Assembly (NCBI GenBank): GCA_001786765.1
Contig: MFTH01000013.1
Location: forward strand, 19,974 to 83,973
Origin: Candidatus Nomurabacteria bacterium RIFCSPHIGHO2_01_FULL_37_25
GTDB lineage: Bacteria > Patescibacteriota > Minisyncoccia > Phycocordibacterales > UBA9973
DNA: 64,000 nucleotides
Direction of reading: 5' to 3'
The notes beneath the pieces were generated by a model that did not search any database, had not been told where the DNA came from, and worked only from the letters and a program-made list of their open reading frames with translations. This document shows positions 1-64,000 of this stretch, in pieces. The translations under genes and the position numbers were made by a program. Each line of letters opens with the position of its first letter. The first letter of the stretch is position 1.

Positions 1-294
1 ATTTTATTATTTAAAGATATGGAAAACAATAATAGGGAAAAGGAGGGTTCTTTTGAAGAAAATATTCTAGATGAGGACACACTTCCTGATGAAGCTCTAG
101 AGAAGTTGCAAGACAGAGAATTCTTAAATGCTGCGCTGAAAAAACTATCTCCGAATGAAAATGAAATCTTAGTACTATACTATCAGGAAGAAATGACATT
201 TAACCAAATAAGTAAGATTTTAAATAAAAGTTTAAATACGGTAAAAAGCCAGCGCCACAGGGCGCTTATTAAATTAAGAAAAATACTAAATTAG
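1..294 (+). CDS. RNA polymerase sigma factor, ECF-type, C-terminal part (sigma-70 region 4); probably truncated at the window start
   Basis: Translation ends ...LNAALKKLSPNENEILVLYYQEEMTFNQISKILNKSLNTVKSQRHRALIKLRKILN, a typical sigma-70 region 4 helix-turn-helix, preceded by an acidic linker. The reading frame is open back to base 1, so the N-terminal region 2 is probably upstream of the window. Confidence 0.6.
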   Translation: MLLFKDMENNNREKEGSFEENILDEDTLPDEALEKLQDREFLNAALKKLSPNENEILVLYYQEEMTFNQISKILNKSLNTVKSQRHRALIKLRKILN

Positions 295-377
295 TTTTGC
301 ACCAAAATTAACAAAACTATCGTATATATCTGTGAGCTGAATTTTTTGTTATTCGACCTTAATTCCAGCTCTTAAAT

Positions 378-417
378 AAGAAGATGCGCCAAAATGCATC
401 TTCTTATCGTATATAAT
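378..417 (+). promoter_or_regulatory. Perfect 10-bp hairpin (aagaagatgc/gcatcttctt) followed by a TATAAT -10 box 6 nt before the next ATG
   Basis: Seen directly: stem 378-387 pairs with 396-405; TATAAT at 412-417; ATG at 424, which suggests a leaderless or near-leaderless transcript. The direct repeat TATCGTATATA occurs at about 318 and about 405. Confidence 0.35.
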
Positions 418-423
418 ACGAGC

Positions 424-837
424 ATGAAAGATATCAAGGAAAATCTCAAGAATGCTTTTTTAAAAGGGAGCTTGCTTCCAGAAGCTAATTTGGCTGACGA
501 CATATGGAAGGCAGTAATCAAGCGCAATCAGCGAATTGTTTATTCCAAACTAATAACTTTATCTCTGACAGGATTTGTGTCTCTCTATAGCTTGGCGCCC
601 GCTTTCAGAATGTTAGCTTTGGATTTTTCTCAATCTGGGTTTTATGAATATTTATCTCTCACATTTTCAAGTGGTGGATCGATAGTTGCTTATTGGAAAG
701 ATTTCCTTTTATTGCTAGCTGAATCATTGCCTGTCATGAGTATTCTTTTATTCTTAATGTTAGTTTTTGTTTTCTTCTTATCACTCAAATACGCAATAAA
801 GCAAATTGTTAAAGGTCAATTGTCATTATCATTATAA
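424..837 (+). CDS. Putative anti-sigma factor / single-pass membrane protein
   Basis: Lies immediately downstream of the sigma gene. The N-terminal roughly 45 aa are soluble (MKDIKENLKNAFLKGSLLPEANLADDIWKAV...), followed by TM helices. Function is inferred from position and topology only. Confidence 0.35.
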   Translation: MKDIKENLKNAFLKGSLLPEANLADDIWKAVIKRNQRIVYSKLITLSLTGFVSLYSLAPAFRMLALDFSQSGFYEYLSLTFSSGGSIVAYWKDFLLLLAESLPVMSILLFLMLVFVFFLSLKYAIKQIVKGQLSLSL

Positions 838-848
838 AAAATAAAAAT

Positions 849-1346
849 ATGAAAAAAATATACGAGAATATAAAAAAGGTTTTTGAAGGAAAAATTTCAT
901 TTAGAATTTTGTGCGGACTTGGGATTATCATCGTTGCCTTGTTGATTTTTTCTGCCGGAATTAGAATTGGTTTTCAAAAAGCGTCTTTTGGACGCGCTTG
1001 GGGAGAACATTATAATGAAAATTTTGGCATGGGAAAGCGCAAAACAAATGAACGTATGGGTGATATGAGAAGAATCGGAGTGATGGACTATTTTCCGAAT
1101 GCTCATGGAGCGACGGGTAAAATCATAAAAATTGAATTGCCAAATGTAATAGTACAAGATAAAGATAACATAGAAAAAATACTAATAATAAACACTGACA
1201 CAAAAATACAAAAAGGAAGAGAAGTAATGTTAACAGCCGATTTAAAAATGGATGATTTCGTTGTTGTGATAGGAACACCTAATGATAAGGGTGTCATAGA
1301 AGCCAAATTTATTCGTGTAATACCATATCCAGAATTCTTAAAATAA
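849..1346 (+). CDS. Hypothetical N-terminally membrane-anchored protein
   Basis: ORF of 165 aa with one N-terminal TM helix (ILCGLGIIIVALLIFSAGI) and a small beta-rich C-terminal domain. No recognisable motif. Confidence 0.4.
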   Translation: MKKIYENIKKVFEGKISFRILCGLGIIIVALLIFSAGIRIGFQKASFGRAWGEHYNENFGMGKRKTNERMGDMRRIGVMDYFPNAHGATGKIIKIELPNVIVQDKDNIEKILIINTDTKIQKGREVMLTADLKMDDFVVVIGTPNDKGVIEAKFIRVIPYPEFLK

Positions 1347-1354
1347 TAAAACTG

Positions 1355-3055
1355 ATGAAAAAAATTACAAAAAAAATAAAGTCATATTTTCTCGCCCATA
1401 AAATAATCAGCGTTGTTGTTTTATTTGCTGTTTTGGGTGGCGGATATTGGGGATATAATAAATTTACAAGCGCCGCTCTCGACACTCGTTACATAACAGC
1501 CAAGGTGGAAAGGGGTACGATTATAGCTTCCATATCAGGTAGTGGTCAGGTTTCTAGTTTAAATCAAATAGATATTAAATCTGCGGTTTCTGGGAATGTT
1601 GTTTACATAACAGCGCAAAATGGTCAGAAAATAAGCGCTGGAGGGTTAATCGCGAAGCTTGATGACAGTGATGTTCAAAAATCCATACGTGATGCGGAAA
1701 TAAATTTAGAATCTTCCCAAATTTCTCTAGAGAAATTTAAAATTCAAAACTCAAAAGAAAACATCGACGCAGATTTAGCAAAAAGTTATGATGATGGTTT
1801 TAATGCTGTTTCAAATGTATTTCTGGACTTGCCGGGAATTATGACAGGTCTTAACGATATGTTTTTTAAAGATAATATAACAATAAGCCAATGGAATGTG
1901 GACTGGTATGAGGGACAAGTTACAAGCGAAGATCGTGAAAAAACAACATACCTAAAAAAAAGTTTTATAGATTCTTATCATAAAGCGAAAAATGCGTATG
2001 ATAAAAACTTTGATGATTATAAAATCATTTCCCGAAACTCAAATAGCGCAACCATTGAAAACTTAATAACACAGTCTTATGAGACGACTAAACTCATCTC
2101 TGATGTCACAAAAAACGCAAACAATTATATTGATTTTGTTAACAGTTCAATACAAAAAAATAATTCTGATACTCCAGCCATAATAAATACACACAAAACA
2201 AGCTTGAGTAACTATACTTCTAAAACCAATTCTCACTTGGTTAGCCTTCTGTCTATTAAAACAAACATCAAAGACAATAAAGATGCTTTTCCTAATGCTG
2301 ACCTCGACCTACGTTCTGCTGAACTATCTTTGAAACAAAAAGAAATTGCATTGCAGGATATAAAAGACAAATTAGCAGATTACTTTATTCGCGCGCCATT
2401 TGAAGGCACCATAGCAAAAGTTGATATTAAAAAATCAGATATAGTGAACTCTGGCGCAGTAGTAGCCACCCTTATCACAAAAAAGCAATTAGCTGAAATT
2501 TCACTTAATGAAGTTGATGTGGCAAAAGTAAAAATCGGGCAGAAAGCCACGCTTACTTTTGATGCTGTTCCAGACCTCGCTATTTCTGGAATTGTGGCAG
2601 ATATTGACGCTATCGGTACTGTCTCTCAAGGAGTTGTAACTTACATTGTAAAAATAAGTTTTGACACACAAGACGAAAAAATAAAACCGGGAATGAGCGT
2701 AAGTGGAAATATTATAACAGATACGAAACAAGACGTGCTTATTGCGCCAAATAGCGCTATAAAATCTCAAGCTGGAAAGAGTTATGTTGAAAACTTTGAT
2801 ATGCCATTAGCGCCATTTGCCACTGAAACAATAGGCTTCACTACTAAAATTACACCAAATAAAATTCCAGTGGAAATTGGTTTGTCAAATGACTCGCGAA
2901 GTGAAATTATTTCAGGTGTTAATGAGGGTGATGAAATAATCATAAGAACAATACTGCCTACAACTACCACAACAACAGCGCCGAGTATTTTTGGCGCGGG
3001 AGCGGGAGGAAACAGAGGAACTGGTGGCGGAGGGGTGAGAATACAAGCGCGTTAA
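1355..3055 (+). CDS. HlyD/MacA-family periplasmic adaptor (membrane fusion protein), unusually long with a Thr/Gly-rich tail
   Basis: N-terminal TM helix, coiled-coil-rich middle and a beta-barrel-like C-terminal region (…IRAPFEGTIAKVDIK…). It is directly followed by MacB-like ATPase and FtsX permease genes. The C-terminus is TTTTTTAPSIFGAGAGGNRGTGGGG. Confidence 0.6.
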   Translation: MKKITKKIKSYFLAHKIISVVVLFAVLGGGYWGYNKFTSAALDTRYITAKVERGTIIASISGSGQVSSLNQIDIKSAVSGNVVYITAQNGQKISAGGLIAKLDDSDVQKSIRDAEINLESSQISLEKFKIQNSKENIDADLAKSYDDGFNAVSNVFLDLPGIMTGLNDMFFKDNITISQWNVDWYEGQVTSEDREKTTYLKKSFIDSYHKAKNAYDKNFDDYKIISRNSNSATIENLITQSYETTKLISDVTKNANNYIDFVNSSIQKNNSDTPAIINTHKTSLSNYTSKTNSHLVSLLSIKTNIKDNKDAFPNADLDLRSAELSLKQKEIALQDIKDKLADYFIRAPFEGTIAKVDIKKSDIVNSGAVVATLITKKQLAEISLNEVDVAKVKIGQKATLTFDAVPDLAISGIVADIDAIGTVSQGVVTYIVKISFDTQDEKIKPGMSVSGNIITDTKQDVLIAPNSAIKSQAGKSYVENFDMPLAPFATETIGFTTKITPNKIPVEIGLSNDSRSEIISGVNEGDEIIIRTILPTTTTTTAPSIFGAGAGGNRGTGGGGVRIQAR

Positions 3056-3067
3056 TTTTAATAACAG

Positions 3068-3769
3068 ATGATTGAAATAAAAAACATTACAAAAACGTAC
3101 AAAACGGGAGATGTTGAGTTTAACGCTTTAGACAATATTTCTTTTACCATCAATGATGGAGAATTTGTGGCTATTATGGGACCTTCGGGATCCGGCAAAT
3201 CAACCTTAATGCATATTTTAGGAGCGTTAGATAATCCAACTTCCGGAACATACTTGCTAGACGAAAAAGATGTGTCAACTTTATCAGATGACGCGCTCGC
3301 AGACATTCGTAAAGATAAAATCGGCTTCGTTTTCCAAGCTTTTAATTTATTGCCGAGAACAACTGTCTTGCGCAATGTGATGTTGCCTTTGGTCTATGCC
3401 GGTGTGCATGGCGCCGAGCGAATTGCGCGAGCTAGAACTGCTCTTTTGTCCGCGGGTCTTGATGAAAATCATTTTCAGCACATGTCTAATCAAATTTCAG
3501 GGGGTCAAATCCAGCGTGTAGCAATAGCTCGAGCTCTGGTAAACAATCCATCACTTATCTTGGCTGATGAACCGACAGGAAATTTGGATTCAAAAACGGG
3601 AGAAATTGTTATGGGAACTTTCCAAAAGTTAAATAAAGAATTAGGCCGCACCATAATTCTGATAACCCACGAACAAGAAATTGCAGAACATGCTGATAGG
3701 ATTCTTTTTATCAAAGATGGAATGCTTCTTGAAGACAGAACTATTAGAAAATCAACTCCCAGATTCTAG
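3068..3769 (+). CDS. ABC transporter ATP-binding protein, MacB/LolD family
   Basis: Walker A GPSGSGKST, signature LSGGQIQRVAIARAL, Walker B ILADEPTGNLD. Confidence 0.9.
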   Translation: MIEIKNITKTYKTGDVEFNALDNISFTINDGEFVAIMGPSGSGKSTLMHILGALDNPTSGTYLLDEKDVSTLSDDALADIRKDKIGFVFQAFNLLPRTTVLRNVMLPLVYAGVHGAERIARARTALLSAGLDENHFQHMSNQISGGQIQRVAIARALVNNPSLILADEPTGNLDSKTGEIVMGTFQKLNKELGRTIILITHEQEIAEHADRILFIKDGMLLEDRTIRKSTPRF

Positions 3770-3794
3770 AAAAAATTATTAGAAAATAAATTCA

Positions 3795-5012
3795 ATGAAA
3801 ATACAAGACATACTTAGTGAAACATATGGAGCTCTCTCTGCCAACAAAGCGCGTTCTGGTCTTACTATGCTAGGTATCGTTATAGGTATCGCTTCTGTTA
3901 TTGCCATGATTTCTATAGGCAACGGGGCTAAAGCGTCTATCCAATCAAGTATTGAAGGGCTCGGCTCAAATCTTTTGACTATTCTTCCGGGGATAGTCCA
4001 GCCCGGGAGAGGCATAGTTTCTTCTGGGCGTGGAGCGGCCCAAACATTGAAAAATGAAGACATTGACATTGTCAAAGCTATAGATGGAGTCGTAGCTGTT
4101 TCGCCAGAAGTCTCAAGCAGGTTTCAAATAATAGCATCAGGCAATAACACAAATACGACTATCACTGGAGTTATGCCGGATTACTTAATCGTGCGTAATA
4201 TAACTCTCTCAAATGGGAACTTCATCTCTGATGGAAATCAGAGAAACATCGGCAGGCAAGCAGTCTTAGGAGCGACCGTGGCGACTGACTTATTTCCTGA
4301 CCAAGATTCTGAAAATCTCTTGGGCAAAACCATCCGCATCAATAAAGTTAATTTTACTGTAATTGGAATATTGGTCGCAAAGGGCGGAACTGGATTTTCC
4401 AGTCCTGATAATATGGTTTTTGTTCCCCTCTCCACAATGCAAAAAATTCTCTCGGGAATGGATTATCTTTCTATGATGGCAGTATCTGTATCTGATAAAA
4501 ATAAAATGGCAGAAGTTAAAGATATGATAACTAATGCATTGCTGGAAAAACATAATGTAGCTGAAGCGGATTTTTCAATAATTTCACAAGAAGATATTTT
4601 AGGAACCCTAACTACCGTGATAGACACTTTTACTCTTTTCCTCGCGGCTATCGCTTCAATCTCACTTTTGGTTGGCGGAATAGGCATCATGAATATGATG
4701 CTGACAACTGTAACCGAACGCACTAAAGAAATCGGACTGCGAAAAGCAATCGGGGCAAAAAGAAAAGATATAAATCTGCAATTTCTTTCGGAAGCGGTAA
4801 TGCTAACATTTATCGGTGGATTTTTGGGAATTATTTTGGGATGGCTTATATCTTTTATAGTGACCTCGACCGGAATTCTCGCCACACAAGTCTCTCTCTC
4901 CTCTGTTCTCTTAGCCTTTGGTGTATCAGCAGGTATAGGTATTATATTTGGATACTACCCTGCCCGCCGAGCGGGTATGTTAAATCCAATTGACGCACTC
5001 CGCTATGAGTAA
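3795..5012 (+). CDS. ABC transporter permease, FtsX/MacB family
   Basis: N-terminal TM helix, large periplasmic domain and a C-terminal four-helix FtsX-like domain (…LTTVTERTKEIGLRKAIGAKRKDI…). Operon with the ATPase gene. Confidence 0.85.
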   Translation: MKIQDILSETYGALSANKARSGLTMLGIVIGIASVIAMISIGNGAKASIQSSIEGLGSNLLTILPGIVQPGRGIVSSGRGAAQTLKNEDIDIVKAIDGVVAVSPEVSSRFQIIASGNNTNTTITGVMPDYLIVRNITLSNGNFISDGNQRNIGRQAVLGATVATDLFPDQDSENLLGKTIRINKVNFTVIGILVAKGGTGFSSPDNMVFVPLSTMQKILSGMDYLSMMAVSVSDKNKMAEVKDMITNALLEKHNVAEADFSIISQEDILGTLTTVIDTFTLFLAAIASISLLVGGIGIMNMMLTTVTERTKEIGLRKAIGAKRKDINLQFLSEAVMLTFIGGFLGIILGWLISFIVTSTGILATQVSLSSVLLAFGVSAGIGIIFGYYPARRAGMLNPIDALRYE

Positions 5013-5030
5013 ACAATAATCCGCCTTGAC

Positions 5031-5050
5031 CAGGTCAAGGCAAGATTAGC
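5031..5050. repeat. Perfect palindrome GCCTTGACC-A-GGTCAAGGC, copy 1 of 2
   Basis: Seen directly. The same palindrome recurs at 18455-18477, both times just downstream of a + strand gene. Confidence 0.7.
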
Positions 5051-5119
5051 AAGCAAAATTAAAATTCTGTTGAATCAGCGGTGTGACTATTTTAGTATAA
5101 CTCTTTGACTTTTCCTACG

Positions 5120-5194
5120 TGGTGCTCTCGCCAAGAATCGAACTTGGATCGCCAGCTTCGCAGGCCAGCATTCTATCCGTTGAACTACGAGAGC
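5120..5194 (-). tRNA. tRNA-Arg (anticodon GCG), CCA encoded
   Basis: Reverse complement GCTCTCG-TA-GTTC-AACGGATA-GAAT-G-CTGGC-CUGCGAA-GCTGG-CGAT-CCAAG-TTCGATT-CTTGG-CGAGAGC-A-CCA folds as a cloverleaf with a perfect 7-bp acceptor stem and a TTCGATT T-loop. The anticodon loop CU-GCG-AA gives anticodon GCG. Confidence 0.75.
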
Positions 5195-5260
5195 AATATT
5201 TTACATTAGCAGTTTTTGGGTAAAAATCAAAATTGGATATTGAATGCAGGTAAGAAAAAT

Positions 5261-5289
5261 TTGACATTTGAGGCATCAAGTGTTATAAT
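5261..5289 (+). promoter_or_regulatory. Consensus sigma-70 promoter (TTGACA, 17 nt spacer, TATAAT)
   Basis: TTGACA at 5261-5266 and TATAAT at 5284-5289 with an exactly 17-nt spacer, directly upstream of the Fn3-like repeat protein gene. Confidence 0.6.
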
Positions 5290-5325
5290 GGGGGAGTGTT
5301 TAATAAGATAATTAAATTTTCAAAA

Positions 5326-6312
5326 ATGATCCTGACGGGGGCTATTATATTTAGCATCTTCCCTACTTTTGTCTATGCGCAGTATTATTATCAAAATGGA
5401 TATCCATACTATTATAGTCAACCAATCATAAGAACAATTAATGCAACTAATATAACCAGCTCCAGCGCTACTTTGAATGGTTCAGTTACTGGATATAATA
5501 TCTCTAATACTTATAACTTTAGCATGTGGTTTGAATACGGAAGGAATGCCAATTTTGGATATTCTACATTCCGTAATTCTTTTAATTCTGGGTATCCTAA
5601 TTATAGTTCAAATATTGCATCGCTTGATGCAAATACCGTATATTATTTCCGCGCCGTGGCGCAAGGTCCGCAAGGAATTATTTATGGAAATACAACTTCG
5701 TTTATAACTAGTTTCCCAACTATAACAAACATAAACACGGAAAATAATAATCTTTCAAATCCTAGTGTTACCACAAACCCCGCAACCTCAATATCAAACA
5801 GAAGTGTAAAGCTAAACTCTTTTATAATAAATTCTATAAACAATCCGTTTACCACTTGGTTCGAATGGGGAACAACTCCAGCCTTGGGAAATATAAGCCC
5901 AATGACAGCCCTTGGAGCGCTACCTTCCGCAAAGCACATAAATACCATCACAGAACTCGCTCCAGGAACTACTTATTATTTCCGCGCAGTGGCGCAAAAT
6001 CCATTTTCAAGAATCAATGGCGCTACTTTTAGCTTTACAACAAGTAATGCTATAAGCCAAATTAATGCTGTGGAAAAAACAGAAGAAAACACTACTGAGA
6101 TAAATACTAGCAAAGAAAATAAAGTTAACACAAATATCTTAGAATCTGCGGAATCTGCGTTTGGGGCAAATTTGATTGGAGCTGGCTCTTTTCTTCCAGT
6201 TAATATTTTTGGCTGGCTTCTTTTAACTATTCTTATACTCGCGCTAGTACTTCTGGCCGAATATCTTTATCATGATTTATTCGGGAAAAAATCAAAACAA
6301 AAACACTCCTAA
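5326..6312 (+). CDS. Secreted protein with a signal peptide, two tandem Fn3-like repeats and a C-terminal TM anchor
   Basis: Signal peptide MILTGAIIFSIFPTFVYA. Two copies of a module with SSATLNGSV…WFEYG…YYFRAVAQ. A C-terminal hydrophobic helix is followed by KKSKQKHS. An alternative GTG start exists at 5296. Confidence 0.6.
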   Translation: MILTGAIIFSIFPTFVYAQYYYQNGYPYYYSQPIIRTINATNITSSSATLNGSVTGYNISNTYNFSMWFEYGRNANFGYSTFRNSFNSGYPNYSSNIASLDANTVYYFRAVAQGPQGIIYGNTTSFITSFPTITNINTENNNLSNPSVTTNPATSISNRSVKLNSFIINSINNPFTTWFEWGTTPALGNISPMTALGALPSAKHINTITELAPGTTYYFRAVAQNPFSRINGATFSFTTSNAISQINAVEKTEENTTEINTSKENKVNTNILESAESAFGANLIGAGSFLPVNIFGWLLLTILILALVLLAEYLYHDLFGKKSKQKHS

Positions 6313-6336
6313 AAATCTGTGTTATATTTATACCCA

Positions 6337-7008
6337 ATGCGAATAAATAAATATCTTGCTCTTAAAAAAATCTCTACCAGACGAGGGGCGGACGAGCTAA
6401 TAAAAGGAAAAAAGGTCTTTATTAATGGCAAGCTAGCGTTACTTGGCAGTAAAGTGAATGAAAAAGATAAAATAGAAGTAAAAGGAGCGAAGCAAAAAGA
6501 ATATAAATATTTTATTTACAATAAACCAATTGGAGTAGAAACAAGCTCGCCAAAAGATGATTTATTCCCGTTAGGCAGATTAGACAAAAATTCACACGGG
6601 CTTTTGATACTCACAAATGACGGACGCATCACCGACGCTCTTTTGAATCCTAAATATTTTCACGAAAAAGAATACGTCGTTAAAACTTCTAATAAACTGC
6701 GTTCTAGTTTTAAACAAAAAATGGAAACTGGAGTAAATATTGAGGGCTTGCCCGCCTTGCATACGCAAGCAGGATATATGACCAAGCCTTGCAAGGTTAA
6801 AATTATAAATGATTTTACTTTTAGAATAACTTTGACTGAAGGAAAGAAACATCAAATCAGACGCATGTGCTCCGCGCTTTTTCAAGAAGTCGCTGACCTA
6901 AAACGTGAAAGAATTATGAATATAAAATTGGGCGATCTAAAATTGAATGCCCTTCGAGAAATAAAAGGTGAAGAATTGACTGTTTTCCTAGATCAAGTGC
7001 TTCATTAA
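6337..7008 (+). CDS. rsuA: Pseudouridine synthase, RsuA/RluB family (S4 domain plus catalytic domain)
   Basis: MRINKYLALKKISTRRGADELIKGKKVFINGK is an S4 domain. GRLDKNSHGLLILTNDG is the catalytic Asp motif. KHQIRRMC lies in the C-terminal region. An alternative GTG start exists at 6319. Confidence 0.8.
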   Translation: MRINKYLALKKISTRRGADELIKGKKVFINGKLALLGSKVNEKDKIEVKGAKQKEYKYFIYNKPIGVETSSPKDDLFPLGRLDKNSHGLLILTNDGRITDALLNPKYFHEKEYVVKTSNKLRSSFKQKMETGVNIEGLPALHTQAGYMTKPCKVKIINDFTFRITLTEGKKHQIRRMCSALFQEVADLKRERIMNIKLGDLKLNALREIKGEELTVFLDQVLH

Positions 7009-7035
7009 TCCTGTTATAGAAAAATAAAATTATGC

Positions 7036-7065
7036 TTGATAAAACGAATTCTTCTATGATATACT
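7036..7065 (+). promoter_or_regulatory. Candidate promoter (TTGATA, 18 nt spacer, TATACT) with a long 5' UTR for cspA
   Basis: Seen directly. About 110 nt of untranslated leader precede the csp ATG, as is typical for cold-shock genes. Confidence 0.4.
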
Positions 7066-7176
7066 CCCCCACACACAAAGTAGGTCGCAGATCCTGAAGG
7101 CTTGGCCTGAACGGATAAAGAAAAGAGTCGATTTCGTAGAACACTTTTGTATTTAACAATTTAATTAAAAAAATCA

Positions 7177-7377
7177 ATGACTGGCACAATAAAAAGACTT
7201 GTAACTGATAAAGGTTTCGGCTTTATTGCTGGAGAAGAACTTCCAAAAGATCTATTTTTTCACCGCAATTCTCTTGTGGACGTAAATTTTGACGAACTCA
7301 GAGAAGGTGATGCTGTTTCTTTTGAAACAGAAGAATCACCAAAGGGATTGAACGCTACAAACGTGAAGCGCGCATAA
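7177..7377 (+). CDS. cspA: Cold-shock protein, CspA family
   Basis: MTGTIKRLVTDKGFGFIAGEE…DLFFHRNSL…GDAVSFE carries the RNP1 and RNP2 motifs of the cold-shock domain. Confidence 0.9.
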   Translation: MTGTIKRLVTDKGFGFIAGEELPKDLFFHRNSLVDVNFDELREGDAVSFETEESPKGLNATNVKRA

Positions 7378-7435
7378 TTTTAGAGGTAAAATCAGAATTA
7401 TCGCTTAAAAACATCAGAGCATTCTTTCAAATAAG

Positions 7436-7465
7436 AACCATCCTTAGGGGTGGTTTTTATTTTAT
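7436..7465 (+). terminator. Rho-independent terminator after cspA
   Basis: aaccatcc-ttag-gggtggtt hairpin followed by TTTTTATTTT. Confidence 0.65.
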
Positions 7466-7654
7466 TTTCGTAATTTCAACGTTTAACAGGGGTGACTTAT
7501 ACACATTTGCTTTAATCTTCTGTACCATGTTAAAATTGTGTTTGTCGCAAACAATTAAATTAACAAATGTTTATGAGTTAGGTGGGTGGAGCTTCGGTGT
7601 GAATCCAGCCCTGTCGCGCAAAGGTTTATTTTTATTATTTTTAAGATATATGCT

Positions 7655-10450
7655 ATGCCAATGCTCGAAATAAAAAAAAGAAATGGGAATATTGTTCCTT
7701 TTGATGTAGAAAAAATTACTGCCGCAATGGGTAAAGCATTTATCGCATCAAATCAACCTCTCCCTAAGGATACACTGCTAGATATAACCAAAGATATTGT
7801 TCGAACTTTGGAAGACCAATTCCCTGAACAAGTTCCTTCTGTAGAACACGTGCAAGATCTTGTTGAACTCGCTCTTATGAAAGCTGGGTTTCTTGATGTC
7901 GCAAAGAATTACATTGTTTATCGTTATGAACACACTAAAATACGCGCCGAGAAGAAACAGGAATTCTTAGAAAAAGTAGAAACCAAAGGATTTGTCGTAC
8001 ATACCCGAGACGGAAGCAAAGAACTCTTTTCTGAAAAAAAAGTTCGCGAAACACTTGCGGTGTTTATAAAGGGATATGAATCTATAATAGATATTGATCT
8101 AGTCCTCACCCAACTTAAACATGATCTTTACGAAGGTATCACAACGGACGAAATATCACGATCGCTGACGCTTGTCATGCGCTCGATGATTGAACGCGAT
8201 CCAGCATATTCAAAAATTGCGGCGCGAATGCTTATGGACAGAATATATGCAGATGTCTTTGGTCATGGATACAATACTGCTCAACTTAAAGAAGAGCATT
8301 CAAAAATATTCGCGCGCAATATCAAAGATGCAGTTGCGCGCAATCTGCTTGATGCTCGGATGCTTGATTTTGATCTTATAAAACTTGGCAGTGCGTTACA
8401 ATTAGAAAATGATGATCTTTTTGAATACATGGGGCTTGAGATTCTCGCTTCTCGCTACTGTTTAGAAGATCTGGACGCAAAAAAACCGTTTGAAACTCCA
8501 CAGATGTTTTGGATGCGTATTGCTATGGGACTTTCACTCAATGAGCCTGAGAAAACAAAGATAAAAACAACCCTTGAGTTCTATGATGTGTTGTCGAATT
8601 TCTACTACACCCCTGGCGGTCGCACGCTCTTTCAATCAGGCGCGGTAAAAGCTCAACTCTCTAACTGCTTTTTGAATGTTGTGCCGGACTCGCTTGACTC
8701 TATATTCAAATCTTTTTCTGATAACGCGCAATACCTAAAATGGTCAGGCGGTACAGGAACAGCCTGGAGCAAAGTTCGAGCAACAGGGTCTTTCATTAAA
8801 GGTACAGGTGTGGGAAGCCAAGGGGTAGTTCCATTTCTCAAAATCGCAAATGACATCAATACCGCAATTAATCGTTCCGGCAAGCGACGTGGCGCTGGTT
8901 GCGTGTACCTAGAAACGTGGCATCTTGATATTGAAGATTTTCTTGAGCTTCGTAAAAATACAGGAGACGAGCGACGTCGAACTCACGACATAAACACCGC
9001 TAATTGGGTTCCGGACCTCTTTATGAAGCGTGTGCGCGAAGGGGGCGAATGGACGCTTTTCTCGCCTTCAGATACTCCCGATTTACCAGAACTTTATGGT
9101 AAAGCGTTTGAAGAACAATATAAAAAATATGAAGCAATGGTTGAGCGCGGAGAAATCAAACTCTACAAACGCATCTCTGCGGCTGACCTTTGGAAAAAAA
9201 TGCTAGCCATGTTGTTTGAAACTGGACATCCTTGGATTACCTGGAAAGACCCAAGCAATATCCGAAGTCCACAAGACCACGCAGGAGTAATTCATAATTC
9301 AAATCTCTGTACGGAAATAACCCTCAATACGAGCGAAGATGAAACCGCTGTTTGCACTATTGGATCATTGAACTTTGCAAAATTTGTTAACAACGGGAAA
9401 TTTGATACACATCTCATAAGTCGAGTGACAGAGACGGCAATGCGAATGCTCGATAATGTTATTGACCTAAACTATTATCCAACCGAAGATGCAAAACGCG
9501 GAAATATGCGCCATCGTCCGGTGGCTTTGGGTATCCGCGGTTATCATGATGCATTATACCTTCTCGGCATTCATTTTGATTCAGGAGAAGCGCTTGATTT
9601 TGCGGACGAAAGCATGGAAATCGTCGCATATAATGCCATACTTGCCTCAAGTAAACTCGCCAAAGAAAAAGGAACTTATGAAACATATAAAGGTTCTAAA
9701 TGGGATCGAAACATCTTTCCCCAAGACACCATTGCATTACTTGCGGAAGAACGCGGAGAAGAAGTGCCTCTTCCGAAGAGCGGAAAACTAGATTGGACTC
9801 CCGTGCGTGAACACGTTAAGAAATACGGCATGCGCAATTCAAATACAATGGCAATAGCTCCGACTGCTTCAACAGCGAATTTGGTCGGATGCATTCCATG
9901 TGTAGAACCAATCTACAAAAACATCTATGTGAAATCTAATAAAGAGGGCGATTTTGTGGTCGTAAATAAATATCTAGTTCAAGATTTGAAAACGCTAAAT
10001 CTTTGGAATGACGACATCTTAAATAAAATTAAATATGCTGATGGTAGTATTCAGGAAATTGCGGAGATTCCAACCGACTTGAAAAGAAAATACAAGGAAG
10101 TTTTTGAAATTGAGGGACGTTGGCTAATTGAAGCGGCCGCCAGAAGAGGCCGTTGGATGGATCAATCACAATCCCTTAATATTTTTTATTCTGGCAATTC
10201 AGGTCGTGAACTATCAGAGTTATATTTCCTTGCTTGGAAGTTGGGACTAAAAACAACATATTACCTGCGTACTCTAGGCGCTTCACAAGTCGAAAAAGCA
10301 AGTATCTCGACTGCAGAGTTCGGCGCAACCCATACAAGACAAAAAGTGGTTATCCCAACAGAATCTCCTAAATCAAAAATTGATCCAGCTTTTCTTGCTA
10401 AAGTCGCTATGGGAGAAACAGTCGGTATATGTGAATCGTGCGAAGGATAA
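7655..10450 (+). CDS. nrdA: Ribonucleoside-diphosphate reductase alpha subunit (class Ia, with N-terminal ATP-cone)
   Basis: ATP-cone-like N-terminus (LEIKKRNGNIVPFDVEKI). Class I active-site motif NSNLCTEITL…AVCTIGSLNF. C-terminal Cys pair …CESCEG. The extension in ORF 7586 upstream of Met at 7655 is non-coding-like. Confidence 0.9.
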   Translation: MPMLEIKKRNGNIVPFDVEKITAAMGKAFIASNQPLPKDTLLDITKDIVRTLEDQFPEQVPSVEHVQDLVELALMKAGFLDVAKNYIVYRYEHTKIRAEKKQEFLEKVETKGFVVHTRDGSKELFSEKKVRETLAVFIKGYESIIDIDLVLTQLKHDLYEGITTDEISRSLTLVMRSMIERDPAYSKIAARMLMDRIYADVFGHGYNTAQLKEEHSKIFARNIKDAVARNLLDARMLDFDLIKLGSALQLENDDLFEYMGLEILASRYCLEDLDAKKPFETPQMFWMRIAMGLSLNEPEKTKIKTTLEFYDVLSNFYYTPGGRTLFQSGAVKAQLSNCFLNVVPDSLDSIFKSFSDNAQYLKWSGGTGTAWSKVRATGSFIKGTGVGSQGVVPFLKIANDINTAINRSGKRRGAGCVYLETWHLDIEDFLELRKNTGDERRRTHDINTANWVPDLFMKRVREGGEWTLFSPSDTPDLPELYGKAFEEQYKKYEAMVERGEIKLYKRISAADLWKKMLAMLFETGHPWITWKDPSNIRSPQDHAGVIHNSNLCTEITLNTSEDETAVCTIGSLNFAKFVNNGKFDTHLISRVTETAMRMLDNVIDLNYYPTEDAKRGNMRHRPVALGIRGYHDALYLLGIHFDSGEALDFADESMEIVAYNAILASSKLAKEKGTYETYKGSKWDRNIFPQDTIALLAEERGEEVPLPKSGKLDWTPVREHVKKYGMRNSNTMAIAPTASTANLVGCIPCVEPIYKNIYVKSNKEGDFVVVNKYLVQDLKTLNLWNDDILNKIKYADGSIQEIAEIPTDLKRKYKEVFEIEGRWLIEAAARRGRWMDQSQSLNIFYSGNSGRELSELYFLAWKLGLKTTYYLRTLGASQVEKASISTAEFGATHTRQKVVIPTESPKSKIDPAFLAKVAMGETVGICESCEG

Positions 10451-10461
10451 CAACAATAAAT

Positions 10462-11496
10462 ATGCCTATTACTAAAGGAGCAAAAGCAGTTGATATAAAC
10501 AAGCGCAAGATAATAAATGGCGACGATGCGGATGTCGTCCAGCTTTATCCTATGCGCCATACATTTGCCTGGGACGCTTATATGGTAGGAAATTCAAATC
10601 ATTGGCTCCCGACCGAAATTTCAATGCAACGCGATATCGAACAATGGAAGAGTCGTGATGTTTTAACAGACGACGAACGCAAAGCTTTTGAAACTGTTCT
10701 CGGTTTCTTTACAACTGCTGACTCTATCGCCGCAAATAATGTGGTGTTAGCTCTCTATAAACACATAACAAGTCCCGAGTGTCGCATGTATCTTTTACGC
10801 CAAGGATACGAAGAAGCAATCCATACGCATGCCTATCAATATATCGTTGAATCTTTGGGTATGGACGAAGCTCGTATCTTCAATATGTATCGTAATGTTG
10901 AAGCCATTTACAACAAAGATAACCTTGTGCTGAATCTCAATGAGGGTATATTTGACCCTATGTTCAAAACAGGCACCTTTGAAAATGATCAGAAATTTCT
11001 TGAGAACCTTTGTGTTTTCTCTCTCATCCTTGAAGGAATTTTCTTCTATTCTTCTTTTGCTGTTATGTTCGGTTTTCAACGTCAAAATAAACTGACAGGA
11101 AGCGCTGAACAAATTCAGTACATTATGCGCGACGAATCACAGCACCTTAATTTTGGCATCAATATGATTAATACCATTAAAAAAGAACAACCAGAATTAT
11201 GGACAAAAGAATTCGAACGTCGCATCATTGAACTTGTAAAGCGAGCTGTGGTGCTTGAATACACCTTTGCAACCGAAGTTTTTCCTAGAGGCATTTTTGG
11301 TATGAACGCAGAAGGCTTCAAAAAATACATAGAGCACATCGCTGACCGTCGTCTTGAAAGAGTGGGGCTTCCCCCTCAGTATAATGTTGAGAATCCTTTC
11401 CCATGGATGAGCGAAATGATAGACCTTAATAAAGAGAAAAATTTCTTTGAGACGCGCGTGACGGAATATAAAACAGGAGGAACTTTAGATTGGTAG
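10462..11496 (+). CDS. nrdB: Ribonucleoside-diphosphate reductase beta subunit (diiron / tyrosyl radical)
   Basis: Ferritin-like diiron motifs (…EEAIHTHAYQYI…, …FYSSFAVMFGFQ…, …RDESQHLNFG…). Follows nrdA with an overlap. Confidence 0.9.
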   Translation: MPITKGAKAVDINKRKIINGDDADVVQLYPMRHTFAWDAYMVGNSNHWLPTEISMQRDIEQWKSRDVLTDDERKAFETVLGFFTTADSIAANNVVLALYKHITSPECRMYLLRQGYEEAIHTHAYQYIVESLGMDEARIFNMYRNVEAIYNKDNLVLNLNEGIFDPMFKTGTFENDQKFLENLCVFSLILEGIFFYSSFAVMFGFQRQNKLTGSAEQIQYIMRDESQHLNFGINMINTIKKEQPELWTKEFERRIIELVKRAVVLEYTFATEVFPRGIFGMNAEGFKKYIEHIADRRLERVGLPPQYNVENPFPWMSEMIDLNKEKNFFETRVTEYKTGGTLDW

Positions 11497-11500
11497 CGGA

Positions 11501-12154
11501 ATGAACATAAAAATTCTATACGAAGATCCTAATATTTTAGCCATAGATAAACTTTCAGGTATTTTGGCGCATCCTGATAAAAGGAGCGAGGAAAAAACTA
11601 TTTTTGATTTGTTTGTAAAAAAATATCCTAAATTAGAAATAGTACATCGTTTAGACAGAGACACATCCGGCGTAATGCTTCTGGCCAAAAATAAAAAAGC
11701 TCACGAGTTTTTAAAAAAACAATTCTCTAGCAGAGAAATAAAAAAAATCTATCATGCTATAGTTTCCGGGTCTATAAAAAATGACCACGGAATAATAAAC
11801 AAACCGATTGGACGCAGTCCAACGGATTTTCGTCGCAGACTAGCTGGCAGAGGGGCAAGAGGAGAATTACGCGAAGCAATTACTGAATATAAAGTTTTGA
11901 AACATTTTAAAAATTTTAGTTATCTGGAGATAAAACCTAAAACAGGCCGAACTCACCAAATCCGTGTGCATATGAAGTACATAAATCATCCCATTATCTG
12001 CGACTTACTATATAATCCCAGCGGTCTTTGTCCAAAAGATATTTCGCGTATGGCGCTTCACGCCAAGTCCATAGAGTTTAAAAACTTAAAAAACAAAACC
12101 ACAAAAGTAGAATCGCCGCTACCTAAAGAATTCAAAAAGATGCTAAAATCATAG
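11501..12154 (+). CDS. Pseudouridine synthase, RluA family
   Basis: HRLDRDTSGVMLLAKN catalytic motif; …THQIRVHM… C-terminal motif. Confidence 0.85.
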   Translation: MNIKILYEDPNILAIDKLSGILAHPDKRSEEKTIFDLFVKKYPKLEIVHRLDRDTSGVMLLAKNKKAHEFLKKQFSSREIKKIYHAIVSGSIKNDHGIINKPIGRSPTDFRRRLAGRGARGELREAITEYKVLKHFKNFSYLEIKPKTGRTHQIRVHMKYINHPIICDLLYNPSGLCPKDISRMALHAKSIEFKNLKNKTTKVESPLPKEFKKMLKS

Positions 12155-12155
12155 A

Positions 12156-13859
12156 ATGAAGCCAGAGACTAAAAATTGCCAAAACTGTAAAAAGGATTTT
12201 ACTATTGAGCCAGAAGATTTTAATTTTTATGAAAAAATAAAAGTTCCCCCACCCTCTTGGTGTCCAGAGTGTAGAATGATTCGACGGTTTGCAGCAGTGA
12301 ACACTCTTTGTCTATTTTATCGAAATTGTGATAAGTGCAACAAACGCACCCTTTCAATGATTTCTCCGGAAGAAAAAATAAAAGTATTTTGTCAGCCATG
12401 CTGGTGGGCGGATGATTGGGATGGTAGTGAATATGAAATGGAATATGATCCGACGCGTACATTTCTTTCTCAATTAAAAGAACTCTCACTCAAAACTCCT
12501 TATCCGGCTTTGGAATCATCGTATTTAACCCTAAAAAATTGTGATTATTGCAATGCTCTGGCTTACTCCAAAGATTGTTCTTTGATTTTCTGGGCAGATT
12601 ATTGCGAATCAGTTTTTTATTCTTCTATTTTGAATGGATTAAAATGGAGCGCTGACTGTCTAAGAGGATGGAAATCTGAATTATGTTACGAATCGACAGG
12701 ATTTATCCGTAGTTATCGGACTTTCTTTTCTGAGGATTTTGATGATTGTGTAGATGTATGGTTTTCTCGTAATTGTTACGGTTGTATAAATTGTGTGGGG
12801 TGTGTTAATCTAAGAGGCGCTAAATATCAGATTTTTAATGTTCAGTATTCTAAAGAAGAATATGCAAAAAAACTTAAAGAATTTGGTTTTGACTCATGGA
12901 AAAAACTTAAAGAATTTGATAAAAAGGCGCGTGAATTTTGGTTGACTAAGCCGTATCGTGAATTTCACGGCAATGCGTTTAACTTGAATGTTACGGGCGA
13001 GCATATCTATGTTTCTAAAAATTCTAAAGAATGTTTTATTTTAAATGGCGCTGAAAATTGTAAATGGTGTCAGTTAGTAACCGTGGATGGTTCCAAGGAT
13101 TGTATGGATTATTCTGGCTGGGGGCACAATGCTGAACTTATCTATGAATCTGCCAGTGTTGGGGAAGGAGTCAGTAATGTAAAATTCTCCGCGCTTTGTT
13201 TTCCAGACGTAGCTAATTCTGAATACTGTATATTTAGTATCGCCGGAAAATATAATTTTGGTTGCGCAAATTTAAAACGCAAAAAATATTCTATTTTAAA
13301 CAAACAATATAGCAAAGAAGACTATGAAATTTTGCGGGAAAAAATAATTATGGATATGAAAAAGAACCCATATGTAGATAACCTTGGCCGAGTTTGGTCT
13401 TATGGAGAATTTCCGCAAATAATTTTTGGAATATTTCCTTATAATAAGTCCAATGCTATGCGATTTTTCCCTAAAACAAAAGAACAAGCCTTGAGTGAGG
13501 GTTACAGATGGGATGATGCGGAAAATCCTATTTATCCAATCACGATAAAATCCACAAATTTACCTGACACAATACAGGAAACCAATGATTTAATTTTAAA
13601 TGAAGTAATAGAATGTATGACTTGTGCTAGGTCCTTTAGAATAATCAAGGGTGAATTAGAAGTACTGCGCAAGATGGGTTTGCCAGTACCACATGAATGC
13701 CCAAAATGCAGAGAAAATAGAAGATTTGAGCGGATGAATGGGCCGGGTATGTATCATCGCCAGTGCGCTAAATGTAATTTATCTATTTATACCCCATATG
13801 ATTCCAAGCGACCTGAAATTGTGTATTGCGTAAAATGCTATCAGCAAGAATTTATCTAA
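12156..13859 (+). CDS. Cys-rich zinc-ribbon repeat protein of unknown function (567 aa)
   Basis: The N-terminus CQNCKKDF.I…DFNFYEKIKVPPPSWCPECRMIRR…CDKC…VFCQPCWWADDWD is mirrored by a C-terminal copy CMTCARSF.I…LRKMGLPVPHECPKCRENRR…CAKC…VYCVKCYQQEF. Several internal NCxxC… units and a duplicated KYxI.N.QYSKE(E/D)Y segment. About 45 Cys in total. Confidence 0.7.
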   Translation: MKPETKNCQNCKKDFTIEPEDFNFYEKIKVPPPSWCPECRMIRRFAAVNTLCLFYRNCDKCNKRTLSMISPEEKIKVFCQPCWWADDWDGSEYEMEYDPTRTFLSQLKELSLKTPYPALESSYLTLKNCDYCNALAYSKDCSLIFWADYCESVFYSSILNGLKWSADCLRGWKSELCYESTGFIRSYRTFFSEDFDDCVDVWFSRNCYGCINCVGCVNLRGAKYQIFNVQYSKEEYAKKLKEFGFDSWKKLKEFDKKAREFWLTKPYREFHGNAFNLNVTGEHIYVSKNSKECFILNGAENCKWCQLVTVDGSKDCMDYSGWGHNAELIYESASVGEGVSNVKFSALCFPDVANSEYCIFSIAGKYNFGCANLKRKKYSILNKQYSKEDYEILREKIIMDMKKNPYVDNLGRVWSYGEFPQIIFGIFPYNKSNAMRFFPKTKEQALSEGYRWDDAENPIYPITIKSTNLPDTIQETNDLILNEVIECMTCARSFRIIKGELEVLRKMGLPVPHECPKCRENRRFERMNGPGMYHRQCAKCNLSIYTPYDSKRPEIVYCVKCYQQEFI

Positions 13860-13901
13860 TTGCCTTTATGGGGCTTTTATGTTAAAGTACTTTTTACTAA
13901 C

Positions 13902-14354
13902 ATGAATATAAAAACAACTAATATAAAATTTAGTCCAGTAGATATGGAGGCTCGTAAAAAACTTGATTTCAAATCTGGAGATACAGTCTTCGTTTGGTCA
14001 AAAATTTTAGAAGAAAAAAATGAACAAAAGGGCAAAAAGAAAAATGATTCTAAAAAAAATGAAGCTGGTAAATTCAGACTGCAGGCTTTTGAGGGTATCG
14101 TACTTGCGAGAAAGCATGGGAGAGAGATAGGAGCCACTTTTACTGTAAGGAAAATAGCTTCTGGTGTTGGAGTTGAAAGAATTTTTCCGCTTTATTCTCC
14201 AATGATAGATAAAATTGAAATAACTAAAAGGTCTCGCGCTCGCAGATCAAAACTTTATTATATTCGCGCAAAAGCAGTCAAAGATGTTCGCAATAAAATG
14301 CGTTCTTTCACTAACCAAGAAGAGAAGGTGGACGAAAACTCTCCTCAAGCGTAA
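13902..14354 (+). CDS. rplS: 50S ribosomal protein L19 (with a Lys-rich insertion)
   Basis: GDTVFVWSKI…FEGIVLARKHGREIGATFTVRKIASGVGVERIFPLYSPMIDKIEI…RAKLYYIR matches L19. An extra KNEQKGKKKNDSKKNEAG insert is present. Confidence 0.85.
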   Translation: MNIKTTNIKFSPVDMEARKKLDFKSGDTVFVWSKILEEKNEQKGKKKNDSKKNEAGKFRLQAFEGIVLARKHGREIGATFTVRKIASGVGVERIFPLYSPMIDKIEITKRSRARRSKLYYIRAKAVKDVRNKMRSFTNQEEKVDENSPQA

Positions 14355-14404
14355 TTTTGCGAAAAGTTATGCTTACAAAGAACTTTAATATATAATTTTA
14401 GTAT

Positions 14405-14490
14405 GCGCGGGTGGCGAAACTGGTAGACGCACTACCTTGAGGTGGTAACGCTCGCAAGGGCATGGAGGTTCAAATCCTCTCCCGCGCACC
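14405..14490 (+). tRNA. tRNA-Leu (anticodon GAG), long variable arm, CCA not encoded
   Basis: GCGCGGG acceptor pairing with CCCGCGC. Anticodon loop UU-GAG-GU. Variable hairpin GCTC-GCAA-GGGC. T-loop TTCAAAT. Discriminator A. Confidence 0.8.
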
Positions 14491-14650
14491 TATTTTCAAA
14501 ATTGCTGATGTCGCGCGTAGCGTGGCAAAACTGAAATTTAACCGCCAATCCTATTAAGAGTTGTCCCTGCCCTCCCAGCGCGCGGACAACATCTTGCGTT
14601 GGACAAGACTTTAGGTTGACACTTTTTTTTATTAATATACACTTGCTTTT

Positions 14651-14977
14651 ATGAAGCTCGGCATCATCTTACAATCCAACAAACCCGAACACGCGTGGAA
14701 TACGTTCCGCCTCGGAATTACCGCGCTCAAAGCTAATCACCAAGTCGAAATCTTTTTGATGAGCGAAGGGTCAGAACTGGATACCGTTCCGGACACTAAA
14801 GATTTTGATATCGCGGCAAAAGTCGCCGAGTTCAAGACCTTGAAAGGCGCGATATACGCGTGTGGCTCTTGTCTTAAAGTTCGTGGTAAAGAAGAAAGCA
14901 AAATTTGTCCCATTTCCACAATGTCCGACTTGCTCAAAATGGTCGAGAATTCGGATAAGGTTTTAGTATTTGGCTAA
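14651..14977 (+). CDS. DsrE/DsrF-like (YchN-like) family protein
   Basis: 108 aa. MKLGIILQSNKPEHAWNTFRLGITA…AIYACGSCLKVRG has the fold-typical conserved Cys. GC is about 48% against roughly 33% in the surrounding sequence. Confidence 0.6.
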   Translation: MKLGIILQSNKPEHAWNTFRLGITALKANHQVEIFLMSEGSELDTVPDTKDFDIAAKVAEFKTLKGAIYACGSCLKVRGKEESKICPISTMSDLLKMVENSDKVLVFG

Positions 14978-14989
14978 ATAAAAAACACT

Positions 14990-15730
14990 ATGAAAAAACT
15001 TATTTTCACAATTCTTGCGACAATCATAATCGGTTCGTTTGCCACAACCGCAAACGCGCAAATGATGGGCGCCCGCCTGCCGGACGGGCAGGGATTTTCT
15101 AATTCTTCGGCGGATTGGGACGCAGTCGTTGAACACACGCTCCGCGAAGAACAAGAAGGCAAAGAGCTTTGGAGTAAACTGCAATCCAAAGAAGTCGTCT
15201 GTGCCGATTTAAATGATGAGCAATATGGAGTGCTTGGCGAGTATTTTATGGGTCAGATGTCGGGCGATTCTCACGCCGCCATGAACGCCATGATGATTCA
15301 AACACACGGTGAAGATGGCGAGGAACAAATCCATATCGTTATGGGCAAGCGACTCTCCGGATGTGAAACCTCGGCGACATTCCCTGCCGGAAGTGACGGC
15401 TGGATGCCGATGATGAACATGATGTGGGGAGGATGGTCTGCCTCGGCTACGCCTTGGCAAGACGGGTCGTCTCCTCTTGATAGCAATAACTCAATAAACA
15501 ATATGATGAATTTTGGATTCGGGCCATTTGGCTCTTTCGGCTGGATTTTTATGATTTTCTGGTGGGTCTTGATTATCGCGGGCATTGTCGCGCTTATCAA
15601 ATGGCTCACGAGCCAATCACACGACACGCACAATCACGAAAAATCCGCGCTTGATGTTCTAAAAGAACGATACGCCAAAGGCGAGATAGACAAGAAGGAA
15701 TTTGAGGATAAGAAAAAGGATTTGAGTTAA
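14990..15730 (+). CDS. Secreted/membrane Met-rich (MxxM/MMNMMWGGW) protein with a C-terminal SHOCT domain; putative metal (Cu) binding
   Basis: Signal peptide, Met/His-rich stretches and a TM helix. The C-terminus ALDVLKERYAKGEIDKKEFEDKKKDL matches the SHOCT motif. GC-rich relative to the genome. Confidence 0.55.
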   Translation: MKKLIFTILATIIIGSFATTANAQMMGARLPDGQGFSNSSADWDAVVEHTLREEQEGKELWSKLQSKEVVCADLNDEQYGVLGEYFMGQMSGDSHAAMNAMMIQTHGEDGEEQIHIVMGKRLSGCETSATFPAGSDGWMPMMNMMWGGWSASATPWQDGSSPLDSNNSINNMMNFGFGPFGSFGWIFMIFWWVLIIAGIVALIKWLTSQSHDTHNHEKSALDVLKERYAKGEIDKKEFEDKKKDLS

Positions 15731-15736
15731 GGAATA

Positions 15737-15877
15737 ATGCCGCCGCAAAAAATCCCGTCCGTCCTTTTAATTTTGATTGCTGAATTTTTGTGGTTTGTGA
15801 TTTTCCTTGTCATTTACTTCGCGCTCTTTCAATCGGGATTGACTTCCAACTTTTTTGGTGGTGAGGTAGTGTATTAA
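15737..15877 (+). CDS. Small hydrophobic ORF (46 aa) with an RBS, immediately after the SHOCT protein
   Basis: AAGGA is 6 nt upstream of the ATG. MPPQKIPSVLLILIAEFLWFVIFLVIYFALFQSG is a single TM helix. Below the ORF-track size cut-off. Confidence 0.3.
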   Translation: MPPQKIPSVLLILIAEFLWFVIFLVIYFALFQSGLTSNFFGGEVVY

Positions 15878-16035
15878 ATTTTTCGGTGTGCTAACTTTGT
15901 TGAGTGAATTTCGGCAATTTTAAAAATAGGTTGTGAGCTTAGTAAAATATAGGCCTCTAGAGCTAACTTTATTTAAAAAAAATAATTGCGAAAATACATA
16001 TTTTCAGCTATGATTTAGGGCACATACCGAGAATT

Positions 16036-16110
16036 GCCCTTGTAGTTCAATGGATAGAACGAAGCTCTTCTAAGGCTTTGATGTAGGTCCGATTCCTACC
16101 AGGGGCACCA
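16036..16110 (+). tRNA. tRNA-Arg (anticodon TCT), CCA encoded
   Basis: GCCCTTG acceptor with CAGGGGC. D-arm GTTC/GAAC. Anticodon loop CU-TCT-AA. T-arm GTAGG-TCCGATT-CCTAC. Discriminator A, then CCA. Confidence 0.8.
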
Positions 16111-16201
16111 AAATCTGACTTTCGGAAAATTGTAAATTACGTGTATTACACTACTCAAGCGAAGTCAAGCGAAAGTTAACTGGGAAATAACTAATAGCCT
16201 T

Positions 16202-16873
16202 CTACGGACTATAGTAAACTCGTATTTCTGCAATTTTTGCATTAGCATTGAAGTCTGATACTTTAATTTCTTTATTATGAAAATTTTTCTTAGAATCTAA
16301 AAGATCTTCTCTTTTCAAGAAAAATTGCGGGGTTGGTGCATTTATTGCTGTGTTAAGTATGAACTTTTCACCTTCTTCAGCCGTATACCAAAGCCTATAT
16401 TGAGGATATGCTTTTATAAAATCGGAGATAGTAGAGCCAACAGCAATACTTTTGTCAGTCCTAAATTCTGATGATTGTACTTTGATATCACCAATTTTAC
16501 CCAAACCCCAAACATTGAAAGTTAATAACTGTTTATCATTTTTGGAAACTACATAAATTTTTTGTGGGTGACCCTCAGGGTATATAGTTTTCTCTGTCAA
16601 TAAATATCCCTCTATTGAAAACGAATCCTGACTGGGTATTGGAGCATCGATTTTAAATACCCCTACCTGATCACGAGAGATATATCTCAAGATTTGAGCC
16701 GTTTCCTGTTTTGTAGTCACAGCTTGATCTTGTAAATCCTGAATTTGAATCTCTAATTTTTTCTGTTGTTGTTTATCTTGATAAACAACATACCCTCCGC
16801 CAACTACCCCTATACCTAAAACTACTAAAAGAATAATGACTAAAGGGGTGAAACCTTGATGTTGATATTTCAT
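16202..16873 (-). CDS. Hypothetical membrane-anchored protein
   Basis: N-terminal TM helix (PLVIILLVVLGIGVVGGGYVVY), a Gln-rich coiled segment, then a beta-rich domain. No recognisable motif. Confidence 0.4.
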   Translation of the reverse strand: MKYQHQGFTPLVIILLVVLGIGVVGGGYVVYQDKQQQKKLEIQIQDLQDQAVTTKQETAQILRYISRDQVGVFKIDAPIPSQDSFSIEGYLLTEKTIYPEGHPQKIYVVSKNDKQLLTFNVWGLGKIGDIKVQSSEFRTDKSIAVGSTISDFIKAYPQYRLWYTAEEGEKFILNTAINAPTPQFFLKREDLLDSKKNFHNKEIKVSDFNANAKIAEIRVYYSP

Positions 16874-16955
16874 ATGTTAATAACTATACAACAAAAGAAA
16901 AAAGTTATCTACTCCTTTTTTAAACTTCGCGCAAATGCTATAATAACACCAACAA

Positions 16956-17969
16956 ATGAAAAAGAATTTTCTGATTCCAATAATAATTCTTATTAATCTA
17001 ACTGGGTTATTAGTGTTGGCAGTATTTAAAAGTCCAGATCTACTATCCTCCCTGTTCGTTTACTACGCTCATCGATTGTCCGGAAGCGAATTAGTAGGCA
17101 TTAACTGGTATTTTCTAGCCCAATGGTACTACATACGTTTAACTTTTTTCGTGTCAACCACTGTTTCAGTTTTAATTTTTCTTAATGCTTCTCGTAGGAT
17201 ATCAATTACTCCTCCCATATCGTCTTTATTTGTGGCGGTATTTCTTTTTGTTGCCGTCATAGGAAGTTTTTTTATTCCAGCATTGTGTTCAGAAGGCGGA
17301 TGTGTAGATTTGGGTGGGATATTTATGCTTATTTTTTATGCAGCCTTTCAAATCTCCTTAGCTTTTCTCATTGCCAAGTCAATGCAAACTAATGTTGGAT
17401 TCTTCATGAACGCCACATTGCTGATTGTAAGTTTATTGCTTTTTACATTTTCTTTTTACACGACTACAAACTGTGGATATTCTGCGTCTACACAAGATAA
17501 TTGTCACGCCATGATCGCTTATCAATTTATTCAGATGGATGAGTGCAACAAGATTCTTGATTCTTCAGCGAAGCAATCTTGTATTAATCATGTGAACGAT
17601 CGAACCGAACTCATGAACAAATCTATTGCTTGGAAAGATCATCCTTTAGAGACTATCAACAATCGTATTAATGAATGTCAGACCCTCCCTTGGGAAAGAA
17701 GAATCACAAGTGCATTTCATGGTGGGATTATGGACGGGTGCTACGAAAGTATTACTTCAGATATAGGCTCATACCTTGGGACACCACATTATATTCCTTG
17801 TACCACAAAATCTCTTCGTCCCCAAGAAGAGAACGACTTTTTGCAGTGTCTCCGGGTATTTGGGAAAAAAGATTTTATGAACGAAACAAATGGAGAAGAT
17901 TTATATCGTCGTACTTGTCAAGAACTGAAAGGTGCTCAGAAAGAAAACTGTTTGAGGATTGCCATGTAA
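16956..17969 (+). CDS. Polytopic membrane protein with a Cys-rich C-terminal domain
   Basis: Five or more predicted TM helices, then a soluble part with about 12 Cys (…NCGYSASTQDNCHAM…ECNKIL…QSCINH…). Unknown family. Confidence 0.4.
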   Translation: MKKNFLIPIIILINLTGLLVLAVFKSPDLLSSLFVYYAHRLSGSELVGINWYFLAQWYYIRLTFFVSTTVSVLIFLNASRRISITPPISSLFVAVFLFVAVIGSFFIPALCSEGGCVDLGGIFMLIFYAAFQISLAFLIAKSMQTNVGFFMNATLLIVSLLLFTFSFYTTTNCGYSASTQDNCHAMIAYQFIQMDECNKILDSSAKQSCINHVNDRTELMNKSIAWKDHPLETINNRINECQTLPWERRITSAFHGGIMDGCYESITSDIGSYLGTPHYIPCTTKSLRPQEENDFLQCLRVFGKKDFMNETNGEDLYRRTCQELKGAQKENCLRIAM

Positions 17970-18197
17970 ACAAGTAAGCGACCATAGAGGCTCACGTTTT
18001 CAGGAATATCAGAATCAAATTACAGCAACAATACTTTCGAAGCGACCATTCAGAACTAGTTTCTAGCAGGTTGGTTCCAAATTCGTGTTATAATGTCCAC
18101 CAAATTTGATTGCTGAAATTATTTTGTGGGAGGAATGCGGAACAGGCATTTTTGGAATTTTAGCAGAGGGAGCTTTAAACTTCGTTTTTAAAAAGTT

Positions 18198-18428
18198 ATG
18201 ATGGAAAAATTAAAATATATAAATAAAAACCGTCCCTATAAAATGCCCGCGGATTTGCAAAGAGCTGTTTTTTCTACCCCAAAAGCTAAAGCAGTATGGC
18301 AAGATATCACCTCACTCGCGCGCAATGAATGGATTTGCTGGGTAATTTCTGGCAAGAAAGCTGGGGCGCGATATATCCGGATCAAAAAGGCGCTCTCAAA
18401 ACTTACAGGCGGAATGCGCCGACCGTGA
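18198..18428 (+). CDS. Small YdeI/DUF1801-like protein
   Basis: …AVWQDITSLARNEWICWVISGKKAGARYIRIKKALSKL resembles the C-terminal YdeI/OmpD-associated domain. Confidence 0.4.
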   Translation: MMEKLKYINKNRPYKMPADLQRAVFSTPKAKAVWQDITSLARNEWICWVISGKKAGARYIRIKKALSKLTGGMRRP

Positions 18429-18478
18429 TCGCCTTGACCAGTCGCCTTGACCAGTCGCCTTGACCAGGTCAAGGCGGA
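18429..18478. repeat. Three tandem copies of TCGCCTTGACCAG ending in the GCCTTGACC-A-GGTCAAGGC palindrome (copy 2)
   Basis: Seen directly. Overlaps the stop of the YdeI-like gene. Confidence 0.75.
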
Positions 18479-18500
18479 TTGAAGAAAAATTTTTAATCAT

Positions 18501-19088
18501 ATGATCTTAAAAAAGTTTTTAATAATTTTATTAAGTGTGTTCATTGTTGTAGGTGTTGTTGTAAGCGCATTTTTTATTTCTAGAAAACACACTTCTTCTG
18601 AAAACAACACGACTGTATCTCCACCCACAAGTAGCACCACCCAAGAACCGACTATCGAATCTTCTACAAACAAAAATCCTGAAAAAATTACTGATCCGCA
18701 TCACCACCTTGTTGACGTCGAAGATGTTATGAAGGAAATCCGCGCAACATTCAAATTGGTGCTGGTAGATCCTGATATAGTAGTGCAAAAAGAAAATCCT
18801 TGTCCTGCTTGCTATAGTGTAGTAAGCCCAGACAAGACTCTACGTGCTTTCACTACTTATGAGTCTGGCACAGGCGATAGAATATTTATTGAAGAAACGC
18901 AGACTAAAAAGATTTTTGAAATACAGGGGTTACCACTCCCATACCGTCCTTTTTCTGGTCTTGTTTGGATTAATAATCATATTTTGGTTTTTGATCGCTG
19001 GTCTCAACCACATTATGGAATTCATTATGCAGTTGATTTTTCAATAAAGACTTTACTTATAGCCGCGCCTTATGCCGTTTTTTCTTAA
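18501..19088 (+). CDS. Hypothetical membrane-anchored secreted protein
   Basis: N-terminal TM helix, a Ser/Thr-rich linker and a C-terminal domain with a CPAC motif. Confidence 0.4.
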   Translation: MILKKFLIILLSVFIVVGVVVSAFFISRKHTSSENNTTVSPPTSSTTQEPTIESSTNKNPEKITDPHHHLVDVEDVMKEIRATFKLVLVDPDIVVQKENPCPACYSVVSPDKTLRAFTTYESGTGDRIFIEETQTKKIFEIQGLPLPYRPFSGLVWINNHILVFDRWSQPHYGIHYAVDFSIKTLLIAAPYAVFS

Positions 19089-19173
19089 TCAGTAAAACCG
19101 AAATAATCACAAATTGCCGCCAAAGAAAACCTTAGTTGTCCACCGCGACTAAAAAGTATTAGCTTTAGAGTAT

Positions 19174-19392
19174 TTATAAAATTCCAAAATTCTCTCTTAC
19201 TAAAGCTGACTGCCGAATTATTGAATGAAGAGTCCCCATTGGAATTTCCTTTCTATTCGCTGGCACAATAGCAGTTATGTTTTTAAGACCTTGTTTTCGG
19301 AACTTTAAATGACTCCCTTTTTGAGATATAAAAACAAAATCATTATTTTCCAAAATTTTTACCACTTGCTTAGAAGATAAAAGCTTAGGCAT
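19174..19392 (-). CDS. hicA: HicA-family toxin (mRNA interferase)
   Basis: MPKLLSSKQVVKILENNDFVFISQKGSHLKFRKQG…AIVPANRKEIPMGTLHSIIRQSAL matches the HicA motif (…GSH…VP.H…GTL..IL.Q…). Overlaps hicB by 8 nt. Confidence 0.8.
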   Translation of the reverse strand: MPKLLSSKQVVKILENNDFVFISQKGSHLKFRKQGLKNITAIVPANRKEIPMGTLHSIIRQSALVRENFGIL

Positions 19393-19603
19393 AGTTAAAA
19401 GCCAAAGGGATAAGTTCAGCACTTTTCACTTCTTGTATTTTAGGAATTTTTACATCTTCAAAATATAGATCTAAAGCTTCACTTAGATTTTTTAGAGATT
19501 CTTTTTTGGTTTTACCAAAACTGGAAATATCAACGTTTAAACACTGAGAAATGTAGTATCTCCCTTCCTTCCAAACTATATTTTGTAAATTAAATTTCTT
19601 CAT
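19385..19603 (-). CDS. hicB: HicB-family antitoxin
   Basis: 72 aa, …EGRYYISQCLNVDISSFGKTKKESLKNLSEALDLYFE…, a HicB/UPF0150-like fold, directly upstream of and overlapping hicA. Confidence 0.65.
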   Translation of the reverse strand: MKKFNLQNIVWKEGRYYISQCLNVDISSFGKTKKESLKNLSEALDLYFEDVKIPKIQEVKSAELIPLAFNYA

Positions 19604-19659
19604 AAATACATTGTACCATACAACTGGACGTAAACTTTGGAAAGAAAATAATTAAAGAG

Positions 19660-19911
19660 CTATCTTGTTAAACGGGATAGACGAGATTTTTTGCGAGCGG
19701 CGTTGTTTTTTTTGATGACATTCTTTTTAGCCGCTTTGTCTATTATCGCAAAAGCTGAACTTAACATTTTGAAAGCTTCTTTTTTGTCTGTTTTAGAAAC
19801 TTTCTCAATTTTCTTTATTATCTCCTTCATCGCGCGCTTGCGACTATTATTGGAAGCCTGTCTGCGGAGAGAACCTCGAATTGCTTTTTTAGCTGATTGT
19901 GTTATTGGCAT
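19660..19911 (-). CDS. rpsT: 30S ribosomal protein S20
   Basis: MPITQSAKKAIRGSLRRQASNNSRKRAMKE…IKKNNAARKKSRLSRL is a typical S20. Confidence 0.85.
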   Translation of the reverse strand: MPITQSAKKAIRGSLRRQASNNSRKRAMKEIIKKIEKVSKTDKKEAFKMLSSAFAIIDKAAKKNVIKKNNAARKKSRLSRLTR

Positions 19912-20079
19912 CCCGTACGAAATAGGACGCGTACGCTTACGCTATATTTGTCCTTTTGGTTAATTGTAATAAATTTTATCATTCTCATAATCTTTTTATT
20001 TTATGCGTCCGCGATTTCGTTCGGGATTGGCATAGATGTAATCTAGCAGAAAATCCAAAAAAATGCAATTACAATACTT

Positions 20080-20222
20080 TGAATCACAAAACTTTAAAAA
20101 TATAACTTTCTGCAAGGGTTTCGAGGCTGGCGAGCCGAGAACTTCAGAATTTTTTAAGCTTCGAAAAATTCGTACCGGAAGAAAGTTGATATTTTAGAGT
20201 TTTGTGATTAACGATATGCTAT
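20080..20222. repeat. Nested-hairpin repeat element, copy 1 (A-type arms aatcacaaaac…gttttgtgatt)
   Basis: The core GGGTTTCGAGGCTG-N-CGAGCCGAGAACTTCAG-R-ATTTTTTAAGCTTCGAAAAAT-Y-CGTACC is shared with three other loci. It is flanked by roughly 30-bp inverted arms. Confidence 0.8.
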
Positions 20223-20231
20223 GATTAATTA

Positions 20232-20828
20232 ATGATCGGAAGCTTAAAAGGAAAAGTAATACTAAAAACAGAGAAATTTTTGATATTAGAAACTGCTGGG
20301 GTTGGATACAAAATCAGCGTCTCCCCGGATACAATGTCTAAAGTAAGTACCCTTCTTCGTTCGGAGAAAAATGATATTATCGTATCATTTTGGATTCATA
20401 CTCATGTGCGTGAAGACATGTTGGATTTGTATGGATTTTTAGAAAGACAAGAGTTAGAATTTTTTGAAATGCTTATCAATGTATCCGGTATTGGACCAAA
20501 AGGAGCATTGGCTATTTTGGGAATTACTTCAATTGAAACATTGCGTAAAGCCATAAGCACAGGTGACACATCGTATCTCACAAAAATATCTGGCATCGGT
20601 AAAAAAACTGCTGAAAAAATTGTGATAGAACTAAGGGATAAGATAAGCGAAGAAAAGAATGACGTTTCCCTGAAAGAAGAATTGGACGCGCTTGAAGCAT
20701 TAAAATCTCTGGGCTACTCACAAAATGAAGCCCGTGAAGCGTTAAAAAAAGTTCCTGTTAACGCGGATACAAATACAAAAATTCGTGAAGCGTTAAAAAT
20801 TTTAGGTAGCCATGCCAAAGGCAGGTAA
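20232..20828 (+). CDS. ruvA: Holliday junction DNA helicase RuvA
   Basis: MIGSLKGKV…ETAGVGYKI…; HhH motifs GIGPKGALAIL and ISGIGKKTAEKI; C-terminal domain III. Confidence 0.9.
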   Translation: MIGSLKGKVILKTEKFLILETAGVGYKISVSPDTMSKVSTLLRSEKNDIIVSFWIHTHVREDMLDLYGFLERQELEFFEMLINVSGIGPKGALAILGITSIETLRKAISTGDTSYLTKISGIGKKTAEKIVIELRDKISEEKNDVSLKEELDALEALKSLGYSQNEAREALKKVPVNADTNTKIREALKILGSHAKGR

Positions 20829-20836
20829 AAAATGGA

Positions 20837-21736
20837 ATGCCTGAACTTCCAGAAGTAGAAAATTTACGCCTTGGACTAACTCGTCATATTATAGGGCAAA
20901 AAATTCTCGGGGTGAAAATCTTTAAACCAAAGCTTGTTTCTGGGAATGGAACAAAAAGAATTGCCTCCTCTAAAAAAGTAAAAGAGTTTATCAAAGGAAT
21001 CGTGGGGGAAAGATTCATAGACATAGATCGACGAGCTAAAAACCTCATCTTTAAACTAAGTAATGGAAAGAGGCTAATATCACATTTAAAAATGTCTGGG
21101 CAATTTGTTTATAAAAATGCAAACAAAAAAGAAACAATTATTGGCGGTCATCCTATAAAACTCTCGGAAACAAAACTCCCAAACAAACATAGTCATATAA
21201 TTTTCAAACTAACTCATGGCGCTCTTTATTATAATGACATTCGCATGTTCGGATACATGCTCTACTACAAAGATATTAAAGATTTTGAAAAAGAAAATCA
21301 TTTTCAATTTTATGGCATTGAACCATTATCGAAAGAATTTACCTTAGAATATTTTAAGGATTCTTTAAAAAACAAAAGGGGTAAAATTAAAATTATTCTC
21401 ATGAACCAAAAGATAGTTACAGGTTTGGGTAATATTTACGCTGATGAGAGCCTTTTTGAAGCCGGCATAAAACCACTTAGATCTCCTAATTCTCTAAACA
21501 AAAAAGAAGTTGAAAAATTATATAAATCTATAATTAGAATATTAAAACGCGCAGTTAAGGTCGGAGGATCATCAGTCGCCACTTATCGCCTAATCGACAA
21601 CACTAAAGGCAACTACGCCAGAGAGCATAAAGTCTATAATAAATATGGAAAACCTTGTGTAAATTGCAAAACTCAACTCAAAAAAATAATAGTTGGAGGG
21701 CGTACGACGATTTTTTGTCCTAAATGTCAAAAATAA
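20837..21736 (+). CDS. mutM: Formamidopyrimidine-DNA glycosylase (Fpg/Nei family)
   Basis: N-terminal MPELPEVE. H2TH region. C-terminal zinc finger CVNCKTQL…GRTTIFCPKCQK. Confidence 0.9.
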   Translation: MPELPEVENLRLGLTRHIIGQKILGVKIFKPKLVSGNGTKRIASSKKVKEFIKGIVGERFIDIDRRAKNLIFKLSNGKRLISHLKMSGQFVYKNANKKETIIGGHPIKLSETKLPNKHSHIIFKLTHGALYYNDIRMFGYMLYYKDIKDFEKENHFQFYGIEPLSKEFTLEYFKDSLKNKRGKIKIILMNQKIVTGLGNIYADESLFEAGIKPLRSPNSLNKKEVEKLYKSIIRILKRAVKVGGSSVATYRLIDNTKGNYAREHKVYNKYGKPCVNCKTQLKKIIVGGRTTIFCPKCQK

Positions 21737-21742
21737 AAAATT

Positions 21743-22207
21743 TCAAATTTTTATCATCCTAAAAAGCGCTACTCCCAACGCCACAGAAACATTTAGAGAT
21801 TCTTTTTTACCACGCATTGGGATTTCAGCTATTACGTCGCATTTTTTTAATACATTTTTTGGTATCCCTGTTACTTCCGCGCCGACAATAAAAACATTTT
21901 TATCTTTTAATTTCACTTTCTTATAGTCAATTGATTTTTCATCTTGCTCTACGCCAATAATCAGATATTTTTCTAGCTTTAGTTTTGCAAGAAGTGGAAA
22001 AATATCCTTCTTCTCTTCCCAAAGCACAAACTCTTCTGCTCCTAAAGCAGACTTCGCTAAATCTTTTCTTTTCCTGCCGAATCTATCAAGTGGCGCTGGC
22101 GTGTACCCTGTTAAATAAATTTTATCTATATCCACAGCATCGGCCGTGCGAAACATAGCGCCGACATTTTCTACGCTTCGAATGTTATGCAGTATCAAAA
22201 TATTCAT
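21743..22207 (-). CDS. SpoU/TrmH-family RNA 2'-O-methyltransferase
   Basis: …IGVEQDEK…VFIVGAEVTGIPKNVLKKCDVIAEIPMRGKKESLNVSVALGVALF matches SPOUT motifs. Confidence 0.8.
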   Translation of the reverse strand: MNILILHNIRSVENVGAMFRTADAVDIDKIYLTGYTPAPLDRFGRKRKDLAKSALGAEEFVLWEEKKDIFPLLAKLKLEKYLIIGVEQDEKSIDYKKVKLKDKNVFIVGAEVTGIPKNVLKKCDVIAEIPMRGKKESLNVSVALGVALFRMIKI

Positions 22208-23550
22208 AAATTTAAGAAATTCTTATTACGCATTTTTTTATGATAAGCAATAGCAAATCTATGCGCCTCGCTATTTGCAAATAAAATTTCTCTTTTGTAT
22301 TTTACAGCGAATTCCTCATTACCCATAATGGCTTTGGGCTTATGTCTTTCATCTTTTACCACAGAAACTACAGGAATGCCAAGCTTTAACCTAGATAAAA
22401 TGACCTGCGCGCTGTTTATCTGCGCTGTGCTCCCATCTACGACTATAAGGCTCGGGAAGGGCCATTCTCTATGAGCCAAACGCCTCTCTAGAACTTCACT
22501 AAGCGCTCCTGTGTCATTGGCATTATTTTGTGTTCTTATTTTAAATTTCTTATATTCACTTTTAATTAATTCCCCATCTTCTACCACCGTCATAACCCCC
22601 ACCATATTTTTGCCACCCATATGAGCAATATCATAGGCTTCTATTCTAGAAACAGCGGGCAATATGTTCTCGGAGTCACCACTCCAAAATTCTCCCGAAA
22701 AATTTCTCTGTCCGTCGTCGCCACTCCTACCAAGGGTTCCCTCGAGAACATATTGCCCGCTGTTTTTTATTAATGCAATATCGTTGATGTGTTGCAAAGC
22801 AAAAATTTGTCTTTTTATCTCTCCAGCTTTTTCAAACTCATATTTTTTCACATATTCTTTCATGTCTTTTTTTAGATTTAAAAGAATTTGCTTCTTCTTG
22901 CCAGAAAAGAATAATTTTATATTTCTAATATTTTGCAAATACATTTTTCTATCATTCAAGTCGGGGACTAAATTTATTTGCTTATAAAATTCCATATAAT
23001 TTTTACTTTTTTCGTCTAGAAATGGGAAAATTCTACGAATTATTTTTATTGCCTCGCGAAGTTGTGAACTGCTCGTAAAAGGCCCGAAAACACTATCACC
23101 AGAAACAACAAAATTTCCAGCACTGCGCCCTTCCCCTTCGGGGTGGGACCCTCGCGCATGTAAATTTTGTTGTTTCTGGTTCAGATTCTTCCCTCGAATA
23201 ACAATAACTTTTGGTAACTTTTCCCTAGTGACACAAACATAATTAAAACTTTTATCAGATTTTTCTTTTGTATTATATTTTGGCTGATGTTTTTTTATAA
23301 GATTAGCTTCAAGTATTATAGCCTCCAACACACTGTCAGTAACCTGCCAATCTATTTTATTTGCATAAAAAACCATATCTACGAGAATAGGCCCGCGTGT
23401 TTCTATCAAATCTTTTCCAAGATAACTTTTTACTCTATCCGTAAGTGATGTGGCTTTGCCGATATATAAAATTTCTTTGCCTTTTTTAAAAAAATACACT
23501 CCGGGCTTGTCAGGTAAATTTAATTTTTTTAAATATTTTATATTTATCAT
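22204..23550 (-). CDS. uvrC: Excinuclease ABC subunit C (short form; C-terminal HhH not evident)
   Basis: GIY-YIG motif ([20 protein letters not shown]…RV.SY). UvrBC-interaction region. RNase H-like endonuclease domain ([11 protein letters not shown]). 4-nt overlap with uvrA. Confidence 0.85.
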
Positions 23551-26162
23551 CTTCGTAAAACTTTTTTTAAATACTTCCCAGTATAACTTTTTGTATTATT
23601 GGCCACTTCTTCTGGAGTGCCTTTAGCCACCAAATTACCGCCATTTACTCCCCCTTCAGGACCAATGTCTATAATGTAATCCGAACTTTTCACAATATCA
23701 AGATTGTGTTCTATGAGAACTACAGTGTTGCCTTTATTAACCAATTTATTTAAAACTTCTAAAAGTTTTTGCACATCATCATAATGCAACCCCACTGTCG
23801 GCTCATCTAAAAGATAAATAGTTTTTTCTAAATGTGGACGATAAAGCTCGCTTGATATTTTCACCCGTTGCGCCTCTCCGCCGGAGAGCGTAGTGGCGGA
23901 TTGACCAAGCTCTAAATAACCCAACCCCACATCCATCAAAGTTTGCAATCTATCAGAAATTGCGGGAATATCTTTGAAGAAAATCAGTCCATTTTCCACA
24001 GTCAAATGAAGCACCTCGTAAATATTTTTTTTCTTATATTTTATCGTGAGTGTTTCTTTGTCAAAACGTTTACCATTACAAACATCACAAGTGACATACA
24101 CCGTCGGTAGAAAATGCATTTCTACCGCTATTTCACCATTTCCCTCGCAAGCTTCACAACGACCGCCTTTCACATTAAATGAAAAACGGTTCGCCTTCCA
24201 GCCGCGAAGTCGCGCTTCTTCTGTTAAAGCAAAAAGGTCGCGAATATGAGTGAAAGCTCCAGTATACGTAGCCAGATTTGAACGCGGAGTTCGACCTATC
24301 GGAGACTGGTCGATTAAGATTGCCCGAGAAAGATATTCAGCGCCAGAAAATGAAGAACAATTAAAAACCTGCGCAGAACGATATTTTCTTTCATAACGAG
24401 CCTGTAAGTTTTTGTAAAGAATTTCATACATAAAAGAGCTTTTACCACTTCCAGAAACTCCGGTAATAGAAGTCATCACGCCGAGAGGAATTTCAACATT
24501 TAAATTGTTTATGTTAAAAATTTTTCCACCAGCGATTCTGAGCGCGCCTTTCTCTTTGCGACGTTTTTCAGGAATTTCTATTTTTGTTTCACCGCGCAGA
24601 TAAGAAAGCGTTCTAGAGTTGCTATTATTTCTCTTGGCAGTTAATAAATCTTCCAGATAATCAGAAACGACCACTTGTCCACCATGCACACCGGCTTTTG
24701 GACCGATATCAACAATATAGTCGGAAGCATAAATGGTGTCTTCGTCGTGTTCAACAATCAAAATCGTATTGCCCAAATCTCGAAGATTTTGCAATGTTTT
24801 TATTAAACGATCATTGTCTCGCTGGTGCAATCCTATAGTCGGCTCGTCGAGAACATATAATGCCCCGACTAATCTTGAGCCCAGTTGAGAAGCCAGACGA
24901 ATACGCTGCGCTTCTCCGCCAGAGAGCGTATTGGCTTTGCGAGAAAGCTGTAAATAATCCAAGCCAACATCCAGCATAAATTGGAGTCGCGCTTCTATTT
25001 CCCTAACCACCGGAATTGATATTTCCTTTTCTTGTTCGGAGAGTTTTAAGTTTTTAAAAAATTCATGCGCGTCAGCGATAGATAGTGTTGCTAATTCTAA
25101 AATATTTATTTTTTTATTATGATCTGTTAAAAATACGTTCAGCGCCTCCGGACGCAATCTTGCTCCATGACAAGCGTCGCAAGGTTCTTCCCCCATAAAA
25201 TATTTTGAGCCGAGACCGTTACAAGCTGGACACGCGCCGTAAGGAGAATTAAAAGAAAATAAACGAGGCTCAATTTCTGGAAAAGAAGAGCCGTCATTTT
25301 TGCAGGCAAATTTTGAAGACATTATAAATTCACTCCCACCCACCTTGATAGTCACTAATCCATCAGACTCAATCAGCGCCCTCTCAAGGGCTTCAGATAA
25401 TCTCATCCGACTTGTATCTTTATTATCAAAAAATTCATGCGCGGTAAAATGGTCAACCAATATGTCAATATTGTGAGCTTTGTTTTTTGAAAGAGTTATC
25501 TGTTCGCGAAGTTTTTTCATCACGCCATCCAAGCGAATTTCAGAGAATCCTTTTCCCAGTAAATCGTATAATAATTGATAGTATTCACCTTTTCTACCGC
25601 GAACTATGGGAGAGAAAATATTTATTTGATTTTCATCCCATTCTACGCCCATAACTTTCCGTTTATCCTTATTGGAATTTGAAGACGAAGAATTCTTCTT
25701 CCCCAGATTCCCTATCTTTTCTAAAACAAAATTCAAAATTTCTTCGTTTGAGAGTTTTTTGATTTCTTCTCCGCATTTTGGACAATATGGATGCCCGATG
25801 CGCGCATACATTACTCGCAAATAATCATAAATTTCTGTAATCGTAGCCACTGTGGAACGCGGATTGTTAGAACGAGATTTCTGATCAATGGAAATTGCTG
25901 GAGAAAGTCCCGTAATCTCGTCCACATCTGGTTTTGGCATTTGATTCAAGAATTGTCGCGCATAAGAAGAGAGAGATTCCACATACCTGCGCTGACCTTC
26001 GGCAAAGATAGTGTCAAAAGCAAGCGACGACTTGCCAGAACCGGAAACTCCAGTGATAACTACCATTTTATTGCGTGGCATTTCAACGCTAATATTCTTC
26101 AGATTGTGCGTCCGCGCTCCTTTTACCCTTATGATATCTATATTTTTTTCATTTTTAGCCAT
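23547..26162 (-). CDS. uvrA: Excinuclease ABC subunit A
   Basis: Two ABC ATPase modules ([23 protein letters not shown]…; …[12 protein letters not shown]…), zinc-finger Cys clusters and LSGGEAQR signature motifs. The start is chosen at [13 protein letters not shown]. Confidence 0.95.
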
Positions 26163-26223
26163 ATAACACAACGACACCCCACCGTATTCATAGGGGGTGT
26201 ATATTATTTTACAATTTATCACA

Positions 26224-28356
26224 TTATAATTTCTTTTCCAAACGTAACTTCAATACCCCTATCTCATCCCGTAAAATAGCCGCGGTTTCAAAGTCTAATT
26301 CTTTGACTGCTTTATTCATTTCTTTTTCTTTCAGTTTTATTATTTTTTCGTAAACCACGATATTTCTTTCTTCATCAGAAAGCATTGTGTTTTTTATTGA
26401 ATCCGATTCATTTTTTCCTTTATTATTTTTCTCCTTTGCAAAAACTTTTTTGAATAATTCAAAATCAAGTTTTAATTCCGCATTAACTACCTTGCTATGT
26501 TCGCTTTCTATTTCCTCTGTGATATCTTTTATTTTTTTACTAATTGTCTTTGGTATTATGCCATGCTTTTTATTGTACGCTAGTTGAATATTTCGGCGAC
26601 GAGTAGTTTCTTTGAGCGCGTGATCCATCGCATTCGTTAAAATGTCTGCGTATAAAATCACTTTACCTTCACTGTTGCGCGCGGCGCGACCAATAGTCTG
26701 GATGAGCGCGGTTTCCGAACGCAAAAATCCAGTCTTGTCGGCATCTAAAATCCCAATCAACGCAACTTCTGGCAGATCAAGACCTTCTCGTAAAAGATTT
26801 ACTCCTACTAAAACATCAAACTCACCTTTACGAAATTGTGTAAGAATTTTTATTCTTTCCATAGTTTTTATATCGCTATGTAAATATTCTGCTTTTACCT
26901 GCCTGCCGGCAGGCAGGTTTTTTAAGTACGTGACTAAGTCTTCAGCCATCTTTTTTGTGAGTGTCGTAGCCAGTACGCGAAAACCTTTTTTAATAGTTTT
27001 TCCTGTTTCCATTATAAAGTCTTGAATCTGACCCTTGTATGCATTTTTTTCGCTGACTGGTTTAATTATTGTCTCTGGATCCACCAAACCAGTGGGACGA
27101 ATTATTTGCTCCACAATCTGTTCGCTTTCTTTTCTCTCTTGTTCGCCTGGAGTAGCAGAAGTATAAATCACCGGGCCAATACGCTCTTTAAATTCTTCAT
27201 ATTTTAAAGGCCTATTATCTTTAGCTGAAGGAAGACGAAAGCCATATTCCACAAGGGTATTTTTACGTGAAGCGTCTCCAGCATACATACCTTGAAGCTG
27301 GGGCAAGGTGACATGAGATTCATCAATAATTGTAAGGAATCCTGTCTTGGGAAAATAAGATAAAAGAGTTTCTGGCGGCTCACCTTCAGCTTTGCCAGAC
27401 AAATGTCGCGAATAGTTTTCAATACCGCTACAATAACCGACCTCGCGAATCATCGCGAGGTCATAACTTGTTCTTCTTTTTATTCTTTCCGCCTCTAAAA
27501 GCTTTCCTTCTTTCTTGAACTTTTTTAACTGCGCTTCTAATTCTTGCTTGATATTAGATAGAGCTTTTTTTGTTTTATTATCTTCAGTGATAAAATGTTT
27601 CGCTGGAAAAACAAAAATGTTTTCTTCTTCCTTGATGATATGCAAAGAAATAGGATTAATTTTTGTTATTTTTGAAATTGTATCATTTAAGATTTCAACT
27701 TGATACATTATAGACTCTGATACTGGCATAAATTCGACTCGTGAACCGATAGAACGAAAAGTCCCCGGAGTAAGGTCGGCATTTGTCCTCTCAAAATGTA
27801 TCTTAATGAGGGATTTCATTAAGGTCATCCTGGTAATTTTCTGCCCAATTTCTAATTTGAGATTGACTTTCTCGTATTCTTCGGGAGACCCTAAACCATA
27901 AATGCAGGAAACAGAAGCAACTATGATAACATCAGAACGAGTGAGTAACGCCTGCGTGGAGGCATGACGAAGCATATCTATTTCTTTATTGATAGAAGCG
28001 TCTTTTTCAATATAAGTGTCAGAAGCGGGCATATAAGCCTCTGGCTGATAATAATCATAATAAGAAACAAAATAATGCACAGCGGAGTCTGGAAAAAATA
28101 ATTTAAACTCTTGCGCGAGTTGCGCGGCAAGAGTTTTATTGTGCGCTATTACCAACGTGGGTTTATTATATTTTTCTATTACATTCGCTATCGTAAAAGT
28201 CTTGCCTGTGCCTGTAGCCCCTAATAATGTTTGTTTCTTCATGCCACTAGACAATCCTCCCACCAATTTTGAAATCGCCAACGGCTGATCGCCCGCTGGT
28301 TTCCAAGGATTATTTAGCTTAAAAATATCTTTTCTCGTCTTGTTTTTCAACATCAA
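26224..28356 (-). CDS. uvrB: Excinuclease ABC subunit B
   Basis: Helicase motifs ([13 protein letters not shown]), a beta-hairpin region and a C-terminal UVR domain (…[11 protein letters not shown]…). Confidence 0.95.
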
Positions 28357-28615
28357 TATCTTACTAGAAATTATTGACTTGCGTAAGTTAAATCAAAAAT
28401 ATTATCATACGCTTTTATTATAATACGATAAGCTAAAGCAGAACTAACTATCGTGAATATTAAAAAATACACTAAAGTCATATTTATTCTATGCATATAA
28501 ATATATTAACATTTTTTAAAAAACAGAAAAAGCCCAAATCTATTTAGCAAATAACTTTACATTAATTTATTTACCTCTTATACTTCTTTATATTACTAAC
28601 TTACCTCTGTCTTTA

Positions 28616-29146
28616 ATGGGAGGTTTAACAAAAAATAATATGAACAAAAATATAGGAATAGTTATTGGAATTATCGTACTTGTTGTGGCAGGAGGAGTTT
28701 ATATATCAATGAATAGTGAAAGTGACACAGCAATGATGCAAAAAAATAATGAAAATGCTGTTGAGTTATCTGCGCAAGATAAAGTAATGGCGGAAAAGAA
28801 GGAAGAGTTGCAAGACAAGGAAGTAATGATGAAAGCGGGTTCCTACGAAGCTTATGCGCCGGAAAAAGTGGCTTTAGCTTCTTCTACTCATGCTGTCGTT
28901 TTATTTTTCCGAGCAAGTTGGTGTCCGACTTGTAGAGCGGCAGACGCAGACATCAAAGCTAATCTCTCTAAAATTCCAGAAAGCCTCACAATCCTTGATG
29001 TAAATTATGATGATTCCGCCGCGCTCAAACAAAAGTATGGCGTTACTTATCAGCATACATTTACGCAAGTTGATAAAGATGGAAACCTAATCAAAAAGTG
29101 GAGCGGTAGTCCAACACTATCGGCACTTGTCGCAGAAGTAAAATAA
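28616..29146 (+). CDS. Membrane-anchored thioredoxin-fold protein (WCPTC active site)
   Basis: N-terminal TM helix. …VVLFFRASWCPTCRAADADI… has the CxxC motif. An alternative start exists at 28640. Confidence 0.75.
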   Translation: MGGLTKNNMNKNIGIVIGIIVLVVAGGVYISMNSESDTAMMQKNNENAVELSAQDKVMAEKKEELQDKEVMMKAGSYEAYAPEKVALASSTHAVVLFFRASWCPTCRAADADIKANLSKIPESLTILDVNYDDSAALKQKYGVTYQHTFTQVDKDGNLIKKWSGSPTLSALVAEVK

Positions 29147-29147
29147 T

Positions 29148-30938
29148 ATGTTGCTTTTATTCATTTCATTTATTGCGGGAGTTTTAACAATACTGGCTCC
29201 ATGTATATTACCCCTTCTTCCGGTGATTGTCGGGCATTCTATCACGGATACTACTCCAAGCAGAAGAAGACTTTTTGTGGTTGTGGCATCTCTCTCAATT
29301 TCAATTGTGCTTTTCACCCTTCTTCTCAAAGCAAGCTCTTTACTCATTAATATCCCGGAAGATTTTTGGAAATGGATTTCTGGCGGGATTATTTTTTTAT
29401 TCGGCCTAACTATGGTTTTTCCAAGTCTGTGGGAAAAGTTTTCCTTTGCAAATACTTTAAGTTTGAAATCAAATAAAGTTTTAACAAAAGGATATCAAAA
29501 GAATAGTATTTTTGGAGATATAATCATCGGCGCATCGCTCGGACCTATTTTTTCCGCTTGCAGTCCGACATATTTTGTTATCTTAGCAACGGTCTTACCC
29601 GTCTCACCTTTATTAGGAATTGTCTATCTCTTTGCTTATGTTTTAGGCTTGTCGCTTGCTCTTATTGTCATTGCTCTTTTAGGTGAACATATTATGGCAA
29701 AAGTCGGTAAAGTTTCAGATCCGAGAGGATGGTTCAAAAAGATATTTGGAATTATTTTCATTTTAGTCGCCATAGCTATCATTTCGGGATACGACAAAAA
29801 ACTTCAGATCAGTCTGCTTGACGCAGGATTTTTAGATGTAACCAAAATTGAACAAAAGCTGTTAGAAAAAAATGATAAAAAAAATGCAAGTATAAATATA
29901 AATGATACTTCAAACGCAAAAGAGAATGCTGAAATTCCTGACAAAATCAAGTCAAACAAAGAGTCATTCTTAAGCATTAAAGAAAAAAATAAAAAATATG
30001 TCCTTGCTCCTGAAATAAGCACTCCCGACGATTTCATAAACACCTCTCGACTAAACTCGGGGCAAGCAAGCCCCATAACCATAAGCGAATTTAAGGGTAA
30101 AAAGGTTGTGTTATTAGATATTTGGACATATAGCTGTATAAATTGCCAACGCACTATTCCATATCTAAACAAGTGGTATAAAGAATATGAAGACGAAGGG
30201 CTTGTTATCATCGGTCTCCACACCCCAGAATTTTCTTTTGAAAAAATCCAAAAGAATGTTGAGAAAGCTGTAAAAGATTTCGGTATAAAATATCCTGTGG
30301 TGTTGGATAATGATTTTTCTACTTGGCAAGCTTACAAGAATCAATACTGGCCTAGGAAATACCTGATAGACATAGATGGATATATCGTCTATGACCATGC
30401 TGGAGAAGGTCAATACGAAGAAACAGAAATTGCGATACAAAAAACTCTGAGAGAACGAGCAGATAGACTAGATATGAATGTAGAATTATCTTCAAATATA
30501 TCAAGTCCAGAAAATGTCGTATCTGTGGAATCTGGCAAGGTAAGAAGTCCAGAAATATATTTTGGGTCAGCGAGAAATGAATATTTTGCAAATGGAGTTA
30601 AGGGCCAAACGGGCGAACAAAATCTTTTGATTCCTTCCTCAATATCTCCAAATAAACTCTATCTTAATGGCACGTGGAACATAACTTCCGAATACGCTGA
30701 AAGCAAAAATGCGGGAAGTATTATTTTTAATTATGAAGCCAAAAATGTCTATATGGCAGCCGGATCACCTGAAGGGGTGGAAATAGAAATTTATAAAGAT
30801 GATGTGTTTGTAAAAAAGATAACTATTAAAGACGAAACGCTTTACACACTCATACAAGATACAGATTATGGAAAGCATGTTTTGCGTATAGTGATACCTA
30901 AAGCAGGCTTACAAGCTTTTACATTTACTTTCGGGTGA
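29148..30938 (+). CDS. DipZ-like protein: CcdA/DsbD membrane domain plus a redoxin (CxxC) domain plus a C-terminal beta-sandwich domain
   Basis: The N-terminal CcdA-type TM region has paired Cys (…LAPCILPLLPV…; …FSACSPTYF…). A TlpA-like domain follows (VVLLDIWTYSCINCQRTIPYL), then a roughly 200-aa C-terminal domain. The architecture is that of mycobacterial DipZ. Confidence 0.7.
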   Translation: MLLLFISFIAGVLTILAPCILPLLPVIVGHSITDTTPSRRRLFVVVASLSISIVLFTLLLKASSLLINIPEDFWKWISGGIIFLFGLTMVFPSLWEKFSFANTLSLKSNKVLTKGYQKNSIFGDIIIGASLGPIFSACSPTYFVILATVLPVSPLLGIVYLFAYVLGLSLALIVIALLGEHIMAKVGKVSDPRGWFKKIFGIIFILVAIAIISGYDKKLQISLLDAGFLDVTKIEQKLLEKNDKKNASININDTSNAKENAEIPDKIKSNKESFLSIKEKNKKYVLAPEISTPDDFINTSRLNSGQASPITISEFKGKKVVLLDIWTYSCINCQRTIPYLNKWYKEYEDEGLVIIGLHTPEFSFEKIQKNVEKAVKDFGIKYPVVLDNDFSTWQAYKNQYWPRKYLIDIDGYIVYDHAGEGQYEETEIAIQKTLRERADRLDMNVELSSNISSPENVVSVESGKVRSPEIYFGSARNEYFANGVKGQTGEQNLLIPSSISPNKLYLNGTWNITSEYAESKNAGSIIFNYEAKNVYMAAGSPEGVEIEIYKDDVFVKKITIKDETLYTLIQDTDYGKHVLRIVIPKAGLQAFTFTFG

Positions 30939-31019
30939 ATTCCCCCTCTTTCGTTTTTAGTTACGAAAAAAAGAGGCTACGAGATTTCTCCCGCAACCCC
31001 TATTATGCCGTCTCGCCTA

Positions 31020-31307
31020 CTAGAAGTACGAGTCGGCAGTGAAATGGTAGCCACAGCAAAGGCAGAGTGCAAGGTGGTAGTTCGTAACATGATCTTCCAC
31101 TCTCCCGCATTTTTTGCAGTATTTAGTCTGCACTTCTTTACTCCTCGCCATCGGCTTTCCACAACACCTAGTAATCCAGTATGTCTTCTTACCGAAGATC
31201 CCTGGGTTTGGCTCCATACGCTTCTCGCCCAGGACATCCCACTCGGGCCCATGGTCAAGACACTGACCGTGTAGACACTTCTGATATACAGAATTGTTAT
31301 AGTCCAT
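31020..31307 (-). CDS. Small Cys-rich protein (95 aa, 9 Cys) in a roughly 380-bp GC-rich patch; alternative reading is a structured ncRNA
   Basis: Strong RBS AAAGGAGG 6 nt before the ATG. A hairpin plus T7 run lies after the TAG stop. An upstream hairpin and a -10-like box are present. Local GC is about 50%, and ORFs occur on all frames in this patch. Confidence 0.4.
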   Translation of the reverse strand: MDYNNSVYQKCLHGQCLDHGPEWDVLGEKRMEPNPGIFGKKTYWITRCCGKPMARSKEVQTKYCKKCGRVEDHVTNYHLALCLCCGYHFTADSYF

Positions 31308-31589
31308 AACAATCCTCCTTTCTGGCCACCTGTTTTCTTAGGTGCCAATTACTATAATACACAAAAATAAGTAAATGTTAAGGTCCCGAATGAAAACAAA
31401 AATCAGCATCTCTGCTGTTTCTTATTTCAACTTTTGCGGACTCAGAGATTAAAAAATTTTCTTTTCGCAATTATACCTGAATAATTAAAAAACTTTGTGG
31501 TTTCGACTGTTTATAGCTTTAAATTTGAATTCAAACTTATGGTAGACTCGTATCTTGTTTACACTGAGCGAGTGTAACGAGTCGAAGTG

Positions 31590-31662
31590 TGCGCCCGGTT
31601 GGGATCGAACCAACGACCTTATCCTTAAAAGGGATCTGCTCTACCGACTGAGCTACGGGCGC
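31590..31662 (-). tRNA. tRNA-Lys (anticodon TTT), CCA not encoded
   Basis: Reverse complement GCGCCCG-TA-GCTC-AGTCGGTA-GAGC-A-GATCC-CUUUUAA-GGATA-AGGTC-GTTGG-TTCGATC-CCAAC-CGGGCGC-A folds as a clean cloverleaf. Confidence 0.85.
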
Positions 31663-31733
31663 GTATTATTTATTCGTAAAAAATAACTTATGAATATAAA
31701 ATATATATGAAATAAGCCTAAAAATCAAGGTAT

Positions 31734-32420
31734 TTAAAAAGCTTTTAGTAAAAATTGCTCAAAGAGGCTCTCAGCATCACGACCTTCCTTGCGAGCTTTT
31801 GGTAAAAGATAAGAAAGACGAGAAGCGAAATCCTTAAGTTCAGGCTCGGAAAATTTACTAAAATTTTTTGTTATCAACATATTCTTAATTTTCCAAAAAA
31901 GAACCCCAATAAGCTCTTCCATTCCGACTCCCCTGTCCATCGCTTCTCGAAAACAAATCCACGTATTCAACTTGTCTTTTCTGCTAAAAGCATTGGCTAC
32001 TAAAAAATTATCATATTTTTCTTTCTTTTCTTTTGGTAATTCAAAAATATTTATAGCAGATACGCTCTCTGTTCTAACAGACAGAACTTTCTTGAAAGCA
32101 TCCAATATAGGTTTATTTAATTTACCTTCCAGAAATATAAAAGAATTAGTCGATTCTTCCATTAACTTTAACTTGTCTAAAATAAAATTTCTTATTTCTT
32201 CGTACTCAAAAACGTTTTGAAAAATCACTGCGGATTTTGTGGAAAAAAGACTAGAACCAGAATAAAAACTCTCTATAATAATAGGGTCAAAATCATTTCG
32301 ATTTATAAAAAAAAGTCCTGTGTCTTTCGAAATCCCAGTCCGCGCAGACAAGGATTTTATGAATTTTTCATAAGAGAGAAGTTTGTTTTTTGTGTCATCC
32401 CCCGAAAAAAGATATATCAT
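31734..32420 (-). CDS. holA: DNA polymerase III delta subunit
   Basis: N-terminus MIYLFSGDD…LSYEKFIK and C-terminal helical region (…LIGVLFWKIKNML…) match HolA. 228 aa (short form). Confidence 0.6.
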   Translation of the reverse strand: MIYLFSGDDTKNKLLSYEKFIKSLSARTGISKDTGLFFINRNDFDPIIIESFYSGSSLFSTKSAVIFQNVFEYEEIRNFILDKLKLMEESTNSFIFLEGKLNKPILDAFKKVLSVRTESVSAINIFELPKEKKEKYDNFLVANAFSRKDKLNTWICFREAMDRGVGMEELIGVLFWKIKNMLITKNFSKFSEPELKDFASRLSYLLPKARKEGRDAESLFEQFLLKAF

Positions 32421-32426
32421 ATTTAA

Positions 32427-32903
32427 TTAAAACTTGAATAATTTTTTATATTCCATATAAGCTATGCCGTATTTATTTATCAGAATTCTGTCGTGCTTAT
32501 CGATAAATATAAATTTAGAAATGAAAAAAGAAATAATAGTAAACAAAATTACAAAAAAAGAATTAGTTATAATGCCGAAACCAAGAATCAAGAAAAAGAG
32601 CCCCCATTGGGTAGGAATCCGGGTGTAATAATATGGTCCACGACGAAAATGTTCTGCTTTTACTTCTCCTATTTTCCTTAATTCTCGGCCAGTTTTTTGC
32701 GCCCATAATATAATAATAGTAGCTAATATTAAAAAAAGGAAACCGACTGGTATCATGGTAGAATTTGAAAAAACAGTATAATCAAAAAAAAGGTCCAGAC
32801 AAATACCAACTAAAAGTAAAACAAAGTAAATAGTATATGAATGCGCCAAAACCTTATGCACATTATGTTTATTATTGGTTTCCACTTTTTTATTATACCA
32901 CAA
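32427..32903 (-). CDS. Hypothetical polytopic membrane protein
   Basis: Four predicted TM helices. No motif. Confidence 0.4.
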   Translation of the reverse strand: MWYNKKVETNNKHNVHKVLAHSYTIYFVLLLVGICLDLFFDYTVFSNSTMIPVGFLFLILATIIILWAQKTGRELRKIGEVKAEHFRRGPYYYTRIPTQWGLFFLILGFGIITNSFFVILFTIISFFISKFIFIDKHDRILINKYGIAYMEYKKLFKF

Positions 32904-33032
32904 ATCACAAAACTCATAAAAATATCAACTTTCTTCCGGTACGGATTTTTTGAAGCTTAAAAAATCCTGAAGTTCTCGGCTCGACAGCCTCGAAACCCCT
33001 GCAGAAAGTTATATTTTTAGGGTTTTGTGATT
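32903..33032. repeat. Nested-hairpin repeat element, copy 2 (A-type arms, inverted orientation)
   Basis: The reverse complement carries aatcacaaaaccctaaaaatataactttctgcaGGGGTTTCGAGGCTGTCGAGCCGAGAACTTCAGGATTTTTTAAGCTTCaAAAAATCCGTACCggaagaaagttgatattt. Lies between the polA stop and the next gene start. Confidence 0.8.
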
Positions 33033-33037
33033 CACGA

Positions 33038-35470
33038 TTATTTAACTTCTCCGAAATTGTTACCAAAACCAGAATGCACTTCGAGAGGAATGTCGGTTTT
33101 ATAATGTAAATATGATCTCTCTAGCACACCGTTCATAGCGTTTTTTATTATTTTATCAGCTTTTGACAATACACTTTCTTCTATTTCATAAACTAATTCA
33201 TCATGAATTTGAAGCACAAGATGAACTTTATCTAAAATTCCCGCCTTTTTAATATCCTCTTCTATATACCTTATGGCAAGCTTGATAATGTCAGCCGTGG
33301 CAGTACCTTGAATCGGCGCATTAGTGGCAGTACGTTCTGCCATATTTTTCAAAAATGGAATTTTAGAATTTATATTTGGGAAATATCTGCGTCTGCCAAA
33401 TAAAGTCTCAGTAAAAGATTTTTCTCTCGCAAATTTCTTTACTTCTTCTAAGTAATTTCGCACTCCCGAGAATTGATTGAAATAATTATCATAAAACTTT
33501 TGCGCTTCCTCGCGTGTATTTTCCCGTCCTCCAGCGTGGCCTCCGAGGTTTTTCCGCAGGGCTGTTACCCCCATACCATAAATTATGCCGAAGTTTATCA
33601 CTTTCGCTTTACGACGCATTTCGCTGTCTACTTTTTCTATCGGCACACCGAAAACGAAAGACGCTACGCCAGCATGCGGGTCTTTTTTCTCACGAAAAAT
33701 CTGCGTCATTTTTTTATCATTAGAGAGCATCGCCGCCACCCGGAGCTCGATCTGGCTGTAATCAAAAGCGCAAAGCTTGTAACCTTTTTGCGCCACAAAA
33801 CCATTTCGAATTCTTTTACCCAATTCTGTCTTTATTGGTAAATTTTGCAAATTTGGATCTTGAGAAGAAAATCTTCCTGTTGTTGAACCATTTTGTAAGA
33901 ATTTTGCATGTAATCTATTGTCAACACCAACCATTTTTGGAATCACATCAATATAAGTAGAGAGTAATTTTTGTAATTCCCTATAAGCAAGTATTTCTTT
34001 TACTATCGGGTTTGTTTCTTCTAATTCTTCTAAAACTGAAACCTTAGTGGAAAAAGAACCGGTAGCATTTTTCTTTTTACCAGACTTCATGCCCATCTTG
34101 CCAAAAAGCACTTCGCTCATTTGTTTGGGTGAGTTGATGTTAAACTCAGTACCTGCCATTTTATAAATTTTATATGTTAATTTATCTAATTCTTTATGAT
34201 ACTCTTGTGAGAGTTTCTCAAAATATTTTTTGTCTATTAAAATTCCATAATCCTCCATCTCTTTTACTATATGCATTATTGGACGTTCTATTTCTTCAAA
34301 AACTTTATCTAGTTTGTCATCCTTTAACTTTTTGAAAATATAAGTGTAAGCAACATCAAATGAATCAGTATTGGCAAACATTAAAATATCTTCTAGTTTT
34401 GGATTTGAAATATCAGAATTTATAAGCCAAAGAGCAATGCTGGCTTCTTGAAGCTTTTGAAGCGAAATTGATTCCTTATTTCCCTCCTGCACCTCACCCG
34501 GCCTTTCGGCCACCCTCTCCTTAGTAAGGAGAGGGGCTGGGGGTGAGGTCTTCTTTTCTCCAAAAAAGCTTTTCAGCCTTGCAAACAAAGAGCGGAATTC
34601 AAAAAGCTGAAAAATTTGTTCTATTTTTTTTAAATCCGCATTTTCCCAAAAAGTTTTTGCAGGCAGAATAAAATTTATCGTTGCGTCTGTCCGAATAGTC
34701 GCCAAAGTTTTAGAAAAAAGCGCTTCTTCTTCATTATTTTTCAAAAGTTCTATTACCCTAGGACTAAAACCAGCTTTTATAAAAGACTCCTCGTCTTTCT
34801 TAATTTTTTTATAAATTTCTTCAACCGCGCCGAAATTTAAAATTAAACTCGCCGCTGTTTTTTCGCCAATTCCTTTGATGCCAATAATATTATCCGACGG
34901 GTCGCCCCGGAGTCCTTTGTAGTCCGGCAAAAATTTCGGCCCGAAACCAAACCGCTCCACAACTTTATTTTCGTCATATAAAATAGTGTCATTGATTCCC
35001 TTCTTCAGGGTGTACACTTGAACTTTTTTGTCATTTATCAATTGCATAGTATCCATATCACCCGAAGCAATGATGATTTTTAAATCATTATTCTGTTTGT
35101 ATTTAGAAACAATTGTTCCGAGCACATCATCTGCCTCAAAGCCTAGAGCGTCATAAATAGGCACATTGAAAGCTTCAAAAATCTGGCGAGATTTTTTTAA
35201 TTGCATAACCAAAGCTTCATCAGTCTTGGCTCGACCAGCCTTGTAAGCGTCATACGCTTCGTGCCGAAAAGTCTTGCCGGGCAAATCATAACAAGCAACA
35301 ATATAATCCGGCTTCAAGTCATCTATAATCTTCATTAGCATTGTGGAAAGACCATACAATGCTCCAGTAGGTTCACCTTTAGATGATAAAAATTCCGGCA
35401 AGGCATGATAAGCGCGATGTATTATTGCATGAGCATCTAGTAATACGAGAGTTTTAGTATCTTTGGACAT
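33038..35470 (-). CDS. polA: DNA polymerase I (5'-3' exonuclease plus polymerase; no obvious 3'-5' exo motifs)
   Basis: N-terminal 5' nuclease (LVLLDAHAIIHRAYHALP…), HhH, and a polymerase domain with DYSQIELR and …QIHDELV… motifs. Contains an in-frame low-complexity insert encoded by a GC-rich palindrome (next feature). Confidence 0.9.
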   Translation of the reverse strand: MSKDTKTLVLLDAHAIIHRAYHALPEFLSSKGEPTGALYGLSTMLMKIIDDLKPDYIVACYDLPGKTFRHEAYDAYKAGRAKTDEALVMQLKKSRQIFEAFNVPIYDALGFEADDVLGTIVSKYKQNNDLKIIIASGDMDTMQLINDKKVQVYTLKKGINDTILYDENKVVERFGFGPKFLPDYKGLRGDPSDNIIGIKGIGEKTAASLILNFGAVEEIYKKIKKDEESFIKAGFSPRVIELLKNNEEEALFSKTLATIRTDATINFILPAKTFWENADLKKIEQIFQLFEFRSLFARLKSFFGEKKTSPPAPLLTKERVAERPGEVQEGNKESISLQKLQEASIALWLINSDISNPKLEDILMFANTDSFDVAYTYIFKKLKDDKLDKVFEEIERPIMHIVKEMEDYGILIDKKYFEKLSQEYHKELDKLTYKIYKMAGTEFNINSPKQMSEVLFGKMGMKSGKKKNATGSFSTKVSVLEELEETNPIVKEILAYRELQKLLSTYIDVIPKMVGVDNRLHAKFLQNGSTTGRFSSQDPNLQNLPIKTELGKRIRNGFVAQKGYKLCAFDYSQIELRVAAMLSNDKKMTQIFREKKDPHAGVASFVFGVPIEKVDSEMRRKAKVINFGIIYGMGVTALRKNLGGHAGGRENTREEAQKFYDNYFNQFSGVRNYLEEVKKFAREKSFTETLFGRRRYFPNINSKIPFLKNMAERTATNAPIQGTATADIIKLAIRYIEEDIKKAGILDKVHLVLQIHDELVYEIEESVLSKADKIIKNAMNGVLERSYLHYKTDIPLEVHSGFGNNFGEVK
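34492..34549. repeat. 58-bp GC-rich nested palindrome inserted in-frame in polA (copy A)
   Basis: cctcacccggcctttcggccaccctctccttagtaaggagaggggctgggggtgaggt. A near-identical copy lies intergenically at 59677-59734. It encodes the …SPPAPLLTKERVAERPGEVQ… linker of PolA. Confidence 0.8.
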
Positions 35471-35472
35471 TA

Positions 35473-35547
35473 CGAAATTATAACAATAAACGAGGAGTAT
35501 AAACAAATTTGTTTATTTACTGTTTGAGAGTTTCGTAATTTACGATT
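35473..35547. repeat. Core-less remnant of the B-type repeat arms (cattacgaaatt … agagtttcgtaatttacgat)
   Basis: Inverted arm-like sequences matching the arms of copies 3 and 4 but lacking the conserved core, in the polA/pilB divergent spacer. Confidence 0.45.
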
Positions 35548-35589
35548 ATGTGGTAATCCATATAACTTTAATATATACTTTATACATAA

Positions 35590-37287
35590 ATGGCAACTTT
35601 TGATGAAGAAAAACAAAATAAACAACTGGATGATTTGTATAAAAAAGAAGAAGAACAGCTTGTGGCAAGCTTGGCAGAATCAAAATACAATCTTCCTTAT
35701 ATTGATTTATATCGTCTAGGCATAGACAATGAAGCTTTAAGAAGCATACCGGAAGCCGAGGCTAGAGAAATGAAAGTCGCGCCTTTTAAGCTTTTTGGAG
35801 AAAATATTTTCATCGCTGTTCGTTCGCCTTCGGATAATTTATTTAAAAAGTTAAAAGATGAAATGGAAAGACATAGCTTGAAACCTACTTTTTATATGGT
35901 ATCTAACGCAAGCTTAAATAAAGTCTGGGATAGATATAAAGAAATCTCACTGGCTGAAAGTTCCCAAGTTGGCGGACTGGACATATCTTCTGAAGTTTTA
36001 AGAGAGACAGCAAAAAAAATTGAATACTTACAAGATATTTCAAAGCTAATAACAGAAGCGTTGGAAGGAAATAAAATTCATAAAATTTCTCACCTCCTTG
36101 AAATAATTCTGGCTGGCGCCATAGCTATTAAAGCTTCAGATATACACATAGAACCAGAAAAAGACAGAGGACGATTGCGCTTGCGTCTGGACGGTGTGCT
36201 CCAAGATACAAATTTCTTTGGACTGGATATATATCGTCTGCTTAATTCACGCATCAAGCTTCTCTCTGGAATGAAGTTAATTTCAAAAATTGCGCAAGAT
36301 GGACGTTTTAGCATTATGGAAGGAAAAGAAGAAATAAACGTTCGTACTTCTCTGATTCCCGGAGCATATGGTGAATCAATTGTTATGCGTATCTTGGACA
36401 CAAAATCCATTCAAGTGCAACTGGGGGAATTAGGAATAGAATCCTATCTTTTTTCTGTGATACAACAAGAAATTACCAAACCAAATGGTTTAATTTTAGT
36501 CACCGGTCCAACCGGATCAGGAAAAACAACCACTCTTTACGCTTTCTTGCGAAAAATTTATTCTCCAGATATAAAAATAATAACCATTGAGGACCCAATA
36601 GAATATCATTTACCCGGTATAACTCAAACTCAAGTAAACGACGCAAAAGGTTATACTTTTTTGGAAGGGTTAAGTTCAGCCTTGCGTCAAGACCCAGATG
36701 TGATAATGGTGGGTGAAATACGTGATGCAGAAACAGCTGAAGTTGCCGTGCAAGCGTCACTCACTGGTCATATAGTTTTTTCAACTCTTCATACTAACAA
36801 TGCCGCCGGTGTTATACCGCGTCTGATTGATCTTAAAGTAAATCCAAAGATTTTGGTATCAGCTTTAACGCTTTCTTTAGCCCAGCGTTTAGTGCGCAAA
36901 CTCTGCTTAATTTGTAAAAAAGAATACATTCCTACAGAAAAAGAAAATCAAACAATAAAATTAATTATGGATGGTATCAAAGAAGAGGGCAAAAACTTTG
37001 CAGATTATAAAATAAATCCGGATATGCCTATAAAAATCTTCTCAGCGACAGGTTGCGAAAAATGCAACTCGACCGGATATAAAGGGCAAATTGGTATTTT
37101 TGAAGCAATAAAAACTGACGAAAGTATAGAAAAAATAATTCCAGAAAATCCAAGCGAACGAGAAATTAAAAAATTAGCAAGCAAGCAAGGGATACTTTCT
37201 ATGCGACAAGATGGCATTGTAAAAATCTTAAACGGCATCACCTCATTAGAAGAAGTGCAGAGTGTAGTTAATTTGAATGAGGAATAA
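35590..37287 (+). CDS. pilB: Type II secretion / type IV pilus assembly ATPase (GspE/PilB family)
   Basis: N-terminal T2SSE_N-like region. Walker A GPTGSGKTTTLYA, Asp box, Walker B, His box. C-terminal tetracysteine motif (CLICKK…CEKCNSTGY). Confidence 0.9.
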   Translation: MATFDEEKQNKQLDDLYKKEEEQLVASLAESKYNLPYIDLYRLGIDNEALRSIPEAEAREMKVAPFKLFGENIFIAVRSPSDNLFKKLKDEMERHSLKPTFYMVSNASLNKVWDRYKEISLAESSQVGGLDISSEVLRETAKKIEYLQDISKLITEALEGNKIHKISHLLEIILAGAIAIKASDIHIEPEKDRGRLRLRLDGVLQDTNFFGLDIYRLLNSRIKLLSGMKLISKIAQDGRFSIMEGKEEINVRTSLIPGAYGESIVMRILDTKSIQVQLGELGIESYLFSVIQQEITKPNGLILVTGPTGSGKTTTLYAFLRKIYSPDIKIITIEDPIEYHLPGITQTQVNDAKGYTFLEGLSSALRQDPDVIMVGEIRDAETAEVAVQASLTGHIVFSTLHTNNAAGVIPRLIDLKVNPKILVSALTLSLAQRLVRKLCLICKKEYIPTEKENQTIKLIMDGIKEEGKNFADYKINPDMPIKIFSATGCEKCNSTGYKGQIGIFEAIKTDESIEKIIPENPSEREIKKLASKQGILSMRQDGIVKILNGITSLEEVQSVVNLNEE

Positions 37288-37385
37288 AAATTGTAAAACT
37301 TCACGCTATAGCGTATTTATAGACAATAATTTTTCATTCTAAAATTCCCTTAAAAACAAATACGGCTGTTGCTTTGTTTTGTTGT

Positions 37386-37853
37386 TCATGTTTTAGGTAG
37401 ATACAATGATTCCAGAATATCGTAACGGCTCACCACGCCAACTACTTCTCTTTTCTTATTAATAACAGGAATAGGGTTTACTCTATGATGATCTCGAAAG
37501 GCAATAACCGCTTCTTCAAAAGTGGCGTCCTCATCAAGGGTAAGGGGTTCAGAATTCATGACATCGCTCACTCGCAGAGAGGCTATTTCTTCAAATGTCT
37601 CTTTGAATGTTGCTTTGTCTTTGTTGTATACTTTCACATCTTGTAGAACAATTTGCAAAGTCGGCAGATGCACGGCTGATCCTTTGCTAATTAAATCATA
37701 TTCAGTAAGAATTCCTACCAACTTATTATTCTTATCTACAACCGGCATACCATCAAAACTATGCTCGGCAAGTATCCGCGCGACTTCAATGAGTGGTGTA
37801 TCAAGAGAAACCGATACTACTTCTTCGATCATTATATTTTTTACAGAATTCAT
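37386..37853 (-). CDS. CBS-domain pair protein
   Basis: Two CBS motifs (…MIEEVVSVSLDTPLIEVARILAEHSFDGMPVVD…; …VSDVMNSEPLTLDEDATFEEAVIAFRDH…). Confidence 0.8.
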   Translation of the reverse strand: MNSVKNIMIEEVVSVSLDTPLIEVARILAEHSFDGMPVVDKNNKLVGILTEYDLISKGSAVHLPTLQIVLQDVKVYNKDKATFKETFEEIASLRVSDVMNSEPLTLDEDATFEEAVIAFRDHHRVNPIPVINKKREVVGVVSRYDILESLYLPKT

Positions 37854-37949
37854 ATCATTTTTTTATTTTAATCTACTCCGGACAAGTATGCAGCGTAGTA
37901 AGAATCAAACAAAAGCAATCGCGGATGATTTTTGGAGCGGGGAAGATTT

Positions 37950-40181
37950 TTACTCCTGCACGCTGTAAATAATTCGCGTGGTAGTGAGGCTTTTGCTCTT
38001 CAGATTCTTCACTCGCACCTCAACCGGATACTTTTTAGAAGCGCTATCCACAGGAACACGAATCAGCATAGCCCCCCAAAACGTGCCGCCATCAGAATTT
38101 ACACTGACAGGATTCGTAAAATAAGATTCATACGACCAGCCCCTCGGAACTTTTGCGCTGATCTCAAAATCAGAAGAACCACAAAGTACACTATCGATAT
38201 TTTGTAAAATAATATAAAAATAAGAATAGCCCCCCGGGGAAACATCTACTGGTTTAGGATCTCCTGGAGCGCCTCCTCCAGCTATTTGCGGGTACAATAA
38301 TACAACCGCTGGTTTTTGGCGGACACATTTAGGTGAAAGAATCTTTACTTTAAAAGTAATACTAGAATCATCTTGGGCAAGAACGGGGCCGATAACTATA
38401 CCTTGTCCCGGGTCAAACAAACTCTTGCCTCCTTTGAGAAGGGCTACATCTGCCCAGTCTTTGTAGTCCGATGATTTCGGCGTCATATCGAGCAGTCTAG
38501 AAAATGGATATGAGAAAGGCGATAAAGCGCTGTTTATCAGAAGCCCGTTTTGATTGCTGGCCGCCTGGGGAGCATTGCTGACTATACCCGCATCAAACCC
38601 TTTTGGTCGCCGATATTCAACGTAGTAAGGCGCGCTTGGAAAAGACGGCGGAAAAATCTTTGCCGCGCGAACTCCCGATCCAGATTCTAAGGCATCGATG
38701 GTGTATGTTCCTGAAGTGGTAATGGCAAGTGGAGAATCCAACCAGCCCAAGACATCCTTAAAAAAGGCGTTGAAATGAAGCGCGATTGACCCATTACCCA
38801 TAACATCAAACAAATTTCCGTATTCAATATGTTGGCAATTGGAACCCGAGAGAACTTTTTTTGCCCCACATTCCCATGAGTTAGCGTGATACACCCCTAA
38901 ATTGTGTCCAAGCTCATGGCTAAGAATAAAATCTAAGACCGTAAACTCAAAGGGGCGAGTGCCAATAAATGTTGACCACTGGTACGAAAAATTTTGGAGA
39001 CTCCCGATCCACGCAAAAGAAAGGCGATGAATTTCCTCCCCAAGCGATATATCCAACTTTCCGATGCTAGCGAACCCACCACCCATGCTGTCATGGTTAG
39101 CGAAAAAGACGAGTCGCCCGTAGTTTTTTAGATTAATGCCCTCTGATTGAATAAATGAATATATGCCATCGTAATCACTCTCACCCTGGGACATAGGGAC
39201 CTGTGGCCATCGCCTATTTCCAGAAGCATCAATTCCATTACGCGGGGCTGTATACCATCCCACAACATCTCCGCTCCAAGATGTTTTGCCATACGAAACC
39301 TCGTGATAAAACTCCTGCATATTGCTTTCAAAAACTAATCTTTCTGCTTCGTCTCTTGTAAAGGGAACGGGCGGAGAATCAAGGAAATTTATGAGCACAA
39401 TAAGCGTTTTTTGCTCTCCAATACTATCCTGTTGCTCGGTTGCTTGAAGCACCTCAAAAGTATTGTCCGCCGCGACCGCGACTATATTCTCTCCGATCTG
39501 ATATCCTTTTACACGTACGCGAGAGCTCGGCATAAGAGGTTGGCTTGATCCAACAGGATAAAAACTATAACGCTTATTCTCTTGGCGAAGAAAATATTGA
39601 AACTCATCTGTTCTTTTCTCAAAGTCATCTTTGTGAATAACCTCCAAAGTAGCCTCTAAAACCACCGGTTGCTCTGCCTCTCTTTTTACTTCTTCTGGTA
39701 GATCAGCAAGTACAGTTTCTGGGAAAAGTTCCATAAATGCGGTGGCTGGGTCATTTTTAAGGAGCGTGGAAAGTAAATTGCTTCGTTCCCGCAAAAGCTT
39801 GCGCATGGCAGTAATGCTTGTGGTACGGGTTGCTCCGACTTCATTTTTTACTTTTTTGGCAAGTTTTATGGCTTTACCAGAAACCTCTCGTATCTTTTTA
39901 CTTTCTGTGGTCTCCTGGGCACGGATGGAAAAAGTGGGGAACACATCTTCTGACTCTATATACGCAGTATCTTCCTCCATAGCCAGTGTTTTCTCAAATG
40001 TACCCGAGCGGGACGCAAGTAGAGCAAAAGCCACTACCATTCCTACTACAAACATGCCTATCAAAGTCAAAGTGAACAGCGACACACGCTTTTTACCTAT
40101 CACGACAAAATTTCCTTTAAGGAGGTCGAGTGAATGTTTTACCAGTTTGTCTGCGGGGCGGAGAGGGTCCATAGCTTTCAT
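37950..40181 (-). CDS. Large N-terminally membrane-anchored zinc metalloprotease-like protein (HExxHxxGxxH metzincin-type motif)
   Basis: TM helix at about residues 35-55. ILSHELGHNLGVYHANSW is a zinc-binding signature. A C-terminal roughly 250-aa beta-rich domain follows. Confidence 0.6.
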   Translation of the reverse strand: MKAMDPLRPADKLVKHSLDLLKGNFVVIGKKRVSLFTLTLIGMFVVGMVVAFALLASRSGTFEKTLAMEEDTAYIESEDVFPTFSIRAQETTESKKIREVSGKAIKLAKKVKNEVGATRTTSITAMRKLLRERSNLLSTLLKNDPATAFMELFPETVLADLPEEVKREAEQPVVLEATLEVIHKDDFEKRTDEFQYFLRQENKRYSFYPVGSSQPLMPSSRVRVKGYQIGENIVAVAADNTFEVLQATEQQDSIGEQKTLIVLINFLDSPPVPFTRDEAERLVFESNMQEFYHEVSYGKTSWSGDVVGWYTAPRNGIDASGNRRWPQVPMSQGESDYDGIYSFIQSEGINLKNYGRLVFFANHDSMGGGFASIGKLDISLGEEIHRLSFAWIGSLQNFSYQWSTFIGTRPFEFTVLDFILSHELGHNLGVYHANSWECGAKKVLSGSNCQHIEYGNLFDVMGNGSIALHFNAFFKDVLGWLDSPLAITTSGTYTIDALESGSGVRAAKIFPPSFPSAPYYVEYRRPKGFDAGIVSNAPQAASNQNGLLINSALSPFSYPFSRLLDMTPKSSDYKDWADVALLKGGKSLFDPGQGIVIGPVLAQDDSSITFKVKILSPKCVRQKPAVVLLYPQIAGGGAPGDPKPVDVSPGGYSYFYIILQNIDSVLCGSSDFEISAKVPRGWSYESYFTNPVSVNSDGGTFWGAMLIRVPVDSASKKYPVEVRVKNLKSKSLTTTRIIYSVQE

Positions 40182-40308
40182 TATAACATGGATGTAATAA
40201 ACACATGCAAAATTATGTAGTTCAATTTTATGGCATGATGTCTAAAAACGCATATTCGGGCATCAGGTTTTATTATTTTTAGTTTTTCGTGCTGTTTTTT
40301 TACGTATC

Positions 40309-41088
40309 TTATTCCATCTTCCCCTTAAACACAAACATCGCTTCACCACGAAGAATGATTTCATCTTTTTCATTTTCTGATAGATGTAAATTCCCACCGG
40401 GAAATTCTAGAGTTATTTCGTCTTTATTTTTAAGGTTTTTTTGAAGAATTGCATAAACAGCGCAAGCGCCAGTACCACAAGCGAGGGTCGCCCCAGATCC
40501 GCGTTCCCAGACTTTCACTTTAAAATAATCCTCTGAAACTTTTTCTATAAACTCTACATTTATTTTATTTGGGAAATGAGAATCAGTCTCTATTTTAGGA
40601 CCAATTTCTGATATGTTAATTAAGGAAAGATCTTTTACTATACCCACAGCGTGGGGGTTACCCATGGAAACAAAATTGAATTCAATATTTTCTAATTTAA
40701 GAGATTTTTCGGGAAAATCAAGATGTGAAAATACAGGAATTCCCATATTTACAGAAAAGCTTCCATCGTCGTTGCATACTACTTTCTTCACTCCAGCCCT
40801 CGTATCAATCGATAACTCTCTCTTATGAGATTTTATCTGTTCTATAAAAAATTTAGCTATGCATCTCACTCCATTGCCACACATTTCTGCCACGCTACCA
40901 TCAGCATTGTAATAATTCATAAAACAATCTGCCTTGTCGGACGACTCAAGAAGTATTAAACCATCTGCGCCTATACCAAAATGCCTGTCGCACAAAAGTT
41001 TGATGTTTTTAATATCAAAACTCTTATCACGATTATCAATTATGATAAAATCATTCCCCGCGCCATGATATTTATAAAATTCTTTCAT
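40309..41088 (-). CDS. dapF: Diaminopimelate epimerase
   Basis: YHGAGNDFIIID and CGNGVRC active-site Cys motifs, and a second Cys in …GSGATLACGTG…. Confidence 0.9.
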   Translation of the reverse strand: MKEFYKYHGAGNDFIIIDNRDKSFDIKNIKLLCDRHFGIGADGLILLESSDKADCFMNYYNADGSVAEMCGNGVRCIAKFFIEQIKSHKRELSIDTRAGVKKVVCNDDGSFSVNMGIPVFSHLDFPEKSLKLENIEFNFVSMGNPHAVGIVKDLSLINISEIGPKIETDSHFPNKINVEFIEKVSEDYFKVKVWERGSGATLACGTGACAVYAILQKNLKNKDEITLEFPGGNLHLSENEKDEIILRGEAMFVFKGKME

Positions 41089-41097
41089 AATTTTATT

Positions 41098-42198
41098 TTA
41101 CTTTATGTAACCCTTTTTTACCAATAATTCAGCAGTCAATACGCTTCCACCGGCTGCGCCCCTTATGGTATTGTGTGATAACGCGACGCATTTCCAACCT
41201 AAAACAGGATCTACCCTAATACGACCGACGCTAATTCCCATACCATTATATAAATCTCGGTCAAGCTTTGTCTGCGGTCGGTCCGGCTCCTTGAAATATG
41301 TCAGGAATGCTTTCGGGGCGGAAGGTAATTTAAAGATATCTAAGGGGTTGTTGAAATTTTTTAAAGATTTTATAAGTTTTTCTTTTGAAACCTTTTTTTT
41401 AAATTTAATATTTATTGTTGCCATATGACCATCAGCAACAGGAACTCGGACACAATTAGCTGATATTTTTGGTATGTTTTTAAAAACAAATCCGCCTTTT
41501 TTAATCTTATTTATTTTGCCAAAAATTTTTTTTGGTTCTCTTTCAGATTTTTCTTCTTCCCCGCCTATGTAAGGGATAACATTATCAACCATTTCCGGCC
41601 AAGAGTTAAAAGTTTTGCTTGCCCCAGAAATTGCTTGATAAGTTGAAACAATTACTTTTTGTGGTTGAAAATTTCTCCAGGCAAACAAAAGTGGCGCATA
41701 AGATTGAATAGAACAATTTGGTTTGGTAACAATAAACCCGGTCGTCCAGCCACGATTCTTTTTCTGTATAGGAATAATATCCAAATGATGAGGATTAATC
41801 TCGGGCATAATCATAGGTATATCGGATGTCCATCGATGCGCCGAATTATTAGAAATAACTGGGAGCCCGGCTTTCGCATAAGCTTCCTCAATTTTTTTGA
41901 TAAAATCCTTATCAGCATCAATAGCCGAAAAAACAAAACTGCATTTTTGAGAAATAGTATCTAAATCATCTTCTATAGAGCCCACAATAAACTCTCCCAC
42001 GTCTTTTGGGATTGATTCTTTTTGCGACCATCGCCCTTTTACGGCTTGTTCATACGTTTTACCAGAAGACTTTCTAGAAGCCGCAACATATGTGACAGTA
42101 AACCATGGATGGTCTTTTAATAAACAAACAAACCTTTGACCAACCATGCCGGTCGCTCCTAATATACCAACTGAAATTTTTTTATTTAATTTTTTCAT
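41098..42198 (-). CDS. asd: Aspartate-semialdehyde dehydrogenase
   Basis: NAD-binding VGILGATGMVGQRF. Catalytic Cys in …PNCSI…. C-terminal dimerisation domain. Confidence 0.9.
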   Translation of the reverse strand: MKKLNKKISVGILGATGMVGQRFVCLLKDHPWFTVTYVAASRKSSGKTYEQAVKGRWSQKESIPKDVGEFIVGSIEDDLDTISQKCSFVFSAIDADKDFIKKIEEAYAKAGLPVISNNSAHRWTSDIPMIMPEINPHHLDIIPIQKKNRGWTTGFIVTKPNCSIQSYAPLLFAWRNFQPQKVIVSTYQAISGASKTFNSWPEMVDNVIPYIGGEEEKSEREPKKIFGKINKIKKGGFVFKNIPKISANCVRVPVADGHMATINIKFKKKVSKEKLIKSLKNFNNPLDIFKLPSAPKAFLTYFKEPDRPQTKLDRDLYNGMGISVGRIRVDPVLGWKCVALSHNTIRGAAGGSVLTAELLVKKGYIK

Positions 42199-43096
42199 TT
42201 TTATTGCTTATTAAAGTCCCTGTACTTGTCGGATTAAAAGTGTTTTTGATGTAAATAGGTATATTTTTAAAAACTGCTGGTTTGATAGCTTTAGGATGAA
42301 TAACTTTCGCGCCATTATATGCCATCTCTTCCGCTTTTTCATAAGATATATCTCTGATAAGAAATGTGTTTTTTATTTTTCTGGGATCGGCTGTCATGAT
42401 ACCGTCAACATCAGTCCATATCTCAATTGCTGATGCGTCAAGCGCCGCGCCTACTAAAGAAGCAGTATAATCAGACCCCCCGCGACCAAGAGTCGTAGTT
42501 GTTCCGTTTTTTGTAGAAGCAATAAATCCACCCATAATAACTATGTTATGTTTGTTTTTTAAGCATTCTGAAATAAGTTTATAGGAAGTTTCTATATCCA
42601 CATTTGCATTGCCAAAGTTATCATCTGTCTTGATAATATTTCTTGAATCAACAAATTCACATAAAACACCCCTGCTTTTTATTATTTCACTTATTATGTA
42701 CGATGATAACTGCTCGCCAAAACTCATCACGACATCTAAAGAAGACAAAGGAATTTCTTGCGTTGAAAAAATATTTTTTATTATTTCTTCTAGTTCTTTA
42801 TATTTTTTATCTATTTCTTTTAATATATTTTTGTTCTTTTTTGAATCAATTAATTCCTCAACAATTTGGTCATGTTTTTCGCAAATATTTTTAAAAATTA
42901 TCTTATATGCAAGGTCTCTTTTGGAAGCAAAATTTGCAAGTTTTATAAGATCGTCAGTAATGCCGCTTAAAGCAGAAACAACTATAAATATGTCATCTTT
43001 TTTAGCTTGCGACTCTAACACAATATCAATAACTTTGTTGATATTAGAAGCGTGAGCTACTGACGTGCCGCCAAATTTCATAATTTTAATGCTCAT
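42182..43096 (-). CDS. lysC: Aspartate kinase, catalytic domain only (no ACT domains)
   Basis: IMKFGGTSVA N-terminal motif and amino-acid-kinase fold motifs (…VVSALSGITD…, …GRGGSDYTAS…). 304 aa, so the regulatory ACT pair is absent. Confidence 0.8.
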   Translation of the reverse strand: MSIKIMKFGGTSVAHASNINKVIDIVLESQAKKDDIFIVVSALSGITDDLIKLANFASKRDLAYKIIFKNICEKHDQIVEELIDSKKNKNILKEIDKKYKELEEIIKNIFSTQEIPLSSLDVVMSFGEQLSSYIISEIIKSRGVLCEFVDSRNIIKTDDNFGNANVDIETSYKLISECLKNKHNIVIMGGFIASTKNGTTTTLGRGGSDYTASLVGAALDASAIEIWTDVDGIMTADPRKIKNTFLIRDISYEKAEEMAYNGAKVIHPKAIKPAVFKNIPIYIKNTFNPTSTGTLISNKNEKIK

Positions 43097-43132
43097 TCTG
43101 TTGAAAAATTAATTTTTTTTTATAATCTTTCA

Positions 43133-44356
43133 TTATAACTTTAAGCTCTCTTGAATACTTTCAATAGCTTTTTTTATGTCTTGTTTATTTCCGAATGCAG
43201 TCAAACGAACATAACCTTCTCCTTGCGTCCCAAAACCAGAACCCGGAGTGACGACAACATGCGCTTCTTTTAACAATTTATTGAAAAATTCCCAAGAACT
43301 CAAATTGTCAGGATTTTTTAACCAAATATAAGGCGCGTGTTCCCCTCCAAAAACTTTCAGGCCAAGTTTCAAAAGGTTCTTTTTTATCAAGGTTGCGTTG
43401 CTCATATAATAAGCAATTATTTTTTTACTTTCTTTTTGACCGGCAACCGATAGCGCCGCCAAGGCGCCTTCCTGCGCGATGTTAGATGCTCCGTTAAACA
43501 TGCTGCCCTGACGCCTAGCCCAAACATTATTAATCTTGCCTTCTTTCACCTCTTCCGCAATCAAATCCATAGGCACAACAGTCCAGCCCAGTCGGACGCC
43601 AGTAAAACCCGCCCATTTAGAAAAACTATTTATTTCTATGGCGCACTTTTTAGCCCCCTCTATTTCATATATGCTTTTAGGAAAAGATTCATCAGAAATA
43701 TATTCAACATAGGCTGCGTCAAAAATTATAACTGCTTTGTTTTTTAACGCATAATCAACAAAATCTTTTAATTGTTTTTTTGTGGCAACAGCCCCAGTGG
43801 GATTATTTGGATTACAGAGATAAATTATATCTACTTTTTGCTTTGGCGGAGAAGGTATGAAATTATTTTTTTCATTACATTCCATATATACTAAATTTTC
43901 ATATTTTCCATTAGCAAATTTTCCTGTCCTACCGGCAATAACAGCGCTGTCTAAATACACCGGATAGACAGGGTCCGCAATAGCCACAACATTATCTAAC
44001 CCAAAAATTGATTGGATATTGGCTGAATCCGATTTCGCTCCATCGCTGATGAAAATTTCTTGCTGGTCTAAATCAATTTTTCTTTTTTTATAAAAATCAA
44101 CCAAAGCATTTCGCAATCTGATGTCGCCTTGCGTATCTCCATAGCCAGTGTATGTTTTGATTTTGGCAAGCTTTTCCACCCCTTTCTTTAGTCCTTTGAT
44201 AACAGTCGGAGTTAAAGGCAAGATGGTGTCGCCAATGCCCAGCCGCATAATTTCTATCCCCGGATTTTTTTCCATAAAATCTTTGGCGCGTTTGGCTATT
44301 TCAGAAAACAGATATGCGCCTTGCAGTTTATTGTAATTTTTATTAACACTAGCCAT
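43133..44356 (-). CDS. dapL: LL-diaminopimelate aminotransferase (class I aminotransferase)
   Basis: …LQGAYLFSEIAKR… N-terminus. PLP-Lys region SFSKWAGFTGVRLGW. Roughly 407 aa. Sits inside a dap operon. Confidence 0.75.
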   Translation of the reverse strand: MASVNKNYNKLQGAYLFSEIAKRAKDFMEKNPGIEIMRLGIGDTILPLTPTVIKGLKKGVEKLAKIKTYTGYGDTQGDIRLRNALVDFYKKRKIDLDQQEIFISDGAKSDSANIQSIFGLDNVVAIADPVYPVYLDSAVIAGRTGKFANGKYENLVYMECNEKNNFIPSPPKQKVDIIYLCNPNNPTGAVATKKQLKDFVDYALKNKAVIIFDAAYVEYISDESFPKSIYEIEGAKKCAIEINSFSKWAGFTGVRLGWTVVPMDLIAEEVKEGKINNVWARRQGSMFNGASNIAQEGALAALSVAGQKESKKIIAYYMSNATLIKKNLLKLGLKVFGGEHAPYIWLKNPDNLSSWEFFNKLLKEAHVVVTPGSGFGTQGEGYVRLTAFGNKQDIKKAIESIQESLKL

Positions 44357-44370
44357 CCTTATTATAAAAT

Positions 44371-45291
44371 TTAAATTAATTTTAATTCTTGCAAAACCTT
44401 TTTTACCAGAATTTTATTTCTATCTTCAATGAGAGTCAGTGGCAACCTCAAACTCTCCGTAATTATTCCCATTAAAGACAACGCTGTCTTAACCGGAATC
44501 GGATTAGATTCAACAAAATTAACATCCATCAAAGGAAGTATCTTAAAATGCAATTTTCTTGCTTCCTTAAAATCACCTTTCAAAGCAAAATGAATCATCT
44601 CAGAAAACAATTTAGGAACCTCGTTGCAAACAACTGAAATACAACCCTTGCCTCCGATGGACACAAGAGGCAAAGCTAGAGCATCATCTCCAGATAAAAC
44701 AAAAAAGTCTTTGGGACCATTTTTCTCCACTTCATTAATAATTTCCATCATCTGATTTAAAGAACCAGAAGCTTCCTTGACTGCCACAACTTCCGGCACT
44801 TCTCGGGCAATTCTTACTATGGTTTGAGGAGAAACATTAGATCCAGTCCGCCCCGGAACATTGTAAATAATAATGGGCATATTTAAAGCTTTGGCAATTT
44901 CTTTGAAATGAAGAACTAGCCCATTAGGAGTTGGCTTGTTGTAATAAGGGGTTACATGAAGCAAACCATCCGCTCCGGCGGACTTTGCAAGTTTTGAAAA
45001 ATGAATTGCTTTTTTAGTGTCATTTGAACCAGCTCCGGCAATCACTGGAACTCTAATCTTTCTTGTAGGAAATTTTTTAACGACCGCAACTACCGTCTGT
45101 ATAACCGCCACATATTCCTCATCATTTAATGTAGCCGCTTCTCCGGTAGAACCAGCCACTACGATCGCATCCACTCCGCCTTCTATTTGATATTTAACTA
45201 ATTTCTCTAAAGCTAACAAATCCAGCTCTCCATTTTTTTTAAACGGAGTAACTATTGCCGGTATAGAACCAAAAAATTTTATCTTATTCAT
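44371..45291 (-). CDS. dapA: 4-hydroxy-tetrahydrodipicolinate synthase
   Basis: …GSIPAIVTPF…; GSTGEAATL; catalytic Lys region (…VVAVKEASGS…). Confidence 0.9.
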   Translation of the reverse strand: MNKIKFFGSIPAIVTPFKKNGELDLLALEKLVKYQIEGGVDAIVVAGSTGEAATLNDEEYVAVIQTVVAVVKKFPTRKIRVPVIAGAGSNDTKKAIHFSKLAKSAGADGLLHVTPYYNKPTPNGLVLHFKEIAKALNMPIIIYNVPGRTGSNVSPQTIVRIAREVPEVVAVKEASGSLNQMMEIINEVEKNGPKDFFVLSGDDALALPLVSIGGKGCISVVCNEVPKLFSEMIHFALKGDFKEARKLHFKILPLMDVNFVESNPIPVKTALSLMGIITESLRLPLTLIEDRNKILVKKVLQELKLI

Positions 45292-45299
45292 ATTTTTTT

Positions 45300-45995
45300 T
45301 TATATTTTAAATAAGTCTTCAAATGCGTGTATTCCTTTTTTGTTTTTAATAAATTCAGCCGCGACTAATGCCCCTTTGGCAAACCCGACTCTATTATATG
45401 CTTGATGAGACAAGGTTATGCCGTCAGCGTTACTATCAAACACAACCTCATGGAAACCCGGATTCCTGCCGGCTCTAACAGAAGTAAAGTTAAGTCCCTT
45501 AATTTTATCTGCTATTTTTAAAGCTGTGCCAGAAGGACTATCCAATTTTGTTTTATGATGAATTTCCAATCCATACACATCATAATCTGGAAATCTGGAA
45601 AGAAGTTTCGCAGAAAAATCTATTATTTTAAAAAAAATATTAACTCCAACGGAAAAATTCGGGCTATACACCAAACCTATTTTATATTTTTTAATTATTT
45701 TCCTAACTATTTCTAAATCACCAGACCATCCAGTCGTGCCAACAACTAAGTTCACACCGAGTTTTGCAACCTCTTCGATATTTTTCAACACTACATCTTT
45801 TGATGTAAAATCAATAGCCACGTCTGCTTTGGCAATACTTTTAAGATCCAACTTGTCATTTATATTTTTATAATTAATAGAAACAATTTCAAAATCTCTA
45901 GAATCTCGACACAATGCGTCGATTTCCTGACCCATTTTACCATAACCTATCAAGGCGATTTTTACTCTATTTGTTTTGCTTATTTTATTTAACAT
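45300..45995 (-). CDS. dapB: 4-hydroxy-tetrahydrodipicolinate reductase
   Basis: IALIGYGKMGQEI Rossmann motif; …EIHHKTKLDSPSGTA… catalytic motif. Confidence 0.9.
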   Translation of the reverse strand: MLNKISKTNRVKIALIGYGKMGQEIDALCRDSRDFEIVSINYKNINDKLDLKSIAKADVAIDFTSKDVVLKNIEEVAKLGVNLVVGTTGWSGDLEIVRKIIKKYKIGLVYSPNFSVGVNIFFKIIDFSAKLLSRFPDYDVYGLEIHHKTKLDSPSGTALKIADKIKGLNFTSVRAGRNPGFHEVVFDSNADGITLSHQAYNRVGFAKGALVAAEFIKNKKGIHAFEDLFKI

Positions 45996-46026
45996 ACCAT
46001 TTTTATTATACTACACCCTTTATCAT

Positions 46027-46161
46027 GAATTACGAAACTCGTCGAAGGCATGTCTTTTTTAGGGGGTTTCGAGGCTGTCGAGCCGAGAACTTCAGGATTT
46101 TTTAAACTTAAAAAAATCCGTACCCTAGAAAAAGACATGCCTAGAAAGAGTTTCGTAATTC
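46027..46161. repeat. Nested-hairpin repeat element, copy 3 (B-type arms gaattacgaaactcgtcgaaggcatgtcttttt … aaaaagacatgcctagaaagagtttcgtaattc)
   Basis: Same conserved core as copies 1, 2 and 4. The right arm supplies the last 7 codons plus the stop of the downstream IMPase-family gene. Confidence 0.8.
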
Positions 46162-46905
46162 AAAGTTTATCAGCTTTTTAATCTGGTCATAAATCATGGC
46201 ATTGCTAGCAATAATTCCCTCTGTGGTAGAGGTTAAAGCCTCACCATTGAAATCAGTAAACTTTCCACCAGCCTCTTCTACTAAAAGCTTCCCGGCAAAT
46301 TCTGGAAATGTATCATAATTAAAAGAAATAGCAAAATCCGCCCTACCACAAGCCACATAAGCGTAATGCACTCCCAGAGAACCGAGGTTCCTCATCACGC
46401 TACTATTTTGCGATAAAATGGAAATGGTTTTTAAAAATTTTTCTCTGTGCGGAGGAACTGCGTATGGACCAATCATAAAAATCATGTCTTGATTGCGCTT
46501 AGAAACATAAACTCTTTTATTATTTAAAAATGTTCCTTTGCCTTTTTCTGCGGTAAATAATTCTTTATTGGAGGGATCATAAACTACCGCAAACTGCGTT
46601 TCTCCTTTATAAAGATGACTTAACACCACCGAATAGTGAGGCATGCCTTGAATAAAATTTATTGTATTACTAATAGGATCAATGATCCAGACATTTTCAT
46701 CTTCAATAAAAATATTGTGCATCTCTTCAGCATAGACTGAATGAGCGCCCGGAAAAGTATTTATCAGATTAGCAAGTTCTGTTTCTATTTCTATATCTTT
46801 CTGCGTCAACCATTGTTTGCTTTTCCCTACATCAAGGGTATGTCCCGCAATAGCCGGAAGTGAGTCCCCAAGCTCAACTATTTTTTTAATTATTTCTTGA
46901 TACAT
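46141..46905 (-). CDS. Inositol monophosphatase family protein (SuhB/ImpA-like)
   Basis: …VWIIDPISNT…; …HSVYAEE…; C-terminal …YAYVACGRADFAI… metal-binding motifs. Confidence 0.8.
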   Translation of the reverse strand: MYQEIIKKIVELGDSLPAIAGHTLDVGKSKQWLTQKDIEIETELANLINTFPGAHSVYAEEMHNIFIEDENVWIIDPISNTINFIQGMPHYSVVLSHLYKGETQFAVVYDPSNKELFTAEKGKGTFLNNKRVYVSKRNQDMIFMIGPYAVPPHREKFLKTISILSQNSSVMRNLGSLGVHYAYVACGRADFAISFNYDTFPEFAGKLLVEEAGGKFTDFNGEALTSTTEGIIASNAMIYDQIKKLINFELRNSF

Positions 46906-46974
46906 TATATTAGAGAGTAACAGAAGAAGCCCTGTTTATCAATAAAGATAAACTGTTTTTTGCCAAATAAAAAA

Positions 46975-47130
46975 GCATTAATCTCTAAACAATCCTTTTG
47001 AAGCTAAGCTCCAAGAGTAACAAATTATTAGAGGATAGCGCCAGTCACGCCAGAGGCGAACCAGAACGTCCTGCGCAAACTCGTATAACCGATGGCTGAT
47101 TGCTTAGAGATTAATGCCTTCTAATTTTTA
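46975..47130 (+). ncRNA. Candidate structured small RNA (identity unresolved)
   Basis: A 20-bp terminal helix (gcattaatctctaaacaatc at 46975 pairs with gattgcttagagattaatgc at 47099, one mismatch) encloses a GC-richer core (…gcgccagtcacgccagaggcgaaccagaacgtcctgcgc…). It is followed by a T-rich tract and lies in a divergent spacer with no ORF. Confidence 0.35.
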
Positions 47131-47284
47131 TTTATAAAAATTACCCTGAGTAAAATCGAAGGGTCAACCTCTGCTGATATATTCTACTACATTGAAATCA
47201 CTACAAATGCTATAATGTGCATAGCTATGTTGATACTGTGTTAATAACTATACCACTTCCGCAGTGTAGCATAATGTTAAGCTA

Positions 47285-48328
47285 ATGTCAAGTCCTAAAA
47301 CAAAAGACCCACGCGAGGGCGGGGCAAAAAAAACTGAAGACGTGATTTTAGATCAAACCCTGCGTCCCGCTCGCTGGGATGAATATATTGGCCAAAAACA
47401 CATCAAAGACAACGTTAAAATCTTGTTAAGAGCGGCAGAAGAACGCGGACATATTCCCGAACATATTCTCTTTTATGGACCCCCGGGGTTAGGCAAAACT
47501 ACCTTGGCGCATCTCATCGCCAAGGAGACTGGACGACAAATGAAGATAACTTCAGGACCAGCGATTGAAAAAGTGGGTGATTTGGCTTCTATTCTTACCA
47601 ATCTTGCCCCGGGTGATATTCTTTTTATAGATGAAATTCATAGATTAAACAAAATGGTTGAAGAAATACTTTATCCCGCTATGGAGTCCGGTGTTTTAGA
47701 TATTATCATCGGCAAAGGTCCGTCTGCTCGCACTATTCAGCTAGACCTTCCATCTTTTACGCTAATCGCGGCAACTACTCGTGTCGCTTTAATTTCCTCG
47801 CCTCTGCGTTCACGATTCTCTGGTGGAGTTTTTAGATTGGAGTTTTATTCAAATGAAGAAATTGTAAAAATAATAGAGAGGTCAAGTAAAATTCTGGATA
47901 TTATTCTAGAAAAAGAGGCTTTGGAAGAAATTGCCAAAAGAAGCAGGTTCACTCCCCGCGCGGCAAATTATTTCTTGAAACGCTGTCGTGACTTTGCTCA
48001 AGTAAATAAAAAAGGCGATAAAAAGAATTTAGATCAGAAAATAACTAAAGAGGCGCTAGATATGTTGGCAGTTGATGCTATTGGACTCAATTCTTCTGAT
48101 AGAAAATTCTTAGAAATATTAATTGAAAAATTCAACGGTGGGCCGGTGGGATTAAAAACTATGGCTGCGGCTTTATCAGAGGAAGAAGCTACAATAGAGG
48201 AAGTAATGGAGCCATATTTAATCCAGCTCGGTCTCTTGGAACGCACTGCCCGCGGCCGAGTCGCCACTAAAAAAGCCTATGAACATTTGGATTTTGAATT
48301 TACAGGAAAACAAGATAAGTTGCTATAA
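47285..48328 (+). CDS. ruvB: Holliday junction DNA helicase RuvB
   Basis: AAA+ Walker A GPPGLGKTTLA, Walker B ILFIDEIHRL, sensor motifs and a winged-helix C-terminus. Confidence 0.95.
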   Translation: MSSPKTKDPREGGAKKTEDVILDQTLRPARWDEYIGQKHIKDNVKILLRAAEERGHIPEHILFYGPPGLGKTTLAHLIAKETGRQMKITSGPAIEKVGDLASILTNLAPGDILFIDEIHRLNKMVEEILYPAMESGVLDIIIGKGPSARTIQLDLPSFTLIAATTRVALISSPLRSRFSGGVFRLEFYSNEEIVKIIERSSKILDIILEKEALEEIAKRSRFTPRAANYFLKRCRDFAQVNKKGDKKNLDQKITKEALDMLAVDAIGLNSSDRKFLEILIEKFNGGPVGLKTMAAALSEEEATIEEVMEPYLIQLGLLERTARGRVATKKAYEHLDFEFTGKQDKLL

Positions 48329-48363
48329 AATAAAACTGGGTTAAAGTGTTAAAATTATAGATT

Positions 48364-48846
48364 ATGACAAGAATATTAGGCATAGATCCTGGATTTGAGA
48401 GATTGGGAATCGCTGTTTTAGAAAAATCCCAAAAAGACAGAAAAGAAAAAATAATTTTTTCTGAATGTTTCAAAACTTCTAGTAAATTAGACTTTTCGGA
48501 GCGACTGTGTTTAATAGGCGAAGAGATAAAAAAAATAATCCAAGAATACAAGCCAGAAGTTTTGGCTATTGAAACTTTATTTTTAAACACAAACCAAAAA
48601 ACAGTCATGCATGTCGCTGAAGCGCGCGGAGTTGTGATTTACGAAGCCATACAAGCAAAACTTAAAATTTTTGAAGCGACTCCCCTGCAAGTAAAAGTGG
48701 CAACTACAGGCTACGGCAGAGCAACTAAGGAACAAATAATGAAAATGGTAAAAATATTGATTGACTTAGACAAAATAAAAAAATCGGACGACGAATTGGA
48801 CGCTATAGCTATCGCTCTGACTATCTTCGCGCATAAAAAATTTTAG
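48364..48846 (+). CDS. ruvC: Crossover junction endodeoxyribonuclease RuvC
   Basis: ILGIDPGFERLGIAVLE; catalytic acidic residues; …DELDAIAIALT…. Confidence 0.9.
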   Translation: MTRILGIDPGFERLGIAVLEKSQKDRKEKIIFSECFKTSSKLDFSERLCLIGEEIKKIIQEYKPEVLAIETLFLNTNQKTVMHVAEARGVVIYEAIQAKLKIFEATPLQVKVATTGYGRATKEQIMKMVKILIDLDKIKKSDDELDAIAIALTIFAHKKF

Positions 48847-48934
48847 TTATCCACACATTGAGTCTTTTTGCTATTGCCAACTATTTTAGATTTTGATACA
48901 AAATAGGAGTTATTAATAATAATTTATAAATTAT

Positions 48935-49069
48935 ATGAATTATGAAGATGACGAAGTAGTAAATGGTTTAAAAATAAATTTTGAAGGTGAAGATGATGAA
49001 CCTTTAGATCCGCCGGAAGAAATAAATGACTTTGGTCTAGACGAAGAAGACCCTGATAGAGATAGCTAG
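48935..49069 (+). CDS. Small acidic ORF (44 aa), speculative
   Basis: MNYEDDEVVNGLKINFEGEDDEPLDPPEEINDFGLDEEDPDRDS. A weak TAGGAG lies 25 nt upstream. Intergenic, between ruvC and tyrS. Confidence 0.2.
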   Translation: MNYEDDEVVNGLKINFEGEDDEPLDPPEEINDFGLDEEDPDRDS

Positions 49070-50244
49070 CTGGAGTTATTAAAAAATCTTCCAAATCTGC
49101 GTTTGCCTATTTTTAATCTAGTTCCAGAGTTTGGAATAATGTTTGAGTCTGACACAGACTCTCCTGAGTCTAGATTTGTGATTGCTTTCTCTTTTACTAA
49201 TCTTCTAAAATCAGCCCTTGATGAGACAACACCGCTTGAAACAACAGCATCCATAAGAGTATTCCCTCTCATTTCTATCATCTCTTCCGGGGTTTCTTTT
49301 TTCTGAAACGTGTTTTCCCATATCTCTTGCGTTTTTTTAGCTTGATTAGCATCATTCAAATCCTTAACAATCTCAAAGGCAAGCCTCTTTTTGTCCTCAA
49401 GCGGGTTTTGCTTCGGAATTTCTTCCATTGGTATTGTAGTTAACGTCTCAAAACATACAGTGACTACTTCGTCTGGAAAAGCCATTATTTTGCCAAATAA
49501 ATCTTCTGGTTTATCATCTAGAGCAATAGAATTACCTTCAGTTTTACCTATTTTCACGCCTTGTTTGTCTTCTAAAAGTTTTGTGGTCATAACAAACTTT
49601 TCTTTTTTTAACATCTGTCTCATGAGTTTCCGGCCCATCATCATGTTAAACATTTGGTCCCTCCCTCCTACTTCTAAATCAACAGCCATAGCGACTGAGT
49701 CATAAGCTTGCATGACCGGGTATAGAAATTCGCTGGTGTTTATCTCTTGACCCAATTTTAGTCTTTCTTGAAACATATCTCTCTCAATGACTTGACTATA
49801 AGTTAAATTCCCTGCGATTTGTAAAAACTCCACTGCGCTTAACTTTCCCAACCAGTCACCATTAAAAAGTACTTCGGCTGGGTTCTCTCCTTCAAATCTA
49901 AGAATTTTACCTGCTTGTTTTTTATAATTTTTAGCGTTGGTTATGGTCTCTTCATGGGTTAATACTTTTCTAGATGAAAGTTTCCCGGACGGATCACCAA
50001 TCATTGCAGTATAATCTCCAATCAAAAAGATAACCTGATGGCCCAATGCCTGCCACTGGGCAAGTTTTCGCAAACCAACCATATGACCAATATGGAGTTT
50101 ATCCCCTGTTGGGTCAAATCCTTGATATAGACGGAGTTTTTTACCAGACATTAAAACTTTTTCAAGCGTGGACTTGTCGGGATATATTTTTTCTACCCCG
50201 CGAGTTAACAATTCGTCTATTTTGTGTTTATCTATCATAGACAA
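49066..50244 (-). CDS. tyrS: Tyrosine--tRNA ligase
   Basis: HIGH-class motif GFDPTGDKLHIGHMVGL; KMSKS-type motif KIGKTEGNS. 392 aa. Confidence 0.85.
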   Translation of the reverse strand: MSMIDKHKIDELLTRGVEKIYPDKSTLEKVLMSGKKLRLYQGFDPTGDKLHIGHMVGLRKLAQWQALGHQVIFLIGDYTAMIGDPSGKLSSRKVLTHEETITNAKNYKKQAGKILRFEGENPAEVLFNGDWLGKLSAVEFLQIAGNLTYSQVIERDMFQERLKLGQEINTSEFLYPVMQAYDSVAMAVDLEVGGRDQMFNMMMGRKLMRQMLKKEKFVMTTKLLEDKQGVKIGKTEGNSIALDDKPEDLFGKIMAFPDEVVTVCFETLTTIPMEEIPKQNPLEDKKRLAFEIVKDLNDANQAKKTQEIWENTFQKKETPEEMIEMRGNTLMDAVVSSGVVSSRADFRRLVKEKAITNLDSGESVSDSNIIPNSGTRLKIGKRRFGRFFNNSS

Positions 50245-50304
50245 ACATTATCATAATAAAGAGAAAATCTCAAAAACCTGTTACGAAGTAAACAATTTTC
50301 TGTT

Positions 50305-52842
50305 ATGATTAAAGAAATGAAAAAATTAGTTAAAAATAAAAGATTTTGGAAAAATATACTGTTGTTTTCCTCCAGTATTTTTCTTTTAATAATCGTAATA
50401 ATAATTATTTGGCTTTCTTCTCTTAAGATACCGGATTTTAGTTCTTTTCAGGACAGAAAGGTTGTTAATTCAACAAAAATATACGATCGGACTGGAGAAA
50501 TCTTGCTCTATAATATACACCAAGACACAAAAAGGACCGACATAGCTTCGGAAGCCATGGGAATAAATATCAGGAATGCTACGGTAGCGATTGAAGATTC
50601 TGAGTTTTATAATCATAGCGGAGTGCGCATTACTTCTACAATTCGCGCGGTTTTTTCAAATATATTCGGTCTTGGAATAGGTGGTGGTGGGTCAACCATA
50701 ACTCAACAATTGGTAAAAAATACATTGCTAACTCAAAGTAGTGGTTTTGGCAAGTATGTAAGGAAAATAAAAGAATGGGTGCTAGCAATAAAAATAGATG
50801 GGTCAATGTCAAAAGAAAAAATTCTGGAATACTATCTAAATGAAAATCCTTATGGTGGAAATATCTATGGAATAGATCAAGCCAGCAAAACTTACTTTGA
50901 TAAAAATCCAATTGACCTGACGCTTGCCGAAGCCGCTTATTTGGCGGCCATACCGCAATCTCCAACAATACTGTCGCCTTATGGGAAAAATAAAATCAAA
51001 CTAGAGGCTAGAAAAAATTTAGTGCTTTCCAGAATGCTCGAACTTAATTTTATAAAAAAAGAAGAATATGATGAGGCAAAAAAAGAAGTGGTGGTTTTTG
51101 TTCCGCAAGCAACCTTGGGAATAAAGGCGGCGCATTTTGTTTTTTTTATTAAAGATTATCTTGAACAAAAATATGGCAGTGAAATGATAGAAAAAGGCGG
51201 GCTTAAAGTCACAACAACATTGGATTACAATTTGCAAGAGAAAGGAGAGCAAATCGTCAAAGAAGGCGCATTGCAAAATGAGAAAACTTGGAATGGAGAA
51301 AATGCCAGCCTAGTAGCGATAGATCCCAAGACAGGTCAGATTCTGACAATGATAGGTTCTCGAGATTATTTTGACAAAGAAATAGATGGAAATTTTAATG
51401 TAGCCGTCGCTTCTAGACAACCGGGTTCCTCTTTTAAGCCTTTTATATACGCCACAGCTTTTCAGAAAGGCTTTACGCCTGAAACAGTGCTCTTTGATCT
51501 GCCTACAGAATTCCAAACTACTTGTAATGCTTATGGCAAAGCTCTGCCTGGACACAATCAAAAAGATTGTTATATGCCTGATAATTATGATGGAAAATTC
51601 CGTGGGCCGATGAGCCTTCGAGATGCTTTGGCGCAATCAATCAATGTCGTCGCGGTAAAACTTTTCTATTTAGCCGGAACTTCTGATTCATTAAAAACAG
51701 CGGAGGATCTGGGTATCAGCACTTTAAGTGATGTCGGACGATATGGACTTACCTTGGTTATCGGAGGCGGAGAAGTATCGCTTCTTGACATGACGTCTGC
51801 TTACGGAGTTTTTGCAAATGATGGTGTTCGCAATCCTTATACTGGAATCCTAAAAATTGAAGATAGAAACGGAAAAATTTTAGAAGAGTACATACCAAAG
51901 ACACAAGAAGTTTTACCTAAAAATACTGCATTGACTATTTCAGATGTTCTATCAGACGAAAAAGCGCGTGTGCCGACTTTTGGAGCGCATTCAGCCCTTT
52001 TTATACCCGAGAGAGATGTGGCTGTAAAAACTGGAACAACAAACAACAATAGAGATGCTTGGACTATTGGCTATACACCATCTATCGTTGTTGGAGTATG
52101 GGCTGGTAATAATGATAATAAGGTTATGAAAAAAGGAGGAGTCGCCGTAGCTGGACCCATTTGGAATAAATTTATAAATGAAGCGTTAAAAACTTTGCCT
52201 AATGAAAAATTAGAAAAACCAAACTTGGATATTGACCCAACTGCAATAAAACCAATACTGCGCGGATTTTGGCAAGGAAATGAAAGCTTTTTTATAGATA
52301 AAATTTCCGGGAAATTGGCAACCGCTAATACCCCAAAAGAAACCACACTAGAGAAAGTCCTCACCAATGTACGCTCAATTCTTTACTGGATAGATAAAAA
52401 TAATATAACGGGAACCTCGCTTACAAATCTATCCAATGATCCGCAGTTTAACCACTGGGATATACCTATACAAAATTGGTGGGCGCAAAATCGCGGACGA
52501 TATGCAATAACAACTCTAAACAACAAACCAAACGCAAAAGATGACGTGCATACTAATTCATCAAAACCGATCATTACAATCATTGAACCAAACATAAATA
52601 CCACCTATTCACCTGACCAAAAAATAAATCTAAAAATTTCAAGTTCTGGAATTTATCCTCTTCTTAAAATAGATGCTTTTATAAACGATACATATTTAGA
52701 AACCCTGCGAGCTCCTTTTGTTTTTTCTTTCACTCCTTCTAAATTAGAAAACCTGCAAATAGAAAATGAATTAAAAATAATCGCCTACGACAATGTTTAT
52801 AACAGCAGTGAAACAACTTTAATATTCAAAGTTCAAGAATAA
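50305..52842 (+). CDS. Class A penicillin-binding protein (glycosyltransferase plus transpeptidase) with a C-terminal extension
   Basis: N-terminal TM helix. GT51 motifs (EDSEFYNHSGV, GGSTITQQLVKN). Transpeptidase SxxK (…PGSSFKPF…), SxN and KTGT motifs. About 200 extra C-terminal residues. Confidence 0.9.
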   Translation: MIKEMKKLVKNKRFWKNILLFSSSIFLLIIVIIIIWLSSLKIPDFSSFQDRKVVNSTKIYDRTGEILLYNIHQDTKRTDIASEAMGINIRNATVAIEDSEFYNHSGVRITSTIRAVFSNIFGLGIGGGGSTITQQLVKNTLLTQSSGFGKYVRKIKEWVLAIKIDGSMSKEKILEYYLNENPYGGNIYGIDQASKTYFDKNPIDLTLAEAAYLAAIPQSPTILSPYGKNKIKLEARKNLVLSRMLELNFIKKEEYDEAKKEVVVFVPQATLGIKAAHFVFFIKDYLEQKYGSEMIEKGGLKVTTTLDYNLQEKGEQIVKEGALQNEKTWNGENASLVAIDPKTGQILTMIGSRDYFDKEIDGNFNVAVASRQPGSSFKPFIYATAFQKGFTPETVLFDLPTEFQTTCNAYGKALPGHNQKDCYMPDNYDGKFRGPMSLRDALAQSINVVAVKLFYLAGTSDSLKTAEDLGISTLSDVGRYGLTLVIGGGEVSLLDMTSAYGVFANDGVRNPYTGILKIEDRNGKILEEYIPKTQEVLPKNTALTISDVLSDEKARVPTFGAHSALFIPERDVAVKTGTTNNNRDAWTIGYTPSIVVGVWAGNNDNKVMKKGGVAVAGPIWNKFINEALKTLPNEKLEKPNLDIDPTAIKPILRGFWQGNESFFIDKISGKLATANTPKETTLEKVLTNVRSILYWIDKNNITGTSLTNLSNDPQFNHWDIPIQNWWAQNRGRYAITTLNNKPNAKDDVHTNSSKPIITIIEPNINTTYSPDQKINLKISSSGIYPLLKIDAFINDTYLETLRAPFVFSFTPSKLENLQIENELKIIAYDNVYNSSETTLIFKVQE

Positions 52843-52860
52843 AACTTCTGTTTTATCGTG

Positions 52861-53640
52861 TTATTGTCTCAAACCGAGACCACTGCGAAGAAAATACAAA
52901 TTGACCAAAAGGAGAATACTAGCGAGACTAAATAAAACGAGTATGCAAATGAAAAGTGAGACGTCGGCTGTGCCGAGAAAACCATAACGGAATCCATTGA
53001 TAAGATAGAAAATCGGGTTTATAAGCGAAACATTTTGCCATAAAGGTGGAAGCGAATGAATAGAGTAGAAAACACCGCCTAGATAGACAAGCGGTGTGAG
53101 CACAAAGGTTGGAATAATAGAAATACCGTCAAAACTTTTAGCATATATGCCATTGACGAGTCCCAGAAGGGCAAAAACGAGCGAGGAGAGAAAGAGAAAG
53201 AGAAAAACAACGAATGGATGCGCGATCGCTGGAAGCGCGAAAAAGAGAGAAACAATAAGCACAAGAACACCGACTAGCATTCCTCGCGCCACGCCACTTG
53301 CAACAAAACCAGCGATGATGATCCACGGTGGTGTGGGTGATACAAGAATTTCATCTATATTGCGCGAAAAGAATTTAGATATAAAAAAAGTGGTTGCGAC
53401 ATCTGTAAAAGAGTTCGTGATAACAGCGAGCATAACGAGTCCCGGAACAACAAAAAGAATATAGGGAACGCCATTTAATTCTCCAATACGTGAGCCGAGG
53501 ATGTTTCCGAATACAGCGAAATAAAGCACTGAAGTAACGACGGAGGGCAGAAGAGTCTGCGACCAAATACGCATAATGCGCACGATGCCTTTACGTAAAA
53601 TAGTATAGAAAGAGATAAATTGTTTTTTCTTGAGAGACAT
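52861..53640 (-). CDS. ABC-2 family transporter permease
   Basis: Six predicted TM helices, ABC-2 type. Confidence 0.8.
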   Translation of the reverse strand: MSLKKKQFISFYTILRKGIVRIMRIWSQTLLPSVVTSVLYFAVFGNILGSRIGELNGVPYILFVVPGLVMLAVITNSFTDVATTFFISKFFSRNIDEILVSPTPPWIIIAGFVASGVARGMLVGVLVLIVSLFFALPAIAHPFVVFLFLFLSSLVFALLGLVNGIYAKSFDGISIIPTFVLTPLVYLGGVFYSIHSLPPLWQNVSLINPIFYLINGFRYGFLGTADVSLFICILVLFSLASILLLVNLYFLRSGLGLRQ

Positions 53641-53641
53641 A

Positions 53642-54403
53642 TTAAGAACCGCTACTAGTTAGTTTTATAAATACATCCTCCAGCTTGCCACCACTATATC
53701 CATTTTGTGGCATAGAAGTGTCGTGCATAGCTAGTATCTCGTCCATAGTGCCACTCGCAATTATTTTACCCTTATTAATAATAGCGACATGCTTGGCAAG
53801 TTGTTCGGCTTCTTCAAGATAGTGTGTCGTGAGAAGAATTGTGATGCCTTGTTTGGTGAGAGTTGTAAGGTAATCCCACATACTCCGACGAAGTTCCACA
53901 TCCACACCCGCTGTTGGTTCGTCAAGAATTAGAAATTTTGGTTCGTGGATAAGCGCGCGCGCTATCATGAGACGGCGCTTCATACCACCCGAGAGTTTGA
54001 AGCCTATCTGGTCGCCCTTGTCAGCAAGACCGAGGTCTTCGAGCAGTTTTTTCGCGCGTGGGATAGCGACCGAACGTGGAATGCCATAATACCCAGCCTG
54101 ATTCACCACAATGTCTAGTGGTTTCATAAAAGGGTCAAAATTCACTTCTTGCCCGCAAAGTCCAATCATTTCTCTAGCGCGCTCTGCTTCCTTATCAATA
54201 TCTACGCCAAACACTTCTACTTTTCCAGCTGTTTTTGTGACAAGACCAGTGACAATGCCAATGAGAGTTGTCTTACCAGCGCCATTGGGACCGAGAAGAG
54301 CAAAAAAATCTCCTGCTGGTATTGTGAGGGAGACATCTTTTAGCGCTTCGGGGCCGTGAGCATACTTTTTTTGTAGATTGGTAACGATAAGAGCGTTTTG
54401 CAT
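53642..54403 (-). CDS. ABC transporter ATP-binding protein
   Basis: Walker A GPNGAGKTT, signature LSGGMKRRL, Walker B LILDEPTAGVD. Confidence 0.9.
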   Translation of the reverse strand: MQNALIVTNLQKKYAHGPEALKDVSLTIPAGDFFALLGPNGAGKTTLIGIVTGLVTKTAGKVEVFGVDIDKEAERAREMIGLCGQEVNFDPFMKPLDIVVNQAGYYGIPRSVAIPRAKKLLEDLGLADKGDQIGFKLSGGMKRRLMIARALIHEPKFLILDEPTAGVDVELRRSMWDYLTTLTKQGITILLTTHYLEEAEQLAKHVAIINKGKIIASGTMDEILAMHDTSMPQNGYSGGKLEDVFIKLTSSGS

Positions 54404-54439
54404 ATTTATATATTTATATAATAGATATTGCTATATAGA

Positions 54440-55537
54440 TTATCTATTCATCGGCATTATAAGATAAAGAAATGATGTATCCCCCACTGAAGACACCACT
54501 ATGGGGTTGCTAGGACCAAAGAATTTTATAGATATGCTATCGGTAATGATTGACTGGAAACAATCTAAAAAATATTTGTAATTAAAACCAAGCTCAACAT
54601 TTTCTCCTGTTATGGCGGCATCCAAATATGTTTTATTTTCTCCGATATCATTATTGGAAGACGAAAGCTCAAAAATTTTTTCTTTTGGTTTAATAACCAG
54701 ATTTACTTGATTAAATTTACCTGAAAAGATATTGGAAAGTTTAAGCGCGTTTAACAGGTCTTGTTTTAGCACTATGGCATTAGTTCCTGAAGTTTTGGGG
54801 ATGATTTGACGATAATCTGGAAAAACTCCATCAATTACCCGCGAAGTTAGATAAAAATCATCGGACGAAAAAGAAATTTGGTTTTTGTTAAAACATACTT
54901 TTATAATCGAAGTGGATTCCCCAAAAACTCGGAGTATTTCAGAAATATTTTTAAACGGAATAAGAATACCTGCTATTTCAGGAAGTCCTTTTATTTTTAT
55001 TTTTTTCTCAGACAGCCTAAAAGAGTCTGTGGAAACAAAAACCAAGTTGTCCTCATTTGTATATATAAAAACGCTTGAAATTTCAGGTTTTATATCAGAA
55101 ACAGAAGAGCTGTAATAAACTGATTTTATTCCCTCTATTAATTTTTTTGATTCTATTTCAAAACTTGTTCCCACCACCTTCGGTATTGTTGGGAAGTCTT
55201 CGTGCGGTTGCCCTTTTAGTTTTATCTTGCTTTTTTTGGTTTGGATGAGTAAATTACCATCAACACTTTCCAGATAAATATTTTCATTTTGAAAAACATT
55301 GGAAAAAATGCCATTTAATACCGACCCAGAAACCGCGACAATGCCTTCTTTTTCTATTTTTGCTGGAATTTCAACCTCAATACCAAGACTCAAGTTTGTA
55401 GATCTAAGTTTTAAAGATTTTAGAGAGGCAATAAGTAAAATTGAATTTAAAATCGGTAAAGTTAAATTTTTACCTGTAATTTTTTCCACTTGTAAAATTT
55501 TATTTTTTATTTCTTCAATTTTGCATTCTAGTTTCAT
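54440..55537 (-). CDS. dnaN: DNA polymerase III beta subunit (sliding clamp)
   Basis: 365 aa, three-domain clamp pattern, N-terminus MKLECKIEEIKNKILQVEKITGKN…LPILNSILL. Lies immediately downstream of dnaA. Confidence 0.85.
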   Translation of the reverse strand: MKLECKIEEIKNKILQVEKITGKNLTLPILNSILLIASLKSLKLRSTNLSLGIEVEIPAKIEKEGIVAVSGSVLNGIFSNVFQNENIYLESVDGNLLIQTKKSKIKLKGQPHEDFPTIPKVVGTSFEIESKKLIEGIKSVYYSSSVSDIKPEISSVFIYTNEDNLVFVSTDSFRLSEKKIKIKGLPEIAGILIPFKNISEILRVFGESTSIIKVCFNKNQISFSSDDFYLTSRVIDGVFPDYRQIIPKTSGTNAIVLKQDLLNALKLSNIFSGKFNQVNLVIKPKEKIFELSSSNNDIGENKTYLDAAITGENVELGFNYKYFLDCFQSIITDSISIKFFGPSNPIVVSSVGDTSFLYLIMPMNR

Positions 55538-55786
55538 CCCGTTTAGAAGTTTTCCTGATTTTACTTAATTTTATTAAATAATATCAGATAACTTGAATTA
55601 TTTTTTTTTATAATCTTTCCCCGAAAGGTATCTTCTAACGGGATTCATGTTTATATTTTATATATTTAATTTATTAATACTATTAGATACCTTGATAAGT
55701 GGATAACTCGTTTTGTTTTTAATTTATAAAGCTATTTTTTAATTTTTGTTTTTAATTTAAGTCTAATAACTTATAATAACTTTTAT
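55538..55786. promoter_or_regulatory. AT-rich dnaA-dnaN spacer with a paired DnaA-box-like site and the TCTAACGGGATTCAT motif; possible second oriC module
   Basis: TTGATAAGTGGATAAC at about 55692-55707; TCTAACGGGATTCATG at about 55642-55657; very AT-rich. Confidence 0.45.
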
Positions 55787-57130
55787 TTACTTAAACATAA
55801 TTCGTATTTGCTCCAGTTCTTGTAAAAGTTGTGAGTCGTTTTTGAGATCGTTTTTAATTTTTATACAGGAATGTATTACTGTTGTGTGGTCTTTCCCGCC
55901 CAGCTTTTCCCCAATCAACGGATATGATATATTAAAGTCTTCTCGAAGTAAATACATAACCACTTGTCTTGCTTTGACGATATCTTTTTTTCTGGTTTTT
56001 TCATAAACTGAAGCTTCTTCTAATTTATAATATTCACTCACTATTTTCACAACATCTTTTATTGCTATATTTTTTTTAGGCTTCATGTTGTTTTTTAGCA
56101 AGTTTTTTACTTCAATGAGAGTTAAAGGCTTGTTTTTCAAGCGATAATGGCAAACTATAATATTCAAACTCCCCTCAAGCTCTCGAATATTGCCATCTAC
56201 CGACAGAGCCACATACTCTAGTATTTCTTGGTCTAGGTCAATATCAAGTTCTTTTAATTTTACTTTTAAAATCGCAAGACGAGCCTCATACTCTGGCGGA
56301 GAGATATCTACTATCATTCCGGCCGCAAAACGAGACTTTAAACGGTCAGCCAATTCCGGAATGTAATTTGGATGTTTATCAGAAGAAAAAATAATTTGCT
56401 TGTTATTTTCGTGAAAAGTGTTGAATGTGTGGAAAAGTTCTTCCTGAATTTTTTCCATTTTGCCGATGAATTGAATGTCGTCTATGATTAAGAGGTCGTA
56501 TTTGCGATATTTTTCTTTAAAAGAATTTGCTTTATTGCTTTGAAGCGAGCTGATAAAATCAGTAGCGAATTTCTCCAAAGTCATATAGTGGACCTTTTTG
56601 TTTGGGTATTTATCTTTTATTGAATTTCCTACCGCTTGAATTAAATGAGTTTTACCGAGACCGGTGCCTCCATAGATAAAAAAAGGGTTGTATTTCGTGC
56701 CGGGATTATCTATTATGGCGAGACTCGCGGCGTACGCGAGCTCGTTGAAAGTTCCCACAATAAAAGAATTAAAATGATAGCGCGGATTCAAATTATTTTC
56801 TGGATTTATGTAAAGATCTCGCAAGGGCAGTTCTTTGTTTACGCTTGTTTCTATTATTGTTGTCGTTTTTTCTTTATTGTTTTCTATTTTAGTGATGGTG
56901 TATTCCACTGCGCGCATATTTTCATACGCATCGGCTATGGTTTTTGTGATAAGTTTGTGGTATTTATTTATGAGCCAATCGCGAACAAACTCATTTGGCA
57001 CACCAATATAGATGATGCCTGTGTCTTCTTTAACAATGGATGTATTTTTAAACCACGTGCTGAAATTTGCCTTTGACATGCCCGCCTCTATTTCTACCAG
57101 ACAATTTTTCCAAAGCTGTGTTGTGTTCAT
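55787..57130 (-). CDS. dnaA: Chromosomal replication initiator protein DnaA
   Basis: AAA+ Walker A GGTGLGKTHL; DnaA signature regions; C-terminal DNA-binding domain (…VVMYLLREDFNISYPLIGEKLGGKDHTTVIH…). Confidence 0.95.
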   Translation of the reverse strand: MNTTQLWKNCLVEIEAGMSKANFSTWFKNTSIVKEDTGIIYIGVPNEFVRDWLINKYHKLITKTIADAYENMRAVEYTITKIENNKEKTTTIIETSVNKELPLRDLYINPENNLNPRYHFNSFIVGTFNELAYAASLAIIDNPGTKYNPFFIYGGTGLGKTHLIQAVGNSIKDKYPNKKVHYMTLEKFATDFISSLQSNKANSFKEKYRKYDLLIIDDIQFIGKMEKIQEELFHTFNTFHENNKQIIFSSDKHPNYIPELADRLKSRFAAGMIVDISPPEYEARLAILKVKLKELDIDLDQEILEYVALSVDGNIRELEGSLNIIVCHYRLKNKPLTLIEVKNLLKNNMKPKKNIAIKDVVKIVSEYYKLEEASVYEKTRKKDIVKARQVVMYLLREDFNISYPLIGEKLGGKDHTTVIHSCIKIKNDLKNDSQLLQELEQIRIMFK

Positions 57131-57311
57131 CCTATTAGAAAGCGACTAAATAATAATTTTACTATTGACCATGCCCCGTAAATTTCTAACGGGATTCATT
57201 AGTCTCATATTATACTATTTTTGTTTAACAAAAAAACTCTTGTAAATAGATGAAAACTTATTAACTCTGTTGATAAGCTGTGGATAAAAATTTTAGATTC
57301 TAAGTCACTTT

Positions 57312-57446
57312 GAATTACAAAACTCGTCGAAGGCATGTCTTTTTTAGGGGGTTTCGAGGCTGACGAGCCGAGAACTTCAGGATTTTTCAAGCTTCGAAAA
57401 ATCCGTACCCTAGAAAAAGACATGCCTAGAAAGAGTTTCGTAATTC
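57312..57446. repeat. Nested-hairpin repeat element, copy 4 (B-type arms), inside the oriC region
   Basis: gaattacaaaactcgtcgaaggcatgtcttttttaGGGGGTTTCGAGGCTGaCGAGCCGAGAACTTCAGGATTTTTcAAGCTTCGAAAAATCCGTACCCtagaaaaagacatgcctagaaagagtttcgtaattc. Confidence 0.8.
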
Positions 57447-57510
57447 ACGACTTAAGTCAGTATAAAAAAAGTAGGCATATCTCACGGTGGAGACACGCCT
57501 GATTGATTGG

Positions 57511-57562
57511 ACGCCGCGAATTCTAATTTCGAATCGGTTAAGTAGAATTCGCGGCGTTTTTT
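57511..57562 (+). terminator. 15-bp perfect hairpin (ACGCCGCGAATTCTA … TAGAATTCGCGGCGT) plus T6; terminator-like, upstream of rpmH
   Basis: Seen directly. No + strand gene lies upstream, so it may terminate a transcript coming from the repeat or oriC region, or act as a structural element. Confidence 0.5.
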
Positions 57563-57665
57563 AGATAAAAAATCACCCCCTTTCATTCCCAACTCAACAA
57601 ATATATTCTCGTACAGGTATTATGTCAAGTTGCTGAATGTTTATTTTTGTTGTAATATCAAATAT

Positions 57666-57800
57666 ATGTCATTTACATACAAACCTAAAAAAAGGAAAAG
57701 AGCCAGAAGCCACGGCTTTTTGGTCAGATCTAGGAGCAAGACCGGAAAGAAAGTCCTTAAAAAAAGACGTCAAAAAGGCAGAAAAAAGCTCAGTGTTTAA
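57666..57800 (+). CDS. rpmH: 50S ribosomal protein L34
   Basis: MSFTYKPKKRKRARSHGFLVRSRSKTGKKVLKKRRQKGRKKLSV matches L34. Not in the ORF track because it is below 60 aa. Confidence 0.85.
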   Translation: MSFTYKPKKRKRARSHGFLVRSRSKTGKKVLKKRRQKGRKKLSV

Positions 57801-57802
57801 TA

Positions 57803-58126
57803 ATGCTATCTAAAAAAAACAGAGTAAACACAAAAGAGGTTAAGAAAATCTTTACAAAAAGTAGCTTTTTAAATTCTCCCAGTTTTACCTTTAGATATTT
57901 TAAAAACAACAATAAAGAAATAAAAATTTCTTTTATTGCCTCTAAAAATATAGCCAAGCTGGCTGTTAAGAGGAATCTGCTTAGAAGACGAGGATATTCT
58001 GTGTTGAAAAAGTATATTCATGAGTTCCCTCTTGGAATTATAGGTGTCTTTATATTTAAAAAATATCAAGATGATATTTTGACAATTGAAAATGAAATTA
58101 AAAACATACTTAATAAAATCAATTGA
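57803..58126 (+). CDS. rnpA: Ribonuclease P protein component
   Basis: 107 aa, basic, immediately after rpmH. …FRYFKNNNKEIKISFIASKNIAKLAVKRNLLRRR… matches the RnpA pattern. Confidence 0.8.
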   Translation: MLSKKNRVNTKEVKKIFTKSSFLNSPSFTFRYFKNNNKEIKISFIASKNIAKLAVKRNLLRRRGYSVLKKYIHEFPLGIIGVFIFKKYQDDILTIENEIKNILNKIN

Positions 58127-58322
58127 TTTTTACCAAAAGTATTTTCCATTTTTCAAAAAACCAAGTTGTGTTTTTTATCCTACTTGTTCGGAATATACTA
58201 AAGAAGCGATAAATAAATATGGAATTATTAAAGGACTTCGCCTTTCTTTGCTTCGTATTTTGCGTTGTCATCCGTGGCAGAAGAATCATATTGATCCCGT
58301 TAGAAATCGCGAGGGCTCGTAG
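58086..58322 (+). CDS. yidD: Membrane protein insertion efficiency factor YidD
   Basis: …FFKKPSCVFYPTCSEYTKEAINKYGIIKGLRLSLLRILRCHPW…IDPV matches the YidD Cys motif. Overlaps rnpA, as is common. Confidence 0.85.
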   Translation: MKMKLKTYLIKSIDFYQKYFPFFKKPSCVFYPTCSEYTKEAINKYGIIKGLRLSLLRILRCHPWQKNHIDPVRNREGS

Positions 58323-58414
58323 CGACCCTCTATCTCTAACGGGATTGATCCTGTACAATAAATAATATTCAATTTCTTATTGAACTTTCTCCCGTTTTAA
58401 TATAAGATAAGAAA

Positions 58415-59173
58415 ATGCTCTCAAATATCTGGAATACTGTTTTATATGAGCCATTATTAAACGCGCTGGCTTTTTTAGTTTCAATTACCCCCGGCGAGGA
58501 TGTCGGTATTGCTGTTGTTATTCTTACTATTTTGGTTAAAATTATACTTTTCCCATTGTCTCAAAAATCCATTGAGAGTCAGGCAGAAATGAATATCCTT
58601 AGTCCGGAGCTTAAGAAGATAAAAGAAAGTGGAGCGAGTAAAGAAGAGCAAGCTAAACAAACTTTTGAGCTTTATAAAAAACACAAGGTAAATCCTTTTT
58701 CTGGATGTTTTTTGGTCTTGATTCAGATTCCTATTATTTTTGCTTTATACTTTGTTTTTTTAAAAGGAGTAAATTTTGAAGCCGGGGCGCTCTATTCTTT
58801 TATTCATATCCCAGAGCATGTGAATATGATTTTCTTTGGGGTTTTTGATATAAGCAAGGAAAATTTTGCCTTGGCGATTTTAGCAGGAGTGTCCCAGTTT
58901 TTACAAGCGCATTTTATGCCAAAACCCATTCTTTCTTCAAACACAAATGGTTCTATCGGTTCTTTTTCTGAGAGTTTTGCTAAAAGTATGCATATGCAGA
59001 TGAAATATGTTTTTCCAGTTTTTATTTTTGTTCTCTTATATACAGGAATTCCCGGGGTTGTTCCACCTCTTTCTGGAGCAGTTGCGTTGTATTGGATTAC
59101 AAGCAATTTATTTATGGTAGGTCAGCAGATTTATGTTAAAAAGGAGAAAAATTTTAAGATGGTAATTAAATAA
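58415..59173 (+). CDS. yidC: Membrane protein insertase YidC/Oxa1 family (short form)
   Basis: 252 aa with five TM helices. …ILVKIILFPLSQKSIESQAEM…ELYKKHKVNPFSGCFLVLIQIPIIFALY… is the 60-kDa-IMP core. Confidence 0.85.
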   Translation: MLSNIWNTVLYEPLLNALAFLVSITPGEDVGIAVVILTILVKIILFPLSQKSIESQAEMNILSPELKKIKESGASKEEQAKQTFELYKKHKVNPFSGCFLVLIQIPIIFALYFVFLKGVNFEAGALYSFIHIPEHVNMIFFGVFDISKENFALAILAGVSQFLQAHFMPKPILSSNTNGSIGSFSESFAKSMHMQMKYVFPVFIFVLLYTGIPGVVPPLSGAVALYWITSNLFMVGQQIYVKKEKNFKMVIK

Positions 59174-59189
59174 AATAATTTTAAACGAA

Positions 59190-59669
59190 ATGAATAAAGA
59201 TGAAATCCAAAATTTAATAAAAGAATTGATAGAAAAAACCACCATTAAACTCCATAAAATTTCTATTTCTGAGGAAAGTCCTACGAATACTTGGGTTTCT
59301 CTTGAGGTTAGCGAACCGCACTTTTTTATGGGTAATGATGGCGAGGCGCTTTATTCATTGAATCATCTTGTTCGCAGGATAATCGAAACTAAAACATTTC
59401 CAAGAAAAAAAGATGAAAACATAAACAACAATATCTTGATTGATATAAACGGTTTTCAAAAAAAGCGTGTGGAAAATATTCGCGCGGTAGCGCATATGAT
59501 GGCAGAGAGAGCAAGGTATTTTAAATCAAGCATAGAAGTTGACCCTATGTCAGCTTTTGAACGCAGGGTTGTGCATGAATTTTTATCTGATGCGACCGAC
59601 CTAAAGACAGAATCAATGGGTTTCGGACCCTCTCGTCGAGTGGTAATAAAATATATTGGCGCAATATAA
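59190..59669 (+). CDS. jag: Jag/KhpB-like RNA-binding protein (KH plus R3H)
   Basis: C-terminal R3H motif (…VEVDPMSAFERRVVHEFLSD…). Canonical position after yidC. Confidence 0.8.
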   Translation: MNKDEIQNLIKELIEKTTIKLHKISISEESPTNTWVSLEVSEPHFFMGNDGEALYSLNHLVRRIIETKTFPRKKDENINNNILIDINGFQKKRVENIRAVAHMMAERARYFKSSIEVDPMSAFERRVVHEFLSDATDLKTESMGFGPSRRVVIKYIGAI

Positions 59670-59676
59670 TTAAGAA

Positions 59677-59734
59677 CCTCACTCCGCCTTTGGCACCCCT
59701 CTCCTTATTAAGGAGAGGGGTCGGGGGTGAGGTG
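59677..59734. repeat. 58-bp GC-rich nested palindrome, copy B (intergenic, between convergent genes)
   Basis: cctcactccgcctttggcacccctctccttattaaggagaggggtcgggggtgaggtg, near-identical to the in-frame copy in polA. Confidence 0.8.
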
Positions 59735-59737
59735 TAG

Positions 59738-61126
59738 TTATTTCAATTCCAGTTTCCACAAAAAAGAATCTTTTTTATTTACAAAAAATAAATAATCTTC
59801 AGCTTCACTCAAGGCCATTTTTATACCATCAATTTCTTCAAATACAATTGCAAAAGGATCTAAAATTATTGTTGCGTTCCCGGTTTTTACATCTATTTTC
59901 CAAAGTTGGTCGCTGAAAGACACTTCCCCTTGATACCAGCTATCTGGATATTCGCCCGGGCTAACAAATTTTGGCACAGCGCAGTAGATAACATCATTTG
60001 CTTTACCCCAAACACATTTCTCTGGCAGAGTTCTTACTCCAAGCAGGTTAAAACTTCTACTGTTTATGTCATATATATACAAAGACAAATTATTGTTGCC
60101 GTAAAGAATCAGCTTTCCATCTGGACTTCCAAGTGTAGTCAATCCATTTATATCGCCTAAAATTTTACTAAAGTTTTTGCCTAAAGAATTTATCGTGTAC
60201 ATATATCCGGGAATATTTGCGGAAGGTTTTGTCGTCAGAGTAATTAAATTATTATTTGGCCAAAATGACAGCCATTCTGTAAAAGGAGAATCAAACACTT
60301 GTATTTTTTTATTGTTTAATAAATTCATAGTTATGCCTATCATATTGCTTCCTGAGTCACTATTACTCTCAAATAAATAGAAAATTTTTAAACCGTCGGG
60401 AGACATACTAATATCTCTGACATTATTAGGTAAGAAAGAGCCCTTAGCTTCATTATTTCCCGTTGTGTCTCCTCCTAATAATTCTTTTGGCAGGTTTCCG
60501 ACAAAAGTTTCTATGGTTTCCTCATCTGCTTTTAGATATCGCATAATAACAGATTCTCCCTTATTTCCAAAATAGGCTTCATACACTCTAGGTATTATCG
60601 TTACTGAAAACTTTCTTTCCTCTATTTTATCCACAAAAGTTTGAAAAATATTTCCAGTTGCTCTGTCCACATATCTTAAAGCAGGCGCGAATTCGGTTTC
60701 TGGCGGGGCTGGTTTAACTGACGCTTTTTTATTTTTTGTTTCCTTTTCTGGTTCTAGAGTATTTTCAATTAGCGGACCTGTTTCTGGCGCCACTATTGGC
60801 ACATCTTTCAACCTTTCTTTATTAAAAACGGTAAATCCCGCAATAGGCATACTTGAAACTCTGACAAGTTTTGCTTCCAGTGTTTCTGTTGTGACAGAAG
60901 GCTCATCTTCTGATATATCAAATGGAGGGGGTACAGGAGGAGGATTTGGTTTGCTTTCTCCAAATGGATTAAATTGTGAAATAAAGTTTGTGCCTGGATT
61001 ATCGTACTTCGGTATATTTGTTATATATCCTTTGAAATATAAAAACCAAAAAACTGCAACCACAATTATTAGCAAGATTATTATTAAAAGTGTAAAATTT
61101 CTTTTTGACATAGTTAATGATTCCAT
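59738..61126 (-). CDS. Membrane-anchored beta-propeller-like protein (PD40/TolB-like repeats)
   Basis: N-terminal TM helix, a Pro-rich linker (PNPPPVPPPF) and repeated …SPDG(K/L).I(F/L)Y… beta-propeller-like units. Confidence 0.45.
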   Translation of the reverse strand: MESLTMSKRNFTLLIIILLIIVVAVFWFLYFKGYITNIPKYDNPGTNFISQFNPFGESKPNPPPVPPPFDISEDEPSVTTETLEAKLVRVSSMPIAGFTVFNKERLKDVPIVAPETGPLIENTLEPEKETKNKKASVKPAPPETEFAPALRYVDRATGNIFQTFVDKIEERKFSVTIIPRVYEAYFGNKGESVIMRYLKADEETIETFVGNLPKELLGGDTTGNNEAKGSFLPNNVRDISMSPDGLKIFYLFESNSDSGSNMIGITMNLLNNKKIQVFDSPFTEWLSFWPNNNLITLTTKPSANIPGYMYTINSLGKNFSKILGDINGLTTLGSPDGKLILYGNNNLSLYIYDINSRSFNLLGVRTLPEKCVWGKANDVIYCAVPKFVSPGEYPDSWYQGEVSFSDQLWKIDVKTGNATIILDPFAIVFEEIDGIKMALSEAEDYLFFVNKKDSFLWKLELK

Positions 61127-62286
61127 CTGTCAATGCACTTTTTTTGCTTGGCATTTTTAGAATCTGCTGTCCATGCGCTAAAGCCTTGTTTTCTGTACAC
61201 ACACACAGCCGCGCCGGTGCTACAGGTAAAGTTATCAGCTGCTTTCTTGCATTGTTGTATAATTGCTTCAAATCCTGGCTTAGGATTTCCATCTTTGAAA
61301 GCAGTAGAACAATTAAGAGGTCCGGATATTCCAGCAGCAGAGTAGCAAGCTGGAGTTTCAAAACATTCACTATGAGATTGTAAAAGTATTTGATAAGGTC
61401 CATATGCAGATGAGCCTCCACCCCAATTATAATTTTCGACTGATTTACAACCACTCTCTGGAGTTATTAGACATGAAAAAGTAGCTGCTTGTCCTCCTGT
61501 GATAGGCGTGCCAGCTGCCTGGGCTGCTTCTAAAATAGTTCTTGAGTCACAACTTGTGCCGACACTATTTTGGTTAATCGGACCTCCGTCACCAGCAGTT
61601 ACTTCTCCATCACTATTAGTAACAATAAAATCTTTGTCGGTTATTTTAATAACTAACGGTTTCAAACTTTTTAAATCAGTTTTCAGTAAATCCGGATTTA
61701 TTGTATTTAAAAGCGCGTAAGCACCGAGGGCTATGAGAAGCCCCAAAAGCGCTTGCCATATTTTTTCCTTGCCTGCTTCTTTGGTGTGAGCAAGTTCGCT
61801 TGTCATGTATTCCATTCCCCCTATGACAATCATCACTACGGAAAAAACTGCGCAAAGACCTATAAATATTTTTATCATTGTGTTTAGATATGCGCTTAGG
61901 GCATCATTATTATCCTGCGCAGGAGTAAAAGTTACAAGTTTTCCGTCAACACAACCAGGACTTGTACCAGTGCAAGGCAGCGGGGCTAAAAGTGTATATT
62001 CTGTTGGCCCCCCTCCTTGTGTTTCTGGTGTACCCGGACAGGCAGTAGTTGTGCAGTGGCCTCCACCGCATCCACTCTGGCACAGGGCGGTATTTTCAAA
62101 AGGGACGCAAGTTGCCGGGGTTAATCCGCTATCCTGTGCGTCTCTATTACAAAACCTTCCGGCTTCCACAGCATTCACATGCGCCATCGGGCTAAATATT
62201 CCAACTAGCGTTATCAGTATTAATCCCAGTACTAAAATTTTACTTTTAGCTTCTAGTCTTAATTTATTTTTATCTTTTTTAATCAT
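61114..62286 (-). CDS. TrbC/VirB2-like double-TM hairpin protein fused to a Cys-rich Rpf/transglycosylase-like (lysozyme-like) C-terminal domain
   Basis: Signal/TM helix. A Cys/Gly-rich stretch. …LNTMIKIFIGLCAVFSVVMIVIGGMEYMTS-ELAHTKEAGKEKIW-QALLGLLIALGAYALLN… is a two-helix hairpin as in T4SS pilins. The C-terminus …CKSVENYNWGGGSSAYGPYQI…SECF… resembles the Rpf/transglycosylase-like motif C-ESGGNW…G…YGGLQF. GC-rich relative to the genome. Confidence 0.5.
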   Translation of the reverse strand: MIKKDKNKLRLEAKSKILVLGLILITLVGIFSPMAHVNAVEAGRFCNRDAQDSGLTPATCVPFENTALCQSGCGGGHCTTTACPGTPETQGGGPTEYTLLAPLPCTGTSPGCVDGKLVTFTPAQDNNDALSAYLNTMIKIFIGLCAVFSVVMIVIGGMEYMTSELAHTKEAGKEKIWQALLGLLIALGAYALLNTINPDLLKTDLKSLKPLVIKITDKDFIVTNSDGEVTAGDGGPINQNSVGTSCDSRTILEAAQAAGTPITGGQAATFSCLITPESGCKSVENYNWGGGSSAYGPYQILLQSHSECFETPACYSAAGISGPLNCSTAFKDGNPKPGFEAIIQQCKKAADNFTCSTGAAVCVYRKQGFSAWTADSKNAKQKKCIDRWNH

Positions 62287-62291
62287 TTTTA

Positions 62292-63269
62292 TTAAAATTC
62301 TATATTTATTTCTTTATTGGTTGTCTGGAAAATTTTATTTCTATTTTCAACTTCCAGCCTTAATTTTGATGTTCCAGAAACCCCGATCATTGCTTGAATT
62401 GGCATTAAATTCTTTTTAGGCCCGCTCAAACTCACCAAACTATCGTTTATAAACCAGCGCCATATCAATGTTGGACTTTGTAAATATTTTGGTGAAATAA
62501 AATAAGGCGCCGCTTCCACTATCTCTGGCCCTTGTATTCTGTGCGAATTCATAAGTATTTTTTCCCAAACTGTCCCCACATTATTATCTCTTTTATAAAA
62601 TAATATTTTAGGTTCGGTCGTTCCTATGTTTATATAGGCTTGATTTGAATATTTCTGGTCTAAAGTGGAAGCTGTCACCGAGATATTGTTTGAATTTTCT
62701 AAATAATCATTAGTAAAAAGAAAAAAGTTTTTACCGTAACCCGAACCATCCACATTATTAGTATAGTCCTTTTTCCAAGCGTAAGTCATATTTTTTGAGT
62801 CGATTAAACCAGAGCCAGTTCGTATTTCTGGCATAGCCACTACTTTTACTTCACTATCAGGTGTAGGCAAGGCCTTGCCTTTATAAAAAGGTGGCGTGTA
62901 CGAATCGTCGTTGCTTTGCCAGAGCAAAATCATTACAGAAGGTTTTATCACTGTTTTTATTTCCATTGTTATGCCGTCTGGGAGAGTTATCGTTGCTGAC
63001 ACAGTTGCCTCTTTTCCAGCATCAGGCGCGGTGGTGAAAAATGACTTCTTGCCAATTCCTGATGTAATGATTTTGCCATTTACAGACCAAGATATAGAAA
63101 CACTGTCGAGGTTATAAAGGTAACTGTTCAAACTGACACTTATGTTTTCATTTGGATCTGGATAGGGGGGTACAACACTAATAAAAATATTGCTAGATGA
63201 TTGGGCATTTGCCACTGTTCCAGACAATAAGAATGTTGCAAATAATAATAATAAAAATTTTAACTTCAT
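62292..63269 (-). CDS. Secreted hypothetical protein (signal peptide)
   Basis: MKLKFLLLLFATFLLSGTVANA|QSS… is a cleavable signal peptide, followed by a beta-rich 300-aa domain. Confidence 0.45.
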   Translation of the reverse strand: MKLKFLLLLFATFLLSGTVANAQSSSNIFISVVPPYPDPNENISVSLNSYLYNLDSVSISWSVNGKIITSGIGKKSFFTTAPDAGKEATVSATITLPDGITMEIKTVIKPSVMILLWQSNDDSYTPPFYKGKALPTPDSEVKVVAMPEIRTGSGLIDSKNMTYAWKKDYTNNVDGSGYGKNFFLFTNDYLENSNNISVTASTLDQKYSNQAYINIGTTEPKILFYKRDNNVGTVWEKILMNSHRIQGPEIVEAAPYFISPKYLQSPTLIWRWFINDSLVSLSGPKKNLMPIQAMIGVSGTSKLRLEVENRNKIFQTTNKEINIEF

Positions 63270-63343
63270 AACCTGATTATATCATTTATTTATTAATAAT
63301 TTACTTTCTAACTTTTAGAATACACTGCTTAACCAACAAGCCA

Positions 63344-64000
63344 TTAGCTAGGTGTCTGTCCTCTCTCCTGCTCTTCTTTGGCTTTTCTGTTTGATAATAT
63401 TTGCGAGGGATCAGAAGTGATAATCTGGTCTTCGGTGTAAGAAGCAATGACTTTTATGGCAACATGTTTTAAGCCTGCGAAAAATATGCCTTCCCCTACG
63501 CTAGACTCCAGAAGAAGATATTTCTCTTCGTCGGTAAGATTAAAAGTTTTCTGCAAAATATCAATGGTAGTGGGTGATTGTTCTAAGAGAAGCTGAATAG
63601 AAGAATTGGTAATTATTGGCACACCATAAGACGATTTCATAAAGTCAGACGCGTCTTGGGTGATAGTGGAAAGACCTAAATAATATTTTCTGCCTCTTTT
63701 TGCCATAGAATATAAAAATGACGCAGTGTCTTCGGACTTCATCATCCACCAAGCTTCATCAATAACCAGCAAGCGTTTTTTAAGATTTCTGCGGATAGCG
63801 TTCCAGATATAATGCATAATTATATACATCGCCACCGGTTTCAATTCGTCTTCCATATCACGCACAGAAAAAACAATAAAATTTTTATTAATATCCACAT
63901 TACTTGGTCTATTCAAAAATGTTGACCAAGAACCTTTTGTGTATTTCGCTAATCGCTGTAGCACGGAATCGCTTCCAGTCATCCCTCCTAGCACCATTTC
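63344..64000 (-). CDS. VirB4/TrbE-like type IV secretion ATPase, C-terminal part (gene continues beyond the window end)
   Basis: Walker B LLVIDEAWWMM. …RKYYLGLSTITQDASDF… is typical of the VirB4/CagE C-terminal motifs. The ORF is open to the window edge. Confidence 0.65.
   Translation of the reverse strand, partial: EMVLGGMTGSDSVLQRLAKYTKGSWSTFLNRPSNVDINKNFIVFSVRDMEDELKPVAMYIIMHYIWNAIRRNLKKRLLVIDEAWWMMKSEDTASFLYSMAKRGRKYYLGLSTITQDASDFMKSSYGVPIITNSSIQLLLEQSPTTIDILQKTFNLTDEEKYLLLESSVGEGIFFAGLKHVAIKVIASYTEDQIITSDPSQILSNRKAKEEQERGQTPS

Follow-up and report, generated by a model that had tools for sequence, protein, structure and literature searches.

Both copies of a GC-rich palindrome in the 64,000-nucleotide stretch of Candidatus Nomurabacteria DNA analysed here (the window), one inside polA and one between genes, probably belong to a family of very small, GC-rich, non-autonomous mobile DNA palindromes that behave like the Rickettsia palindromic elements (RPEs) and have an unusual, cross-phylum range. 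The element is repeated, folds into a defined structure, is an insertion relative to orthologues, is read through in frame and is distributed across phyla. The likeness to RPEs drawn in an earlier note on this DNA, that conserved genes are colonised in frame, is borne out and applies to further genes and phyla as well.

Structure of the two copies

The two near-identical GC-rich copies described in the earlier note were re-located in the sequence. Copy 1 (34491–34549; 59 nt, GC 0.64) lies inside polA and copy 2 (59676–59733; 58 nt, GC 0.61) is intergenic, the boundaries including the flanking A and T, which lengthen the outer stem. Both point the same way on the + strand. Their alignment has 51 identical bases of 58, and their GC of 61–64% contrasts with a window GC of 0.368. 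The 21-nt core CCTCTCCTTANTAAGGAGAGG occurs twice in the window, and still only twice when three mismatches are allowed, with no occurrence expected from 100 shuffles.

The fold is a three-way junction composed of an outer stem (ACCTCACCC/GGGTGAGGT), a main hairpin (CCCTCTCCTTAnTAAGGAGAGGG) and a small variable side hairpin. In copy 1, the outer stem pairs 34491–34499 (ACCTCACCC) with 34541–34549 (GGGTGAGGT) and encloses the side hairpin at 34500–34511 (GGCCTTTCGGCC) and the main hairpin at 34513–34535 (CCCTCTCCTTAGTAAGGAGAGGG); the corresponding features of copy 2 are the arms at 59676–59684 and 59723–59733, the side hairpin at 59686–59694 (GCCTTTGGC) and the main hairpin at 59696–59720. The description as a "nested palindrome" is thus right as to the palindromic fold and wrong as to pure nesting, the side hairpin being asymmetric. 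The stability anticipated for the hairpin is borne out, with both RNA and DNA folds lying far below shuffled controls (z −5 to −7). Predicted RNA folding energies are −40.9/−41.3 kcal/mol for copy 1 (z −5.1/−6.0) and −41.2 kcal/mol for copy 2, with z −5.1 to −6.0 across both copies and none of 200 shuffles equally good; the DNA folds reach −22.9 kcal/mol (z −6.5) for copy 1 and −22.5 kcal/mol (z −7.0) for copy 2.

The intergenic copy

Copy 2 occupies the 68-nt gap between two convergent stop codons, that of an R3H/Jag gene (59190..59669, + strand) on one side and that of a 462-aa gene (59738..61126, − strand) on the other; the latter had been called a beta-propeller gene and has no Pfam match. 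An identical Jag protein is encoded by 23 contigs, and the four representative loci all have the same 68-nt spacing from Jag to the next gene, so that no presence/absence polymorphism is seen for copy 2.

The exact fit of copy 2 between the convergent stops raises the question of whether the palindrome is a transcription terminator or 3'-end mRNA stabiliser, kept for the transcripts of jag and of the gene facing it, with the polA copy as an accidental duplicate. Similarly placed copies exist elsewhere: on an Ignavibacteria contig with six copies in 8 kb, all three that could be checked against the listed ORFs lie at or directly after gene ends (3/3). The REP elements of E. coli occupy the same position at gene 3' ends and stabilise upstream mRNA. 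However, the likeness to a bidirectional terminator fails because a consensus scan calls a canonical stem plus U-tract at neither copy, the stems being followed by the tails GTAGTTAT and CTTCTTTT, which contain no U-tract. A terminator in polA would moreover end an essential gene midway, and such a function leaves the in-frame copies and the cross-phylum sequence identity unexplained. As the primary explanation this role is therefore unlikely; as a secondary, co-opted effect it is compatible with a mobile palindrome.

The polA copy

The gene that houses copy 1 (33038..35470, − strand) encodes an 810-aa protein with 5'-nuclease and family-A polymerase domains (PF02739, PF01367, PF00476). This polA is annotated in Candidatus Nomurabacteria RIFCSPHIGHO2_01_FULL_37, is intact, and occurs in an identical version on 21 public contigs. 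The earlier note's reading of the copy as an in-frame linker between the two domains is confirmed by translation: 20 element-coded codons (34490..34549, − strand) give TSPPAPLLTKERVAERPGEV, PolA residues 308–327. An AlphaFold model assigns pLDDT values below 50 to residues 305–332, between the helices at 293–303 and 337–350, and the insert is accordingly predicted to be a disordered interdomain loop. Tryptic peptides across the insert would include VAERPGEVQEGNK and TSPPAPLLTK.

Among 120 PolA orthologues (76–82% identity), both sides of the linker are conserved and the linker itself is hypervariable. The linkers of 81 Nomurabacteria polA genes are either short and AT-rich or consist of a strong palindrome from one of at least six unrelated repeat families, and the reading frame is kept in all 81, which makes plain ribosomal read-through likely. 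Related polA genes with short AT-rich linkers lack the element, establishing that the segment is an insertion, as had been proposed, and its occurrence differs between relatives. Those relatives that share the linker peptide share the palindromic DNA as well.

The copy in the window is identical at 59 of 60 positions to that in the polA of a relative (L135), whereas identity in the flanking polA DNA of the pair averages about 75% (range 60–96%) and changes sharply at the element's edges. The junctions differ as well, lying between GEKK and QEGNKES in the window and between KESFGVEH and IKLQE in the relative. Compared with the gene around it, the element is far younger or has been more strongly homogenised. 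A PolA tree computed without the linker places the element family at no fewer than five separate points. This scatter could in part reflect homologous recombination rather than repeated insertion; in one pair (L158 and L173) the flanks are 100% and 92% identical and the linkers are unrelated. The only clean polymorphism, between L184 and L174, concerns another palindrome family and resembles a deletion, not an insertion.

Of 70 polA loci that could be parsed, 58 carry linker palindromes with dG ≤ −30 kcal/mol and about eight have short AT-rich linkers (GC 0.21–0.46, dG −2 to −18). Since the 58 palindromes come from at least six unrelated sequence families, structure is conserved where sequence is not, and cassette swaps between close relatives still leave a hairpin in place. 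With a strong hairpin in roughly 80% of linkers, structure may be selected at that spot, for instance as a translational pause that lets the domains fold, an RNase III or other processing site, or an attenuator for the nuclease part alone, the sequence family then being irrelevant. We regard selection of this kind as an improbable explanation of the element, somewhat more so than a terminator. About eight lineages (L184, L150, L153, L155, L160, L207 and others) combine unstructured short linkers with an intact polA. The element family and the other polA cassette families also occur elsewhere in Nomurabacteria genomes, both between genes and in many other proteins, which marks them as dispersed repeats and not polA-specific devices. 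Finally, polA has a second insertion site, in a 5'-nuclease loop, and palindromes behave alike in UvrA, UvrB and UvrC; tolerance of insertion is the simpler reading.

Distribution and architecture of the family

Further copies, which the earlier note had suggested looking for, do exist: public genomes yield at least 120 loci, and 1.14 Mb of DNA from related Nomurabacteria contains 13 matches, the two in the window plus 11 in relatives, a low density of about one per 100 kb. The exact central hairpin is found in 138 copies among the matches listed, from Nostocales, Ignavibacteria/Melioribacter, many lineages of the Candidate Phyla Radiation (CPR) and a few others, a spread that is a sample and not a census, as the public-genome scan demanded an exact 19-nt core. 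Copies in complete long-read chromosomes and long contigs rule out an assembly artefact.

Members of the family are about 45–120 nt long (median 59) and form three- or four-way junctions. Nearly all of the listed copies (n = 138) share the outer stem, aACCTCACCC...GGGTGAGGTt, with 9–11 bp inverted termini, and 60 of the 138 are half elements. The main hairpin, CCCTCTCC-loop-GGAGAGGG, is likewise conserved. In the one or two side hairpins pairing is kept and sequence is not; the side hairpin thus covaries within an invariant outer stem and main hairpin. In Nostocales the main hairpin frequently has other small hairpins on its flanks and lies within AT-rich inverted repeats. Most copies are intergenic, and 14 of 134 listed copies in other genomes lie inside ORFs of 200 codons or more. 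In-frame copies are found in the 5'-nuclease loop of polA (L148, L211) and the GIY-YIG hairpin of UvrC (L206), as well as in RarA, TsaD, PheT, a T9SS sorting domain, a Ser/Thr kinase, a PKS linker and two inteins.

The compensatory changes in the side hairpin would also be expected of a structured non-coding RNA, and two Rfam families of unknown function from comparative genomics bear some resemblance to the element, which might then be a member or relative acting as a small RNA or cis-regulatory RNA. Whalefall-1 (RF01762), whose seed contains CUCUCC/GGAGAG hairpins and a GGGUGAGG tail, matches in the order of its parts, a CUCUCC/GGAGAG hairpin followed by a variable hairpin and a GGGUGAGG-like tail, and its model falls exactly on cyanobacterial copies at 31.1, 28.8 and 25.4 bits, below the threshold of 37. 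RAGATH-10 (RF03147), a multi-hairpin junction closed by CCUCAUCU/GGAUGAGG, matches a Nostoc copy at 22.5 bits, against a threshold of 41.2. Nevertheless, the copies in the window match neither model even at E ≤ 10, and no Rfam model reaches its gathering score. Among 43 like-oriented copies the two strands have 38 and 37 G.U pairs, and no strand bias is seen in these pairs or in folding energy; nor are there conserved unpaired nucleotides. Unlike the two RNA motifs, the element lacks strand bias and is translated when within genes, as many copies are, and the large share of half elements likewise fits an RNA poorly. A functional RNA thus seems a slightly weaker candidate even than a selected structure in polA. 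Other structured elements were rejected outright: a ribozyme (no conserved unpaired core), an integron attC site (no GTTRRRY core), a CRISPR repeat (no array) and a DGR hairpin (no template or variable repeat).

Hardly credible is an origin in place by template switching or fold-back synthesis, with likeness by convergence and no movement: the left palindrome arm that L184 retains where L174 has in addition the right arm and loop demonstrates that hairpins do undergo local rearrangement, but that case belongs to another family, and convergence cannot be the explanation here, being effectively refuted by an exact 19-nt core and the same 9–11 bp outer stem at more than 120 loci in different phyla, by an expected core count of 0 in the window and by 98% identical copies inside 75% identical genes.

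Comparison with known small repeats

RPEs are dispersed palindromic families with in-frame copies in unrelated conserved genes, where the short peptide is compatible with the fold and the gene remains functional (PMC10969869). The palindromes described here are likewise dispersed and occur in frame at structurally tolerant positions of conserved genes, in polA (two sites), uvrA, uvrB, uvrC, rarA, tsaD, pheT and others. RPEs differ in being about 100–150 bp long and restricted to Rickettsia, whereas the element has 59 nt and occurs in Nomurabacteria and several phyla; it is also GC-rich in AT-rich hosts and forms a multi-hairpin junction, the comparison being with RPEs as described and implying no membership.

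REP, BIME and REPIN sequences are short, GC-rich, imperfect and non-autonomous palindromes that mostly lie directly after stop codons (PMC3116915; see also PMC3733652). As in REPs, inverted doublets that form larger hairpins are frequent and the same structure is present on both strands (PMC3116915). The REP tag GTAG/CGTC is within neither copy in the window, nearly all copies of the family having the conserved ends ACCTCACCC and GGGTGAGGT. An extragenic location is part of the definition of REPs, which are also lineage-specific, whereas the element enters coding regions, as copy 1 does, and crosses phyla. Its 9–11 bp termini, aACCTCACCC and GGGTGAGGTt, are terminal inverted repeats of the kind found in MITEs (Correia, ERIC and Nezha type).

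Cyanobacterial small dispersed repeats (SDRs), reportedly described by Elhai et al. in 2008, are hairpin-forming repeats of 21–27 nt in Nostoc punctiforme and its relatives; they are said to lie frequently within one another or within mini-transposons, and were reportedly put forward as the smallest mobile elements. Yeast mitochondrial DNA has mobile G+C clusters, which are likewise tiny GC-rich palindromes that spread in very AT-rich genomes, in their case organellar and eukaryotic. They insert into one another as well as into protein-coding genes, which survive the insertion; no transposase is known for them. The byp elements derived from these clusters are skipped by the ribosome, whereas the frame is kept in the polA genes considered here (81/81). 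The 23-nt main hairpin of the element occurs in N. punctiforme (L069). SDRs are reported to be confined to one cyanobacterial subgroup (PMC5861425). Compared with SDRs as described, the element is also present in CPR and Ignavibacteria and occurs in frame in genes.

A model for spread

The element is preceded by A-rich and followed by T-rich sequence, which lengthens the palindrome and does not constitute a direct repeat. No target-site duplication was found in the flanks examined for the family, and no clean pair of empty and filled sites among the loci compared. Pfam searches found no transposase, RAYT (the Y1 transposase), integrase or reverse transcriptase among the called genes across the window, and there was no RAYT near the 120 listed loci. 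In these loci of 8 kb no protein family is enriched, and clustering of 903 ORFs from the scan loci returned generic families only (ABC transporters, kinases). No parent insertion sequence with the element's termini was seen in the window or in the 120 8-kb loci. The earlier note also likened the palindrome to Correia-like elements; a mechanism of the Correia or MITE type is not supported by these results, as neither a target-site duplication nor a partner transposase was found. Just four loci on viral contigs were matched, giving no sign of a phage vector, and a blastn search of PLSDB with the consensus element returned two weak matches. A 73-aa concatenate of four element-coded peptide variants yielded eight word-sharing candidates in a protein database, none significant with this insensitive word index, and searches of literature text for strings of the element returned only primers and unrelated matches.

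We propose that the mobile palindrome acts at the DNA level and symmetrically between strands. It would land at A/T-rich spots, mostly directly after stop codons and, in gene-dense CPR genomes, also within genes. Coding copies would persist only in stop-free frames and only where 15–30 extra residues are harmless, as in interdomain linkers or loops at the protein surface. On this view the polA copy is one such survivor, its 20 residues forming a disordered loop that joins the 5'-nuclease domain to the polymerase domain. The intergenic copy lies at gene 3' ends, as REPs usually do, and protection or termination of transcripts may be an incidental effect there. As for the way the element moves, we would guess at an enzyme acting in trans on its ends, in folded or duplex form, and at passage between lineages through horizontal transfer and subsequent recombination.

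A broader proposal, to which we give appreciable though minority weight, is that the family constitutes previously unrecognised, multi-phylum selfish DNA defined by structure, a three-way-junction hairpin of 45–120 nt that spreads within genomes and from phylum to phylum without a dedicated linked transposase, perhaps via host enzymes of replication, repair or DNA uptake. Together with five or more sister families it could be a major origin, so far overlooked, of additional loops in CPR housekeeping proteins; linkers of the PolA type would serve as repeatedly re-used landing pads.

Implications

To our knowledge, the entry of palindromic repeats into essential genes in frame has hitherto counted as a peculiarity of Rickettsia, and the tiny, gene-dense genomes of the CPR have been assumed to be nearly free of mobile DNA. 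RPE-like colonisation of essential genes is now seen in the CPR, and in the Nomurabacteria genome several hairpin families have colonised the loops of essential repair proteins. Strong palindromes occur at about 12 per 100 kb, more than half of them inside ORFs. That the element is common, almost base for base, to CPR, cyanobacteria and Ignavibacteria implies some route of horizontal spread and some mobilising activity. Such inserts inflate and diversify CPR protein sequences and can mislead alignment, phylogeny and structure prediction; translated by annotation pipelines, they surface as recurring pseudo-motifs such as PLLxKERG...GEV. They also provide natural markers with which to trace recent gene flow between uncultivated lineages. 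Nostoc, which is genetically tractable and carries many copies, makes the mechanism of mobilisation directly testable.

A structured repeat in polA and beyond jag

The window comes from a Rifle aquifer MAG assigned to Candidatus Nomurabacteria (CPR/Patescibacteria) and spans the origin region, with dnaA, dnaN and rnpA-yidD-yidC-jag. The two near-identical copies of a GC-rich palindrome described in the earlier note are real: copy 1 (34491-34549; 59 nt, including an A and a T that extend the outer stem; GC 0.64) lies in polA (33038..35470, minus strand), and copy 2 (59676-59733; 58 nt; GC 0.61) is intergenic, in a window of GC 0.368. They are similarly oriented on the + strand and identical at 51 of 58 aligned bases; their 21-nt core, with up to three mismatches permitted, occurs at these two window sites only and in 0 of 100 shuffles. 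As had been claimed, polA codons 34490-34549 read copy 1 in frame, as TSPPAPLLTKERVAERPGEV (residues 308-327), and copy 2 lies between convergent genes, where it takes up the 68-nt gap from the R3H/Jag stop codon to that of a 462-aa gene for which Pfam gave no hit.

Stable folding was confirmed for both strands of both copies as RNA (-37 to -41 kcal/mol, z -5.1 to -6.0) and for the copies as DNA (about -23 kcal/mol, z -6.5 to -7.0). The fold is a three-way junction rather than the simple nesting first described: an outer stem (ACCTCACCC/GGGTGAGGT), a main hairpin of 10-12 bp (CCCTCTCCTTA-n-TAAGGAGAGGG) and a small side hairpin (GGCCTTTCGGCC in copy 1, GCCTTTGGC in copy 2) which, being one-sided, gives an otherwise symmetric element its orientation. 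No strand bias was found in G.U pairs (38 vs 37, across 43 like-oriented copies) or folding energy, which fits a DNA-level palindrome and not a single-strand-derived RNA. The purine-rich arms (34513-34535, 59696-59720 and the outer stems) resemble strong Shine-Dalgarno sequences (TAAGGAGAGG, GGTGAGGT) and the pyrimidine-rich arms look like the 16S rRNA 3' end (CCTCTCCTTA, ACCTCAC), so that in any transcript the element may form a sequestered SD/anti-SD-like duplex, possibly by coincidence.

Elsewhere in the window, ARAGORN places a tRNA at 14405-14490, leaving its identity undetermined, with a two-base 'anticodon' (tg); it is the weakest of four Rfam tRNA calls in the window (48 bits) and may be of an unusual or long-variable-arm type.

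A family spread across phyla

Further copies, which the earlier note had proposed seeking, were found at no fewer than 120 loci in public genomes through the exact 19-nt centre of the main hairpin, one genome being taken per species; with an exact core required, the matches listed give a sample of the host range and of copy numbers. Hosts among the matches listed comprise Nostocales (Nostoc including N. punctiforme, Calothrix, Rivularia, Scytonema, Brasilonema, Richelia and Nodularia), a few other cyanobacteria, Ignavibacteria/Melioribacter, many CPR lineages (Nomura-, Falkow-, Moran-, Kerfeld- and Saccharibacteria, Parcubacteria) and, from other groups, single MAGs; many of these copies lie within closed chromosomes or long contigs. 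The family is sparse in Nomurabacteria, with 13 matches in 1.14 Mb.

Among the matches listed, the median length is 59 nt and the outer stem is common to almost all copies; both outer arms are present in 74 of 138 copies, and 60 are half elements. The two-armed copies carry the side hairpin on the left (18), the right (25), both sides (11) or neither (20), and are preceded by A in 64 cases and followed by T in 62. Across 26 like-oriented copies the sequence of the outer stem and main hairpin is nearly invariant, and side-hairpin pairing is retained via two-sided changes (4-11 sequences per pair). The element is a dispersed, structured DNA repeat, inserted relative to orthologues, and nearly identical across deeply diverged hosts.

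An 8-kb Ignavibacteria locus (L071) holds six copies in one orientation, and the three that could be checked against listed ORFs all lie at or directly past gene ends; the locus also contains small repeats of several other families, among them palindromes with GTAG (AACACCGTAGGTGTT) that resemble classical REPs. At 1809-1900 of a cyanobacterial locus (L096) lie at least three tandem 41-nt units of a half element (ACCTCACCCCAGCCCTCTCCTTAGTAAGGAGAGGGAGCTTT), indicating that the family can form arrays too.

The polA linker as an insertion site

Alignment of 120 PolA orthologues (76-82% identical) bore out the view that the polA segment is an insertion: the proteins are conserved through ...FEFRSLFxRLKxFF and again from KLQEASIALW, and are hypervariable in length and sequence in the linker between. 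Linker DNA was parsed in 70 of 80 related polA loci (1.08 Mb; 1.14 Mb including the window). About 8 of these loci have a short, unstructured, AT-rich linker (GC 0.21-0.46, dG -2 to -18 kcal/mol), and in 58 the linker contains a palindrome with dG of -30 kcal/mol or lower, the strongest reaching -79 kcal/mol. The linker palindromes fall into at least six unrelated sequence families, of which the studied element (in the window, L133, L135, L143, L148 and L161/L162) is one. Relatives sharing the linker peptide TSPPAPLL...GEV also have the palindromic DNA, so the refuting case named in the earlier note, the same linker peptide without the palindrome, was not seen. An occupancy of about 80% might suggest that a hairpin at this domain boundary is under selection, a possibility that the data do not require.

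The reading frame is kept through the linker in 81 of 81 polA genes, whatever the cassette (the palindromic insert), which argues for plain translation. AlphaFold models residues 305-332 with low confidence (pLDDT about 28), as a loop joining helices 293-303 and 337-350; the model as a whole is moderate in quality (mean pLDDT 67.6, from an alignment of 33 sequences).

The 5'-nuclease surface loop (EADDxLGT...IIIASGDMD) is a second PolA insertion hotspot. Its basic 29-residue form is found in 54 of 80 related sequences; the remainder carry inserts, mostly of 12-17 residues, from several GC-rich families (e.g., YPHPPSPYIGGGAKGGGG, NPVRSREGSQRPSTSNG, NLTPCPSLDRRGGGER), and the studied family lies there in frame in L148 and L211. 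A third site is possible 3' of the linker in L139, which reads ...YIFEKISAEGGSASGGKRSDLL... against ...YIFEKLKENKLDKVYEEIE... in its relatives.

Age and turnover

Between the window and the related polA locus L135 the element is identical at 59 of 60 positions, and the flanking polA DNA is 60 to 96% identical per 30-nt bin (about 75% mean), with a sharp fall in identity at the element edges; the element is far more conserved than adjoining codons. The junctions also differ, being GEKK-element-QEGNKESISLQKLQE in the window and GEKNGKESFGVEH-element-IKLQE in L135. In a neighbour-joining PolA tree without the linker, a quick distance tree, cassette families are interleaved and the studied element falls in at least five places. 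By these comparisons the element is younger than its host gene or has been homogenised to a greater extent; independent insertion is suggested by the junction differences and identity contrast, not by an observed empty/filled pair.

Two turnover processes, recombination and deletion, are directly visible at the linker. Loci L158 and L173 carry unrelated linker cassettes between polA flanks that match at 92% and 100%, which puts the breakpoint of a recombination at the linker. In the comparison of L184 with L174, L175 and L178, the sole difference from L174 (flanks 100% identical) is an 84-nt indel with TTCT at its bounds; L184 retains one palindrome arm, which indicates a hairpin-associated deletion.

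In-frame copies in other genes and other palindromes

Of 134 copies among the matches listed, 14 fall within ORFs of at least 200 codons, for the most part in the frame that gives PLLxKER(G/V); a TAA closes one of the three frames. In UvrC of L206, from a related Nomurabacteria genome, the element lies in frame within the beta-hairpin between the GIY and YIG motifs. Other in-ORF copies lie in RarA, TsaD and PheT of Falkowbacteria, a T9SS C-terminal sorting domain of Melioribacter, a Ser/Thr kinase of Nostoc, a polyketide synthase inter-domain linker of Rivularia and an intein of a giant protein of Kerfeldbacteria (L034). The element is read through in frame and recurs at tolerant protein sites. 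The L034 ORF overruns both ends of its 8-kb locus and encodes a repetitive protein with two intein-like segments (CVTGDTKL...HNFVGNDIVAHNT); in one, the copy directly follows the N-terminal splicing motif and is read as LSQPLLTKERSGEV, and the second has at the same position an insert coding the related peptide LSLSRRGEGEV, with no core-search match.

Other polA cassette families are also found outside polA. The window and 20 loci (512 kb) contain 64 strong local palindromes (12.5 per 100 kb): 15 in the polA linker, 23 in other ORFs of at least 150 codons, including UvrA, UvrB and UvrC, and 26 outside long ORFs. The window uvrC (22204..23550, minus strand) holds, in frame, two more palindromes from other families (22648-22767 and 23098-23180), both of which fold strongly (DNA z -5.8 and -8.6). 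One has a perfect 23-bp outer stem and codes a cassette found in the linkers of two other PolA proteins (P0018, P0042); the other is related to the polA-linker cassette of L198.

A separate, AT-richer palindromic repeat of 115-137 nt looks MITE-like. Its four copies (20078-20214, 32919-33034, 46026-46162, 57311-57447) are all intergenic: one directly follows the polA stop, another lies upstream of ruvA and a third separates dnaA from rnpA. The 34-nt arms are 85-88% complementary, RNA dG reaches -67 kcal/mol, and no Rfam match was obtained.

Nature and relationships of the element

Phage association was rejected, as only four viral contigs carry the element. The likeness to a bidirectional terminator in the earlier note did not hold, a canonical terminator being called at neither window copy. 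Membership of a known Rfam family was likewise ruled out: scanning the window gave no family at threshold on the element, and cyanobacterial copies gave sub-threshold matches exactly over it to whalefall-1 (25-31 bits; threshold 37) and, on one copy, RAGATH-10 (22.5 bits; threshold 41.2), neither of which matched the window copies at E <= 10. Whalefall-1, a 16-sequence motif from a whale-fall metagenome, shares the CUCUCC hairpin and GGGUGAGG tail in its seed and may show part of a related family. Intergenic copies could have a co-opted role at gene 3' ends, which the data do not require.

We propose that the element is mobile and non-autonomous, that some activity provided in trans recognises its conserved outer stem and main hairpin, and that the element prefers A/T-rich targets. 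No transposase, RAYT, integrase or reverse transcriptase was found among genes called across the window, and around 120 loci among the matches listed no family of proteins showed enrichment. In gene-dense CPR genomes selection would spare only in-frame copies, in loops and linkers, which recombination and hairpin-promoted deletion would afterwards shuffle and erode.

The closest behavioural match is with the Rickettsia palindromic elements (PMC10969869), a likeness already drawn in the earlier note and strengthened by the in-frame copies in polA, UvrC, RarA, TsaD, PheT and others. REP/REPIN sequences are similar in size, composition and intergenic placement; however, the element does not have their GTAG/CGTC tag, and no RAYT gene was found in the window or near 120 loci. 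Cyanobacterial SDRs (Elhai 2008), by description only, share its nested small hairpins. A literature search returned no paper connecting Patescibacteria with MITEs or palindromic elements. The unusual features of the element are its sequence identity across phyla, its modular junction architecture and the repeated reuse of the same CPR protein linkers by several families.

Follow-up and report, generated by a model that had tools for sequence, protein, structure and literature searches.

Repeats around dnaA in a Candidatus Nomurabacteria genome as the ends of a probable MITE-like miniature element that preserves start codons

Genes, DnaA boxes and repeats of the dnaA region

The window (the whole stretch of 64 kb that was analysed) carries dnaA on the minus strand at 55787–57130, encoding 447 aa with the Pfam domains DnaA_N, Bac_DnaA and Bac_DnaA_C, and dnaN on the same strand at 54440–55537, encoding 365 aa with Pfam DNA_pol3_beta domains. 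An earlier note on this DNA described paired DnaA boxes on both sides of dnaA together with a recurring 15-mer and short ORFs, and every feature that it listed is present in the sequence. The comparison set comprised 80 related species (Candidatus Nomurabacteria/Paceibacterota), and several counts refer to 81 loci. The tandem boxes TTATCCAC-TTATCAAGG in the dnaA-dnaN spacer (55690–55706, minus strand) occur as a pair in 74 of the 81 loci, and the tandem boxes TTATCCACA-GC-TTATCAACA upstream of the dnaA promoter (57268–57287, minus strand) in all 81. When one box was allowed at most two mismatches and the second at most four (PMC8287927), both sites were recovered as box pairs, namely TTATCCACT with TTATCAAGG at 55690–55706 and TTATCCACA with TTATCAACA at 57268–57287.

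A DnaA-trio-like run, TAA TAG TAT TAA TAA (55671–55685, minus strand), starts 12 nt after the first box of the spacer and is followed by an AT-rich tract. At least five NAN triplets follow the boxes in 71 of 74 dnaA-dnaN spacers, and in the commonest arrangement (33 loci) the run likewise begins 12 nt after the first box. Its 3-nt periodicity is kept in relatives while its sequence changes (e.g. TAATAATAATAATAA, GATGATGGTGATGAA). Counted as NAN trios within 16 nt of a box, of which at least three are asked for (PMC8287927), the spacer has five; in AT-rich DNA such a count discriminates poorly, as the site upstream of dnaA also reaches three to four. The basal unwinding system of oriC consists of DnaA boxes, a spacer and DnaA-trios (PMC8287927). 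The dnaA-dnaN spacer resembles it in having two boxes, a 12-nt spacer, five NAN triplets and AT-rich DNA, and differs in that it is known here as a sequence pattern in AT-rich DNA alone. The paired boxes are genuinely conserved, and the spacer looks like a candidate origin unwinding module. The cumulative GC skew over the 64-kb window has no clear turning point at 55–58 kb and is uninformative at this length. The dnaA-rpmH spacer is inflated by a copy (57311–57447, plus strand) of an unrelated 137-nt family of long-hairpin repeats. Other window copies of that family lie at 20078–20214, 32919–33034 (minus strand) and 46026–46162, and it is separate from the motif described below.

The recurring motif has an 11-mer core, TCTAACGGGAT, with four matches at up to one mismatch in the 64-kb window against 0.76 expected. 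None of 100 shuffles contained four matches, and chance is thereby rejected as the origin of the repeats. All four copies are exact and confined to 55634–58345, about 2.7 kb around dnaA. The 15-mer of the earlier note recurs exactly, and does so as the 16-mer TTCTAACGGGATTCAT, at 55633–55648 and 57184–57199; the position 55642 that had been given for it is the end of an inner 10-mer and not the start. Each copy of the motif is one arm of an inverted pair with short direct repeats outside, and the window holds four such elements in total, at the start codons of dnaA, dnaN and rpsT and at the 3' end of yidD.

The element at the dnaA start codon (57131–57193, minus strand) has a core of 63 nt with an intact left arm, CCCGTTAGAAA, and a degenerate right arm, CTTTCTAATAGG (57131–57142), that abuts the dnaA ATG. 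It is flanked by ATGAAT at 57194–57199 and by ATGAAC at 57125–57130, the latter being the real dnaA start. At dnaN the core is 105 nt long (55538–55642, minus strand) and lies between ATGAAT at 55643–55648 and ATGAAA at 55532–55537, the real dnaN start. Its right arm, CTTCTAAACGGG, has a one-base insertion and accounts for the degenerate motif copy that the earlier note had placed over the dnaN start codon (55538–55549). Two mini-ORFs, reported before as MNPVRN…/MNPVRR…, arise from these insertions. One, MNPVRNLRGMVNSKIII plus a stop (57146–57199, minus strand, 17 codons), begins with the original dnaA ATG, the one nearer the promoter, and runs on into the element, with a -10 box TATAAT 9 nt upstream (57209–57214, minus strand); the other, MNPVRRYLSGKDYKKK plus a stop (55598–55648, minus strand, 16 codons), opens at the original dnaN ATG.

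The inverted TCTAACGGGAT pair at the yidD 3' end (58294–58304 and 58335–58345), also described before, is predicted to form a strong hairpin (z = -3.6). It belongs to an element with a 48-nt core (58296–58343, plus strand) between ATTGAT flanks at 58290–58295 and 58344–58349. The YidD C-terminus has been rewritten by it to …IDPVRNREGS, and the original end ATTGATCCTGTACAATAA (IDPVQ and stop) has been displaced and now lies 3' of the element. A variant-arm copy at the start codon of rpsT (S20; 19660–19911, minus strand) has a 114-nt core (19912–20025, minus strand) with the arms CCCGAACGAAAT and ATTTCGTACGGG, and carries the 8-bp direct repeat ATGCCAAT on both sides (gene strand). This copy, the partner arm at the dnaA ATG (57131–57142) and the pairing of arms with direct repeats had escaped the earlier note. 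A fifth copy lies on the start codon of a PrgI-like gene, 2.3 kb past the end of the window. The genome thus has five copies in 84 kb, and single arms were never seen.

The earlier note had interpreted the 15/16-mer as a conserved cis-regulatory site, an operator or an RNA or leader peptide, that coordinates dnaA, dnaN and yidC in a bipartite origin. This would agree with the local enrichment of four exact 11-mers within 2.7 kb around dnaA, with the presence of the motif in the 5' regions of both dnaA and dnaN, and with the clustering of the elements, three of the four in the window falling within 2.8 kb (P = 0.02 under uniform placement). That clustering is beyond what simple mobility accounts for.

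Empty sites, dispersed copies and the start-codon rule

Comparison with the relatives argues against such a site. About 72 of the 80 orthologous dnaA loci are without an intact motif, and intact copies within 4 kb of dnaA were found in eight of the 80 species. Across these species dnaA and dnaN are mostly leaderless; in 62 of 81 orthologous loci a -10 box ends 6–9 nt before the dnaA ATG, which makes dnaA leaderless in those loci. A block of 63–77 nt is found exactly after ATG[A/G]AT at dnaA in the window and in five relatives (L003, L012, L041, L053 and L066), and alignment of filled with empty sites showed that other relatives read TATAAT-8 nt-ATGAATAC with the insert absent. At dnaN about 75 relatives have the empty site …ATATAAACAT-ATGAAACTAGAATG, while L053 and L066 carry a homologous insert, and a dnaN-site copy with similar interior is kept in three distant species. 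YidD ends in …HIDP[V/L]x and a stop in 73 of 76 relatives; in L053 the yidD 3' site is filled by the same element in the opposite orientation to the window, and in L002 the copy has decayed. L010 and L034 also have decayed relics where dnaA begins, and the carriers are scattered over the DnaA tree. The 114-nt rpsT copy shares about 90% identity with an element on the jag start codon of another species (L053), and a 69-nt class inside the yidD N-terminus adds 25 codons to YidD of L012, L031, L068 and L070. As read from these alignments, presence and absence, copies at unrelated genes and both orientations are the marks of mobility. Among independent assemblies of the organism itself, which are 99.99–100% identical over their overlap with the window, there were no empty alleles, and those that reach the copies carry them.

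The arm pattern matched at least 120 metagenome contigs, which together carry at least 134 copies, and the element family is common in Candidatus Nomurabacteria and related bacteria. The GC content of the host contigs ranges from 32 to 60%. A search of viral contigs with the arm pair gave no matches, and a phage origin was ruled out on this ground. In other genomes the copies adjoin topA, glyS, murG, metK, trpS, uppS, rplC, rplD, rplN and many other genes. The yidD 3' end is not a universal hot spot, as none of 134 metagenome copies among the matches listed lies behind the CHPW motif; this hot spot was seen only among close relatives. The motif is thus a dispersed generic repeat, present at rpsT and at many unrelated genes elsewhere and mostly absent from orthologues, which contradicts a shared regulatory site for dnaA, dnaN and yidC. 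Wherever the motif is found, it has an inverted partner and is bounded by duplications, the corresponding sites of relatives are cleanly empty, and its distribution extends beyond the supposed regulon. We regard the regulatory interpretation as very improbable. The TCTAACGGGAT motif is likewise unrelated to the candidate unwinding module and was merely inserted beside it.

The general form of the element is Y-CCCGTTAGAAG…interior…CTTCTAACGGG-R, with an interior that varies from about 4 to 200 nt. The terminal repeats measure 12–13 nt and these ends are all that the copies have in common. Cores are 48, 63, 105 and 114 nt long in the window and 26–128 nt elsewhere, ORFs are short or absent, and minimal versions of 26 nt consist of the two arms alone. 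Variant arms co-vary on both sides (TACGAAG/CTTCGTA), and the outermost Y/R pair is complementary in 124 of 133 metagenome copies among the matches listed. Flank positions 2–5 are the same on both sides in 102–110 of the 133 (about 80%, again among the matches listed). The target duplication is mostly 4 bp (TNNA), although 3, 5 and 6 bp also occur, and all four window copies are bounded by direct repeats. The target is roughly palindromic, R-TNNA-Y.

One instance of this target, A-TGAA-Y, is a start codon followed by Asn, and here the start codon survives at both junctions. At the left junction the native ATG is kept and now opens the mini-ORF (MNPVR…). At the right junction the last base of the element (A or G) and the duplicated TG form an ATG or GTG directly before the intact gene. 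Since there is a start codon at both junctions, the insertion leaves the gene undestroyed, and such copies persist even in essential genes of largely leaderless, Shine-Dalgarno-free genomes; no Shine-Dalgarno sequences were found upstream of 53 window genes. We consider it very probable that the motif forms the inverted ends of a miniature, non-coding, MITE-like element whose insertion preserves the start of the gene and may be bridged by a translation relay.

Among the matches listed, 52 of 126 classifiable metagenome copies (about 41%) abut a start codon. Ten start-codon copies were compared with NCBIfam (TopA, GlyRS, MurG, MetK, TrpRS, UppS, L3, L4, L14 and a RarA-like protein). Nine of the ten align from residues 1–5 to within the first six profile positions, the RarA-like protein being the exception (position 16); for L4 the alignment begins at residue 16 and profile position 1. 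Of all RTNNAY sites 1.25% fall on start codons, and of the non-intragenic ones 6.7%; against this background the start-codon excess has a binomial P of 4e-64 (all) and 2e-30 (non-intragenic). Restriction of the element to leaderless genes was rejected, as a -10 box is close upstream in only 14 of 54 start-site copies among the matches listed; internal genes of ribosomal operons also carry start-site copies. All 11 intragenic copies among the matches listed have a length divisible by three and are free of stop codons. They are therefore translated and not spliced, which rules out intron-like RNA excision. A 26-nt version inside RsmA, for example, adds PVRSDASNGV.

The start-codon excess could reflect active targeting instead of survival, which the mechanism stated here does not cover. 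It is conceivable, if on balance doubtful, that the family is a start-codon specialist whose ends have evolved to rebuild the start at A-TGNA-Y, with a machinery that may prefer translation starts and with some copies co-opted. If so, leaderless or coupled genes in Shine-Dalgarno-free bacteria of the candidate phyla radiation (CPR) would be turned into hairpin and mini-ORF relay genes, the element would be a portable translational-coupling module, and the dnaA and dnaN copies beside the origin may gate the initiation of essential genes.

Predicted effects on transcripts and translation

The mini-ORFs are not conserved as peptides. Only M-[N/D/G]-P-[V/E]-R recurs, which is the part dictated by the arm DNA. 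Where the ORF stops before the gene it is 6–39 codons long, three copies read through in frame, and the stop positions are not uniform. A conserved leader peptide was ruled out because neither sequence nor length is kept beyond what the arm DNA imposes. Both observations that the earlier note had named as contrary to its reading, a generic repeat and absence from orthologous origin regions (here from most of them), were made. The proposed regulatory site also finds no match in Rfam. A scan of the whole window with Rfam 15 at gathering scores returned only four tRNAs, and a permissive scan (E <= 5) of 55400–58500 gave sub-threshold hits to AsdA (inside the dnaA CDS) and mir-268, which are presumably spurious.

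For the mobile element we propose a relay. The old promoter would remain in use, and ribosomes would go on beginning at the old ATG. From there they would translate a short ORF supplied by the element (M-N-P-V-R…) and cross the left arm, which could melt the terminal stem of 12–13 bp; left intact, this stem would pair with the beginning of the true start codon. Use of the true start would come next, by re-initiation or by fresh initiation. The folding predictions lend this relay weak support. In the dnaN leader the long-range terminal stem is the minimum-free-energy structure (z = -4.5) and covers the first bases of the AUG, and the predicted probability that this AUG is unpaired rises from 0.42 to 0.78 when the first 30 nt are held single-stranded. 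Accessibility of the dnaA and rpsT start codons was not improved in the same held-open test, and the dnaA leader folded no better than its shuffles (z = 0.01). A uniform riboregulator model was dropped on account of this result for the dnaA leader. A search for a promoter inside the element gave a single weak consensus match (9/12), in the dnaN copy, which is uninformative. For dnaA and dnaN the outcome is probably close to neutral or a mild attenuation, and not a designed co-regulation.

An additional layer, compatible with the mobile-element explanation, would be exaptation. The dnaA and dnaN copies, mobile in origin, may now act as RNA-level attenuators in which the terminal stem sequesters the start codon until it is released by translation of the mini-ORF, by pairing of CCCGU with an internal ACGGGG, or by stem cleavage through a double-strand-specific RNase. 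The stable dnaN stem over the first AUG bases and the gain in accessibility once the 5' end is held open fit such a role. So does an internal ACGGGG shared by the elements at dnaA in the window, L041, L053 and L066, which makes an alternative left-arm pairing possible, as does the retention of a dnaN-site copy with similar interior in three distant species. Start-site structure should also matter more in genomes without Shine-Dalgarno sequences, and RNase III is retained in these bacteria (PMC12641178). Most relatives, however, do fine with leaderless, element-free dnaA and dnaN. The dnaA right arm is decaying and its leader is without significant structure, and dozens of unrelated genes show the same arrangement, so that there is nothing replication-specific about it. 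We consider attenuation by the dnaA and dnaN copies unlikely.

Relation to known elements and meaning for CPR bacteria

The interiors are highly diverse between copies and only the arms are common, which is less usual for one MITE family and leaves room for a host factor or RNA-level factor that recognises the arms. The arms could accordingly be recognition sites of another system, with the flanking repeats as a by-product, such as REP/REPIN-type palindromes moved by a RAYT (an IS200/IS605-like tyrosine transposase), paired uptake sequences or recombinase sites. The same 11-nt arm is indeed found with unrelated interiors in hosts of 32–60% GC, minimal versions are made of two arms only, and no DDE-type autonomous copy was found in 200 loci. 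The regular target duplication (positions 2–5 identical in about 80% of copies) argues the other way, as do a density of five copies in 84 kb, far below that of uptake sequences, and the fact that arms are never single; a RAYT-like or recombinase gene is also absent among the called genes of the flanks. REP/REPIN sequences are defined by the absence of a target duplication and by linkage to a RAYT gene, and REPINs and IS200/IS605-type elements are not known to make such duplications. Movement by RAYT as REP/REPIN was rejected, since the duplication is present and the called genes of the flanks include no RAYT gene. Recognition by another system is improbable.

A mobilising enzyme was sought for the MITE-like element. 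No transposase or autonomous copy with these ends was present in 200 loci or in 20 kb of extra flank of this genome. A scan that paired lone arms with partners as far as 3.5 kb away, at up to three mismatches, likewise gave no convincing pair enclosing a gene. The 'CC' ends and a duplication of 4–5 bp may hint at the IS1380 family, as a lead only. Correia elements (CREE) of Neisseria are similarly short, palindromic, gene-adjacent and co-transcribed, and the mRNA hairpin of their terminal repeats can alter expression, as may happen here. They differ in their TA duplication, ends of about 26 bp, and IHF and promoter motifs; we know of no sequence similarity between the two and of no start-codon rule for Correia elements.

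Bacterial MITEs as defined by Delihas (2011; PMC3184786) are the closest match. The element is likewise small and without a transposase gene, has terminal inverted repeats and target duplications, varies in presence and absence, occurs in many dispersed copies that may form long stem-loop transcripts, and is found intergenic, fused to gene ends or in frame inside genes. It differs from MITEs (PMC3184786) in that a parent insertion sequence was not found, that the interiors are unrelated and only the 12–13 nt ends are common, that about 41% of the copies lie exactly on a start codon that the element end rebuilds, and that the hosts are ultra-small CPR bacteria. Like the Rickettsia palindromic elements (Ogata 2000, cited in PMC3184786), it is palindromic selfish DNA that is tolerated in frame in reduced, AT-rich genomes. 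Those elements (RPEs) are unrelated in sequence and host and measure 105–146 nt, and no preference for start codons is known for them, whereas this element lies mostly at gene boundaries. Neisseria REP2 and Borrelia upstream repeats (PMC3184786) also lie directly upstream of genes and contain the ATG start codon. They bring promoter, ribosome-binding site and ATG as a cassette (PMC3184786), whereas here the ATG is made of one element base and the duplicated target and a ribosome-binding site is not involved.

No such element of CPR, Parcubacteria or Patescibacteria came up in a literature search, and no description of the rule by which element end and target regenerate ATG or GTG was found in the searchable literature; the MITE-like family is new to that literature. 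CPR genomes are ultra-small and usually regarded as poor in mobile elements. They nevertheless host a widespread miniature element that survives within start codons of essential genes, namely dnaA, dnaN, topA and those for tRNA synthetases and ribosomal proteins, and since ATG or GTG is regenerated by the end-plus-target rule, such insertions can be harmless. The repetition of a motif near dnaA and the origin tempts one to see a replication regulator in what is selfish DNA. For annotation, false N-terminal extensions (MNPVRS…), mis-called starts, altered C-termini as in YidD here and in-frame PVRS…SNG inserts are predicted in many CPR proteins. Sister species with and without a 5' hairpin and mini-ORF on the same gene offer natural experiments on Shine-Dalgarno-free initiation.

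The inserted element behind the repeated motif

The genes around the repeated motif are dnaN (54440-55537, minus), dnaA (55787-57130, minus), rpmH (57667-57800, plus), rnpA (57803-58126, plus), yidD (about 58092-58322, plus), yidC (58415-59173, plus) and a jag-like gene (59190-59669, plus). With up to one mismatch allowed, the 64 kb contain four copies of the 11-mer TCTAACGGGAT, where 0.76 would be expected (0 of 100 shuffles reached four); all of them fall within 55634-58345, and an exact 16-mer is shared by 55633-55648 and 57184-57199. The sequence bears out the other features that the earlier note described: the mini-ORFs, the hairpin, the inverted pair in yidD and a degenerate copy that overlaps the start codon of dnaN. 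Its suggestion that the TCTAACGGGAT/MNPVR motif is a shared regulatory site for dnaA, dnaN and yidC is refuted by the criteria that the note itself set, since most orthologous loci lack the motif and dispersed copies occur elsewhere.

For comparison with the window, the dnaA region was taken from 80 relatives (81 loci in total), species-level genomes labelled Candidatus Nomurabacteria or Paceibacterota, whose DnaA is 83-91% identical to that of the window. This identity places the source of the window in the candidate phyla radiation (CPR). Independent metagenome assemblies of the same organism were 99.99-100% identical across their overlap with the window. No Shine-Dalgarno-like sequence was found upstream of 53 long ORFs in the whole window and a TATAAT-like box ends 7-12 nt before the ATG in many of them; the sequence suggests that leaderless or near-leaderless mRNAs are widespread in it. 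In most of the relatives dnaA is leaderless (TTATCCACAGnTTATCAACA...TAGTATAAT, 8 nt, then ATGAATAC), with 6-9 nt between the end of the -10 box and the ATG in 62 of the 81 loci, and dnaN is similar (...TTATCCACTTATCAACAnnnCTAATAGTATTAATAAATTAAATATATAAAATATAAACAT-ATGAAACTAGAATG). The exact 11-mer is found in only a handful of the fetched dnaA loci, always as an inverted pair 48-114 nt apart. Filled sites read TATAAT...ATGAAT, an insert (CCCGTTAGAAGT...ACTTCTAACGGG) and then ATGAATAC, and empty sites TATAAT...ATGAATAC, an alignment that shows a clean insertion.

Blocks of this MITE-like element lie at the dnaA ATG (57131-57193; right arm decayed to CTTTCTAATAGG), at the dnaN ATG (55538-55642) and in the yidD 3' end (58296-58343), where the original end, ATTGATCCTGTACAATAA (IDPVQ*), is still present, displaced to beyond the insert. 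A fourth copy in the window, with variant arms (CCCGAACGAAAT), sits on the rpsT start codon (19912-20025), and a fifth is found on the start codon of a PrgI-like gene about 2.3 kb past window position 64000 (6861-6980 of L204, the same genome), flanked by ATGCAT/ATGCAA. TraC-like and TraG P-loop genes lie in the same cluster as this PrgI-like gene, and together they resemble a type IV secretion set. Next to rpsT, two small overlapping ORFs of 82 and 72 aa (19174-19603, minus) look by eye like a candidate HicA/HicB-type toxin-antitoxin pair.

Several comparisons are evidence that the element is mobile. Carriers are scattered over the DnaA tree with empty sister species in between, and decayed relics adjoin the dnaA ATG in two relatives (L010 and L034). 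A copy at the start codon of jag in another relative, L053, shares about 90% identity with the 114-nt rpsT copy but has different flanks; L053 contains five copies within 9 kb, every one at a gene boundary. The yidD end (...HIDP[V/L]x* in 73 of 76 relatives) was hit in the window and in its closest relative, L002, where the copy is decayed; the copy in L053 points the other way, and L068 has another short insert there. These repeated hits may arise because the native end already resembles the element: ATTGATCCCGTTAAATAA is similar to the terminus ATCCCGTTAGAAG over 9 nt, e.g., in L020, L049, L070 and L073.

Target sites and start codons

A scan of metagenome contigs for CCCGTTAGAAG-N47-77-CTTCTAACGGG matched at least 120 contigs, while the same arm-pair scan of a viral collection gave zero matches. 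The 120 loci listed hold 134 copies, on contigs with a host GC of 32-60%; the interiors fall into many unrelated classes, and 26-nt versions consist of two arms back to back. Flank statistics give the form Y-CCCGTTAGAAG...CTTCTAACGGG-R, with a complementary outer Y/R pair in 124 of 133 copies. In most cases 4 bp of target are duplicated (the two flanks agree at positions 2-5 in 102-110 of 133 copies), with the consensus TNNA in a target R/TNNA/Y; a few copies have duplications of 3, 5 or 6 bp, including the rpsT copy (TGCCAA). Apart from a parent insertion sequence, which was not found among unpaired arms in 200 fetched loci or in the flanks of this genome, these features fit a MITE as defined in the literature (PMC3184786). 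One contig, L110, carries two near-identical 78-nt copies 2 kb apart (2902-2979 and 4966-5043) with a common 10-nt left flank. Its genes, which by eye include a PAS-domain-like protein, a response regulator and an MglA-like GTPase, do not look typical of the candidate phyla radiation, and the host range of the element may therefore be wider than this group.

Of the copies, 126 could be classified: 52 directly adjoin the start codon of a long ORF whose frame is closed upstream, 35 lie at gene 3' ends, 28 are intergenic and 11 are in frame inside ORFs. Ten genes of the first class (TopA, GlyRS, MurG, a RarA-like ATPase, MetK, TrpRS, UppS, L4, L3 and L14) were compared with NCBIfam. The alignments begin at residues 1-5 in nine (L4 at residue 16) and at profile positions 1-6 (position 16 for the RarA-like match), and these are true N-termini. 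At an A/TGAA/Y target, ATGAA is retained at the left junction and runs into the Y of the element, and at the right junction its R plus TGAA yields ATG or GTG directly before the gene.

When empty loci were rebuilt and RTNNAY sites counted, 1.25% of all sites lay on start codons, or 6.7% once intragenic sites were set aside, whereas 41-45% of the observed copies do (binomial P = 4e-64 and 2e-30, respectively). Target preference and loss of gene-disrupting insertions account for only part of the excess; in these compact genomes intergenic insertions may mostly be harmful too, or the element may prefer start sites, or such copies may be favoured. A rule confined to leaderless genes can be ruled out, since only 14 of 54 start-site copies have a close -10 box upstream and internal genes of ribosomal operons are also hit; the rule concerns the start codon itself.

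Intragenic copies are all in frame and stop-free, which argues against removal at the RNA level. The 69-nt class adds 25 codons within the YidD N-terminus in four species (e.g., L012, 3246-3314). In-frame insertions have the peptide signature PVRS...SNG; two lie inside protein genes of locus L144 (6089-6115 and 8424-8450), and PVRSDASNGV occurs within a protein that was named RsmA/KsgA-like by eye.

As to the co-transcribed hairpin, Correia elements are the closest kind. Rickettsia palindromic elements are closest for in-frame tolerance in reduced genomes, Neisseria REP2 and Borrelia upstream repeats for repeats that carry a start codon, and bacterial MITEs in general are also among the closest kinds (PMC3184786). 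None of these has the ends or host range of the element, and a start codon rebuilt from one terminal base and the duplicated target is not known from any of them; no description of such an element was found in the searchable literature.

The origin region

The part of the earlier note on paired DnaA boxes at both sides of dnaA is supported, as the boxes are conserved: the tandem boxes upstream of dnaA (57268-57287) in 81 of 81 loci and those in the dnaA-dnaN spacer (55690-55706) in 74 of 81. In this spacer TAA TAG TAT TAA TAA begins 12 nt after the first box. At least five NAN triplets are found in 71 of 74 loci, by a pattern test that is lenient in AT-rich DNA, and relatives change the bases of the triplets and retain the 3-nt periodicity. 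The arrangement fits the rules for box, spacer and trios in the basal unwinding system (PMC8287927), and the dnaN element is inserted about 25 nt downstream of the box-trio module. GC skew across the 64-kb window has no clear turning point at 55-58 kb. A sub-threshold Rfam match to AsdA, the antisense RNA of dnaA mRNA, lies opposite the Walker-A region of dnaA (56596-56674, plus; E = 0.0014). It scored 30.5 bits, where the gathering score is 52, and probably reflects conserved coding sequence.

A second repeat family, unrelated to the element, is a long hairpin of about 137 nt with a conserved core (GGTTTCGAGGCTGRCGAGCCGAGAACTTCAG...) and no Rfam match. Its four copies in the window (20078-20214, 32919-33034 on the minus strand, 46026-46162 and 57311-57447) are 61-96% identical, and one occupies much of the dnaA-rpmH spacer. 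A third repeat (hairpin CCCTCTCCTTAnTAAGGAGAGGG, then GGGGTGAGG) has two copies that are 80% identical to each other (34505-34560 and 59689-59744), and similar sequences lie upstream of the DnaA boxes in the dnaA-rpmH spacers of L008, L009, L014, L047, L053 and L067. Between rpmH and dnaA, a candidate small RNA, roughly 120 nt long (57473-57628, minus; no Rfam match), has a strong promoter match, TTGACA-17-TATATT (11/12; 57628-57600), and a terminator-like hairpin with a T run (57500-57473); on the plus strand, another hairpin followed by a T run occupies 57510-57565.

Leaders of dnaA and dnaN

Insertion would leave the promoter and the original ATG untouched. This ATG would now open a mini-ORF that reads the left arm as M-N-P-V-R, and the real ATG would lie at the foot of the terminal stem. 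The dnaN leader has this stem as its minimum-free-energy fold (z = -4.5), and when the first 30 nt are kept open, which mimics a translating ribosome, the probability that the AUG region is unpaired goes up from 0.42 to 0.78. The dnaA leader, with its decayed right arm, is no more structured than shuffles, and rpsT gave no gain in the same accessibility test. Mini-ORF ends are not uniform across copies; in the 76-, 79-, 82- and 94-nt classes the mini-ORF often extends as far as the TAA within the right arm, only 4 nt short of the start codon. A relay in which a ribosome on the mini-ORF would melt the terminal stem and free the real start codon is proposed, with confidence kept modest by the unstructured dnaA leader, the result for rpsT and these uneven ends. 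We regard the copies as tolerated insertions that are perhaps mildly attenuating.

Follow-up and report, generated by a model that had tools for sequence, protein, structure and literature searches.

A VirB2/TrbC-like hairpin fused to a lysozyme-fold domain in the origin-proximal T4SS operon of a Paceibacteria-class CPR bacterium

The edge of the window (the whole stretch of 64,000 nucleotides analyzed here) is the distal end of a conserved, chromosomal, origin-proximal T4SS operon of the MPF-FATA-like, i.e., Gram-positive, type in a CPR bacterium of the class Paceibacteria (Candidatus Nomurabacteria). The sole VirB2-like protein encoded by this operon, 390 aa in length, combines a pilin-like hairpin with a C-terminal domain whose nearest relatives, by profile and by fold, are the C-type (GH22) lysozymes. 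The domain identities, the logic of the topology, the strict synteny with virB4 and the cassette-like replacement of the C-terminal module in related operons are established below. Taken together, these features somewhat favor the interpretation that, in the 390-aa protein, a VirB1-type enzyme for breaching the wall is anchored to a VirB2-like T4SS component.

The T4SS operon and its genomic context

The segment 59738-64000 holds four co-directional genes on the minus strand, as the earlier note had read it and as the ORF calls confirm:

63344..>64000, minus strand: VirB4-like ATPase, C-terminal 219 codons; the gene runs past the window edge
62292-63269, minus strand: 325-aa protein with an N-terminal signal-like segment (ORF)
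61114-62286, minus strand: 390-aa fusion of a signal peptide, a variable Cys-rich region, a VirB2/TrbC-like hairpin, a linker and a lysozyme-fold domain (ORF, profiles, model)
59738-61126, minus strand: 462-aa protein with an N-terminal TM anchor, a Pro-rich linker and an extracytoplasmic 7-bladed beta-propeller

That the region belongs to a T4SS and includes part of VirB4 is upheld: the fragment, which covers aa 395-613 only, matches PF19044 (3.7e-18) and NCBIfam NF045971, conju_CD1110 (9e-37). The longer contig L001, identical to the window DNA, was used for the part of the operon beyond the window edge and for the whole-protein score; the full-length VirB4 (613 aa, L001 8085-9926) scores 361 bits with NF045971, vs a cutoff of 325. 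The VirB4 motifs GSGKS (Walker A), DEAW (Walker B) and RGRKY...TQ are all present. Further along L001 are encoded a TrsD-like protein (NF041427, 1.5e-8), PrgI/VirB3 (PF12666, 32 bits vs a cutoff of 27), secreted repeat proteins and a polytopic VirB6-like candidate (749/762 aa), which has about 6-7 hydrophobic segments and fits the operon position, with no sequence match in Pfam, NCBIfam or PDB. The expectation that the rest of the system would be encoded past the window edge is borne out for the TrsD-like protein, PrgI/VirB3 and the VirB6-like candidate but not for VirB8, VirB9 and VirD4, none of which is found in the cluster; among the 11 cluster proteins scanned, none matches the relaxase or T4CP families.

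The pilin-like gene is the second one following virB4, and the operon adjoins jag-yidC-yidD-rnpA-rpmH/dnaA, with dnaA 2.6 kb from the cluster end. The combination of virB4 with nearby genes for TrsD, PrgI/VirB3 and a VirB2-like protein, the lack of a relaxase and the origin-proximal location correspond to the Patescibacteria T4SS as delineated in PMC12102498, where this organization was already published in 2025; the 'minimal' module of the earlier note is, instead, this conserved system.

Both flanking proteins are characteristic of the operon. In the 325-aa protein, a hydrophobic signal-like segment (aa 3-21) makes secretion plausible; searches of Pfam, NCBIfam and PDB identify no family. 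Its orthologs in L007-L009 occupy the same position and are 54-57% identical, and in a survey of 80 species-representative loci the protein is found in 76, so that it is a conserved operon member. The 462-aa protein, which contains a TM segment (aa 11-29), has no sequence-family match in Pfam or NCBIfam. Its AF2 model (pLDDT 79.5, pTM 0.72) is all-beta over aa 87-460, and a Foldseek search of PDB retrieves 7-bladed propellers, including TolB and WD40 proteins (probability 1.00, E 1e-10 to 1e-9). The predicted fold is accordingly a seven-bladed beta-propeller, in agreement with the earlier designation of the last gene. More than 1662 homologs of this protein were identified, some with a PG_binding_1 domain at the N-terminus.

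The surroundings are rich in housekeeping genes (dnaA, dnaN, yidC, rnpA, class A PBP), and the 390-aa gene is chromosomal and single-copy, as would befit a general wall-remodelling enzyme of growth or division that is encoded near oriC and functionally unlinked to the T4SS genes. Such a role is nevertheless very improbable given that in 71 of the 80 loci the pilin gene is accompanied on its own strand by all three of virB4, the 325-aa gene and the propeller gene, that the 390-aa gene is tightly packed among its neighbors (a 5-nt gap and a 13-nt overlap, the latter with the propeller gene), and that the N-terminal domain belongs to a T4SS-specific family.

Domain architecture of the 390-aa protein

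The 390-aa protein is identical to the NCBI entry 'hypothetical protein A2641_01430' (Candidatus Nomurabacteria) and can be divided as follows:

62170-62286, minus strand: signal peptide, aa 1-39 (MIKKDKNK...SPMAHVNA), with a hydrophobic segment at aa 17-35 and a model helix at 4-31
62002-62169, minus strand: variable Cys/Gly/Pro-rich region, aa 40-95, with 6 Cys, GC 0.56, disordered in the model
61678-62001, minus strand: VirB2/TrbC-like pilin domain, aa 96-203, with two hydrophobic helices, a Lys-rich loop and a terminal INPDLL
61561-61677, minus strand: linker, aa 204-242, at whose start the swappable cassette has its left breakpoint
61117-61560, minus strand: lysozyme-fold (C-type-like) domain, aa 243-390, with 10 Cys; three methods agree on the fold
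61456-61458, minus strand: codon of Glu277 (checked), the candidate general-acid catalyst, aligned with Glu35 of C-type lysozyme

Beyond the signal peptide, hydropathy analysis delineates hydrophobic segments at aa 130-155 and 176-194, matching helices 129-162 and 166-196 of the AF2 model, which are separated by a short basic loop, TSELAHTKEAGKEK. This is the architecture of VirB2/TrbC pilins. Profile matches to the hairpin are concordant across three libraries, although each remains below the respective cutoff: PF18895 on aa 128-194 (2.3e-4, 21.6 bits vs 26.6), TrbC, PF04956, on aa 123-196 (3.7e-3, 17.9 bits vs 27.9) and NCBIfam NF045849, Mbov_0395 pilin-like, on aa 128-196 (1.8e-6, 27.5 bits vs 40). 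At E<=1e-3, 110 of 120 homologs match PF18895, and close and other homologs pass its cutoff (e.g., 33.7, 29.5 and 28.1 bits). Among solved structures, the pilin-domain profile retrieves no VirB2. Conservation of the hairpin is strong (on average, 61% identity per column), with the near-invariant motifs YLN, GG.EYMTSE and INPDLL, the last of which ends the domain, and the 390-aa ORF is the only pilin-like one in the window and the upstream 9.3 kb.

The hairpin might be thought of as a membrane anchor only, i.e., a generic two-TM likeness in an ordinary wall hydrolase that happens to be encoded in a T4SS operon, with no pilus biology. This appears quite unlikely because the same residues are picked by three independent pilin models, many homologs exceed the PF18895 cutoff, and the near-invariant motifs surpass the needs of a passive anchor. 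Furthermore, about 10 of the 80 orthologous slots encode a hairpin protein without an enzyme, so that a conserved role belongs to the hairpin itself.

The C-terminal domain is assigned to the lysozyme fold, and, as in GH22, the candidate catalytic Glu terminates helix B. Its invariant residues are C246, C272, E277, C280, G296, Q299, C355, A360, W372 and C384, and Glu277 is invariant in both family alignments (A1 and A2). The second catalytic carboxylate (Asp52/53 of C-type lysozyme) is absent, its place taken by a near-invariant Ala (SSAYG vs STDYG), so that the chemistry of the domain is uncertain. No Pfam family matches the domain at E<=1, PF00062 has no match at E<=1 in the 390-aa protein or at E<=1e-3 in 29 family members, and the domain profile scores only 9.5 bits against hen lysozyme. 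A Foldseek search with the full-length model finds no lysozyme; of the structural expectations in the earlier note, the hairpin helices and the lysozyme-like fold were recovered, the latter by the three methods mentioned above.

The proposal that pilin-like and cell-wall domains reside in one polypeptide is upheld, and the profile searches bear out its pilin half, albeit below the cutoffs. The proposed Rpf/transglycosylase-like identity of the C-terminus is abandoned: PF06737 has no match at E<=1, the A1 profile scores 0.7 and -0.2 bits with RpfB and M. luteus Rpf sequences, and hhalign yields 1-3%. SLT families (PF01464/PF13406/PF18896) likewise give no profile match, an Slt70 sequence scores -1.8 bits, and an hhalign comparison of A1 with the SLT_2-type cassettes found in sister proteins yields 0.5%. 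A remote tie to the SLT_3-like cassettes may exist (5-20%). The lysozyme-fold family occurs in CPR bacteria, always fused behind the pilin-like domain. It is possible, though unlikely, that among prokaryotic proteins this CPR-restricted family stands closest to animal C-type lysozymes.

The 390-aa gene is indeed GC-richer than the genome, but by a small margin (0.418 vs 0.37 +/- 0.035 for long ORFs). Because GC3 is lower in this gene (0.286) than in the average ORF (0.315), the excess is attributable to the Gly/Ala/Pro/Cys-rich amino acid composition, with no sign of transfer or foreign origin.

Replacement of the enzyme module and the proposed role

Orthologous operons with VirB4 proteins 85-88% identical carry unrelated modules in the same slot: VanY, SLT_2, NlpC/P60, M15, YkuD, Amidase_2, domains without an assignment, or none. 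The DNA breakpoints are sharp: one directly follows the INPDLL motif, and the other coincides with the end of the gene; in the comparison with L009, DNA similarity stops at L001 11606, i.e., window 61664. Among the 80 loci, the modules include a metallopeptidase-like one of unknown family (15), NlpC/P60 (13), VanY (8), SLT_3-like lysozyme (8), SLT_2 (5), YkuD (3), M15_4 (3) and the GH22-like domain (2), with Amidase_2 in one unclassified case. Judging from family assignments, every identifiable module is predicted to act on peptidoglycan. YkuD is a transpeptidase, not a hydrolase, and fits poorly with simple 'hole-cutting'. Since about 10 slots lack a module, the enzyme is either dispensable or supplied in trans. 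The downstream propeller stays the same (54-61% identity) whatever the enzyme, no immunity-like gene co-varies with the enzyme type, and two genomes possess an additional, orphan copy that bears another enzyme (L024 vs L027; L036 vs L038). No description of a swappable wall-enzyme module fused to a T4SS pilin-like protein was found in the searchable literature.

Under the scenario that we favor, the signal peptide would export the 390-aa protein, and the hairpin would insert with both ends outside the cell, so that the outer C-terminus would present a disulfide-rich lysozyme-fold glycosidase with a single catalytic Glu. The domain is predicted to be active on peptidoglycan and might function as a muramidase or lytic transglycosylase via Glu277. 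The protein would then serve as the VirB1 equivalent, a peptidoglycan cutter whose tethering to the pilin-like component confines wall cleavage to the site of the machine; the wall breached for the T4SS could be the cell's own or that of the host. Gram-positive T4SS hydrolases (pIP501 TraG, pCF10 PrgK, ICEBs1 CwlT) are membrane-anchored, essential and varied in enzyme type (in part PMC12102498). Most of the VirB2-carrying Patescibacteria have no recognizable VirB1 (PMC12102498), and fusion of the hydrolase to the VirB2-like protein would explain this absence in the present class.

The turnover of modules can also be construed differently, with the hairpin as a true polymerizing VirB2 pilin, extracted by VirB4, that forms an enzyme-decorated filament cutting the host wall at contact; module swapping would then reflect adaptation to host wall chemistry, by analogy with phage lysins and polymorphic toxins. 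In the F pilus, pilin C-termini point outward; in the T pilus, VirB2 is cyclized and has no free C-terminus. The absence of another pilin-like ORF, the conservation of the hairpin in the face of the fast turnover of the enzyme module and the orphan copies with different enzymes are all in line with such a weapon, as are reviews according to which pili may be built by the T4SSs of Patescibacteria and epibiotic growth cannot proceed without these systems (PMC12857230, PMC10633639). Nonetheless, we consider a lytic pilus rather unlikely: an appendage of about 190 aa per subunit may clash with VirB2-type packing, the same propeller lies downstream regardless of the enzyme, with no co-varying immunity-like gene, and diversity of hydrolases is already normal in the self-wall VirB1 analogs of Gram-positive T4SSs. 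More generally, and with a still smaller likelihood, the Paceibacteria T4SS 'pilin' could act as a scaffold that delivers a polymorphic set of cell-wall enzymes, with VirB4 polymerizing or extruding the hairpin and the cassette breaching the host wall; the cassettes (lysozyme-like, amidase, endopeptidase, carboxypeptidase, L,D-transpeptidase) may be chosen according to host wall chemistry. Should this be the case, the essential Patescibacteria T4SS would gain a concrete role, the opening of the host envelope.

Comparison with known systems

The chromosomal T4SSs of Patescibacteria (Quinonero-Coronel et al. 2025, PMC12102498; Wang et al. 2023, PMC10633639) possess the same set of VirB4, TrsD-like, PrgI/VirB3, VirB6-like (here a candidate) and VirB2-like proteins, similarly without a relaxase or T4CP in the cluster, and the location by dnaA/dnaN/rnpA/rpmH agrees with that reported there for Paceibacteria. 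In both papers, the VirB2-like proteins are taken as plain pilins; the fused interchangeable peptidoglycan-enzyme module is absent from these accounts, as are the conserved 325-aa protein and the propeller partner.

With polymorphic toxins and phage lysins, the 390-aa protein shares a conserved N-terminal delivery or anchor part followed by a sharply bounded, fast-exchanged cassette after a junction motif (INPDLL); unlike in polymorphic toxins, a cognate immunity gene is not evident, and all identifiable cassettes are predicted to act on peptidoglycan. From C-type lysozyme/alpha-lactalbumin (GH22, PF00062), the domain differs by the Ala at Asp52/53 and by the 10 Cys in another pattern. Like VirB2/TrbC/TraA pilins (PF04956, PF18895; Mbov_0395), the 390-aa protein has a long signal peptide and two hydrophobic helices connected by a short basic loop, and it is encoded near virB4; unlike these pilins, it bears a Cys-rich extension of 56 aa on the N-terminal side and, on the C-terminal side, a linker and enzyme that together span 187 aa. 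As is proposed for this protein, the VirB1-type hydrolases (pIP501 TraG, pCF10 PrgK, ICEBs1 CwlT) are membrane-tethered, operon-encoded and diverse in their catalytic types, and they open a passage through the wall for the T4SS. They are tethered by a single N-terminal TM helix, whereas the tether here is a VirB2/TrbC-like hairpin, and the 390-aa type carries one catalytic module per protein, in this case a C-type-lysozyme-like one rather than SLT, CHAP or NlpC/P60.

The T4SS operon and its neighborhood

The segment 59738-64000 of the window carries four tightly packed ORFs, all on the minus strand:

63344 to beyond 64000, minus strand: C-terminal fragment of VirB4, in an ORF running off the window edge
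62292-63269, minus strand: 325-aa protein
61114-62286, minus strand: 390-aa protein, its gene starting 5 nt after the 325-aa gene
59738-61126, minus strand: 462-aa propeller protein, its gene sharing 13 nt with the 390-aa gene

The side of the cluster away from the window edge is bordered by the plus-strand genes jag (R3H), yidC, yidD, rnpA and rpmH, and then by dnaA; this neighborhood is the replication-origin region. Two adjacent DnaA-box-like 9-mers in the dnaA-rpmH spacer (57268-57287; one is the perfect TTATCCACA, the other has a single mismatch) fit an oriC at this position; across the whole window, DnaA-box matches are not above chance (23 vs 16 +/- 4). A promoter and terminator scan was uninformative (20 promoter-like sites vs 14.2 +/- 4.0 expected; 1 terminator-like site vs 3.2 expected).

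The 390-aa and 462-aa proteins exactly match the hypothetical proteins A2641_01430 and A2641_01425 from a Candidatus Nomurabacteria MAG, which places the DNA in the CPR/Patescibacteria, class Paceibacteria. A look-up of the 325-aa protein returned several contigs, among them the longer contig L001, which contains the exact reverse complement of 59738-64000 (window position = 73270 minus L001 position) and encodes the following proteins:

L001, upstream of the window edge: full-length VirB4, 613 aa (NCBIfam conju_CD1110, 361 bits vs cutoff 325)
L001: TrsD-like protein, 213 aa, resembling the VirB4 N-terminus (NF041427, 1.5e-8)
L001: PrgI/VirB3, 153 aa (PF12666, 32 bits vs cutoff 27)
L001 5719-6141 and 6173-6850: two small paralogous proteins, 140 and 225 aa
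L001: polytopic membrane protein, 749/762 aa, with about 6-7 hydrophobic segments; VirB6 candidate by position
L001 1164-3368: secreted repeat protein, 734 aa
L001: 282-aa protein

The earlier note had recognized the VirB4 fragment by its motifs and expected further T4SS components just past 64000. The fragment does contain the Walker B motif DEAW and the RGRKY...TQ motif, and L001 supplies the remainder of VirB4, the TrsD-like protein, PrgI/VirB3 and the positional VirB6 candidate, for which a search of PDB sequences was empty and no homology match was obtained. None of the 11 cluster proteins scanned matches coupling protein or relaxase families. This organization has already been described for Patescibacteria, in particular Paceibacteria, as a set of VirB4, TrsD, PrgI/VirB3, VirB6-like and VirB2-like genes that lacks a relaxase, mostly misses VirB1 and adjoins dnaA/dnaN/rnpA/rpmH (Quinonero-Coronel et al. 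2025, PMC12102498), and a Saccharibacterium, the one species tested, cannot grow epibiotically without a homologous T4SS (PMC10633639). The module itself, its place near the origin and its VirB2-like genes are thus known already; the role of Patescibacteria T4SS was called 'completely unknown' in a 2024 perspective (PMC11665869).

Several other features of these operons can be recorded. The 734-aa protein contains several Ig-like repeats (PF13629, 3e-5, 24.1 bits vs cutoff 23), and a stretch at its N-terminus weakly resembles tape-measure proteins (TIGR01541, 1.6e-4); the protein is a candidate surface fiber or adhesin of the T4SS. The adjacent 140-aa and 225-aa proteins are cytoplasmic-looking, 28% identical and without family assignment; the pair is kept in three loci fetched through homologs and compared with the window's operon (L007, L008 and L009). 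In these loci, small ORFs that look like selfish-element insertions, absent from the window's operon, lie between the gene for a protein of about 200 aa and prgI: a GIY-YIG ORF in L007 (4941-5207) and 23S_rRNA_IVP-family ORFs in L008 (5488-5847) and L009 (5437-5784). In L007, prgI, the trsD-like gene and the gene for the 325-aa homolog are each in pieces (5946-6775 and 8968-9959); L003, which comes from the window's own species, has virB4 divided into 114 + 488 aa (7997-9926) and a broken 734-aa gene (1065-3397). These split genes reflect either T4SS pseudogenization in some strains or assembly errors.

The pilin-like protein and its C-terminal domain

The 390-aa protein contains, from its N-terminus on, these regions:

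aa 1-39: signal peptide
aa 40-95: segment rich in Cys, Gly and Pro that varies among homologs and is modeled as disordered
aa 96-203: hydrophobic helix pair (129-162 and 166-196 in the model) with a Lys-rich loop between the helices and a near-invariant INPDLL motif at the end
aa 243-390: predicted lysozyme-fold domain

The segment aa 123-196 matches PF18895 (T4SS_pilin, 2.3e-4), PF04956 (TrbC/VirB2, 3.7e-3) and the NCBIfam Mbov_0395 pilin-like family (1.8e-6), all with scores under the curated cutoffs; PF18895 is matched at E<=1e-3 by 110 of the 120 best homologs, several of them above the cutoff. Comparison of the pilin-domain profile with PDB sequences identified no solved pilin structure, and neither the window nor the 9.3 kb upstream of it contains another pilin-like ORF. 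Given the cleaved signal peptide and the basic loop, both ends of the predicted hairpin should be extracytoplasmic, which fits the presence of 10 Cys in the C-terminal domain. The earlier note called the gene GC-richer than the genome; its GC is 0.418 vs 0.37 +/- 0.035 for long ORFs of the window. Its GC3 is below the mean (0.286 vs 0.315) and the excess resides mostly in the Cys/Gly/Pro-rich segment (GC 0.56), so that it reflects amino-acid composition and is no sign of transfer; a foreign origin on this ground was rejected.

The domain at aa 243-390 has no Pfam or NCBIfam match. Its initial assignment to the Rpf or SLT type was dropped, given that Pfam, hhalign and profile comparisons were unsupportive of both. 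In A1, an alignment of 19 family members, the invariant residues (full-length numbering) are C246, C272, E277, C280, G296, Q299, C355, A360, W372 and C384. A search with the A1 profile against all PDB sequences identifies human lysozyme C (E 1.3e-4) in a colinear match (profile 28-61 on lysozyme 28-62, profile 107-141 on lysozyme 86-120) that places E277 over the catalytic Glu35 and a conserved Cys over Cys30. Among 1.84 billion representatives, the same profile retrieves the animal multi-domain C-type lysozyme proteins P0222, P0230 and P0250 at 1e-11 to 1e-4, and hhalign of A1 against these animal domains together with human and hen lysozymes yields a probability of 92.4% (E 5e-7, 40% identity over 40 core columns). 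The profile scores are uneven, namely 22 bits for human, 11 for goose and 9.5 for hen lysozyme (approximate values), which indicates that the signal comes from the common Glu-Ser...G-x-x-Q core, with some further resemblance to particular GH22 members. None of the lysozyme-like family members matches PF00062, a near-invariant Ala (SSAYG) stands where lysozyme has its second catalytic Asp (STDYG), and a Foldseek search with the full-length model gave no match. Weighing the profile matches against these observations and the weak hen and goose scores, we call the domain lysozyme-fold and C-type-like, but do not count it as a GH22 member. Because a single-carboxylate site is a feature of goose-type lysozymes and lytic transglycosylases, either lysozyme or lytic transglycosylase chemistry is possible for the predicted domain.

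A search with the C-terminal alignment in a word-indexed database of 5.8 billion proteins gave 2 uninformative matches and was replaced by the exhaustive search of the 1.84 billion representatives, in which the family amounts to 152 clusters at 50% identity. In 120 of the 140 newly returned representatives, the pilin-like domain precedes the lysozyme-like domain; the other 20 include the three animal multi-lysozyme proteins and, for the most part, sequences that seem to have lost their N-terminus by truncation. Judging from these sequences, the domain appears to be essentially restricted to the pilin fusion, and the finding defines a small CPR-restricted lysozyme-fold family.

Exchange of the C-terminal cassette

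The pilin part is common to all 120 best homologs, and the regions past INPDLL fall into unrelated groups. A pilin-profile scan of species-representative genomes yielded 80 loci with a comparable variety of modules.

C-terminal modules following the INPDLL motif (members among the 120 best homologs; loci in the 80-locus survey)
C-type-lysozyme-like: 29; 2
c2, without known family: 20; 15
SLT_3/SLT-like lysozyme group (SLT_3-like in the survey): 10; 8
VanY: 8; 8
SLT_2: 7; 5
Peptidase_M15_4: 6; 3
YkuD: 6; 3
NlpC/P60: 3; 13
Unclassified, at least 100 aa (one is Amidase_2, 7e-14): survey only, 12
No module (C-terminal extension under 100 aa): survey only, 10
Other: survey only, 1

By family, every identifiable module in the survey is peptidoglycan-acting. 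L007 (lysozyme-like), L008 (VanY) and L009 (SLT_2) have the same operon adjoining jag-yidC-yidD-rnpA-rpmH/dnaA-dnaN, with identities to the window of 85-88% for VirB4, about 80% for the TrsD-like protein, about 60% for PrgI, 54-57% for the 325-aa protein, 54-61% for the propeller and 47-57% for the pilin domain; the C-terminal domain of the window shows no similarity to those of L008 and L009. DNA similarity between L001 and L009 ends at L001 11606, just past the INPDLL codons, and resumes at 12158, where similarity of the propeller genes begins. The exchangeable cassette is thus sharply bounded (window 61113-61663, L001 11607-12157).

The c2 cassette (L020, L022, L026, L028 and others, about 4300-4850 in each) has no Pfam match, and a search of its profile against PDB sequences was empty. 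Its alignment (A6) contains invariant H103, H112, D120, E153 and H156-W-H158, a motif that by itself suggests a LAS-type Zn peptidase; c2 may represent an undescribed peptidoglycan peptidase family. The survey thus flags at least one common cassette without a known family (15 of 80 species).

In 71 of the 80 loci, the pilin gene is flanked on the same strand by VirB4, by the homolog of the 325-aa protein and by the propeller; of the other nine, most are interrupted by the end of a contig and two correspond to orphan second copies. This synteny contradicts a housekeeping role of the 390-aa protein unrelated to the T4SS, which we consider highly improbable. The N-terminus of the 325-aa protein is signal-like; Pfam and NCBIfam gave no relatives with a known function, and a PDB sequence search was empty. 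In the 462-aa protein, a single TM helix at the N-terminus and a Pro-rich linker precede an all-beta domain; its AF2 model (pLDDT 79.5, pTM 0.72) resembles propellers with seven blades, TolB and WD40 proteins among them (E 1e-10 to 1e-9). This family is large (more than 1662 homologs), and some members of about 516-528 aa (P0266, P0326, P0334, P0348, P0351, P0358 and others) possess an N-terminal PG_binding_1 domain, which points to wall association of the family. Since it is conserved whatever the enzyme class, the propeller probably does not serve as an immunity protein tied to a particular cassette.

Predicted role of the fusion protein

The best-supported reading, toward which we lean by a small measure, is that the 390-aa protein stands in for VirB1 in this operon: tethering to the VirB2-like component would restrict its cutting of the wall to the site of the machine; if true, this would explain the 'missing VirB1' of the Paceibacteria class. 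That the hairpin is a plain membrane anchor seems rather improbable, given the strong conservation of the motif and the slot consisting of the hairpin alone in roughly 12% of species. Some genomes encode, at a distance from virB4, an additional orphan gene of the pilin-enzyme type, with an enzyme class unlike that of the operon copy: NlpC/P60 vs lysozyme-like 15 kb apart on one contig (L036 and L038, CAZUCZ010000002.1), and VanY vs SLT_3-like in one genome (L024 and L027). Such orphan copies, along with the fast turnover of cassettes, speak for the main rival reading, a hairpin that truly polymerizes into a filament displaying the enzyme and attacking the host wall; however, no immunity gene co-varies with the enzyme and enzyme-bearing subunits might pose a packing problem, so that we hold this only as a tentative possibility.

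The searchable literature, which includes few subscription journals so that absence is not proof, contains no description of a pilin-hydrolase fusion with an exchangeable peptidoglycan-enzyme cassette, and neither the C-type-lysozyme-like family nor the conserved 325-aa and propeller partners were found described there. A VirB2-like protein carrying an exchangeable peptidoglycan enzyme offers a testable handle on the Patescibacteria T4SS. The cassette junction after INPDLL resembles the junction motifs of polymorphic toxins. Hydrolases of Gram-positive T4SS are membrane-anchored and varied in enzyme type, and the proposed VirB1 equivalence of the fusion protein matches this general logic.
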